Virus record (IMG/VR): IMGVR_UViG_3300033830_000018 | Location: 1-6,951 of that record | Length of the DNA stretch: 6,951 nucleotides | Reading direction: 5' to 3' (one strand) | In this document: piece after piece, positions 1 to 6,951 of the stretch | Layout: each line of letters begins with the position of its first letter | How positions within the stretch are numbered: the stretch's first letter is position 1 | The notes under the pieces: generated by a model | The model's database searches: none | What the model was told of the DNA's origin: nothing | The model's input: the letters and a program-made list of their open reading frames with translations, nothing else | Translations under genes and position numbers: made by a program

Positions 1-180
1 CTGAAGTACTTGAAGACTAACACACATTCATTACGTTACGCACTAATCAGCTATCTCGCAAAAAACGCCGTAGACCCCGCAATTATTGCAAAGATAACTG
101 GGCATAAGAAACTAGACAGAATTATACAGTATACTCAAACAAAAGACGCCGTCGATATTTTGCGTAAGCTTTCTACCTAA
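1..180 (+). CDS. Tyrosine recombinase/integrase (XerC/D-like), C-terminal fragment; 5' part lies outside the window
   Basis: Not in the ORF track. Frame +1 translated by hand: LKYLKTNTHSLRYALISYLAKNAVDPAIIAKITGHKKLDRIIQYTQTKDAVDILRKLST*. It has the box II catalytic signature H-x-L-R ... G-H ... Y (HSLR, TGH, QY) with canonical spacing. Stop TAA at 178-180. Confidence 0.93.
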   Translation: MKYLKTNTHSLRYALISYLAKNAVDPAIIAKITGHKKLDRIIQYTQTKDAVDILRKLST

Positions 181-184
181 CTGT

Positions 185-202
185 CTCGACTACTTTTTAA
201 AG
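185..202 (+). promoter_or_regulatory. Archaeal TATA-type promoter (TTTTTAAA 194-201) preceded by CTCGAC
   Basis: TTTTTAAA ends about 24 nt before 225, just ahead of GGTGA and the next ORF. The same CTCGAC..TTTTTAAAG occurs on the minus strand at 4889-4874. Confidence 0.6.
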
Positions 203-239
203 GGTATAACTCATAATTATATAATAGGTGAAAACACAT

Positions 240-434
240 ATGGTTGAAATAAAGTTAAGATGGAGGATAAAGTCAACGAAAAAGAATGGTAAGGTATACC
301 CTCTATATTATATATCAGTACCAGGTAAATCGGCTGTTTTTTTATTGCAATACGAACCATATTTAGACCCAGAAAGGCAAATAATCTTTTTCAGACCCAA
401 GCAGAACCAAAGCCAACAACCACAAAGTCAATAA
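240..434 (+). CDS. Small basic protein (64 aa), possible AbrB/SpoVT-like swapped-hairpin DNA-binding protein
   Basis: ORF track 228..434. ATG 240 is preferred because GGTGA (227-231) is a Shine-Dalgarno 8 nt upstream. The basic beta-rich N-terminus with KNGKVYPLYYISVP resembles the AbrB-type 'YxITIP' hairpin; Q/S-rich tail. The family call is by eye. Confidence 0.6.
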   Translation: MVEIKLRWRIKSTKKNGKVYPLYYISVPGKSAVFLLQYEPYLDPERQIIFFRPKQNQSQQPQSQ

Positions 435-435
435 T

Positions 436-457
436 TCTTTTTCCCTTTCTCTTTTTG
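436..457 (+). terminator. Oligo-T/pyrimidine terminator
   Basis: ttctttttccctttctcttttt directly after the TAA at 434, between convergent genes; typical Sulfolobales T-rich terminator. Confidence 0.6.
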
Positions 458-463
458 GAAAAT

Positions 464-1417
464 CTAAGCTAAGATAATCCTATTTAATATATAATTTAGT
501 TTCAGTCTCGGAAAGTCAGCTAAGTACCTTGGCGATATTTTACCTGACATTTCGTTGTACTGATATGCGATACTTAGCATGAAATTTGCCATGTCTAGTT
601 CTAATAAGCCTGGAGAATAGCTCTTGTCCCCGTAGTATCTCGAATAGATAGATATTGGGGATTCGTTTATAAGATCCGATATATTTTTGACAATATATTT
701 ATGCAAATCGAATATATTATTCAGGTTGCGTATTAATTCTTTATAACTTGCCTTATCCAAGGTGTACGCGTTATGAGATTTTAAGAAATTAAGGATGAAT
801 AACCCTAACCCCGTAGTCGTATACTTTCTCTTCTTCCCTTCATCGTTCGGGCTGATCTCACTGCTTAGACCCATTAGCAAAAGAGGGACAAGCCCGTTGC
901 GGAGATTTTCAACAGATAAATTATTGCAAGCGTCACCGCACACCTCCTTCGCAAACCTTAGGGCATCTTTTAATTCCGCGTTCAGCAGGGGGAGTTGAGA
1001 GTTGAAAATGTAAAGGTATTCACGCAAAGTCAATTTATTTATTGGGTTGTCTAGCTTCTCAGCTATTTTTAGAGATTTCATAGAGTCTGTTAATATTAAA
1101 AAGGAGAATATTGAGGCTTCCCTGACCCTGTAATATTTATCATCAATCAACTCAACTCCAGTAAATTCCGATATTGAATTAGCGTACTCGTCAGCCTTTT
1201 CCGTAAGCTTATCAAATACCTCTGGAAAACCCGACGCAGTCAGAGTTCTAATTTTTGCTGGCACGACAAAACCGTTTTTAGCTAATTCAATAACCTTAAG
1301 TGATGTTTTCTCAGCCTTGGTGCGTTTTGGACTCGTCCTGACGAGATCGACGAAGAATTCAAAGGAGTCGTTGACGATGTTTTTATTACCTTCTTCTTGA
1401 TAAAAATCCATAGCCAT
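464..1417 (-). CDS. Hypothetical protein (317 aa), predicted largely alpha-helical
   Basis: Long ORF with ATG at 1417. The minus-strand TATA-like TTTAAAAA (1447-1440) ends 23 nt upstream, consistent with a leaderless mRNA. No motif recognised. Confidence 0.85.
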   Translation of the reverse strand: MAMDFYQEEGNKNIVNDSFEFFVDLVRTSPKRTKAEKTSLKVIELAKNGFVVPAKIRTLTASGFPEVFDKLTEKADEYANSISEFTGVELIDDKYYRVREASIFSFLILTDSMKSLKIAEKLDNPINKLTLREYLYIFNSQLPLLNAELKDALRFAKEVCGDACNNLSVENLRNGLVPLLLMGLSSEISPNDEGKKRKYTTTGLGLFILNFLKSHNAYTLDKASYKELIRNLNNIFDLHKYIVKNISDLINESPISIYSRYYGDKSYSPGLLELDMANFMLSIAYQYNEMSGKISPRYLADFPRLKLNYILNRIILA

Positions 1418-1439
1418 ACTTTAATTTAGGGGAAACTCG

Positions 1440-1447
1440 TTTTTAAA
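1440..1447 (-). promoter_or_regulatory. TATA box for the 317-aa gene
   Basis: Minus strand reads TTTAAAAA at leaderless spacing from ATG 1417. Confidence 0.6.
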
Positions 1448-1454
1448 CTTAAAC

Positions 1455-1470
1455 AACAGCTGTTTTAGAG
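1455..1470. repeat. Palindromic motif copy 1 (AACAGCTGTTttagag)
   Basis: Perfect 10-bp palindrome at 1455-1464; 1455-1470 is identical to 1771-1786. Confidence 0.85.
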
Positions 1471-1485
1471 GTATCTAGCTCGTCA

Positions 1486-1521
1486 TTTTCAGTCTAACTA
1501 GTTGGGCAGAAAATTTAAATA
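1486..1521 (+). promoter_or_regulatory. Conserved promoter module copy 1: imperfect inverted repeat + BRE (GCAGAAAA) + TATA (TTTAAATA 1514-1521)
   Basis: ttttc-agtc-taac-ta-gttg-ggca-gaaaa-tttaaata. TATA ends 24 nt before ATG 1545 (leaderless). Aligns without gaps to 1810-1845 and 2316-2351. Confidence 0.85.
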
Positions 1522-1544
1522 TCAGTCCTAACAATAGTTAAATA

Positions 1545-1736
1545 ATGACGCCCCAAGAAGTAGTAAAGGAAGAAATCATAAAAATGTTAGAAAAGGACTT
1601 CGACCAGCTACAAAAACTTATTGATTATATTGCAAAGACAAAAAATTTAGATTTAGACAGGAAAAAGGTTGGCGAAGCTTATTTTTTAGCCCAGAAAATT
1701 GACATGGAGTTATATAGATTAATTCTCTTGATCTAA
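1545..1736 (+). CDS. Small helical hypothetical protein (63 aa)
   Basis: ORF with its own consensus promoter at leaderless spacing and a downstream T-tract; amphipathic charged helices. Confidence 0.85.
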   Translation: MTPQEVVKEEIIKMLEKDFDQLQKLIDYIAKTKNLDLDRKKVGEAYFLAQKIDMELYRLILLI

Positions 1737-1747
1737 AAACTAACCCG

Positions 1748-1764
1748 TTTTTTATTTACTTTTT
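1748..1764 (+). terminator. Oligo-T terminator
   Basis: ttttttatttactttttt-like tract starting 12 nt after the stop; near-identical tract at 2236-2253. Confidence 0.7.
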
Positions 1765-1786
1765 CTCTCAAACAGCTGTTTTAGAG
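1765..1786. repeat. Palindromic motif copy 2 (CTCTCAAACAGCTGTTTTAGAG)
   Basis: 22-bp inverted repeat with a single mismatched pair, centre CAGCTG at 1773-1778. Confidence 0.9.
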
Positions 1787-1809
1787 TTGTTTCGCCGTAC
1801 CCAGCGTCC

Positions 1810-1845
1810 TTTTCTGCCTAACCTATTGGGCAGAAACTTTATATA
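1810..1845 (+). promoter_or_regulatory. Conserved promoter module copy 2 (TATA TTTATATA 1838-1845)
   Basis: ttttc-tgcc-taac-ct-attg-ggca-gaaac-tttatata. TTTCTGCC (1811-1818) and GGCAGAAA (1829-1836) form a perfect 8-bp inverted pair. Confidence 0.85.
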
Positions 1846-1875
1846 TTTCCAAACGAATATTATAATGGCGAAAAT

Positions 1876-2235
1876 ATGAGAACTCAAAAGGCTCAAAAGG
1901 GAAATAGAAGTCAAGAAGAAAACAAATTGTATTTTTGCAACCTTTGTGGTTTTATTGCAGAAAGTTATGAAGAACTTGATATGCATTATACGTTTGAACA
2001 CGACCCAGACCCCGATCTTGGTTATGAATTAGAAGTGATGTGGGAAAACAAAAAGAAAAAGAAGAAAGCAAAAGGTTTGAAGGGAAAGGCATTTGAACAG
2101 CTAGAATTATTAATAAACGGTGAGGATTACAAAAACGAGTATGTCGGATGGTGCCATATTCCTTACGAAATAATAACAAGGAAGAAAGGCAACAGATACG
2201 TAATTAAGGTCGTTCCAGGAGTTGAAATTTGTTAA
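1876..2235 (+). CDS. C2H2 zinc-finger protein (119 aa)
   Basis: C-x2-C-x12-H-x4-H motif (YFCNLCGFIAESYEELDMHYTFEH), then acidic DPDPD and a poly-Lys tract; has its own promoter and terminator. Confidence 0.85.
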   Translation: MRTQKAQKGNRSQEENKLYFCNLCGFIAESYEELDMHYTFEHDPDPDLGYELEVMWENKKKKKKAKGLKGKAFEQLELLINGEDYKNEYVGWCHIPYEIITRKKGNRYVIKVVPGVEIC

Positions 2236-2253
2236 TTTTTTTATTTATTTCTT
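2236..2253 (+). terminator. Oligo-T terminator
   Basis: tttttttatttatttctt immediately after TAA 2235. Confidence 0.7.
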
Positions 2254-2255
2254 CT

Positions 2256-2273
2256 CTCAAACAGCTGTTTGAG
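2256..2273. repeat. Palindromic motif copy 3 (CTCAAACAGCTGTTTGAG, perfect 18 bp)
   Basis: Perfect 18-bp palindrome read directly; centre CAGCTG at 2262-2267. Confidence 0.92.
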
Positions 2274-2315
2274 GTCTCTTTCTTTCCTCCTCTCCACCGA
2301 CCGCTCCAACTCCGT

Positions 2316-2351
2316 TTTTCCTCCTAACTGGTTATGCAGAAAATTTAAATA
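2316..2351 (+). promoter_or_regulatory. Conserved promoter module copy 3 (TATA TTTAAATA 2344-2351)
   Basis: ttttc-ctcc-taac-tg-gtta-tgca-gaaaa-tttaaata. GCAGAAAATTTAAATATC is identical to copy 1. Confidence 0.85.
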
Positions 2352-2382
2352 TCTGAGTTAGCACATATATAATTGATCAAAT

Positions 2383-2961
2383 ATGTCCTCTCCACAAGTT
2401 AAGTCAAGCCCCCAACCACAAGTCAAAACAAATCCTAATTCTATAAATCAAACAAATGCTAGTCAAATAACCTGGGAGACCATCTTAAGGTCTCCCAGGA
2501 TTACCAAGGAACATGTAGAGTATGCAATTAACAATATTGATCAAGCTCCATTACTGCCCCATGAATTTGTTTACAGTCAAGTCGCTACTGATGTCAAAAT
2601 CTCCTACCCCCGCTCTATCGCAATTAGTGGTGTAGGTGGTATAATTGGTGCAGTACTTTCAATAAAACACACCGATAACATATCTTATTTCGTAACTACT
2701 GAGGAAGTTATTAATGCAACCGAGAATTCACCACTGTTTCTCGCAAAGTTCTCGTTAGAAAAACTAAGTAAAATCTATCAAAATACTGAGGTTATCATCC
2801 TGAAACTGAATGAATTTGAGAAAATTAAGTTGTTGCTAAGTCAAGGAGGAGTCTATATTTCTGGTTTGCCATATGAGATTACTATTCAGATAGCACAACT
2901 AGCGGGGTTTGGTAGGCTTTGGCACTTTTCACCAATTCAGCAAAAATTCTTTGTATTCTGA
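2383..2961 (+). CDS. Hypothetical protein (192 aa), possibly a degenerate P-loop/AAA+ (DnaC/IstB-like) fold
   Basis: ORF with its own promoter. S/P/Q/N-rich N-terminus followed by an alpha/beta pattern. The fold assignment is inference (see findings). Confidence 0.8.
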   Translation: MSSPQVKSSPQPQVKTNPNSINQTNASQITWETILRSPRITKEHVEYAINNIDQAPLLPHEFVYSQVATDVKISYPRSIAISGVGGIIGAVLSIKHTDNISYFVTTEEVINATENSPLFLAKFSLEKLSKIYQNTEVIILKLNEFEKIKLLLSQGGVYISGLPYEITIQIAQLAGFGRLWHFSPIQQKFFVF

Positions 2962-2976
2962 GTATTCTGATTCTGA
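2953..2976 (+). repeat. Short tandem repeat GTATTCTGA x2 + TTCTGA
   Basis: gtattctga-gtattctga-ttctga spans the stop codon of the 192-aa gene and runs into the next ribosome site. Confidence 0.75.
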
Positions 2977-2989
2977 GGTGGCGACAAAA

Positions 2990-3748
2990 ATGACCGAATT
3001 TGAACTTGAGATAAAAAAGTTTAGATGGTTAATTTCCCAGGGTTATATAACACCACAAGAACTGGCATTTTACTCCAACTTTTACGATATCCAGATGACC
3101 AGTACTGTGAATTTTCAAGGATATGAGATATTGACTCCATTGTTTGTGTTGGCGAGACCAAGCAAGTTTGACCAAGTAAAAAGAGAACTGCCTCAGGCAG
3201 AAATAGCAGATCCATATAGCAAAAAGTTCCCATTAATTTCATTGATAAGTCTAGAAAAATTCATTAACACTCTAGTTAATCTCAAAATACCATACTACTT
3301 CTTCTCAGTGTGGTTGCATAGATCGTATAATGATATTCCAGAATCAGGTCAATTATTACTGAGTAAGCTCATTAATATGGCGAATTCTTCCTACAAATAT
3401 GTTATAAAAAGTTATAACATCCCTTCATCATCTTCAGAAGAACCAGCATTACCAACGGATCTAGAGAAAATAATATGTCATTTCAGGAAAATGTTGGGTA
3501 ATAAGGATAACTGCGACGATAATGACTGGTGGAAGTATAATTTGTGGAACAAATCTAGTGTAACTGGTACTACAACTGCAAATAGTACAACAACCATCGG
3601 AAGGAAAGAAATAGAGAAGTTAGCGTTGAAATACAATGTATCACCAATTTGTTTACAGTACGTTATAATGTATAACAAAAACCCGTGTCACCTTTCCCCA
3701 TTTCTTCTGCTCCAAATCAAATCAGACCTCTCTTCTTCCTCTTCATAA
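2990..3748 (+). CDS. Hypothetical protein (252 aa)
   Basis: ORF track 2909..3748. The in-frame ATG at 2990 is preferred because GAGGTG (2975-2980) precedes it and it avoids overlap with the upstream gene. Ser and Thr low-complexity linkers separate small Cys/His-containing C-terminal segments. Confidence 0.85.
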   Translation: MTEFELEIKKFRWLISQGYITPQELAFYSNFYDIQMTSTVNFQGYEILTPLFVLARPSKFDQVKRELPQAEIADPYSKKFPLISLISLEKFINTLVNLKIPYYFFSVWLHRSYNDIPESGQLLLSKLINMANSSYKYVIKSYNIPSSSSEEPALPTDLEKIICHFRKMLGNKDNCDDNDWWKYNLWNKSSVTGTTTANSTTTIGRKEIEKLALKYNVSPICLQYVIMYNKNPCHLSPFLLLQIKSDLSSSSS

Positions 3749-3771
3749 TTTTTTCCTCTCTTCCTCTCCTT
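3749..3771 (+). terminator. Oligo-T/pyrimidine terminator between convergent genes
   Basis: ttttttcctctcttcctctcctt directly after TAA 3748. Confidence 0.6.
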
Positions 3772-3772
3772 A

Positions 3773-4294
3773 TCACAGGGTATTCGTATTCTCCTTTCTC
3801 TCTCTTTTCGCTATCTTTTTTGCATCTATTACTTCTATTATTCCCTCTTCCTCCAGATATTCTAGCACTGCGTCGCTATCATCTATCACTATTACCTTAT
3901 CTTGGTCGTATTTTTCCATTAGCTCCTTTACGATAATTCTCTTAAACTCATGGTCTTTTCTGTAGTCCTTCTCACCTCTCAGCACGACCTCATTCGGCTC
4001 TATCCCTATCTCTGACAGCTGTTTGAGAGTTTCCTTACGTTGTTTTTCCGAACGACCGCTGACTACTGCTATCACTTCTGGCTTTTCCTCCTCAATTAAT
4101 CGTTTGACGAACCTGATAACTTCCCACTTAGGTTCGTCCAGGTTCATGAACCTCGGTGATTGATAACATTCCCAAAACACACGGTCGGGTGTCCAAGATA
4201 ATGTTTTCTTGTCTCCTCTGGATATCTTCTCGCATTCGTACCACCTAGCAGAAGTATCGAAAAGCGTGCCGTCCAAATCTAGGATTAGCATCAT
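3773..4294 (-). CDS. HAD-superfamily phosphatase, similar to the 3'-phosphatase domain of T4 polynucleotide kinase/phosphatase (PseT)
   Basis: All four HAD motifs are present: I LILDLDGTL, II VVSGR, III RKDHEFK, IV VIDDSD. SGR, R-K-D-x3-K and DD match the PNKP phosphatase pattern. ATGA overlap with the upstream gene and a GGTGGAGG ribosome site. Confidence 0.9.
   Translation of the reverse strand: MMLILDLDGTLFDTSARWYECEKISRGDKKTLSWTPDRVFWECYQSPRFMNLDEPKWEVIRFVKRLIEEEKPEVIAVVSGRSEKQRKETLKQLSEIGIEPNEVVLRGEKDYRKDHEFKRIIVKELMEKYDQDKVIVIDDSDAVLEYLEEEGIIEVIDAKKIAKRERKENTNTL
4010..4029 (-). repeat. Palindromic motif copy 4, intragenic (minus strand CTCTCAAACAGCTGTCAGAG)
   Basis: 15-nt exact match (CTCTCAAACAGCTGT) to copies 2 and 3; lies inside the HAD gene, coding TLKQLSE. 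Confidence 0.65.
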
Positions 4295-4851
4295 TTTCCT
4301 CCACCTTGTTGTTTAAAACCTAGTATTGTTATCTCTCCATTCACTTCTTTGAAGTCTAACTCCTTAGCTTTCCCCTCGCGGTTATATACGAGCCACAATA
4401 CTTCGGCACCGTTTTCGTCTTTCCCCCATTTTAGTTTGCTACATTTCCCATCAAATTTAGTATAAAAGTAGTTTATCGCTTCCTGGTCATTTTTTTCTTC
4501 TTGCAGTTTGTCTAACGTAGCTGGGTCAAACGGTTGATCAAATAGGTAGATCTTCTTATTACCTTTTCCGTCATCAAAAACGAAATATATCCCGAATTTG
4601 AACCCGTTAAGGTTTGAAGTTGCCATTAGGTCGCGATGTTTCCTGATAAATTCGTTATCCGCAACAGCAGAAATATAAAGAGTGTCATGTCCGTCACCTA
4701 TGCCTATACATAATAAGTTTGCATGTGCGGGTTTGTCGGCTTTTACGTAGAAAGCGACGTATGTTACAGCAATGGTTGGTGTAGTTTTGGGTATGTACCC
4801 GTGGACACGCACTATGAAAAACTTATCTATGCTGATTGACGAGCTTACCAT
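4291..4851 (-). CDS. Hypothetical beta-rich protein (186 aa)
   Basis: ORF with TATA TTTTTAAA (4882-4875, minus strand) ending 24 nt before ATG 4851; translationally coupled to the HAD gene. Confidence 0.85.
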   Translation of the reverse strand: MVSSSISIDKFFIVRVHGYIPKTTPTIAVTYVAFYVKADKPAHANLLCIGIGDGHDTLYISAVADNEFIRKHRDLMATSNLNGFKFGIYFVFDDGKGNKKIYLFDQPFDPATLDKLQEEKNDQEAINYFYTKFDGKCSKLKWGKDENGAEVLWLVYNREGKAKELDFKEVNGEITILGFKQQGGGK

Positions 4852-4873
4852 GCTAAATACTTCACGCGATATT

Positions 4874-4889
4874 CTTTAAAAAAGTCGAG
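4874..4889 (-). promoter_or_regulatory. Leftward promoter CTCGACTTTTTTAAAG
   Basis: Leaderless spacing to ATG 4851; resembles 185-202. Confidence 0.7.
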
Positions 4890-4895
4890 TTAGTT

Positions 4896-4913
4896 CTCAA
4901 ACATATGTTTGAG
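4896..4913. repeat. Palindromic motif copy 5 (CTCAAACATATGTTTGAG, perfect 18 bp)
   Basis: Same arms as copy 3 with the central GC replaced by TA; sits between divergent promoters. Confidence 0.9.
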
Positions 4914-4934
4914 GAAACGACTTATTTTGTCTTA

Positions 4935-4942
4935 TTTTTAAA
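4935..4942 (+). promoter_or_regulatory. Rightward TATA box (TTTTTAAA)
   Basis: Ends 24 nt before ATG 4966. Confidence 0.7.
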
Positions 4943-4965
4943 CCTTTTTGCGAGAAGTTAAAGAC

Positions 4966-5253
4966 ATGAAGCCAGAGTGTAAAGTTCTTTTAAAGGCGTT
5001 CGAAAGTCTTTCTTCTATTCAAAGTAAATATGATGAAGATTTTCCTGAAATGCTATCGTACATGTATCTTCTGCTAAAGGGGTACTGGAGAGTTAACGAT
5101 GACGGAGAAACTGAAGAAGTGAAAACACCGCCGTTTACGACTATATCCCTCCTTAACGCCATGAGAGAAATCACGAAAAGAATTAGGAACGGTACCACAA
5201 TCGAAGAAATCATAAGCGAAAAGGAATTATGCGGGGATGTTGAGGAGGTATGA
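4966..5253 (+). CDS. Acidic hypothetical protein (95 aa)
   Basis: The ORF track starts at TTG 4948, but ATG 4966 (MKPECK...) is at leaderless distance from the TATA; ATGA overlap with the next gene. Confidence 0.8.
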   Translation: MKPECKVLLKAFESLSSIQSKYDEDFPEMLSYMYLLLKGYWRVNDDGETEEVKTPPFTTISLLNAMREITKRIRNGTTIEEIISEKELCGDVEEV

Positions 5254-5666
5254 CAGCAATAAATTCAACCGTGATAAATGCGTTACCTCCTTTTTTCTAC
5301 ACACAGGTCTTTCTTGTTGATATCGCAGGAGGGTTCATTATAATGACAATAATTGAGCTGTTTCTGCTAAGAAACAGTAGCCTAACCCATCTACGACTTG
5401 CTTTGCCGTTCCTAACGTTTTCTCTCGGGTTTACTCTTATATCGTTATATCTTTCTCCATACATAACATATAACCCAGTATACACTACGCCGTACAACGT
5501 AACGTACAGGATTACGCCCTACAGTACCGATGGTGCTGTTCTTCTATACATCAGTATCGCAATCCTTGCCATGGCTATAGCATACTTTATTTATGCGTTT
5601 GCGGTCGATGTGTTGCACCTTTCTTTTGGTGGTGGTAGTAAAGATGATGGTTATTTCATACCTTAG
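5250..5666 (+). CDS. Membrane protein (138 aa, about 3 transmembrane helices)
   Basis: Three hydrophobic stretches (VFLVDIAGGFIIMTIIELFLL, LALPFLTFSLGFTLISLYL, GAVLLYISIAILAMAIAYFIYAFAV); GAGGAGG ribosome site; Y/T/P-rich loop with an NVT sequon. Confidence 0.85.
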   Translation: MTAINSTVINALPPFFYTQVFLVDIAGGFIIMTIIELFLLRNSSLTHLRLALPFLTFSLGFTLISLYLSPYITYNPVYTTPYNVTYRITPYSTDGAVLLYISIAILAMAIAYFIYAFAVDVLHLSFGGGSKDDGYFIP

Positions 5667-5677
5667 GGGTAATACCC

Positions 5678-6256
5678 ATGTTAATGTTTAAGAAAAAAAC
5701 GTTGCCAATCGTCTATAAGAATTACGACGCATTATTATTTTTGCCCCCAGCCATAGTCAGCATTGATAAAAAAACGAGGATAATAGAAAAAAATGGCGTA
5801 CATGTTGCGATAATGTATTCGGAAACCAACGGCATTTCTGTGATGATGGATTTGCCCATTGATTTTCTGAAATTATACTATAAGATGACTACACAAGTAA
5901 ATCAGGGGAACCCCAGTGACAGGATAGTCTATTTTGCAATAGTTTACATTTCTCCGCAAGCGTATGCAAGAGAAAGAGCAAAAGTACTAAAAATGAGTAC
6001 GAACACTAAAAAGAAGTTTTTCATCTTCCCAAGGTGGATTTGGCTCAACCTGGAGCGTCATAACGATACGATGAGTTATTTCGTCATGAACAAATTTGAA
6101 GACGATGACCCTGCAAACTATTCGAAGGAATTCGACACATTCGGTGCCGTTGGGATTACCTTCAACAATTACTTTATTTTCGCTAGTGTTGCGAGAAAGG
6201 AGTACATAGCTTCTGTAAATAAACAAATATCCCTCGGTGTGGGGGTGGGGTTATAA
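5678..6256 (+). CDS. Hypothetical protein (192 aa)
   Basis: ORF 11 nt after the previous stop with a GGGGT ribosome site; TAATG overlap with the next gene. Confidence 0.82.
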   Translation: MLMFKKKTLPIVYKNYDALLFLPPAIVSIDKKTRIIEKNGVHVAIMYSETNGISVMMDLPIDFLKLYYKMTTQVNQGNPSDRIVYFAIVYISPQAYARERAKVLKMSTNTKKKFFIFPRWIWLNLERHNDTMSYFVMNKFEDDDPANYSKEFDTFGAVGITFNNYFIFASVARKEYIASVNKQISLGVGVGL

Positions 6257-6780
6257 TGTCTCTCTCATATTTGCAATCACTCGTTGGGAAAAATGTGATA
6301 TTATTCAACTATCTACGTAATGTATTCAAAAATAAAATATACAAAATAGTCGAAAATGGGGACGAATATACTCTTTATATTGATATGGGGATAGCTAGTA
6401 GGTTACAGCACAGGATCACATATCCTGGGATTTACTTCATTACGGATGTAATGATACAGGGTACCAACTATGTAATTTTTCTAAAAAAACAAGTCGACCT
6501 GAAGAAGTTTGCAATAGTAAGCTCTGTAACAACTTCTGAATATTACGTATCTTCGTACCGTAAAATACAGTATAAAACCGATGAGGGGTACATATTCGAC
6601 GCTTTAGAATTCGATATAGGCGGGTTCAAGCACCTTACATTTAACTATAATAAATGTATTATAGCGAAAGCGAAAAAGACTGGTCATAAGCGTATTGCGT
6701 TATGCCTAGGTGATAGTGTTATAATTGAAGATATAAATGATGTTTCGTGCAGTGACTGTGAGTGGTTTACGGTTGAGTAG
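6256..6780 (+). CDS. Hypothetical beta-rich protein (174 aa) with C-terminal cysteines (CxxC)
   Basis: Coupled ORF with a G-rich ribosome site (GGGGGTGGGG); four Cys in the last ~45 aa, including CSDC. Confidence 0.82.
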   Translation: MSLSYLQSLVGKNVILFNYLRNVFKNKIYKIVENGDEYTLYIDMGIASRLQHRITYPGIYFITDVMIQGTNYVIFLKKQVDLKKFAIVSSVTTSEYYVSSYRKIQYKTDEGYIFDALEFDIGGFKHLTFNYNKCIIAKAKKTGHKRIALCLGDSVIIEDINDVSCSDCEWFTVE

Positions 6781-6791
6781 GGTGATGGACA

Positions 6792-6951
6792 ATGGTATAT
6801 AATAAAAAGGACGAAGTCCCTTCTGCCGAGCAATTCCAATTTATTGTGTATAAAGAGGTATGTATGGGGAACAGTAGTATGGTATATCCTACTTTAGCTA
6901 TAGAGAGGCTGAACACTGTAATGCTTACCTATTACAGCGACGAGATAGAAG
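6792..6951 (+). CDS. Hypothetical protein, 5' fragment running off the window
   Basis: Not in the ORF track. GGTGA (6781-6785) precedes ATG 6792; the frame is open to the end: MVYNKKDEVPSAEQFQFIVYKEVCMGNSSMVYPTLAIERLNTVMLTYYSDEIE. Confidence 0.75.
   Translation, partial: MVYNKKDEVPSAEQFQFIVYKEVCMGNSSMVYPTLAIERLNTVMLTYYSDEIE

What the first reader, a model, noticed from the sequence alone, without database searches (positions are those of the whole stretch)
1451..3771. Array of self-contained gene cassettes bounded by a repeated palindrome-hairpin-promoter module, close to a tyrosine recombinase
Seen: three consecutive intergenic regions (about 1455-1521, 1765-1845, 2256-2351) share one architecture: AACAGCTGTT palindrome, variable spacer, a fixed-length 36-nt block TTTTC-N3-CTAAC-N2-RTTR-KGCAGAAAM-TTTAWATA, then an unrelated gene and a T-tract. 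In copies 2 and 3 the previous gene's terminator abuts the next palindrome. Palindrome centres are 316 and 489 bp apart. A tyrosine recombinase ends about 1.3 kb upstream. Inference: each unit is a portable expression cassette, and the repeats could let cargo genes be gained, lost or shuffled, either by the recombinase (an integron-like system with a site unlike attC) or by homologous recombination. The conservative alternative is a co-regulated early-gene regulon without mobility.
Basis: partly seen in the sequence, partly recalled or inferred. Interest (0 to 1): 0.8.

Follow-up and report, generated by a model that had tools for sequence, protein, structure and literature searches.

The report
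Shuffled gene cassettes in archaeal virus
A hot-spring archaeal virus carries a row of small genes, each in its own promoter-terminator frame marked by a conserved palindrome; related viruses have gained, lost, swapped and reordered these units, most likely by ordinary recombination between the repeated frames rather than through the neighbouring integrase.

Summary
AACAGCTGTT occurs exactly at 1455, 1771 and 2260, and the 36-nt block matches at 1486, 1810 and 2316 without mismatch; chance expects 0.01 and 0.00 matches. The window is a whole IMG/VR contig of an SMV4-like bicaudavirus of Sulfolobales.

The repeat is a composite regulatory module. It has an oligo-T terminator arm, an 18-bp palindrome (PAL), a spacer, and a 28-bp dyad fused to an archaeal BRE/TATA promoter (MOD).

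PAL is not specific to the array. SMV1, SMV3 and SMV4 each carry 19-22 copies (about 0.01 expected), mostly intergenic. Orthologous copies are 94% identical against about 50% in the flanks, and many overlap TATA boxes of core genes. PAL therefore looks like a virus-wide operator.

Cassette mobility is strongly supported. Eighteen anchored relatives show 15 different arrays, with at least ten cargo families, one order permutation and one empty unit. One identical allele sits behind five different neighbours. Several junctions fall in PAL or its arms.

Crossovers are spread over the roughly 60-130-nt module and also occur inside genes. This fits homologous recombination, like the PeSL cassettes of T4-type phages, not an integron.

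The parts
10..180 (+). 3' end of the tyrosine integrase gene (last 56 codons)
   Evidence: Pfam Phage_integrase 1.3e-05; phrog_9208 integrase 1.8e-29. Aligns to the 242-aa integrases of SMV1, SMV3 and SMV4.
240..434 (+). F2, a 64-aa conserved gene that follows the integrase and forms the left anchor of the array
   Evidence: Present next to the integrase in SMV1, SMV3, SMV4 and many contigs. phrog_18276, function unknown. The model has a hairpin-helix-hairpin fold with no PDB match.
464..1417 (-). F6, a 317-aa ORFan. It is a presence/absence unit whose right end abuts palindrome 1
   Evidence: Absent from SMV3 and L010; split in SMV4. No Pfam or PHROG family.
1449..1470 (.). PAL1: palindrome core AACAGCTGTT with its TTTAGAG flank
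   Evidence: Homology to SMV4 ends at 1470, and homology to SMV3 resumes at 1449.
1486..1521 (+). MOD1: dyad TTTTC-N3-CTAAC-N2-GTTGG-N3-GAAAA overlapping the BRE, followed by TATA TTTAAATA
   Evidence: 0 mismatches. The TATA box ends 23 nt before the ATG at 1545.
1545..1736 (+). Cargo F7, a 63-aa member of the SSV1 D-63 family
   Evidence: PF20940, 5.6e-16. The identical protein occurs on 12 contigs.
1742..1766 (+). Terminator arm (CCCGTTTTTTATTTACTTTTTCT)
   Evidence: A roughly 30-nt arm shared downstream of unrelated cargo genes (F7, F10, F14, N4, N6, N8). A T5+ run follows 63 of 75 ORFs.
1767..1784 (.). PAL2 (CTCAAACAGCTGTTTTAG)
   Evidence: The switch from L011-like to L010/L084-like sequence lies in 1733-1792.
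1810..1845 (+). MOD2 (TATA TTTATATA)
   Evidence: This TATA variant travels with the F4 cargo in all relatives.
1876..2235 (+). Cargo F4, a 119-aa protein with a C2H2-type zinc-finger motif
   Evidence: Weak zf-C2H2 hits (1.6e-03) and phrog_18124. Positions 1876-2189 are 100% identical in L010, L046, L075, L076 and L084, each behind a different upstream neighbour.
2236..2255 (+). Terminator arm of the F4 cassette
   Evidence: (D5).
2256..2273 (.). PAL3 (perfect CTCAAACAGCTGTTTGAG)
   Evidence: Homology to SMV4 resumes exactly at 2256. The F8 insertion in L011 begins right after it.
2316..2351 (+). MOD3, the promoter of the virion-protein pair
   Evidence: It is 100% conserved in many relatives.
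2383..2961 (+). F0, a virion structural protein and the right anchor of the array
   Evidence: phrog_17386, 2.1e-83. Homologues are annotated as virion structural proteins in SMV3, SMV4 and ATV.
2990..3748 (+). F1, the second virion structural protein, in the same unit as F0
   Evidence: phrog_16306, 1.9e-104.
4010..4027 (.). PAL-like copy (2 mismatches) inside the HAD phosphatase/PNK gene (3773-4294, minus strand)
   Evidence: The same intragenic copy is present in SMV3, SMV4, L013, L014 and L037.
4896..4913 (.). PAL of the CATATG type, in the divergent intergenic region between the 186-aa and 95-aa ORFs
   Evidence: Orthologous copies exist in SMV1, SMV3 and SMV4.

Best explanation
The three repeats are copies of a composite intergenic regulatory module of SMV-type bicaudaviruses.

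Module layout, in order:
- an oligo-T terminator arm of about 30 nt;
- an 18-bp palindrome (PAL, core AAACAGCTGTTT);
- a variable spacer;
- a 28-bp dyad (CTAAC-N2-GTTRG flanked by TTTTC and GAAAA) whose right arm is the BRE of a canonical Sulfolobales TATA promoter (MOD).

Expression units. Each small accessory gene sits in its own promoter-terminator frame. It is therefore a monocistronic, plug-in expression unit. This is shown by sequence; promoter and terminator activity are inferred.

Role of PAL. PAL is primarily a protein-binding site used across the whole virus genome. It most likely binds a virus-encoded dimeric regulator. Where it covers the TATA box or the start site it would repress. 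Where it follows a terminator it would act as a roadblock or insulator. All of this is inferred.

Role of MOD. MOD defines a smaller co-regulated set of accessory genes (inferred).

Shuffling. The modules are conserved over about 60-130 nt between otherwise unrelated genes. They therefore serve as portable homology. Homologous recombination between modules of co-infecting genomes or within one genome deletes, inserts, replaces and reorders cassettes. The outcome is shown by comparison; the pathway is inferred. This is the archaeal-virus counterpart of the PeSL 'mobile regulatory cassettes' of T4-type phages. The neighbouring integrase is probably only the virus's chromosomal integrase.
For: Identity of the window:
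- It is 84% identical to SMV4 and is an entire IMG/VR contig.

PAL as a genome-wide element:
- SMV1, SMV3 and SMV4 carry 19-22 copies each, against 0.00-0.05 expected.
- In SMV4, 17 of 22 copies lie in annotated intergenic DNA, which makes up 12% of the genome.
- Twelve orthologous sets are 94% identical within PAL against 43-63% in the flanks.
- PAL's position relative to the promoter varies. It includes a TTTAAACAGCTG form in which the palindrome contains the TATA box, and copies 8-14 nt before start codons of core genes such as the major head protein.
- Outer positions vary on one side without compensation, and the hairpin is unstable at 78 C.
- The exact 18-mer is absent from all Sulfolobales species genomes scanned.
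- In IMG/VR it is multi-copy only on SMV-like contigs.

MOD:
- About 30 copies are present in the SMV-like set, also upstream of SMV4 gp58 (CopG-like) and SMV3 gp63. PMC9976878 shows gp63 to be an aCcr1 homologue.
- The TATA box ends a median 25 nt before the ATG, and the TATA variant is cargo-specific.

Mobility:
- Gene-family maps differ between the window, SMV1, SMV3, SMV4 and the contigs.
- Eighteen anchored loci show 15 different arrays.
- The order is permuted: F10-F4 in L078 against F4-F10 in L080.
- L052 holds an empty unit.
- L010 lacks exactly the PAL1-to-PAL2 unit of SMV3.
- SMV4 replaces F7+F4 by the unrelated F10 between MOD1 and PAL3.
- The window is 98-100% identical to L011 up to 1792, and 99-100% identical to L010 and L084 from 1733/1771 onward. 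L011's F4 is only 69% identical to the window's.
- The isolate genomes alone show a junction inside a PAL: SMV4 matches SMV1 on the left and SMV3 on the right.

Homologous rather than site-specific recombination:
- Unrelated cargo genes share the 30-nt left arm.
- The right flank follows the downstream unit.
- Arm variants are shuffled relative to cargo.
- Other tract ends lie inside genes.
Against: - Nothing has been tested experimentally: no promoter, terminator or protein binding.
- Genome-wide in SMV4, intergenic regions that hold a homology break are not significantly enriched for PAL: 10 of 23 against 7 of 31, one-sided Fisher p = 0.09.
- PAL is the only conserved island in many intergenic regions. 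Alignments will therefore end at it whether or not it was the crossover point.
- Most of the array diversity comes from short-read metagenome contigs. Repeats of 60-130 nt could create chimeric assemblies. Only the differences between the SMV1, SMV3 and SMV4 isolates, and arrangements seen in several samples, are free of this concern.
- In a few comparisons the shared segment shrinks to the 10-12-nt core (F2|F4 in L046; a chimeric flank in L050). That is short for homologous recombination and would also fit a site-specific event.
- No binding protein has been identified. F2 was modelled but has no recognisable fold.
Confidence: 0.62

Rival explanations
1. Integron-like system. The adjacent tyrosine recombinase, or another virus protein, cuts and joins at the palindrome, so that cassettes are excised as circles and inserted site-specifically.
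For: - The array always starts just downstream of the integrase and F2.
- In some comparisons the sequence shared across a junction is only the 10-12-nt core.
- A perfect AAACAGCTGTTT lies inside the integrase ORF of SMV1, SMV3, SMV4, L010 and ATSV. From general knowledge, SSV-type integrases carry their attP inside their own gene.
Against: - PAL occurs 19-22 times per genome, including on promoters of core genes far from the integrase.
- The same PAL/MOD grammar fills a second variable region.
- Cassettes carry their own promoters.
- There is no attC-like long imperfect hairpin, and the short hairpin melts at 78 C.
- Crossovers are spread over the arm, PAL and spacer, and also occur within genes.
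- The 4.35-kb SMV1 deletion ends in coding DNA, not at PAL.
- The intragenic PAL of the integrase encodes a conserved YKQLFD, so protein constraint explains it.
- No split integrase genes were found among 14 IMG/VR loci.
Confidence: 0.08
2. Pure regulon. The modules are only regulatory signals. Gene turnover happens by generic illegitimate or homologous recombination anywhere, and the modules appear at junctions only because they are the conserved part of intergenic DNA.
For: - The genome-wide test is not significant (p = 0.09).
- The SMV1 deletion is illegitimate.
- The right end of the F8 insertion lies about 75 nt beyond a PAL.
- Several near-identical tracts end inside genes.
Against: - Unrelated cargo genes share both the 5' module and the 30-nt 3' arm.
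- One PAL-to-PAL unit is lost exactly.
- There is an order permutation and an empty unit.
- One identical F4 allele has five different upstream neighbours, with boundaries within about 20 nt of PAL.
- A three-way junction lies inside a PAL in the isolate genomes.
Confidence: 0.2
3. The palindrome acts as a nucleic-acid structure, either an RNA/DNA hairpin terminator or a processing signal, rather than as a protein-binding site.
For: - It follows T-runs at a median 32 nt after stop codons.
- The centre (CAGCTG, CATATG, CATCTG) varies while the arms are kept, as in a stem with a loop.
Against: - Outer stem positions change on one side without compensation.
- Predicted stability at 78 C is 0 to -1.6 kcal/mol.
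- Many copies lie upstream of or on TATA boxes, where they would not be transcribed from that promoter.
- From general knowledge, archaeal termination needs only oligo-T.
Confidence: 0.05
4. The module is itself a small non-autonomous transposable element (MITE-like) that has spread through the intergenic regions.
For: It is a multi-copy, intergenic, roughly 100-nt unit, and SMV1 does carry annotated SMN2 MITEs and an IS200/605 element.
Against: - The units have no terminal inverted repeats or target duplications.
- The spacer between PAL and MOD varies from 27 to 100 nt.
- PAL and MOD also occur separately.
- Orthologous PALs are stable across SMV1, SMV3 and SMV4.
Confidence: 0.03

Closest known systems
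PeSL (promoter-early stem-loop) mobile regulatory cassettes of T4-type phages (Arbiol et al. 2010, PMC2839356; Comeau et al. 2014, PMC4122927)
   Same: - Both are composite promoter-plus-terminator motifs conserved over about 100 bp.
- Both are repeated in intergenic DNA of hyperplastic regions and flank small ORFan genes.
- In both, indels and replacements between relatives are bounded by the motifs.
- In both, a gene flanked by two motifs in one genome is replaced by one chimeric motif in another. Here that is SMV3 against L010.
   Different: - The host machinery is archaeal: BRE/TATA and oligo-T instead of a sigma-70 promoter and a G+C stem-loop.
- The palindrome is short, unstable as a hairpin at growth temperature, and also used genome-wide at core-gene promoters.
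- The promoter carries its own dyad operator.
- No mini-circles have been shown.
- There is no sequence homology, so this is an analogue, not a member.
Integrons (IntI, attI, attC gene cassettes)
   Same: An array of single-gene units next to a tyrosine recombinase. Each unit ends in a palindromic element, and content and order vary between relatives.
   Different: - The cassettes have their own promoters.
- The site is an 18-bp perfect palindrome, not a 57-141-nt imperfect attC.
- The site occurs all over the genome.
- Crossover points are not fixed.
- The recombinase is the 242-aa bicaudavirus integrase.
Stoperators of mycobacteriophage L5-type phages (many repressor sites in short intergenic spaces; recalled from general knowledge)
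   Same: A short operator-like site is repeated about 20-30 times per genome. Some copies overlap promoters and others lie between genes after terminators.
   Different: PAL is symmetric and has no orientation bias. No repressor is known, and silencing has not been tested.
Operators on Sulfolobales promoters bound by small viral or host regulators, for example the aCcr1-box between TATA and start codon (PMC9976878)
   Same: Short palindromic sites placed on or next to BRE/TATA. SMV3 gp63, an aCcr1 homologue, is itself driven by a MOD promoter.
   Different: The published aCcr1-box is a different 9-bp sequence. Neither PAL nor MOD matches it.

Membership tests
Integron | Cassettes are promoterless and expressed from a common Pc promoter | tested here: not met
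   All three window cassettes, and 44 of 51 assessable cassettes in relatives, have their own BRE/TATA module. The TATA box ends a median 25 nt before the ATG.
Integron | Each cassette ends in an attC site, a long imperfect palindrome that folds as a single strand | tested here: not met
   The site is an 18-bp near-perfect palindrome. Predicted folding at 78 C is 0 to -1.6 kcal/mol, and there is no covariation.
Integron | The recombination site is confined to the array, next to the integrase (attI plus attC sites) | tested here: not met
   There are 19-22 copies spread over each SMV genome, including at promoters of core genes.
Integron | An IntI-type integrase catalyses cassette excision and insertion | not testable with these tools
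   Only the last 56 codons lie in the window. They match generic Phage_integrase and phrog_9208. Catalysis was not tested.
PeSL-type mobile regulatory cassettes | A conserved composite promoter-plus-terminator motif of about 100 bp in intergenic DNA | tested here: met
   The terminator arm, PAL, spacer flank and MOD are conserved between unrelated genes. Promoter and terminator activity are inferred from consensus only.
PeSL-type mobile regulatory cassettes | Motifs concentrated in hyperplastic regions and flanking ORFans | tested here: inconclusive
   MOD is confined to the two variable regions, and the cargo is mostly ORFans. PAL is also common in the conserved structural module.
PeSL-type mobile regulatory cassettes | Insertions, deletions and replacements between relatives are bounded by the motifs | tested here: met
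   Exceptions exist: the SMV1 deletion, the right end of the F8 insertion, and tract ends inside genes.
PeSL-type mobile regulatory cassettes | Sigma-70 early promoter and a stable stem-loop terminator | tested here: not met
   The promoter is an archaeal BRE/TATA and the terminator an oligo-T run. The palindrome is not a stable hairpin at 78 C. The window feature is therefore an analogue, not a member.
PeSL-type mobile regulatory cassettes | Mini-circles formed by exchange between neighbouring motifs | not testable with these tools
   No read-level data are available. The empty unit in L052 and the exact one-unit loss in L010 are the expected products.
Stoperator-type genome-wide repressor sites | Many copies of one operator in intergenic spaces across the genome | tested here: met
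Stoperator-type genome-wide repressor sites | Asymmetric site with one orientation relative to transcription, bound by the phage repressor | tested here: not met
   PAL is a symmetric palindrome. Binding is not testable here.
Sulfolobales BRE/TATA promoter | An A/T-rich 8-mer TATA box preceded by a purine-rich BRE, about 25 nt upstream of the start of a leaderless or short-leader mRNA | tested here: met
   GCAGAAAA plus TTTAWATA. The TATA end lies 23-31 nt before the ATG in the window and a median 25 nt before it in 44 cassettes. The consensus itself is from general knowledge.
MITE | Terminal inverted repeats, target-site duplication and fixed length | tested here: not met
   The distance from PAL to MOD varies (27-100 nt). 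The parts occur separately and no target duplications are seen.

The most novel reading that the evidence does not exclude
The 18-bp palindrome is an active recombination site. On this reading a virus-encoded protein, either the integrase (whose own gene contains the same 12-bp core) or a dedicated PAL-binding protein, excises and inserts promoter-bearing cassettes at PAL. That would make this the first integron-like gene-capture system of an archaeal virus, operating across the genome as well as in the array.
Probability: 0.08. Interest if true: 0.9.

Novelty: new variant of a known kind. Interest (0 to 1): 0.62.

Why it matters
How archaeal viruses acquire and exchange their many ORFan genes is poorly understood. 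These data suggest that a large spindle-shaped virus lineage keeps its accessory genes in standard promoter-terminator 'slots'. Hot-spring populations hold many combinations of these slots. This parallels the PeSL cassettes of T4-type phages, but is built from archaeal transcription signals.

The analysis also yields two concrete regulatory elements that I did not find described in the searchable literature:
- a genome-wide 18-bp palindrome;
- a promoter-embedded dyad that drives, among others, the viral homologue of the cell-cycle regulator aCcr1.

Both can be tested directly by EMSA, ChIP and reporter assays in Saccharolobus/Sulfolobus laboratory strains. They may also be useful as portable expression parts for Sulfolobales genetics.

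Tried and rejected
- Plasmid origin: there is no match in PLSDB.
- Known RNA families and tRNA or att clues in the window: none found.
- Hairpin function: folding is inconsistent between copies and essentially absent at 78 C.
- aCcr1-box as the identity of PAL or MOD: the published motif is different.
- Host operator: the exact 18-mer is found in no Sulfolobales species genome. The 34 hits are all in unrelated organisms, roughly the number chance would give.
- More distant bicaudaviruses: the scanned parts of ATV and ATSV lack the PAL family. ATV has three copies of GAACAGCTGTTC.
- Genome-wide enrichment of PAL in break-containing intergenic regions of SMV4: odds ratio 2.6, p = 0.09, not significant.
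- F2 as the PAL-binding protein: its start codon lies in a PAL-like sequence in relatives. However, it has no Pfam family, no sequence match to any solved structure, an AlphaFold model at pLDDT 73.5, and no Foldseek match below E = 1. This remains unresolved.
- Split integrase genes as a sign of integration at the intragenic PAL: none among 14 IMG/VR loci.
- An 'empty' unit in L071: rejected. It holds a minus-strand AbrB-like ORF with a GTG start that my ATG-only ORF caller missed.
- Literature: searches for the motif, for bicaudavirus promoter motifs and for SMV1 genome features found no prior description. The subscription papers that describe SMV1 and ATV are not in the library, so prior mention cannot be excluded.

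Full report
**1. What the window is**

The 6951-nt window is 84% identical over 89% of its length to Sulfolobus monocaudavirus SMV4. It has weaker matches to SMV3 and SMV1, all Bicaudaviridae, and no match in plasmids. It is a complete IMG/VR contig, IMGVR_UViG_3300033830_000018.

The gene order is as follows:

| Position | Strand | Gene |
|---|---|---|
| 10-180 | + | Integrase 3' end |
| 240-434 | + | F2, conserved 64-aa gene |
| 464-1417 | - | F6, 317-aa ORFan |
| 1545-1736 | + | F7, 63 aa, SSV1 D-63 family (PF20940, 5.6e-16) |
| 1876-2235 | + | F4, 119 aa, C2H2 zinc-finger motif |
| 2383-2961 | + | F0, virion protein |
| 2990-3748 | + | F1, virion protein |
| 3773-4294 | - | HAD phosphatase/PNK |
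| further right | | Conserved genes |

**2. The observation**

- AACAGCTGTT occurs exactly three times, at 1455, 1771 and 2260; 0.01 matches are expected by chance.
- The repeat finder recovers the same families. It adds a 46-nt repeat of T-tract plus palindrome, and two further palindrome copies at 4010 (inside a gene) and 4896 (a CATATG variant).

Copies 2 and 3 are 18-bp palindromes, CTCAAACAGCTGTTTGAG; I call this element PAL.

The block is a 28-bp dyad, TTTTC-N3-CTAAC-N2-GTTRG-N3-GAAAA. Its right arm is a purine-rich BRE that abuts a TTTAWATA box; I call this element MOD. The TATA box ends 23-31 nt before each start codon, which is the usual geometry of Sulfolobales promoters.

The 'hairpin' is not a consistent structure. 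At 37 C the three copies fold at -13.8, -7.9 and -2.8 kcal/mol, and at 78 C they are mostly unfolded.

**3. The palindrome is a genome-wide element**

- SMV4, SMV1 and SMV3 carry 22, 19 and 22 copies (up to 3 mismatches). Dinucleotide shuffles give 0.00-0.05.
- The perfect 12-mers AAACAGCTGTTT and AAACATATGTTT occur 12-14 and 8-11 times per genome.
- In SMV4, 17 of 22 copies lie in annotated intergenic DNA, which is 12% of the genome.
- Anchored on twelve orthologous copies, identity between SMV1, SMV3 and SMV4 is 94% in PAL and 43-63% in the flanking 15-nt blocks.
- PAL's position relative to promoters varies:
  - In a recurrent form, TTTAAACAGCTGTTTGAG, the palindrome contains the TATA box.
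  - It can also sit on the BRE, 27-110 nt upstream of a promoter, or between convergent genes.
- Outer positions change on one side without compensation.
- The exact 18-mer is absent from all Sulfolobales genomes in a one-genome-per-species collection.
- In IMG/VR it is multi-copy only on SMV-like contigs.
- The scanned parts of ATV and ATSV lack the family.

I infer that PAL is the binding site of a dimeric, probably virus-encoded, regulator. It resembles the many repressor sites ('stoperators') of some mycobacteriophages, a comparison I draw from memory. The binding protein is unknown.

**4. The promoter module is rarer**

About 30 MOD copies occur in the SMV-like set, three to seven per genome. 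They are confined to the two variable regions, and PAL usually lies 27-100 nt upstream.

MOD also precedes SMV4 gp58 (CopG-like) and SMV3 gp63. PMC9976878 shows gp63 to be a functional homologue of the cell-cycle regulator aCcr1, but the published aCcr1-box is a different motif.

The TATA variant is cargo-specific: TTTAAATA for F7, TTTATATA for F4 and F10. The promoter therefore travels with its gene.

**5. Are the units mobile?**

*Isolate genomes*
- SMV3 has F7-F4 but no F6.
- SMV4 has F6 and, in place of F7+F4, an unrelated gene F10. Homology to the window stops at 1470 and resumes exactly at 2256.
- SMV1 lacks window positions 490-4843 altogether.

*Relatives around the virion gene.* Forty-seven metagenome loci and several IMG/VR loci show a regular grammar, (MOD - gene - T-arm - PAL)n - MOD - F0.
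- Of 51 assessable plus-strand cassette ORFs, 44 have MOD upstream. Of 53, 46 have PAL downstream, at a median 32 nt after the stop.
- Eighteen loci that contain both anchors show 15 different arrays with zero to four units and at least ten cargo families.
- The order is permuted: F10-F4 in L078 against F4-F10 in L080.
- L052 retains a promoter and a terminator around an 8-codon remnant.
- The cargo is mostly ORFan genes.

**6. Where are the junctions?**

- *Exact unit loss.* L010 lacks exactly the PAL1-to-PAL2 unit of SMV3 and carries one chimeric module.
- *Mosaic window.* The window is 98-100% identical to L011 from F6 through F7 up to 1792. It is 99-100% identical to L010 and L084 from 1771/1733 through F4. 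L011's F4 is only 69% identical and L084's F7 only 84%. The switch therefore lies in the T-arm/PAL2 segment that all of them share.
- *One allele, five neighbours.* The identical F4 allele sits behind five different upstream neighbours, with boundaries within about 20 nt of PAL.
- *Isolates only.* SMV4 matches SMV1 to the left and SMV3 to the right of one PAL.

Eighty-one PAL contexts show three regularities:
- Unrelated cargo genes share a roughly 30-nt left arm, AACCCGTTTTTTATTTACTTCTTCTCTC.
- The right flank follows the downstream unit.
- Arm variants are shuffled relative to cargo.

**7. Limits and counter-evidence**

- Other near-identical tracts end inside F4, F0 and F1.
- The SMV1 deletion keeps 26 nt of the F6 3' end and the start codon of the 186-aa ORF, so it is illegitimate.
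- The right end of the F8 insertion is not at a PAL.
- In SMV4, break-containing intergenic regions are not significantly enriched for PAL (p = 0.09).
- PAL is a conserved island, so alignments tend to stop at it in any case.
- Short-read assemblies can be chimeric across 60-130-nt repeats.
- The isolate comparisons, and arrangements recovered in several samples, reduce these concerns but do not remove them.

**8. Mechanism**

The spread of crossover points over the arm, PAL and spacer fits homologous recombination between portable regulatory modules. So do the crossovers inside homologous genes and the fact that homology extends beyond PAL on at least one side in each case.

The closest known system is the PeSL cassettes of T4-type phages, whose description I read. 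It is an analogue, not a member. The signals here are archaeal, the palindrome is not a stable hairpin, and PAL also serves genome-wide regulation.

The integron reading fails three defining features: promoterless cassettes, attC-type sites, and a site confined to the array. I keep it at about 8%, for two reasons. A few junctions share only the 10-12-nt core. The integrase ORF itself contains the 12-mer, there encoding a conserved YKQLFD.

**9. Verdict**

- The feature is best described as a PeSL-like system of mobile regulatory cassettes in an archaeal virus, combined with a newly noticed genome-wide palindromic operator.
- I found no prior description in the searchable literature, but key subscription papers are not held.

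Noticed in passing
L003:7239-7256 (SMV1 integrase); also SMV3, SMV4, L010 and ATSV (L040:40981-40998): A perfect AAACAGCTGTTT core lies inside the 242-aa integrase ORF of all these viruses, where it encodes YKQLFD. This includes ATSV, which lacks the genome-wide palindrome family. Protein constraint may explain it, but SSV-type integrases are known to carry their attP inside their own gene.
   Followed up: partly
window 4010-4027: A PAL-like copy (2 mismatches) sits inside the HAD phosphatase/PNK gene, where it encodes LKQLSE. It is kept in SMV3, SMV4, L013, L014 and L037. It is unclear whether it acts as a DNA site.
   Followed up: no
window 490-4843 versus L003:7947-8112: SMV1 lacks the whole block from F6 to the 186-aa ORF. 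It keeps 26 nt of the F6 3' end and the ATG of the 186-aa ORF, so this is a 4.35-kb illegitimate deletion that also removed both virion-protein genes F0 and F1.
   Followed up: yes
L005 (SMV1) 27059-27076: The annotated end of the IS200/605 element (25272-27062) overlaps the first bases of a CATATG-type PAL. The palindrome may have served as an insertion target.
   Followed up: no
L004 (SMV4) 40860-41000 and 42493-42640: There are two copies of a duplicated segment (paralogues gp50 and gp53). Each has a PAL with identical flanks of about 70 nt on both sides, so this is a segmental duplication within the second variable region.
   Followed up: no
window 228-245; L011:120-140; L052:1990-2010: In several relatives the start codon of F2 lies inside a PAL-like sequence (AAACAGATGGTT) about 12 nt after a TATA-like run. 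This suggests F2 is itself PAL-controlled. The AlphaFold model of F2 (two beta-hairpins around a helix, pLDDT 73.5) has no significant PDB match.
   Followed up: partly
L006 (SMV3) 49774-49809; L004 (SMV4) 46017-46052: The MOD promoter also drives SMV3 gp63 and the CopG-like SMV4 gp58. PMC9976878 shows gp63 to be the aCcr1 homologue that blocks host cell division. SMV1 keeps the promoter (41998-42033) but has no annotated gene behind it.
   Followed up: partly
L071:600-845 (minus strand): One cassette slot holds a minus-strand AbrB/SpoVT-like ORF with a GTG start. It replaces most of an F10 gene, whose promoter and first codons remain.
   Followed up: no
window ~1805 versus L010:1905-1975 and L002:5935-6005: The spacer between PAL2 and MOD2 has an indel of 52-66 nt. 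The long form contains the motif CCAGCCCTCGACCTG, which recurs in other spacers, for example upstream of F10 in SMV4.
   Followed up: no
L039 (ATV 1-50000): ATV carries three copies of a related palindrome, GAACAGCTGTTC, but not the SMV family. This may be a diverged counterpart.
   Followed up: no
window 2909-2990: The longest ORF for the second virion protein starts at a TTG (2909) and overlaps the end of F0. The ATG at 2990 fits the homologues better, so the true start is uncertain.
   Followed up: no

What the first reader, a model, noticed from the sequence alone, without database searches (positions are those of the whole stretch)
1455..4913. Dispersed 18-bp palindrome CTCAAACA-NN-TGTTTGAG, five copies, with a symmetry-preserving centre change
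Seen: copies centred at 1457-1462, 1773-1778, 2262-2267, 4016-4021 and 4902-4907. Copies 3 and 5 are perfect 18-bp palindromes differing only in the central dinucleotide (GC versus TA), and both versions remain self-complementary. Both divergent promoter regions in the window contain a copy. The distance from palindrome centre to the downstream TATA varies (57, 65, 82 nt), which is unusual for a simple promoter-occluding operator. Inference: a binding site for a dimeric element-encoded protein, such as a master regulator, partition/packaging or nucleoid factor, or the recombinase (6-bp arms plus 6-bp core). A symmetric core argues somewhat against classical directional tyrosine-recombinase sites.
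Basis: partly seen in the sequence, partly recalled or inferred. Interest (0 to 1): 0.72.

Follow-up and report, generated by a model that had tools for sequence, protein, structure and literature searches.

The report
Promoter-linked palindrome of Sulfolobus monocaudaviruses
The 18-bp palindrome is real and is one of about 30 copies per genome of a promoter-associated motif shared by a small clade of spindle-shaped archaeal viruses (SMV1-4), so it is most likely the operator of a virus-encoded transcription regulator and not a recombination site.

Summary
The window is a whole 6.95-kb IMG/VR contig from a relative of Sulfolobus monocaudavirus SMV4. The palindrome CTCAAACA-NN-TGTTTGAG is present as described. 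There are four copies with 0-2 mismatches (chance expectation 0.1). The fifth, copy 1, has an intact right arm but a 3-nt insertion in the left arm.

Whole-genome scans show 26-31 copies (3 or fewer mismatches) in each of SMV1, SMV3 and SMV4, against about 0.35 in shuffles. Of these, 58-84% lie in the 12-14% of DNA that is non-coding, mostly 6-60 nt from a start codon. SMV2 has decayed copies. ATV, ATV2, ATSV and STSV2 have essentially none.

The motif takes three positions: over the start site, merged with the TATA box, or upstream of it. It marks the promoters of all seven abundant SMV1 virion proteins. In the window it lies upstream of three early "anti-defence-type" promoter cassettes and between one pair of divergent promoters.

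The arms vary independently with no compensatory changes, which points to protein recognition rather than a hairpin. The zinc-finger and D-63 proteins of the window are excluded as the common binder, and a recombinase site is not supported. The best candidate is a clade-specific tandem ribbon-helix-helix protein (SMV1 gp50), which is not encoded in the window. No binder was tested, and the motif appears undescribed in the literature I could search.

The parts
1448..1468 (.). Copy 1, degenerate: CTTAAA-CAA-CAGCTGTTTTAG. The right half-site is intact and the left arm is shifted by a 3-nt insertion. It lies in the divergent region between ORF317 (-) and ORF63 (+).
   Evidence: The right half is conserved in SMV4, SMV3, L014 and L052.
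1767..1784 (.). Copy 2, CTCAAACAGCTGTTTTAG (1 mismatch). It lies 31 nt after the ORF63 stop, just downstream of a T-run, and its end is 91 nt upstream of the ORF119 start.
   Evidence: Conserved together with the upstream CCCGTTTTTTAT module in SMV3, L014, L046, L052 and L045.
2256..2273 (.). Copy 3, a perfect palindrome CTCAAACAGCTGTTTGAG. It follows the ORF119 stop and a T-run, and its end is 109 nt upstream of the ORF192 start.
   Evidence: Conserved in SMV4, SMV3, L052 and L045, and decayed in L014.
4010..4027 (.). Copy 4, CTCTGACAGCTGTTTGAG (2 mismatches), inside the HAD/PNKP-phosphatase gene, where it encodes T-L-K-Q-L-S-E on the - strand. There is no promoter context.
   Evidence: The right arm is invariant in 6 orthologues while the left arm varies at synonymous sites. 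Its function is uncertain.
4896..4913 (.). Copy 5, a perfect palindrome CTCAAACATATGTTTGAG, midway between two divergent TATA boxes.
   Evidence: The motif is conserved in 7 sequences with centres TA, TC or GA.
4874..4884 (-). TATA-like box (CTTTTTTAAAG on the - strand) for ORF186 and the HAD operon. The motif lies about 43-60 nt upstream of the inferred start site.
   Evidence: Sequence and conservation. The position of the start site is inferred, not mapped.
4934..4943 (+). TATA-like box (ATTTTTAAAC) for ORF95 (start 4966). The motif lies about 52-69 nt upstream of the inferred start site.
   Evidence: inference.
1494..1521 (+). Early/ADG-type promoter 1: CTAAC-TAGTTGGGCAGAAAA-TTTAAATA, in front of ORF63 (SSV1 D-63 family).
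   Evidence: The SMV3 homologue gp48 is listed as ADG.67 in the supplement of PMC11065993.
1811..1845 (+). Early/ADG-type promoter 2, with the inverted repeat TTTCTGCC..GGCAGAAA overlapping the BRE, then TTTATATA, in front of ORF119 (C2H2 zinc finger).
   Evidence: SMV3 gp47 is listed as ADG.04.
2324..2351 (+). Early/ADG-type promoter 3: CTAAC-TGGTTATGCAGAAAA-TTTAAATA, in front of ORF192 and ORF252 (annotated as virion structural proteins in SMV3 and SMV4).
   Evidence: SMV3 gp46 is listed as ADG.71.
1744..1757 (+). CCCGTTTTTTATT, a T-run module directly upstream of copy 2. It is probably the terminator of ORF63.
   Evidence: Conserved in 6 relatives. The terminator role is inferred from what is known of archaeal oligo-T termination.
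2235..2247 (+). TTTTTTTATTTAT, a T-run module upstream of copy 3. It is probably the terminator of ORF119.
   Evidence: inference.
240..434 (+). ORF64, a basic 64-aa protein next to the integrase. It is found only in the SMV1-4 clade and is a secondary candidate binder.

Best explanation
The palindrome is a cis-regulatory operator used throughout the genomes of the SMV1-SMV4 clade of large tailed spindle viruses. The core is AAACA-(GC|TA)-TGTTT with weaker outer CTC/GAG.

It is most likely bound by a sequence-specific protein that presents two equivalent DNA-reading units about one helical turn apart. That protein is most likely virus-encoded. Its effect on host RNA polymerase would depend on where the site sits.
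- Over the start site or merged with the TATA box, as at most virion genes, it would hinder binding of TBP, TFB or RNA polymerase, or promoter opening.
- Upstream of BRE/TATA, which is the only kind found in this window, it would act as an upstream site. It could nucleate spreading towards the promoter, help recruit TBP/TFB, or insulate the cassette from read-through.

The best candidate binder is SMV1 gp50 and its orthologues. This is a 106-aa single-chain protein with two ribbon-helix-helix units, and it lies outside this 6.9-kb contig.

Shown here: the enrichment, the position, the conservation, the clade restriction and the independent variation of the arms. Inferred: that a protein binds, which protein it is, and the direction of regulation.
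For: Enrichment and position
- Sites with 3 or fewer mismatches number 26 (SMV1), 29 (SMV4) and 31 (SMV3). The SMV1 and SMV4 shuffles give 0.33-0.37, and SMV3 was not shuffled. With 2 or fewer mismatches there are 14 and 22 in SMV1 and SMV4 against 0-0.03 in shuffles.
- 15/26, 24/29 and 26/31 sites are intergenic, although the genomes are 86-88% coding (binomial p = 3e-8, 1e-17, 1e-17).
- Most sites lie 6-21 nt or 26-60 nt from a start codon.

Three regular geometries relative to BRE/TATA
- The TATA box lies 3-8 nt upstream of the motif.
- The left arm becomes TTTAAACA and forms part of the TATA box.
- The motif lies upstream of the TATA box.

Link to virion genes
- All promoters of the abundant SMV1 virion proteins (gp03 MCP, gp05, gp06, gp09, gp11, gp24-gp23; list from PMC12199143; numbering checked) carry the motif. 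That is 6/6 against 9/38 other putative unit starts (Fisher p = 7e-4, rough count).

Conservation
- Copies 2, 3 and 5 are conserved at orthologous positions while their flanks vary.
- The palindrome-spacer-early-promoter cassette recurs in unrelated metagenomic contigs L037, L045 and L052.
- The flanks of the 90 sites carry at most 0.35 bit of information, so the copies are not simply duplicated DNA.

Protein recognition rather than structure
- Departures from the consensus are 135 one-sided against 4 complementary double changes.

Clade restriction
- Sites with 3 or fewer mismatches: SMV2 13 (only 2 with 2 or fewer mismatches), ATSV 2, and ATV, ATV2 and STSV2 0 each. ATV2 and STSV2 infect the same host genus.

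Candidate gp50
- It is the only clade-specific small protein with a recognisable DNA-binding domain (Pfam RHH_1 1e-8; PHROG 876 'transcriptional repressor' 9e-29).
- The AF2 model has pLDDT 91 and shows two beta-alpha-alpha units. The best structural matches are the tandem-RHH TraY chains of the F relaxosome (TM 0.6-0.69, probability 1.0).
- True orthologues occur only in SMV1-4.

Precedents
- AvtR is a tandem RHH protein with about 8 genomic sites that both activates and represses. SvtR binds about 80 nt upstream of the TATA box of a structural gene (PMC5569661).
Against: - No binding data exist, and no start sites are mapped. TATA boxes were assigned by eye.
- The motif-bearing virion genes are among the most highly and earliest expressed SMV1a genes. 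That fits poorly with simple repression at start-site-overlapping sites.
- gp50's own core promoter has no copy with 3 or fewer mismatches in SMV1 or SMV3, and only a 3-mismatch copy about 57 nt upstream of the TATA box in SMV4. The usual autoregulation signature is therefore missing.
- SMV2 keeps a gp50 orthologue (62% identity), yet its motif copies are decayed.
- The coupling of the two centre bases is not what independent half-site reading predicts.
- The outgroup genomes were scanned over their first 50 kb only.
Confidence: 0.7

Rival explanations
1. The motif is a host-directed element. It would be either the site of a Saccharolobus/Sulfolobus transcription factor that the virus borrows, or an extended core-promoter element (an AT-rich promoter-proximal or initiator region) that strengthens transcription without any dedicated viral factor.
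For: In the commonest geometry, AAACATATGTTT would fall roughly at -14 to -3, the region that melts. The AT-rich TA centre is used there, whereas GC centres dominate elsewhere. The motif-bearing genes are the most highly expressed ones. SMV1-4 infect Sulfolobus/Saccharolobus, while ATV and ATSV infect Acidianus.
Against: ATV2 (host S. solfataricus) and STSV2 (host Sulfolobus) have no copies in 50 kb each. The motif also occurs 40-110 nt upstream of TATA boxes and merged with TATA boxes, which a start-site-proximal core element would not do. Strict dyad symmetry is not a property of known archaeal core-promoter elements (established knowledge). Host genomes could not be scanned.
Confidence: 0.15
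2. The palindrome works through its structure, as an RNA hairpin (5'-UTR, processing or terminator element) or a DNA cruciform, and not as a protein-recognised sequence.
For: The perfect copies can form a 7-bp stem. Copies 2 and 3 sit just after stop codons and T-runs. The simple terminator scan lists 2255-2274.
Against: There is no compensatory variation: 135 one-sided changes against 4 complementary doubles. The sequence of the arms, not just their pairing, is conserved across about 90 sites. The T-run precedes the stem instead of following it. The terminator-like count is not above shuffles (4 against 2.1 +/- 1.5). In the commonest geometry the inferred start site falls inside or after the motif, so the hairpin would not be transcribed (inference). 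There is no Rfam match.
Confidence: 0.06
3. The motif is a site for DNA transactions other than transcription: integrase or recombinase core sites, binding sites for the replication initiator (the DnaA-like protein), or packaging, partition or nucleoid-organising sites.
For: The palindrome has 6-8-bp arms around a short centre. An integrase gene and a DnaA-like gene are present in the clade. The copies are dispersed around the circle, and a conserved copy lies inside the integrase gene itself (SMV1 37653, SMV3 40346, SMV4 38526).
Against: There are 26-31 copies per genome, they are not clustered, and they lie overwhelmingly next to start codons. The symmetric centre would give no directionality to a recombinase. 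No par genes were noted in the annotations. Initiator sites normally cluster at one origin (established knowledge).
Confidence: 0.04
4. The copies are functionless remnants of duplicated intergenic cassettes.
For: Copies 2 and 3 share about 25 nt of upstream T-rich sequence. SMV4 gp50 and gp53 have identical upstream regions.
Against: Most copies share nothing beyond the 18-mer (flank information at most 0.35 bit). The motif survives at orthologous sites across genomes that are 75-85% identical, and it appears in non-homologous contexts.
Confidence: 0.03

Closest known systems
AvtR of Acidianus filamentous virus 6 and its operators (PMC5569661; Peixeiro et al. 2013, as cited there)
   Same: AvtR is a single-chain protein with two RHH units, like the predicted fold of SMV1 gp50. 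It has multiple sites (about 8) in promoter regions of the viral genome, formed of imperfect inverted repeats. It can repress or activate depending on context.
   Different: The AvtR consensus (ATnnTnnTAnnACnTT) is unrelated to this motif. There is no detectable sequence relationship to gp50 in the PDB searches. The SMV motif has three to four times more copies and marks the virion genes. Binding by gp50 is untested.
SvtR of SIRV1 at the gp30 promoter (PMC5569661)
   Same: A viral regulator controls a virion structural gene from a site about 80 nt upstream of BRE/TATA. This is the same range as window copies 1-3 (58-83 nt), and the proposed mechanism is spreading towards the promoter.
   Different: SvtR is a homodimeric RHH protein with four known sites and a different consensus. 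No spreading or binding has been shown for the SMV motif.
F55 of SSV1 and its tandem-repeat operators (PMC5569661)
   Same: A viral RHH repressor has sites overlapping the start site or BRE of several promoters and sets the balance between carrier state and active replication. SMV1 is likewise a chronic virus (PMC12199143).
   Different: F55 sites are direct repeats (ATAGATAG) at four promoters of early genes. The SMV motif is an inverted repeat at about 15-25 promoters, including late or constitutive virion genes.
Position-dependent archaeal regulators such as TrmBL1/Tgr with the TGM palindrome, or SurR (from my own knowledge, not checked here)
   Same: One palindromic site represses when it lies downstream of the TATA box and activates when it lies upstream. 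This matches the mixed geometries seen here.
   Different: Those are cellular regulators of Thermococcales with different folds and motifs. The analogy is in mechanism only.
Early/anti-defence (ADG) regulatory sequences of SMV2-4, and the SMV2 inverted repeat with leucine-zipper gp37 (PMC11065993)
   Same: They belong to the same viruses. The three promoters downstream of window copies 1-3 are of this published type, and homologues of their genes are listed as ADGs.
   Different: The published element is the BRE/TATA region with its own inverted repeat (TTCTGCC..GGCAGAA). The palindrome studied here is a separate element 35-95 nt further upstream, and it also occurs at virion genes that lack that promoter type.
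aCcr1-box (PMC9976878)
   Same: [quoted passage not shown]
   Different: It is a 9-bp motif, A(T/G)G(A)TA(G)A(T/G)TACN, with an unrelated sequence. ATV encodes a homologue but has no copy of the SMV palindrome.

Membership tests
Operator of a viral or archaeal transcription regulator (SvtR/AvtR/F55 kind) | Repeat-structured site located in or next to BRE/TATA/start-site regions of several genes of the element | tested here: met
   58-84% of sites are intergenic, and most lie 6-60 nt from start codons in three regular geometries.
Operator of a viral or archaeal transcription regulator (SvtR/AvtR/F55 kind) | Conserved at orthologous promoters while the surrounding non-coding DNA diverges | tested here: met
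   Copies 2, 3 and 5 are conserved in 5-7 relatives that are 67-91% identical.
Operator of a viral or archaeal transcription regulator (SvtR/AvtR/F55 kind) | Specific binding by a cognate DNA-binding protein | not testable with these tools
   Candidates only: gp50 tandem RHH and ORF64. No EMSA or ChIP data were found in the literature searches.
Operator of a viral or archaeal transcription regulator (SvtR/AvtR/F55 kind) | The regulator's own promoter carries a site (autoregulation) | tested here: inconclusive
   The core promoter of gp50 has no copy with 3 or fewer mismatches in SMV1 or SMV3. SMV4 has a 3-mismatch copy about 57 nt upstream of the TATA box. A strong copy sits immediately downstream of gp50, at the gp51 promoter.
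Operator of a viral or archaeal transcription regulator (SvtR/AvtR/F55 kind) | Change in transcription when the site or the factor is altered | not testable with these tools
   Only a correlation is available: all abundant virion-protein promoters of SMV1 carry the motif.
Tyrosine-recombinase core/att site | One or a few sites per element, at the attachment or resolution locus | tested here: not met
   There are 26-31 dispersed copies per genome.
Tyrosine-recombinase core/att site | An asymmetric overlap region between the inverted arms that gives directionality | tested here: not met
   The centre is self-complementary (GC or TA) in 73 of 90 sites.
Intrinsic terminator or structured RNA element | Stem maintained by compensatory changes, with a T-run after the stem | tested here: not met
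   4 complementary doubles against 135 one-sided changes. The T-run lies upstream of the stem. There is no Rfam match, and the terminator scan is not above shuffles.
Centromere-like (parS) or origin-repeat sites | Clustered repeats next to par or initiator genes | tested here: not met
   The sites are spread over the whole circle at gene starts. No par genes appear in the annotations.
aCcr1-box | The 9-bp consensus A(T/G)G(A)TA(G)A(T/G)TACN | tested here: not met
   The sequence is unrelated to CTCAAACANNTGTTTGAG.
Tandem ribbon-helix-helix DNA-binding proteins (TraY/AvtR kind), for the candidate gp50 | Two beta-alpha-alpha units in one chain forming a pseudo-dimer | tested here: met
   The AF2 model (pLDDT 91) has E3-11/H12-20/H25-39 and E58-66/H67-79/H84-98. 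Foldseek matches the TraY chains with TM 0.6-0.69 and probability 1.0. Pfam RHH_1 scores 1e-8.
AbrB/MazE swapped-hairpin proteins, for window ORF64 | Sequence or fold match to the family | tested here: inconclusive
   There is no Pfam hit, no PDB sequence hit and no Foldseek match with E below 0.8. Only the beta-beta-alpha-beta-beta order of elements in a pLDDT-73 monomer model fits.

The most novel reading that the evidence does not exclude
One clade-specific viral factor, most plausibly the tandem-RHH protein gp50 binding as two pseudo-dimers, reads about 30 palindromes per genome and acts according to site position. It would throttle the virion-gene promoters where the site covers the start site or TATA box. 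It would activate or insulate the early anti-defence cassettes where the site lies upstream. The CATATG and CAGCTG centres would define the two functional classes. This would be a single-factor circuit that sets the level of a chronic, non-lytic archaeal virus infection.
Probability: 0.2. Interest if true: 0.65.

Novelty: new member of a known kind. Interest (0 to 1): 0.5.

Why it matters
Gene regulation in the large tailed spindle viruses is essentially unknown, and the SMV1a transcriptome paper itself calls the pattern 'complicated' (PMC12199143). A single, easily recognised 18-bp motif gives a concrete, testable regulon and a short list of candidate regulators. It marks every abundant virion-protein promoter and also sits upstream of the predicted early anti-defence cassettes.

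The motif is also a practical marker. It identifies SMV-type contigs in hot-spring metagenomes. It also helps place true start codons, as for SMV1 gp11.

It remains an ordinary kind of element, an operator-like palindrome, and nothing here suggests a new mechanism.

Tried and rejected
It was uninformative about hosts or proviruses.
- A guessed accession for SMV2 turned out to be Hydrogenobaculum phage HP1. I kept it only as an unrelated control; it has 0 sites.
- Literature searches for the motif strings and for promoter or palindrome descriptions in monocaudaviruses found nothing relevant. The original SMV1, SMV2-4 and ATV genome papers are not in the searchable library, so an earlier description cannot be excluded.
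- The supplement of the SMV1a transcriptome paper is not held, so motif class could not be correlated with temporal class gene by gene.
- ORF64 as 'AbrB-like': Pfam, PDB sequence and Foldseek searches all came back negative.
- I looked for co-variation between gp50 and the motif. SMV2 at first appeared to lack gp50, but the gene lies in the last 0.9 kb of the genome. The predicted DNA-facing strand residues are invariant across the family, so there is no discriminating signal.
- Rejected as common binders because they are absent from motif-bearing genomes: zinc-finger ORF119, D-63-like ORF63, ORF317, ORF192, ORF252, the HAD phosphatase and ORF186.
- The sigma-70 and terminator consensus scan added nothing, since this is an archaeal system.

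Full report
**What the window is**

The 6951 bases are an entire IMG/VR contig, IMGVR_UViG_3300033830_000018. It is 83.6% identical over 89% of its length to Sulfolobus monocaudavirus SMV4. It also matches SMV3 (77.6%) and, over 4844-6951, SMV1 (90.8%).

The contig carries these genes:
- the 3' end of an integrase gene
- a basic 64-aa ORF (240-434)
- ORF317 on the - strand
- an SSV1 D-63-family ORF (1545-1736; Pfam 5.6e-16)
- a C2H2 zinc-finger ORF (1876-2235)
- two genes annotated as virion structural proteins in SMV3 and SMV4 (2383-2961 and 2990-3748)
- a HAD/PNKP-type phosphatase and ORF186 on the - strand
- four conserved genes from 4966 onward

**Checking the observation**

The pattern CTCAAACANNTGTTTGAG occurs at 1767 (1 mismatch), 2256 (0), 4010 (2) and 4896 (0). 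The expectation is 0.10, and no shuffle out of 200 reached four.

Its right arm is intact, but its left arm is displaced by a 3-nt insertion. The distances to the TATA boxes and the placement in both divergent regions are as stated.

**The motif is used across the whole genome**

I fetched the complete genomes of SMV1, SMV4 and SMV3. Sites with 3 or fewer mismatches number 26, 29 and 31. Dinucleotide shuffles of SMV1 and SMV4 give about 0.35, and SMV3 was not shuffled.

The genomes are 86-88% coding, yet 15/26, 24/29 and 26/31 sites are intergenic (binomial p = 3e-8 to 1e-17). Gaps to the nearest start codon fall into three groups: 6-21 nt, 26-60 nt, and a smaller group at 70-160 nt. Window copies 1-3 belong to the last group.

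A count matrix of 90 sites gives C-T-C-A-A-A-C-A-[G/T]-[C/A]-T-G-T-T-T-[G/a]-A-[G/a]. The flanks carry almost no information, at most 0.35 bit. The information in the arms is inflated because the sites were selected on those positions. The centre and the flanks are not affected by that selection.

**Position relative to promoters**

I read the sites in the orientation of their genes. They show three geometries.
- (A) A BRE-like GAAAA and a TATA-like octamer end 3-8 nt upstream of the motif, and the start codon follows 7-11 nt after it. This applies to SMV1 gp03, gp05, gp06, gp11, gp13, gp14 and gp51. With the usual Sulfolobus spacing, the motif would fall roughly between -17 and +1.
- (B) The left arm reads TTTAAACA and, together with preceding T's, forms the TATA box itself, with the start codon 11-21 nt after the motif. 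This applies to SMV1 gp09 and gp16, and to SMV4 gp08, gp19 and gp54-56.
- (C) The motif lies upstream of BRE/TATA, often between divergent promoters. This applies to SMV1 gp24/gp25, gp32 and gp38, and to SMV4 gp28, gp50 and gp53.

These TATA assignments were made by eye, and no start sites are mapped.

**The window's own copies**

Copy 5 is of type C. It sits between a - strand TATA box (4874-4884) and a + strand TATA box (4934-4943), and it is conserved in seven sequences whose centres are TA, TC or GA.

Copies 2 and 3 each follow the previous gene's stop codon and a conserved T-run, CCCGTTTTTTAT. After a variable, pyrimidine-rich spacer comes a conserved promoter, CCTAAC..GCAGAAA-TTTAAATA. 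The same palindrome-spacer-promoter cassette recurs in the metagenomic contigs L037, L045 and L052.

That promoter is of the 'early/anti-defence gene' type described for SMV2-4 in PMC11065993. The SMV3 homologues of the three window genes (gp48, gp47, gp46) are listed there as ADGs. The palindrome itself is a separate element, further upstream.

Copy 4 lies inside a coding region. Its right arm is invariant in six orthologues, but the site has no promoter context. I leave its function open.

**Which genes carry the motif**

The SMV1a transcriptome paper names gp03 (the major capsid protein, the most highly expressed gene at all times) and gp05, gp06, gp09, gp11, gp23 and gp24 as the abundant virion proteins. 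They are expressed early or throughout infection (PMC12199143). The SMV1a record uses the same gene numbers as SMV1.

All six promoters serving these seven genes carry the motif, against 9 of 38 other putative unit starts (Fisher p = 7e-4). The unit count is rough.

**Protein site or structure?**

Across the eight arm pairs of the 90 sites, 135 departures from the consensus are one-sided, 12 are non-complementary doubles and only 4 are complementary doubles. The T-runs precede the stem instead of following it. The terminator-like count is not above shuffles, and Rfam finds nothing. So the sequence itself is conserved, not the base-pairing.

**The centre**

Positions 9 and 10 are G/T and C/A, and they are strongly coupled. 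GC occurs 46 times and TA 27 times, with the mixed centres (GA/TC) only 12 times.

TA centres dominate geometry A, and GC centres dominate B and C. One inference is that the coupling reflects two functional classes. For example, there may be a need for an all-A/T stretch where the promoter melts, and not selection for symmetry as such. I could not separate these possibilities.

**Clade distribution**

| Virus | Sites (3 or fewer mismatches) | Note |
|---|---|---|
| SMV2 | 13 | only 2 with 2 or fewer mismatches; several are decayed versions at orthologous promoters |
| ATSV | 2 | first 50 kb |
| ATV | 0 | first 50 kb |
| ATV2 | 0 | first 50 kb; host S. solfataricus |
| STSV2 | 0 | first 50 kb; host Sulfolobus |

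Viruses that use the same host genus lack the motif. This favours a factor encoded by the SMV clade, although it does not exclude a host factor.

**Candidate binders**

I compared the SMV1 proteins with the other genomes and the window ORFs with all genomes. The zinc-finger ORF119 and the D-63-like ORF63 exist only in SMV3 and the window, so neither can be the common reader.

Among the small proteins found only in SMV1-4, only gp50 has a recognisable DNA-binding domain (Pfam RHH_1 1e-8; PHROG 876 'transcriptional repressor' 9e-29). Its family comprises about 50 clusters, all from SMV-like contigs. It has two RHH units in one chain in the AF2 model (pLDDT 91). The best structural matches are the tandem-RHH TraY chains of the F-plasmid relaxosome. 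Strong profile hits occur only in SMV1-4.

Two such pseudo-dimers on arms about 9-10 bp apart would match the usual geometry of RHH operators. This is inference.

Three points count against gp50:
- Its own promoter lacks a good site.
- SMV2 keeps the protein although its sites are decayed.
- The gene is not on this contig.

The 64-aa ORF of the window is also confined to the clade and is basic. It always sits next to the integrase. It has no detectable relatives of known function, and its model gave no structural match.

**Comparison with known systems**

The closest parallels are the operators of archaeal viral RHH regulators (PMC5569661).
- AvtR is a tandem RHH protein with about 8 sites, and it acts as both activator and repressor.
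- SvtR binds about 80 nt upstream of the TATA box of a structural gene.
- F55 has start-site and BRE-overlapping sites that control a carrier state.

The consensus sequences differ, and the aCcr1-box is unrelated. The element works like these operators. Membership in the sense of 'bound by protein X' cannot be tested with these tools.

**Verdict**

The motif appears undescribed in the literature I could search. However, the key genome papers are outside that library. I rate it a new member of a known kind, of moderate interest.

Noticed in passing
window 1494-1521, 1811-1845, 2324-2351: Three copies of a second conserved element: the promoter CCTAAC-N-TT(G/A)(G/T)GCAGAAA-TTTA(A/T)ATA. An imperfect inverted repeat (TTTCTGCC..GGCAGAAA, clearest at 1811-1836) overlaps its BRE. 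It matches the published early/anti-defence promoter type of SMV2-4 and may be a second operator.
   Followed up: partly
window 1744-1757 and 2235-2247: A conserved T-run module, (A/G)CCCGTTTTTTAT, lies about 12 nt upstream of palindrome copies 2 and 3 and of their homologues in six relatives. It is probably the terminator of the preceding gene, so terminator and palindrome form a fixed unit.
   Followed up: partly
window 3773-4294 (- strand): The HAD/PNKP-type phosphatase gene is 86% identical at the nucleotide level to Acidianus tailed spindle virus. The rest of the window has no nucleotide match to that virus, which suggests recent gene exchange between viruses of different host genera.
   Followed up: no
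window 2274-2323 and 3700-3800: Long pyrimidine-rich (C/T) tracts lie between copy 3 and its promoter, and in the convergent region after ORF252. Their length varies among relatives while the flanking elements are conserved.
   Followed up: no
L004 (SMV1) 16772-16886: The RefSeq start of SMV1 gp11 lies upstream of its own BRE/TATA and of the motif. The SMV1a record starts the gene 7 nt after the motif, so the motif helps to correct start-codon calls.
   Followed up: yes
L004 (SMV1) around 22418-22440, 27077-27100 and 48390-48415: The terminal sequence of a MITE or IS element, GGGGCGAGGCTTGTCGTTCATTT, lies directly beside motif-bearing promoters (gp16, gp51) and at the border of the IS200/605 element. 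This suggests that these promoter regions are preferred insertion targets.
   Followed up: no
L005/L006 (SMV4) 40880-41003 and 42513-42636: SMV4 gp50 and gp53 (homologues of SMV1 gp38) have identical upstream regions of more than 100 nt, including the palindrome. This is a recent tandem duplication of a motif-bearing cassette.
   Followed up: no
L004 37653, L061/L062 40346, SMV4 38526: A conserved copy of the motif, ATCAAACAGCTGTTTGTA (ATCAAACAGCTGTTTATA in SMV4), lies inside the integrase gene of SMV1, SMV3 and SMV4. The corresponding part of the gene is missing from the window.
   Followed up: no

What the first reader, a model, noticed from the sequence alone, without database searches (positions are those of the whole stretch)
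1485..2351. Second, cryptic inverted repeat overlapping the BRE of all three cassette promoters
Seen: ATTTTCAGTCTAACTAGTTGGGCAGAAAAT (1485-1514), TTTCTGCCTAA-CCTA-TTGGGCAGAAA (1811-1836) and TTTTC-CTCC-TAAC-TG-GTTA-TGCA-GAAAA (2316-2343) share one dyad axis at identical spacing from the TATA box. In copies 1 and 2 most stem imperfections are T-G pairs on the top strand, so the top strand would fold better than the bottom. Established: repressors that overlap BRE/TATA block TFB/TBP binding in archaea. Inference: either an operator that shuts off these strong promoters (Aca-like control) or a strand-specific hairpin acting in ssDNA or RNA.
Basis: partly seen in the sequence, partly recalled or inferred. 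Interest (0 to 1): 0.6.

Follow-up and report, generated by a model that had tools for sequence, protein, structure and literature searches.

The report
Palindromic operator on viral early promoters
The three repeated promoters in this archaeal virus fragment each carry a real 26-bp palindrome over the TFB-binding element; it is a family-wide protein-binding operator already noted in a sister virus, not a DNA or RNA hairpin, and a small gene 1 kb upstream is a good candidate for the protein that binds it.

Summary
The window is a fragment of a Sulfolobus monocaudavirus (SMV4/SMV3-like). Three promoter blocks (1487-1512, 1811-1836, 2317-2342) share the dyad TTTC-N3-CTAAC-NN-GTTRG-GCA-GAAA. Its right arm is the BRE, and the TATA box follows one base later.

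I collected 57 copies in SMV1-4 and related metagenome contigs. The arms are conserved as sequence. There are no compensatory changes and no strand bias, so the hairpin reading is not supported and the operator reading is.

This is already in print. Bhoobalan-Chitty et al. 2024 list the SMV3 orthologues of these three genes as anti-defence genes with a shared regulatory motif, and note inverted repeats over the BRE in SMV2.

New here:
- The dyad also lies about 90 nt upstream of the capsid genes gp03 and gp11.
- The likely binder is window ORF64 (240-431). It is predicted to be an intertwined dimer, with a weak structural match to MraZ.
- In relatives this protein is fused in tandem, and its operator variant recurs in its own promoter.

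No binding has been shown.

The parts
1487..1512 (+). Operator (pal2) copy 1. It is a 26-bp dyad; its right arm 1501-1512 contains the BRE (CAGAAA, 1507-1512).
1514..1521 (+). TATA box of promoter P1 (TTTAAATA), 23 nt before the ATG of ORF63.
1811..1836 (+). Operator (pal2) copy 2, the best palindrome of the three (10 of 12 Watson-Crick pairs plus one T.G).
1838..1845 (+). TATA box of promoter P2 (TTTATATA).
2317..2342 (+). Operator (pal2) copy 3, the weakest dyad (9 of 12 pairs). The inner CTAAC/GTTA and outer TTTC/GAAA blocks are kept.
2344..2351 (+). TATA box of promoter P3 (TTTAAATA).
1545..1736 (+). ORF63, first gene under the operator. It belongs to the SSV1 D-63 family (Pfam PF20940, E 5.6e-16) and is the orthologue of SMV3 gp48 (ADG.67 in PMC11065993).
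1876..2235 (+). ORF119, second gene under the operator. It has a C2H2 zinc-finger-like N-terminus (weak Pfam hits only) and is the orthologue of SMV3 gp47 (ADG.04).
2383..2961 (+). ORF192, third gene under the operator. It is a virion structural protein (PHROG 17386, E 2e-83) and the orthologue of SMV3 gp46 (ADG.71) and SMV4 gp39.
2990..3748 (+). ORF252, a virion structural protein (PHROG 16306), probably co-transcribed from P3.
240..434 (+). ORF64, the candidate operator-binding protein. It is small and very basic, and lies directly after the integrase and before the cassette array. A homodimer is predicted. Fused tandem homologues give a weak structural match to MraZ.
170..181 (+). A perfect copy of the operator's distal arm (TTTCTACCTAAC) at the end of the integrase gene, 12 nt before the TATA-like TTTTTAAA (194-201) upstream of ORF64. 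The layout matches the autoregulatory sites of the tandem homologues, but the proximal arm does not match.
1767..1784 (.). The other palindrome (pal1, CTCAAACAGCTGTTTTAG), 44 nt upstream of operator copy 2. It is part of the cassette layout but is a separate, genome-wide element.
2256..2273 (.). pal1 (CTCAAACAGCTGTTTGAG), 61 nt upstream of operator copy 3.

Best explanation
The 26-bp dyad is a double-stranded DNA operator specific to the SMV clade of large spindle-shaped Sulfolobus viruses. Its promoter-proximal arm is the BRE of a consensus-strength BRE/TATA promoter. A dimeric protein bound to it would therefore compete with TFB (and TBP) and shut the promoter off after an initial burst, giving Aca-like control of a set of accessory and anti-defence genes. 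The most likely binder is the virus's own ORF64 family (window 240-431; SMV1 gp33, SMV3 gp49, SMV4 gp43, SMV2 gp40). This is a small basic beta-rich protein that forms an intertwined homodimer, or a single-chain pseudo-dimer where two copies are fused, with a weak structural match to MraZ. Shown: the element, its conservation, its position, the lack of covariation, and the co-variation of operator variant with regulator lineage. Inferred: that this protein binds it, and that binding represses.
For: (1) The element is real and family-wide. There are 57 distinct copies at 6 or fewer mismatches of 24 in the window, SMV1-4 and about 12 metagenome contigs. At 8 or fewer mismatches there are 42 hits, against 4-12 in Markov controls. 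(2) The left arm is conserved in an unbiased test. A scan of IMG/VR seeded only on the right arm plus TATA gave 14 SMV-type hits with 1-6 left-arm mismatches of 12. Of 31 hits on unrelated contigs, 30 had 7-12 mismatches. (3) The symmetry is in conserved sequence, not in pairing: 81% of cells pair, but covariation is below shuffles and there is no strand bias. (4) The dyad exists without an adjacent TATA box at nine sites, about 45-55 nt upstream of another BRE/TATA, so it is more than a BRE with a chance mirror image. (5) Phyletic match: all four complete SMV genomes have both the dyad and ORF64, while ATSV, STSV1, STSV2 and ATV have neither. (6) In the window and its single-domain relatives (and L380), ORF64 sits between the integrase and the cassette array. 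(7) Tandem fusions of the domain make up 8 of the 16 clusters at 50% identity. A homodimer of window ORF64 is predicted with score 0.64, best of 3 controls 0.00; that mark was reached by 20 of 30 proteins solved as pairs of one chain and 1 of 23 solved as single chains. The runs agree in at least 96% of contacts, and the partner's pLDDT is at least 83. (8) The model of SMV2 gp40 (pLDDT 72.9, pTM 0.63) is twice beta-beta-alpha-beta-beta. Its only structural match with Z of 5 or more is MraZ, 1n0e_A (Z 6.2, rmsd 4.3, 98 residues aligned), followed by B3 DNA-binding domains at Z 3.3-3.9. (9) Operator and regulator co-vary. In five tandem lineages (SMV2, L368, L370, L374, L377) plus L373, the lineage's own operator variant is found both in the regulator's own promoter, where it abuts the TATA box, and in the BRE-overlapping promoters of the same contig. 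In L374 the same 19 nt occur at 2231-2249 and 309-327. (10) Published precedent: inverted repeats overlapping the BRE in the SMV2 anti-defence motif are read as a repressor site (PMC11065993). F55 and the AbrB-like C68 bind sites overlapping a BRE (PMC5569661).
Against: There are no binding, footprint or expression data for this virus. The fold assignment is weak. Pfam gave no hit, a PDB profile search gave nothing, Foldseek found nothing at E 0.001 or better and the ESM Atlas searches were uninformative; a Z of 6.2 can be a common arrangement. In the window itself ORF64's upstream region has only the distal half of the operator, and those bases also encode the integrase C-terminus. Many other SMV-specific genes share the same phyletic pattern, and so does the second palindrome pal1. 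The operator-regulator co-variation rests on a handful of related lineages, and promoter copies inside one contig may be recent duplicates. P3 drives virion structural proteins, which is not what an early anti-defence regulon predicts. The sites upstream of the SMV1a capsid genes gp03 and gp11, which the published transcriptome reports as highly and continuously expressed, suggest the bound factor is not simply a repressor.
Confidence: 0.55

Rival explanations
1. The dyad is a protein operator, but the binder is not ORF64. It could be another viral protein (for SMV2 the literature proposes the coiled-coil protein gp37), the aCcr1-like RHH protein, the D-63-like ORF63, or a host transcription factor.
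For: PMC11065993 proposes SMV2 gp37. The RHH gene is the only family that sits under a BRE-overlapping dyad promoter in all four complete SMV genomes. ORF63 (SMV3 gp48) is labelled an anti-defence-associated regulator in that paper. The evidence for ORF64 is indirect.
Against: gp37 has no homologue in SMV1, SMV3, SMV4, the window, L368 or L370; by eye its sequence contains two long hydrophobic stretches. The beta-strand of the RHH protein (MRVVTFK) is the same in ATV, which has no dyad. SMV3 gp63 is reported to bind the unrelated 9-bp aCcr1-box (PMC9976878). D-63 homologues are missing from SMV1 and SMV2. A host factor would not explain why the element is confined to the SMV clade, or why its sequence changes with the ORF64 lineage.
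Confidence: 0.22
2. The dyad is an upstream activating site. The bound dimer recruits or stabilises TFB/TBP, so these promoters are strong only when the viral factor is present.
For: Nine copies lie about 45-55 nt upstream of a separate BRE/TATA, a position typical of archaeal activators. In SMV1a they precede exactly gp03 (the major capsid protein, the most highly expressed gene throughout infection) and gp11. These are the two 'full-time/late' exceptions inside the early region.
Against: In 44 copies the proximal arm is the BRE itself, and in the regulators' own promoters the arm abuts the TATA box. These geometries are known for repression (F55, C68). The BRE/TATA already matches the strong host consensus described in PMC11065993, so no activator is needed.
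Confidence: 0.12
3. The element is a strand-specific hairpin acting in single-stranded DNA or RNA (attC-like recombination site, replication or packaging signal, or RNA element).
For: In window copies 1 and 2 the imperfections are mostly T.G and the top strand folds better. In the nine TATA-less copies the top strand folds better in 7. The cassettes lie next to an integrase.
Against: There is no compensatory change in any of 12 pairs over 50 distinct copies; covariation is 0.116 against 0.134 in shuffles, and 495 of 500 shuffles score at least as high. Left-arm positions 5-6 vary with no change in their partners. Over 44 promoter copies the bottom strand folds better in 27 and the top in 15, and G.T and A.C imperfections are equal. 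Copy 3 does not fold above shuffles. No Rfam family matches. The element is upstream of its own TATA box. The seven top-biased TATA-less copies come from two orthologous loci.
Confidence: 0.03
4. No dedicated factor exists. The left arm is a relic of bidirectional promoters (two BREs back to back), or it is conserved only because the cassettes spread by recombination through their promoter blocks.
For: SMV2 44728-44753 has a TATA box on both sides and serves the divergent genes gp51 and gp52. The cassette contents differ between viruses while the promoter blocks are kept.
Against: Only 1 of 57 copies is bidirectional. The left arm is conserved across about 20 unrelated downstream gene families and across viruses that differ by 15-25% in DNA. 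The TATA-less copies, and the lineage-specific variants that recur in the regulator's own promoter, are not explained.
Confidence: 0.06

Closest known systems
Virus-specific regulatory sequence of predicted anti-defence genes in SMV2, SMV3 and SMV4 (Bhoobalan-Chitty et al., Nat Commun 2024, PMC11065993)
   Same: It is the same virus clade and the same architecture. The core is a strong BRE plus TTTAWATA, flanked by a conserved virus-specific sequence that precedes several single genes. [quoted passage not shown] SMV3 gp48, gp47 and gp46, the orthologues of window ORF63, ORF119 and ORF192, are in its gene list, as is SMV4 gp40 at the syntenic position.
   Different: This window is a different, unpublished SMV-type genome fragment. 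The paper names gp37 as the likely SMV2 binder, whereas my comparison favours the gp40/ORF64 family. The paper does not describe the TATA-less copies upstream of the capsid genes; it lists SMV4 gp02, the homologue of the SMV1 major capsid protein, as an anti-defence gene.
Aca-controlled anti-CRISPR promoters (bacterial Aca1/Aca2; proposed Aca8 in rudiviruses)
   Same: A strong early promoter carries inverted repeats overlapping the core promoter elements, with proposed shut-off by a small dimeric DNA-binding protein of the same element.
   Different: Aca proteins are HTH or wHTH proteins and are usually encoded in the operon they repress. Here the candidate is beta-rich and gives only a weak match to MraZ, and in the window it has its own promoter upstream of the cassettes. 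Neither repression nor anti-defence function has been shown.
pSSVx C68, an AbrB-like swapped-hairpin transcription factor of a Sulfolobus plasmid-virus (reviewed in PMC5569661)
   Same: It is a small (~68 aa) swapped-hairpin dimer from a Sulfolobus mobile element that binds a site overlapping the BRE of its own promoter. Its recognition motif ends in TTTTC, like the outer arm here.
   Different: There is no detectable sequence similarity to ORF64. C68 sites are not the 26-bp dyad. C68 is not known to control a multi-gene regulon.
SSV1 F55 repressor sites on the T5, T6, Tind and Tlys promoters
   Same: A virus-encoded repressor has sites overlapping the BRE and TSS of several early promoters and of its own gene.
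   Different: F55 is an RHH protein that binds tandem direct repeats, and it belongs to a different virus family.
MraZ (UPF0040; PDB 1n0e)
   Same: It is a single chain made of two beta-beta-alpha-beta-beta (AbrB-like) repeats and binds DNA. It is the best and only structural match with Z of 5 or more to the SMV2 gp40 model.
   Different: MraZ is bacterial, forms large rings and binds direct repeats. The match is modest (Z 6.2, 12% identity) and Foldseek does not find it.

Membership tests
Archaeal-virus early/anti-defence regulatory sequence (PMC11065993) | Core promoter with a purine-rich BRE directly upstream of a TTTAWATA TATA box | tested here: met
   All three copies read GCAGAAA-N-TTTAWATA. 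The profile of 44 copies shows the same.
Archaeal-virus early/anti-defence regulatory sequence (PMC11065993) | Sequence flanking the core promoter is shared by several genes of the same viral genome | tested here: met
   The window has three 42-nt copies at 74-81% identity. SMV1 has 3 copies and SMV2-4 have 6-7 each.
Archaeal-virus early/anti-defence regulatory sequence (PMC11065993) | Orthologous genes are on the published list | tested here: met
   SMV3 gp46, gp47 and gp48 and SMV4 gp40 are in Supplementary Data 1. Orthology was shown by BLAST clustering.
Archaeal-virus early/anti-defence regulatory sequence (PMC11065993) | Immediate-early expression followed by shut-off; downstream genes act against host defence | not testable with these tools
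   No transcriptome exists for this virus. ORF192 and ORF252 are virion proteins, which argues against a purely anti-defence regulon.
Aca-type autoregulated repressor circuit | Inverted repeat overlapping core promoter elements | tested here: met
   The proximal arm is the BRE in 44 copies. In the regulators' own promoters the arm abuts the TATA box.
Aca-type autoregulated repressor circuit | The repressor's own promoter carries the operator | tested here: inconclusive
   This is met in six tandem-gene contigs (SMV2, L368, L370, L373, L374, L377). In the window only the distal half-site is present, at 170-181.
Aca-type autoregulated repressor circuit | Specific binding and repression demonstrated | not testable with these tools
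   This needs EMSA or footprinting and in vitro transcription.
AbrB/MazE/MraZ swapped-hairpin DNA-binding proteins (for ORF64/gp40) | beta-beta-alpha-beta-beta unit that forms an intertwined dimer or tandem pseudo-dimer | tested here: met
   The model topology is E-E-H-E-E twice. The homodimer prediction passes its controls and has a symmetric interface that includes the strands. Eight tandem clusters were found.
AbrB/MazE/MraZ swapped-hairpin DNA-binding proteins (for ORF64/gp40) | Significant sequence or structure similarity to family members | tested here: inconclusive
   Pfam gave no hit, the PDB profile search gave none and Foldseek gave none. VIA-align puts MraZ 1n0e_A first at Z 6.2, about 2 units above the next hit.
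Functional hairpin (RNA element or ssDNA site such as attC) | Base pairs maintained by compensatory substitutions | tested here: not met
   Only 2 of 12 pairs show any double change (3 of 600 cells). The covariation score is below the shuffle mean.
Functional hairpin (RNA element or ssDNA site such as attC) | Consistent strand asymmetry | tested here: not met
   Among 44 promoter copies the top strand folds better in 15 and the bottom in 27. G.T imperfections are 1.30 per site and A.C 1.20 per site.

The most novel reading that the evidence does not exclude
The dyad is the operator of a previously unrecognised family of small viral transcription factors, possibly MraZ/AbrB-like (window ORF64, SMV2 gp40). 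The family has fused more than once into single-chain pseudo-dimers and has diversified together with its operator, from symmetric CTAAC/GTTAG to asymmetric CTTAC/GTCAG, CCAAC and CTCGRC types. One factor would autoregulate itself, shut off a regulon of BRE-overlapping accessory and anti-defence promoters, and act from about -90 on the capsid genes gp03 and gp11. That would give SMV-type viruses a one-protein temporal switch.
Probability: 0.35. Interest if true: 0.65.

Novelty: new member of a known kind. Interest (0 to 1): 0.45.

Why it matters
How archaeal viruses time their gene expression is poorly understood, and very few virus-encoded regulators have a known operator. This element marks a regulon of about 20 unrelated accessory gene families in SMV-type viruses. 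The families include an AcrIII-1 homologue, a cell-cycle regulator (aCcr1 homologue) and a Cmr7A-like gene, so it is a practical handle for finding anti-defence genes in metagenomes. The candidate regulator and its lineage-specific operator variants give a directly testable protein-DNA recognition code. They also correct the current literature candidate (SMV2 gp37) and one likely false positive (the capsid gene listed as an anti-defence gene).

Tried and rejected
- **Scans that were too loose.** The first IMG/VR scan (BRE+TATA only) returned unrelated contigs. Neither says anything about host genomes, so a host copy of the motif remains untested.
- **megablast to plasmids.** No match.
- **RHH (aCcr1-like) protein as binder.** I considered it because it sits under a dyad promoter in all four SMVs. 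I rejected it because ATV has the same DNA-reading strand but no dyad, and because SMV3 gp63 is reported to bind the aCcr1-box.
- **SMV2 gp37 as binder.** Rejected.
- **D-63-like ORF63 as binder.** Rejected as the universal binder, because it is absent from SMV1 and SMV2.
- **Pfam on ten SMV-core small proteins.** Nothing useful.
- **Fold assignment of gp40.** Foldseek against PDB, ESM Atlas by shape and by features, and a PDB sequence-profile search all gave nothing significant.
- **Strict 'tandem means asymmetric operator' rule.** It does not hold. L374 and L377 have tandem proteins with near-symmetric CCAAC-type operators. What holds is lineage-specific matching of the own-promoter and regulon operators.
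- **Rfam.** No family matched. The bacterial-type terminator scan flags copy 2 only because the TATA box is T-rich.
- **RNA-seq read mapping.** Not attempted. The only relevant runs are for SMV1a, and I expected them to be available only as assembled contigs, which cannot show transcript starts or levels.
Full report
**What the window is.** The 6951-bp record is a fragment held in the IMG/VR viral collection. It aligns to Sulfolobus monocaudavirus SMV4 over 89% of its length at 83.6% identity, and to SMV3 from position 1810 onward.

The gene order is:
- the integrase 3' end (1-180);
- ORF64 (240-431);
- a 317-aa gene on the minus strand;
- three short cassettes: ORF63 (SSV1 D-63 family, Pfam E 5.6e-16), ORF119 (C2H2-like), and ORF192 with ORF252 (virion structural proteins by PHROG);
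- a polynucleotide kinase/phosphatase and SMV core genes.

**The observation.** They form one repeat family of 42 nt.

- In a 12+2+12 register they are TTTC-N3-CTAAC-NN-GTTRG-GCA-GAAA.
- They have 9, 10 and 9 Watson-Crick pairs of 12.
- In all three, one base separates the dyad from the TATA box.
- The T.G remark and the better folding of the top strand hold for copies 1 and 2 but not for copy 3.

Pattern and mismatch scans found the dyad in SMV1, SMV2, SMV3, SMV4 and about a dozen hot-spring metagenome contigs. That is 57 distinct sites at 6 or fewer mismatches of 24. Markov controls gave 4-12 hits at a looser threshold (8 mismatches) where the real data gave 42.

To avoid circularity I scanned IMG/VR with the right arm plus TATA only.
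- The 14 hits on SMV-type contigs had left arms within 1-6 mismatches of TTTCTGCCTAAC.
- Of the 31 hits on unrelated contigs, 30 had 7-12 mismatches.

So the left arm is conserved. Its information lies in TTTC (positions 1-4) and CTAAC (positions 8-12). Positions 5-6 are free. ATSV, STSV1, STSV2 and ATV have no copy.

**Hairpin or operator.**
- On 53 aligned copies, 81% of cells pair, against 28-48% for slid partners. Every pair has essentially one Watson-Crick type, and the covariation score (0.116) is below the shuffle mean (0.134).
- Left positions 5-6 vary while their partners, the CA of the BRE, stay fixed.
- Among 44 promoter-linked copies, G.T and A.C imperfections are equally common. 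The bottom strand folds better in 27 and the top in 15.
- Rfam has no match.

Both arms are therefore kept as sequence. That is the signature of a symmetric protein-binding site, not of a folded strand.

**Two architectures.**
- *BRE-overlapping copies.* In 44 copies the proximal arm is the BRE of a consensus promoter. One of these (SMV2 44728) serves two divergent genes. These promoters precede about 20 unrelated gene families. Among them are the D-63-like gene, the zinc-finger gene, the virion protein pair, an aCcr1-like RHH gene, SMV4 gp61 (listed as an AcrIII-1 homologue in PMC11065993) and a Cmr7A-like gene.
- *TATA-less copies.* Nine copies have no adjacent TATA box and lie 45-55 nt upstream of a separate BRE/TATA. 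In SMV1/SMV1a these precede gp03 and gp11. The SMV1a transcriptome paper singles out exactly these two genes. They are 'full-time/late' exceptions inside the early region, and gp03 (the major capsid protein) is the most highly expressed gene throughout infection (PMC12199143).

**What is already known.** Bhoobalan-Chitty et al. 2024 defined virus-specific regulatory sequences around strong promoters of predicted anti-defence genes.
- Their list includes SMV3 gp46, gp47 and gp48 and SMV4 gp40, gp02 and gp61.
- Window ORF63, ORF119 and ORF192 are the orthologues of SMV3 gp48, gp47 and gp46.

The finding is therefore a new instance of a described element.

**Who binds it: candidates set aside.**
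- gp37 has no homologue in SMV1, SMV3, SMV4 or the window; by eye its sequence contains two long hydrophobic stretches.
- The RHH protein is under a dyad promoter in all four SMVs. But it shares its DNA-reading strand with ATV, which lacks the dyad, and it is reported to bind the aCcr1-box.

**Who binds it: the case for ORF64.**
- *Distribution and position.* ORF64 is present in all SMVs and absent from the four outgroups. In the window and its single-domain relatives (and L380) it lies between the integrase and the cassettes.
- *Tandem fusions.* Its SMV2 homologue gp40 is a tandem fusion of two such domains. An exhaustive profile search found 16 clusters, 8 of them tandem. Some are recent duplications and others are old and diverged.
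- *Predicted dimer.* A homodimer of window ORF64 is predicted with score 0.64, best of 3 controls 0.00. That mark was reached by 20 of 30 proteins solved as pairs of one chain and 1 of 23 solved as single chains. The runs agree in at least 96% of contacts, and pLDDT is at least 83.
- *Fold.* The gp40 model is twice beta-beta-alpha-beta-beta. Its only match with Z of 5 or more is MraZ, the tandem AbrB-like factor (Z 6.2, rmsd 4.3, 98 residues aligned). Foldseek, Pfam and the PDB profile search found nothing.

**Operator and regulator co-vary.** This is the most telling result. Each tandem lineage carries its own operator variant in two places on the same contig. One is the regulator's own promoter, where the proximal arm runs into the TATA box. 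The other is the set of BRE-overlapping promoters.

| Lineage | Regulator's own promoter | BRE-overlapping promoters |
|---|---|---|
| SMV2, L368, L370 | CTGAC-AG-GTAAG | CTTAC-NN-GTCAG (the same site inverted) |
| L374 | 2231-2249 | 309-327 (identical 19 nt) |
| L377 | CCAAC type | CCAAC type |
| L373 | CTCGRC type | CTCGRC type |

A recent tandem duplicate (L380) keeps the classical sites. In the window, ORF64's upstream region has the same layout but only the distal arm matches (170-181), and those bases also encode the integrase C-terminus.

**Mechanism.**
- *Shown:* the element, its position over the BRE, its conservation as sequence, its clade restriction, and its co-variation with the ORF64 family.
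- *Established knowledge:* archaeal repressors that overlap the BRE/TATA block TFB/TBP (F55, C68; PMC5569661).
- *Inferred:* ORF64 dimers bind the dyad and shut off P1-P3 after an initial burst, and the tandem forms autoregulate. What the factor does from about -90 of the capsid genes is open.

I give 0.8 to 'protein operator', about 0.55 to the full model with ORF64 as a repressor, and 0.03 to the hairpin.

**Caveats.**
- Nothing has been tested at the bench.
- The fold match is modest.
- The co-varying lineages are few and related.
- The second palindrome pal1 shares the same clade distribution, so phyletic co-occurrence alone cannot assign ORF64 to one element or the other.
- P3 drives structural proteins, so 'anti-defence regulon' is too narrow a label.

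Noticed in passing
window 1767-1784, 2256-2273, 4896-4913 (and 1455-1470 partial; 4010-4027 inside the kinase gene): The other palindrome, CTCAAACAGCTGTTTGAG (pal1), is a genome-wide SMV element. SMV1, SMV3 and SMV4 each have 26-31 copies and SMV2 has 13, against fewer than 1 expected; STSV1, STSV2 and ATV have none above the chance level (0-1 hit). [quoted passage not shown] Elsewhere its right arm runs into a TTTAAAAA box. In the cassettes it lies 44-61 nt upstream of the operator. It is probably a second operator or an initiator-region element. The copy at 4010 is conserved as coding sequence.
   Followed up: partly
window 170-201: The last codons of the integrase gene spell a perfect distal operator arm (TTTCTACCTAAC), followed 12 nt later by TTTTTAAA upstream of ORF64. 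This is conserved in L124, L152, L153, L158, SMV3 and SMV4. It may be a half-operator for ORF64 autoregulation, or it may be kept only by the coding constraint.
   Followed up: partly
L132 (SMV1) 41960-41757 minus strand; L367 (SMV1a) near 38876: SMV1 has an unannotated aCcr1-like RHH gene (GTG start, MRVVTFKV...) on the strand opposite to annotated gp40. It is driven by SMV1's only BRE-overlapping dyad promoter. Between TATA and start codon, this promoter and those of the SMV3 and L195 homologues contain GTAATAC, which resembles the published aCcr1-box.
   Followed up: partly
L129 (SMV4) 649-674 and gp02 (760-1230): SMV4 gp02 is listed as anti-defence gene ADG.73 in PMC11065993. It is the homologue of SMV1 gp03, which the 2025 SMV1a paper calls the major capsid protein. 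It was probably picked up because of the TATA-less dyad upstream, so it is a likely false positive of the motif method.
   Followed up: partly
L128 (SMV2) 44728-44753: A single dyad is flanked by TATA boxes on both sides and serves the divergent genes gp51(-gp50 RHH) and gp52. It is a compact bidirectional promoter in which both arms act as a BRE.
   Followed up: no
L368 4109-6309: The SMV2-like contig with the tandem regulator also encodes proteins with RAMP (weak) and Csf3 hits and a PAPS reductase. This may be a virus-borne type IV CRISPR-Cas-like module.
   Followed up: no
L379 821-1483 (minus) and 1524-1549: A classical dyad promoter drives a Cmr7A-like gene (Pfam PF19021), divergent from a single-domain ORF64 homologue (P0044). 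A viral copy of a type III-B subunit is a plausible anti-CRISPR decoy.
   Followed up: no
L378 1271-2281; L370 3827-5065: Contigs carrying ORF64-family genes also encode a TFIIB/TFB-like protein (336 aa, L378) and a Ser/Thr protein kinase (412 aa, L370).
   Followed up: no
L375 ~960-1030, L378 ~3500-3570, L370 2440-2500 (minus): A divergent single/tandem clade of the ORF64 family (P0038, P0041, P0042) has a different conserved own-promoter element, AAACAGGTGAGAAAACTTTTTA. Its AAACAGGTG part resembles a pal1 half-site. This hints that paralogues of the family may read pal1.
   Followed up: no
window 464-1417 minus strand: The 317-aa ORF has no Pfam or PHROG match. In SMV4 it is split into two genes (gp41, gp42). 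Its promoter shares the 1418-1544 intergenic region with P1, and a pal1 half-site lies just upstream of its TATA box.
   Followed up: no

What the first reader, a model, noticed from the sequence alone, without database searches (positions are those of the whole stretch)
1545..2235. Small genes behind near-identical strong promoters are candidate anti-defence (anti-CRISPR-like) or host-takeover genes
Seen: 63-aa and 119-aa monocistronic genes, each with a consensus purine-rich BRE, TTTAWATA and a terminator. Established: in Sulfolobales viruses, characterised anti-CRISPR and other anti-defence genes are typically small, expressed immediately after infection and preceded by conserved strong promoter sequences. 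Inference: these cargo genes, and the 192/252-aa pair, are candidates of that type. I do not recognise either as a known Acr.
Basis: partly seen in the sequence, partly recalled or inferred. Interest (0 to 1): 0.6.

Follow-up and report, generated by a model that had tools for sequence, protein, structure and literature searches.

The report
Early-promoter accessory gene cassettes, monocaudavirus
Two small genes of a hot-spring Sulfolobus virus sit behind copies of one strong promoter already published as a marker of candidate anti-defence genes; both belong to known but functionally untested protein families, so this is a new member of a known kind.

Summary
The 63-aa (1545-1736) and 119-aa (1876-2235) ORFs each follow a copy of one BRE+TATA core and end before a T-rich tract. 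A third copy precedes the 192/252-aa pair. The core occurs 3 times against 0.00 expected.

The window is a fragment of a Sulfolobus monocaudavirus (84% nt identity to SMV4, 77% to SMV3).

The inference is only partly supported, and it is not new. Bhoobalan-Chitty et al. 2024 (PMC11065993) list the SMV3 orthologues, found by the same promoter logic, as ADG.67 (63-aa), ADG.04 (119-aa) and ADG.71 (192-aa).

- **63-aa protein:** a member of the SSV1 D-63 family (PF20940, PDB 1SKV). It is acidic, its family is described as ROP-like, and it has no detected HTH or RHH DNA-binding domain.
- **119-aa protein:** an acidic single C2H2 zinc finger, a Lys-rich linker and a small alpha/beta domain. Its finger is homologous to SIRV3 gp06, which weakly relieved type III-B interference in one published assay.
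- **192/252-aa pair:** homologues of ATV ORF187 and ORF326a, annotated as virion structural proteins.

The genes behave as exchangeable cassettes, with identity breakpoints in the conserved intergenic modules. Host CRISPR spacers in a hot-spring metagenome target both small genes. No RNA data exist, so early expression and any anti-defence activity remain untested.

The parts
1455..1470 (.). Degenerate copy of the CAGCTG-centred palindrome, next to the TATA-like box of the divergent 317-aa gene
   Evidence: (D4, I25)
1481..1522 (+). Promoter module 1. It holds an imperfect palindrome (about 1485-1513) whose right arm is the purine-rich BRE (1506-1513), followed by the TATA box TTTAAATA (1514-1521).
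1545..1736 (+). 63-aa gene, SSV1 D-63 family (acidic, pI 5.3). The ATG lies 24 nt after the TATA box ends, so the mRNA probably has little or no leader.
   Evidence: PF20940, E 5.6e-16; 1SKV, E 6e-8
1693..1734 (+). Protospacer inside the 63-aa gene. In metagenome run X1 this stretch is flanked on both sides by a Sulfolobales-type CRISPR repeat. CCC at 1690-1692 fits a CCN PAM.
   Evidence: (loose ends)
1748..1766 (+). T-rich tract, the putative terminator of the 63-aa gene
   Evidence: D5
1766..1785 (.). Palindrome TCTCAAACAGCTGTTTTAGA, a copy of a motif dispersed through SMV genomes
1805..1846 (+). Promoter module 2. It carries the best palindrome (TTTTCTGCC N10 GGCAGAAA, fold z-score -5.07), the BRE and the TATA box TTTATATA (1838-1845). 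Its leader is conserved in orthologous loci.
1876..2235 (+). 119-aa gene. It encodes an N-terminal C2H2 zinc finger (C21, C24, H37, H42 invariant), a Lys-rich linker and a C-terminal alpha/beta domain with invariant C93 and C119. It is the orthologue of SMV3 gp47 (ADG.04).
1977..2018 (-). Protospacer inside the 119-aa gene. It is flanked by the reverse-complement CRISPR repeat in run X1, so the crRNA would be complementary to the mRNA. The PAM is CCA, the reverse complement of 2019-2021.
2236..2255 (+). T-rich tract, the putative terminator of the 119-aa gene
   Evidence: D5
2255..2274 (.). Perfect 18-bp palindrome CTCAAACAGCTGTTTGAG
2311..2352 (+). Promoter module 3, with TATA box at 2344-2351, ahead of the 192/252-aa pair
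2383..2961 (+). 192-aa gene. It is a homologue of ATV ORF187, SMV4 gp39 and SMV3 gp46, falls in PHROG 17386 'virion structural protein', and is also listed as ADG.71.
2990..3748 (+). 252-aa gene. It is preceded by GAGGTGG, so it is probably co-transcribed with the 192-aa gene. It is a homologue of ATV ORF326a and falls in PHROG 16306 'virion structural protein'.

Best explanation
The two genes are independent, single-gene accessory cassettes in the variable region next to the integrase of an SMV-like monocaudavirus (Bicaudaviridae).

**Promoter.** Each cassette carries the virus's 'ADG-type' promoter. A consensus TATA box and a purine-rich BRE should recruit host TBP, TFB and RNA polymerase without any viral factor. 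This would give strong expression as soon as the genome enters the cell. That timing is inferred by analogy with SIRV2. The BRE is half of a roughly 28-bp imperfect palindrome, which is most simply a site for a dimeric repressor that later shuts the class off. Candidates are the RHH genes that sit behind the same promoter in SMV4 and SMV1. None lies in this fragment.

**Products.** Both look like binders, not enzymes.
- The 63-aa protein belongs to the D-63 family, whose solved member is described as a ROP-like dimeric four-helix bundle. It is acidic and has no detected HTH or RHH DNA-binding domain.
- The 119-aa protein has an acidic C2H2 finger whose canonical DNA-contact positions are Ser, Glu, Glu and Met. 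This is followed by a Lys-rich linker and a small helix-plus-sheet domain.

**Most likely role.** I judge them to be early proteins that act by binding a host or viral macromolecule. A true anti-defence function is plausible but unproven. I put it at about 0.4 for the 119-aa protein and 0.3 for the 63-aa protein.

**The 192/252-aa pair.** These are more likely virion-associated proteins that share the same promoter class.
For: **Shown here.**
- Virus identity and synteny with SMV4, SMV3 and SMV1.
- Three copies of the promoter core against 0.00 expected.
- 26 distinct module instances in relatives share the consensus CTAAC-NN-GTTAG-GCAGAAA-TTTAWATA.
- In SMV genomes the same core precedes a DUF1874/AcrIII-1-family gene, RHH genes, other D-63-family genes and the published ADGs.
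- The 63-aa protein matches PF20940 at 58.7 bits against a cut-off of 27, and PDB 1SKV over its full length. The family is acidic.
- The CCHH residues of the 119-aa protein are invariant in 13 sequences. Its finger superposes on solved C2H2 fingers at 0.7-1.0 A over about 27 residues.
- The finger is 41% identical to SIRV3 gp06, which lies in the SIRV3 acr locus, and 50% identical to SIRV9 gp33.
- The genes are accessory. The block 490-4843 is absent from SMV1. SMV4 has a different gene in place of both small genes. SMV3 lacks the 317-aa gene.
- The cassettes are exchanged. Against locus L010, identity is 96-100% up to position 1799, falls to 61-76% across the 119-aa gene, and returns to 90% in the next intergenic module.
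- Host CRISPR spacers with CCN PAMs target both genes.

**From papers.**
- The promoter-based ADG prediction and its listings (PMC11065993).
- SIRV3 gp06 raised reporter activity and mRNA under type III-B targeting at P<0.05 (PMC10681719).
- D-63 is ROP-like and lies in the early T5 transcript (PMC9608457, PMC6080066).
Against: - No expression data exist. No RNA run holds the sequence, and the early-expression link was established for SIRV2, not for bicaudaviruses.
- The promoter class is not specific to anti-defence genes. It also drives RHH regulators and homologues of proteins annotated as virion structural.
- SIRV3 gp06 had only a weak effect, none in the Cmr-alpha-only strain, and its authors did not pursue it.
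- D-63 has been proposed instead as a copy-number regulator.
- Neither protein matches a known Acr family.
[quoted passage not shown] With the Lys-rich linker, this fits DNA binding or regulation.
- The structure models have only moderate confidence (pLDDT 65 and 76).
Confidence: 0.6

Rival explanations
1. The two proteins regulate the virus itself and do not inhibit host defence. The D-63-like protein would be a ROP-like adaptor that controls episomal copy number or RNA-RNA interactions. The zinc-finger protein would be a DNA-binding, chromatin-like or transcription factor. Under this reading the 63-aa protein could also be the Aca-like regulator of the shared promoter, as its 'ADa' label in PMC11065993 implies.
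For: - D-63 was proposed as a copy-number regulator because of its similarity to ROP.
- The SMV3 orthologue is labelled 'ADa, helix-turn-helix protein'.
- The 119-aa protein has a Lys-rich linker, and the top (weak) matches of its C-terminal domain are HU/IHF in two independent libraries.
- C2H2 proteins of fuselloviruses are generally predicted to be regulators.
- The palindrome over the BRE needs some binding protein.
Against: - The D-63 family is acidic (pI 4.8-5.9), and no HTH or RHH family was detected in the 63-aa protein. As I recall the D-63 structure, the RefSeq label 'helix-turn-helix protein' describes an alpha-helical hairpin and not a DNA-binding HTH.
- SMV4 uses the same promoter module at three or more sites yet has no D-63 homologue and no homologue of the 119-aa protein. 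Neither can therefore be the obligatory regulator of that module.
- The recognition-helix positions of the finger are Ser, Glu, Glu and Met, with the two Glu invariant. This is unfavourable for canonical DNA contact (plus general knowledge of C2H2 recognition).
- The HU/IHF resemblance is below any reliable threshold.
Confidence: 0.28
2. The shared promoter marks highly expressed virion or virion-packaged proteins. The small proteins would be minor structural or packaged components delivered with the genome, as ATV ORF145/RIP is.
For: - The third promoter copy drives homologues of ATV ORF187 and ORF326a, which carry the PHROG and RefSeq label 'virion structural protein'.
- ATV ORF145 is both an abundant virion protein and a host RNA polymerase inhibitor (PMC5123050).
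Against: - SMV1 forms virions without this whole block.
- The 63-aa and 119-aa genes are present or absent independently among close relatives.
- I could not trace the 'virion structural' label to its primary data with these tools.
- D-63 relatives lie in early, non-structural transcripts of fuselloviruses.
Confidence: 0.07
3. The ORFs or the promoters are chance features of AT-rich sequence.
For: The bare octamer TTTAWATA is not rare by count: 2.6 are expected in the window.
Against: - The 17-nt core has an expectation of 0.00 and is found 3 times.
- The module and its leader are conserved in seven other loci.
- Both proteins have conserved homologues, and one matches a Pfam family and a solved structure.
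Confidence: 0.01

Closest known systems
SSV1 D-63 (Pfam PF20940; PDB 1SKV), including SMV3 gp48 (ADG.67) and SMV2 gp51 (ADG.65)
   Same: - Full-length homology: 58.7 bits against a cut-off of 27, and 1SKV at E 6e-8 over residues 4-61.
- About 60 aa long and acidic.
- Found in a Sulfolobales virus, close to the integrase and early region.
- In SMV2 and SMV3 the homologue sits behind the same promoter core.
   Different: - Here it is a stand-alone cassette with its own promoter and terminator. In fuselloviruses it is an internal gene of the T5 operon.
- It is only 41-47% identical to the SSV proteins and 42% to SMV3 gp48.
- The function is unknown in every member.
ADG.04 of Bhoobalan-Chitty et al. 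2024 (SMV3 gp47 and SIRV3 gp06), plus the rudiviral SIRV5-9 proteins of phrog_18124
   Same: - 70% identity to SMV3 gp47 over the full length.
- The N-terminal C2H2 finger is shared with SIRV3 gp06 (41%) and SIRV9 gp33 (50%).
- The promoter class is the same.
   Different: - SIRV3 gp06 is the finger alone (48 aa).
- SIRV9 gp33 has an unrelated C-terminal half.
- The C-terminal domain found here occurs only in the monocaudavirus-like group of 14 proteins. No stand-alone copy of it was found.
Aca8-controlled acr promoters of SIRV2 and other rudiviruses, and the SMV2 ADG motif with its proposed leucine-zipper repressor gp37
   Same: - A strong BRE+TATA is repeated before several single small genes.
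- An inverted repeat overlaps the BRE, as described for SMV2.
- One member of the class is a known Acr family (DUF1874, in SMV4).
   Different: - No Aca8 and no gp37 homologue is present in the window, SMV1, SMV3 or SMV4.
- The candidate regulators here are RHH proteins instead.
- Early timing has not been shown for bicaudaviruses.
ColE1 ROP (repressor of primer)
   Same: The literature describes D-63 as structurally similar to ROP.
   Different: No sequence relationship to ROP was tested or seen here. No antisense RNA system is known in these viruses.
ATV ORF187 and ORF326a, annotated as virion structural proteins (for the 192/252-aa pair)
   Same: 54% and 36% identity over more than 84% of the length. 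The adjacent gene order is the same.
   Different: Here, and in SMV3, the pair sits behind the ADG-type promoter. The pair is absent from SMV1.

Membership tests
SSV1 D-63 family (PF20940) | Sequence match above the curated Pfam cut-off over the whole domain | tested here: met
   58.7 bits against a cut-off of 27, E 5.6e-16, residues 4-60 on profile positions 2-59 of 60. phrog_7928 matches at E 7.6e-14.
SSV1 D-63 family (PF20940) | Homology to the solved D-63 structure (1SKV) | tested here: met
   phmmer E 6.1e-8, residues 4-61 aligned to 3-61 of 1skv_A. Core positions are conserved in an 8-sequence alignment.
SSV1 D-63 family (PF20940) | Forms the dimeric four-helix bundle | not tested
   This is inferred from homology only. 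I did not fold the 63-aa protein and ran no complex prediction.
Anti-defence gene (ADG) as operationally defined in PMC11065993 | A single gene with a predicted strong promoter (BRE + TATA) | tested here: met
   TATA boxes lie at 1514 and 1838, each with the purine-rich BRE GCAGAAA. Each gene has its own T-rich terminator.
Anti-defence gene (ADG) as operationally defined in PMC11065993 | The regulatory sequence around the promoter is shared with other genes of the same genome | tested here: met
   Three modules in the window are 74-81% identical over 42 nt. The consensus is shared with 26 instances in relatives. The orthologues are listed as ADG.67, ADG.04 and ADG.71.
Anti-defence gene (ADG) as operationally defined in PMC11065993 | Immediate-early expression | not testable with these tools
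   No RNA run holds the sequence.
Anti-CRISPR protein (functional class) | Inhibits a CRISPR-Cas system | not testable with these tools
   The only indirect data are for SIRV3 gp06, the finger-only homologue. It gave P<0.05 relief of type III-B RNA interference in strain E233 and none in a Cmr-alpha-only strain (PMC10681719).
Known archaeal Acr families (AcrID1, AcrIIIB1, AcrIII-1/DUF1874, AcrIIIB2) | Sequence similarity to a characterised Acr | tested here: not met
   Pfam, PHROGs and NCBIfam give no Acr family for either protein. tblastn hits in phage records fall on no annotated Acr. The DUF1874 model did detect SMV4 gp61, which serves as a positive control. I cannot say whether these libraries cover AcrID1, AcrIIIB1 or AcrIIIB2.
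Aca-type regulator (HTH or RHH DNA-binding protein that autoregulates acr promoters) | A recognisable DNA-binding domain | tested here: not met
   The 63-aa protein shows no HTH or RHH family and has pI 5.3. SMV4 has the promoter module but no D-63 homologue.
C2H2 zinc finger | C-X2-C-X12-H-X4-H ligands with the conserved Leu, and the beta-beta-alpha fold | tested here: met
   C21, C24, H37, H42 and L34 are invariant in 13 sequences. The modelled finger superposes on CTCF and BCL11A fingers at 0.7-1.0 A over 27-28 residues. TFIIIA is the top VIA match at Z 4.1.
C2H2 zinc finger | Pfam score above the gathering threshold | tested here: not met
   The best C2H2 model scores 18.5 bits against a cut-off of 27.
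C2H2 zinc-finger DNA-binding transcription factor | Basic or polar base-contacting residues at helix positions -1, 2, 3 and 6 | tested here: not met
   The positions are S30, E32, E33 and M36, with E32 and E33 invariant. The finger region has pI 4.9. The rule itself comes from general knowledge of C2H2-DNA recognition.
ATV ORF187/ORF326a 'virion structural protein' families (for the 192/252-aa pair) | Sequence homology | tested here: met
   phrog_17386 at E 2e-83 and phrog_16306 at E 2e-104. tblastn to ATV gives 54% and 36% identity.
ATV ORF187/ORF326a 'virion structural protein' families (for the 192/252-aa pair) | Physically present in virions | not testable with these tools
   This rests on a database label only. 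The primary source was not found in the paper library.

The most novel reading that the evidence does not exclude
The conserved intergenic units (T-tract, CAGCTG palindrome, 28-bp BRE palindrome, TATA box) may act as portable recombination joints. They would let monocaudaviruses swap, delete and insert single-gene counter-defence cassettes at a hot spot beside the integrase, giving a promoter-flanked cassette system that works somewhat like an integron.

Within it, the 119-aa protein would be a two-domain inhibitor. Its gp06-like acidic zinc finger would target type III-B, possibly Cmr-beta. The genome-wide CAGCTG palindrome, with about 30 copies per SMV genome, would be the operator of an undescribed global viral regulator.
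Probability: 0.15. Interest if true: 0.6.

Novelty: new member of a known kind. Interest (0 to 1): 0.3.

Why it matters
Few archaeal anti-defence proteins have been validated experimentally, so well-chosen candidates have value. This locus adds natural variants of three published candidate families (ADG.67, ADG.04, ADG.71).

It also adds three things that help decide what to test:
- The genes move as separate cassettes, with breakpoints in the conserved promoter modules.
- Hosts in the same kind of hot spring carry CRISPR spacers against both small genes.
- The zinc finger links the 119-aa protein to SIRV3 gp06, the only relative with any assay data.

Two cautions follow. The shared promoter also drives regulators and proteins annotated as structural, so promoter-based anti-defence calls need functional tests. 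The 'ADa' label on the D-63-like protein appears to rest on the 'helix-turn-helix' product name, which I understand to describe an alpha-helical hairpin and not a DNA-binding domain.

Tried and rejected
- **RNA evidence.** No RNA run holds the region, so timing and transcript ends could not be tested.
- **Known Acr or Aca families.** Pfam, PHROGs and NCBIfam gave nothing for either protein.
- **Fold of the 119-aa protein.** Foldseek against the PDB gave nothing at E<=0.001. Only the zinc finger matched locally. VIA-wide gave Z<=4.1.
- **C-terminal domain folded alone.** pLDDT was 76.5. The top hits were HU/IHF at Z 3.1 and TM 0.56. This is a lead only and I do not claim it.
- **Word search with the C-terminal domain alone.** No candidates were found.
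- **SMV4 gp40 as a diverged D-63 or 119-aa relative.** This gene replaces both small genes in SMV4. BLASTP gave E 0.086 and 0.30, and hhalign gave 4% probability, so I rejected the idea.
- **SMV2 gp37, the proposed leucine-zipper repressor.** It has no homologue in the window, SMV1, SMV3 or SMV4.
- **The 63-aa or 119-aa protein as regulator of the shared promoter.** I rejected this because SMV4 has the promoter but neither gene.
- **Primary source for the 'virion structural' label of ATV ORF187/ORF326a.** It was not found in the library. The Kraft et al. 2004 D-63 paper is not held.
- **A paper hit on 'D63'.** It concerned a crRNA named D63 and is irrelevant.
- **Rfam and tRNA scans of the window.** Both were empty.
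Full report
**What the window is.** Megablast places the 6951-nt window, an IMG/VR fragment, in the Sulfolobus monocaudaviruses (Bicaudaviridae). It covers 89% of the window at 83.6% identity to SMV4 and 74% at 77.6% to SMV3. Only the two ends (1-489 and 4844-6951) match SMV1, at 76% and 91% identity.

The gene order is:
- the 3' end of the integrase (1-180);
- a basic 68-aa ORF;
- a 317-aa gene on the minus strand;
- the 63-aa gene, the 119-aa gene and the 192/252-aa pair;
- a HAD-family polynucleotide-kinase-type phosphatase (minus) and a 186-aa gene (minus);
- a conserved core block.

The block 490-4843 is missing from SMV1. SMV3 lacks the 317-aa gene. In SMV4 the 63-aa and 119-aa genes are replaced by an unrelated 147-aa gene, gp40. 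The finding therefore lies in a variable accessory region beside the integrase.

**The observation.** Both ORFs are present. TTTAWATA occurs only three times in the window, at 1514, 1838 and 2344, each upstream of one of the three starts. The 17-nt BRE+TATA core GCAGAAANTTTAWATAT is found three times without mismatch, against 0.00 expected. The 42-nt modules are 74-81% identical. T-rich tracts follow both stops. 'Monocistronic' and 'strong' remain inferences, because no RNA run holds the sequence.

I aligned 26 distinct instances of the module from the window, SMV1-4 and IMG/VR relatives. The consensus is TTTtCt.cCTAACt.GTTagGCAGAAAaTTTAaATAt. This is an imperfect palindrome of about 28 bp whose right arm is the BRE. 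Copy 2 is the most symmetric, with a fold z-score of -5.07.

Bhoobalan-Chitty et al. 2024 described the same arrangement for SMV2, an inverted repeat overlapping the BRE, and read it as a repressor site (PMC11065993). The leader between the TATA box and the ATG is conserved per downstream gene class. The modules are therefore orthologous and under constraint, not recent copies.

A second, unrelated palindrome (CAAACAGCTGTTTG) lies between each terminator and the next promoter.

Supplementary Data 1 of PMC11065993 lists these entries, all found by the promoter criterion:
- SMV3 gp47 as ADG.04, together with SIRV3 gp06;
- SMV3 gp46 as ADG.71;
- SMV4 gp40 as ADG.72.

These genes are 42%, 70% and 65% identical to the 63-aa, 119-aa and 192-aa products.

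In the complete SMV genomes the same core precedes:
- SMV4 gp61, a STIV_B116/DUF1874 protein of the AcrIII-1 family (E 6e-18);
- SMV4 gp58, an RHH/CopG protein;
- SMV2 gp37, gp39, gp41, gp51 and gp52;
- SMV3 gp69 and gp71;
- in SMV1, an unannotated RHH ORF.

The promoter marks a co-regulated class that includes one known Acr family, but also regulators.

**The 63-aa protein.** It belongs to the SSV1 D-63 family. It scores 58.7 bits against PF20940 (cut-off 27) and matches PDB 1SKV at E 6e-8 over its full length. Other members are SMV3 gp48 and the C-terminal two-thirds of SMV2 gp51. SMV4 and SMV1 have none.

Reviews describe D-63 as structurally similar to ROP, of unknown function, and encoded in the early, variable T5 transcript. 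A role in copy-number control has been suggested (PMC9608457, PMC3367457, PMC6080066).

The family is acidic (pI 4.8-5.9), and no HTH or RHH family was detected in the 63-aa protein. As I recall the structure, the 'helix-turn-helix' label refers to an alpha-helical hairpin. SMV4 keeps the promoter module without any D-63 homologue, so this protein is unlikely to be the module's regulator. A small acidic dimer that binds a partner is the most economical reading. The partner is unknown.

**The 119-aa protein.** Fourteen relatives were found, all from hot-spring metagenomes or SMV3. C21, C24, H37 and H42 are invariant, in a C-X2-C-X12-H-X4-H pattern with L34. C93 and the C-terminal C119 are also invariant.

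The full-length model has pLDDT 65. It shows a beta-beta-alpha finger, a helical Lys-rich linker, and a helix followed by four strands. The finger superposes on solved C2H2 fingers at 0.7-1.0 A. Positions -1, 2, 3 and 6 of the recognition helix are Ser, Glu, Glu and Met, and the finger region has pI 4.9. This argues against canonical DNA reading.

The finger is homologous to SIRV9 gp33 (50% over 64 aa, with a different C-terminus) and to the 48-aa SIRV3 gp06 (41%). SIRV3 gp06 lies between AcrID1 and an AcrID1-family gene. It was tested as an Acr candidate in PMC10681719. In S. islandicus E233 it raised reporter activity and mRNA under type III-B targeting (P<0.05). It had no effect in a Cmr-alpha-only strain and was not pursued. 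This is the only experimental hint for the family.

The C-terminal domain, folded alone, has pLDDT 76.5. Its top hits are weak HU/IHF-like matches (Z 3.1; TM 0.56), which I treat as a lead only. No stand-alone copy of this domain was found.

**The 192/252-aa pair.** They match PHROGs 17386 and 16306 ('virion structural protein') at E 2e-83 and 2e-104. They are homologous to the adjacent ATV genes ORF187 and ORF326a. GAGGTGG lies before the second ATG, which suggests co-transcription.

Two points soften the conflict. SMV1 lacks the pair. ATV ORF145/RIP shows that a virion protein can also act on the host at entry (PMC5123050).

**Cassette behaviour and arms-race signals.** Against IMG/VR locus L010, identity is 96-100% over 400-1799. 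It drops to 61-76% across the 119-aa gene and returns to 90% in the next intergenic module. Other loci combine different alleles, lack the 63-aa or 317-aa gene, or carry an extra minus-strand cassette between the 119-aa and 192-aa genes.

Metagenome contigs show joints that skip 1524-1851, 1542-2249 and 515-1481. Their flanks are short, so this evidence is weak.

In run X1, window 1693-1734 and 1977-2018 are each flanked by a repeat ending in the ATTGAAAG handle of Sulfolobales crRNAs. Both have CCN PAMs (the handle is shown). Hosts therefore hold CRISPR spacers against both genes. This shows CRISPR pressure on the virus. It says nothing about what the genes do.

**Verdict.**
- The 63-aa protein is a D-63-family member.
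- The 119-aa protein is an ADG.04 member with a gp06-like finger.
- The 192/252-aa pair is more likely virion-associated.

The most likely mechanism is immediate, factor-independent expression of small binding proteins from a repressible strong promoter. Anti-defence activity is plausible but untested. I rate the finding as a new member of a known kind, with interest 0.3.

Noticed in passing
window 1766-1785, 2255-2274, 4009-4028, 4895-4914 (degenerate copy at 1455-1470); SMV1, SMV3 and SMV4 genomes: The palindrome CAAACAGCTGTTTG (up to 2 mismatches) occurs about 32, 32 and 28 times in SMV4, SMV3 and SMV1, and 7 times in SMV2. The reversed-pattern control gives 0-1. In annotated stretches 19 of 28 copies are intergenic, although intergenic DNA is only 15% of the sequence (p = 3.5e-10). 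Copies often lie 50-65 nt upstream of gene starts or directly beside a TATA box. This looks like the operator of a global regulator. I found no description of it.
   Followed up: partly
window 1693-1734 and 1977-2018 (another near 5507): Contigs of hot-spring metagenome run X1 carry these stretches flanked by a Sulfolobales-type CRISPR repeat ending in ATTGAAAG. Both have CCN PAMs. They are host spacers against the 63-aa and 119-aa genes.
   Followed up: partly
L006 (SMV1 NC_023585) 1875-1915 and 1949-2152, + strand of the locus: The single ADG-type promoter module in SMV1 precedes an unannotated 67-aa RHH/CopG ORF (PF01402, E 1.3e-7). This ORF lies opposite the annotated gp40, which may be mis-called. 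SMV4 gp58, also RHH, has the same promoter. Both are candidate Aca-like repressors of the module.
   Followed up: partly
L010 2195-2470 (-) and L008 2678-2980 (-): Some relatives carry an extra 91-100-aa cassette between the 119-aa and 192-aa genes. It has a poly-Glu C-terminal tail, is very acidic and is of unknown function.
   Followed up: no
L008 about 2190-3062, matching window about 2189-2278: In this relative the 3' end of the 119-aa gene is displaced by an insertion of roughly 700-870 nt. This gives a 139-aa variant (P0002) with a different C-terminus.
   Followed up: no
window 490-4843: The whole 4.35-kb block, from the 317-aa gene to the 186-aa gene, is absent from SMV1. There the 68-aa gene is followed directly by the gene that matches window 4966-5253.
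   Followed up: yes
window 3773-4294 (-): This gene encodes a HAD-family phosphatase of the polynucleotide-kinase type (PF25109, E 2.4e-11; phrog_415). It is 86% nt-identical to Acidianus tailed spindle virus. A copy of the CAGCTG palindrome lies inside its coding sequence at the same place in SMV3 and SMV4.
   Followed up: no
window 228-434 (+): A basic ORF (pI 10) of 64-68 aa lies next to the integrase in SMV1, SMV3 and SMV4; in SMV2 the only matches lie within gp40, as two tandem copies about 2 kb from the integrase. GGTGA lies before the ATG at 240, which suggests that is the true start. No family was detected.
   Followed up: no
window 464-1417 (-) and 4291-4851 (-): The 317-aa and 186-aa proteins have no Pfam, PHROG or NCBIfam match. 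In SMV4 the 317-aa gene is annotated as two ORFs, gp41 and gp42.
   Followed up: no
window 1865-1879: A 4-codon ATG ORF (ATG GCG AAA ATA TGA) overlaps the start of the 119-aa gene within the conserved leader. Relatives have GGGGG or GAGGG there, which looks like a Shine-Dalgarno sequence.
   Followed up: no
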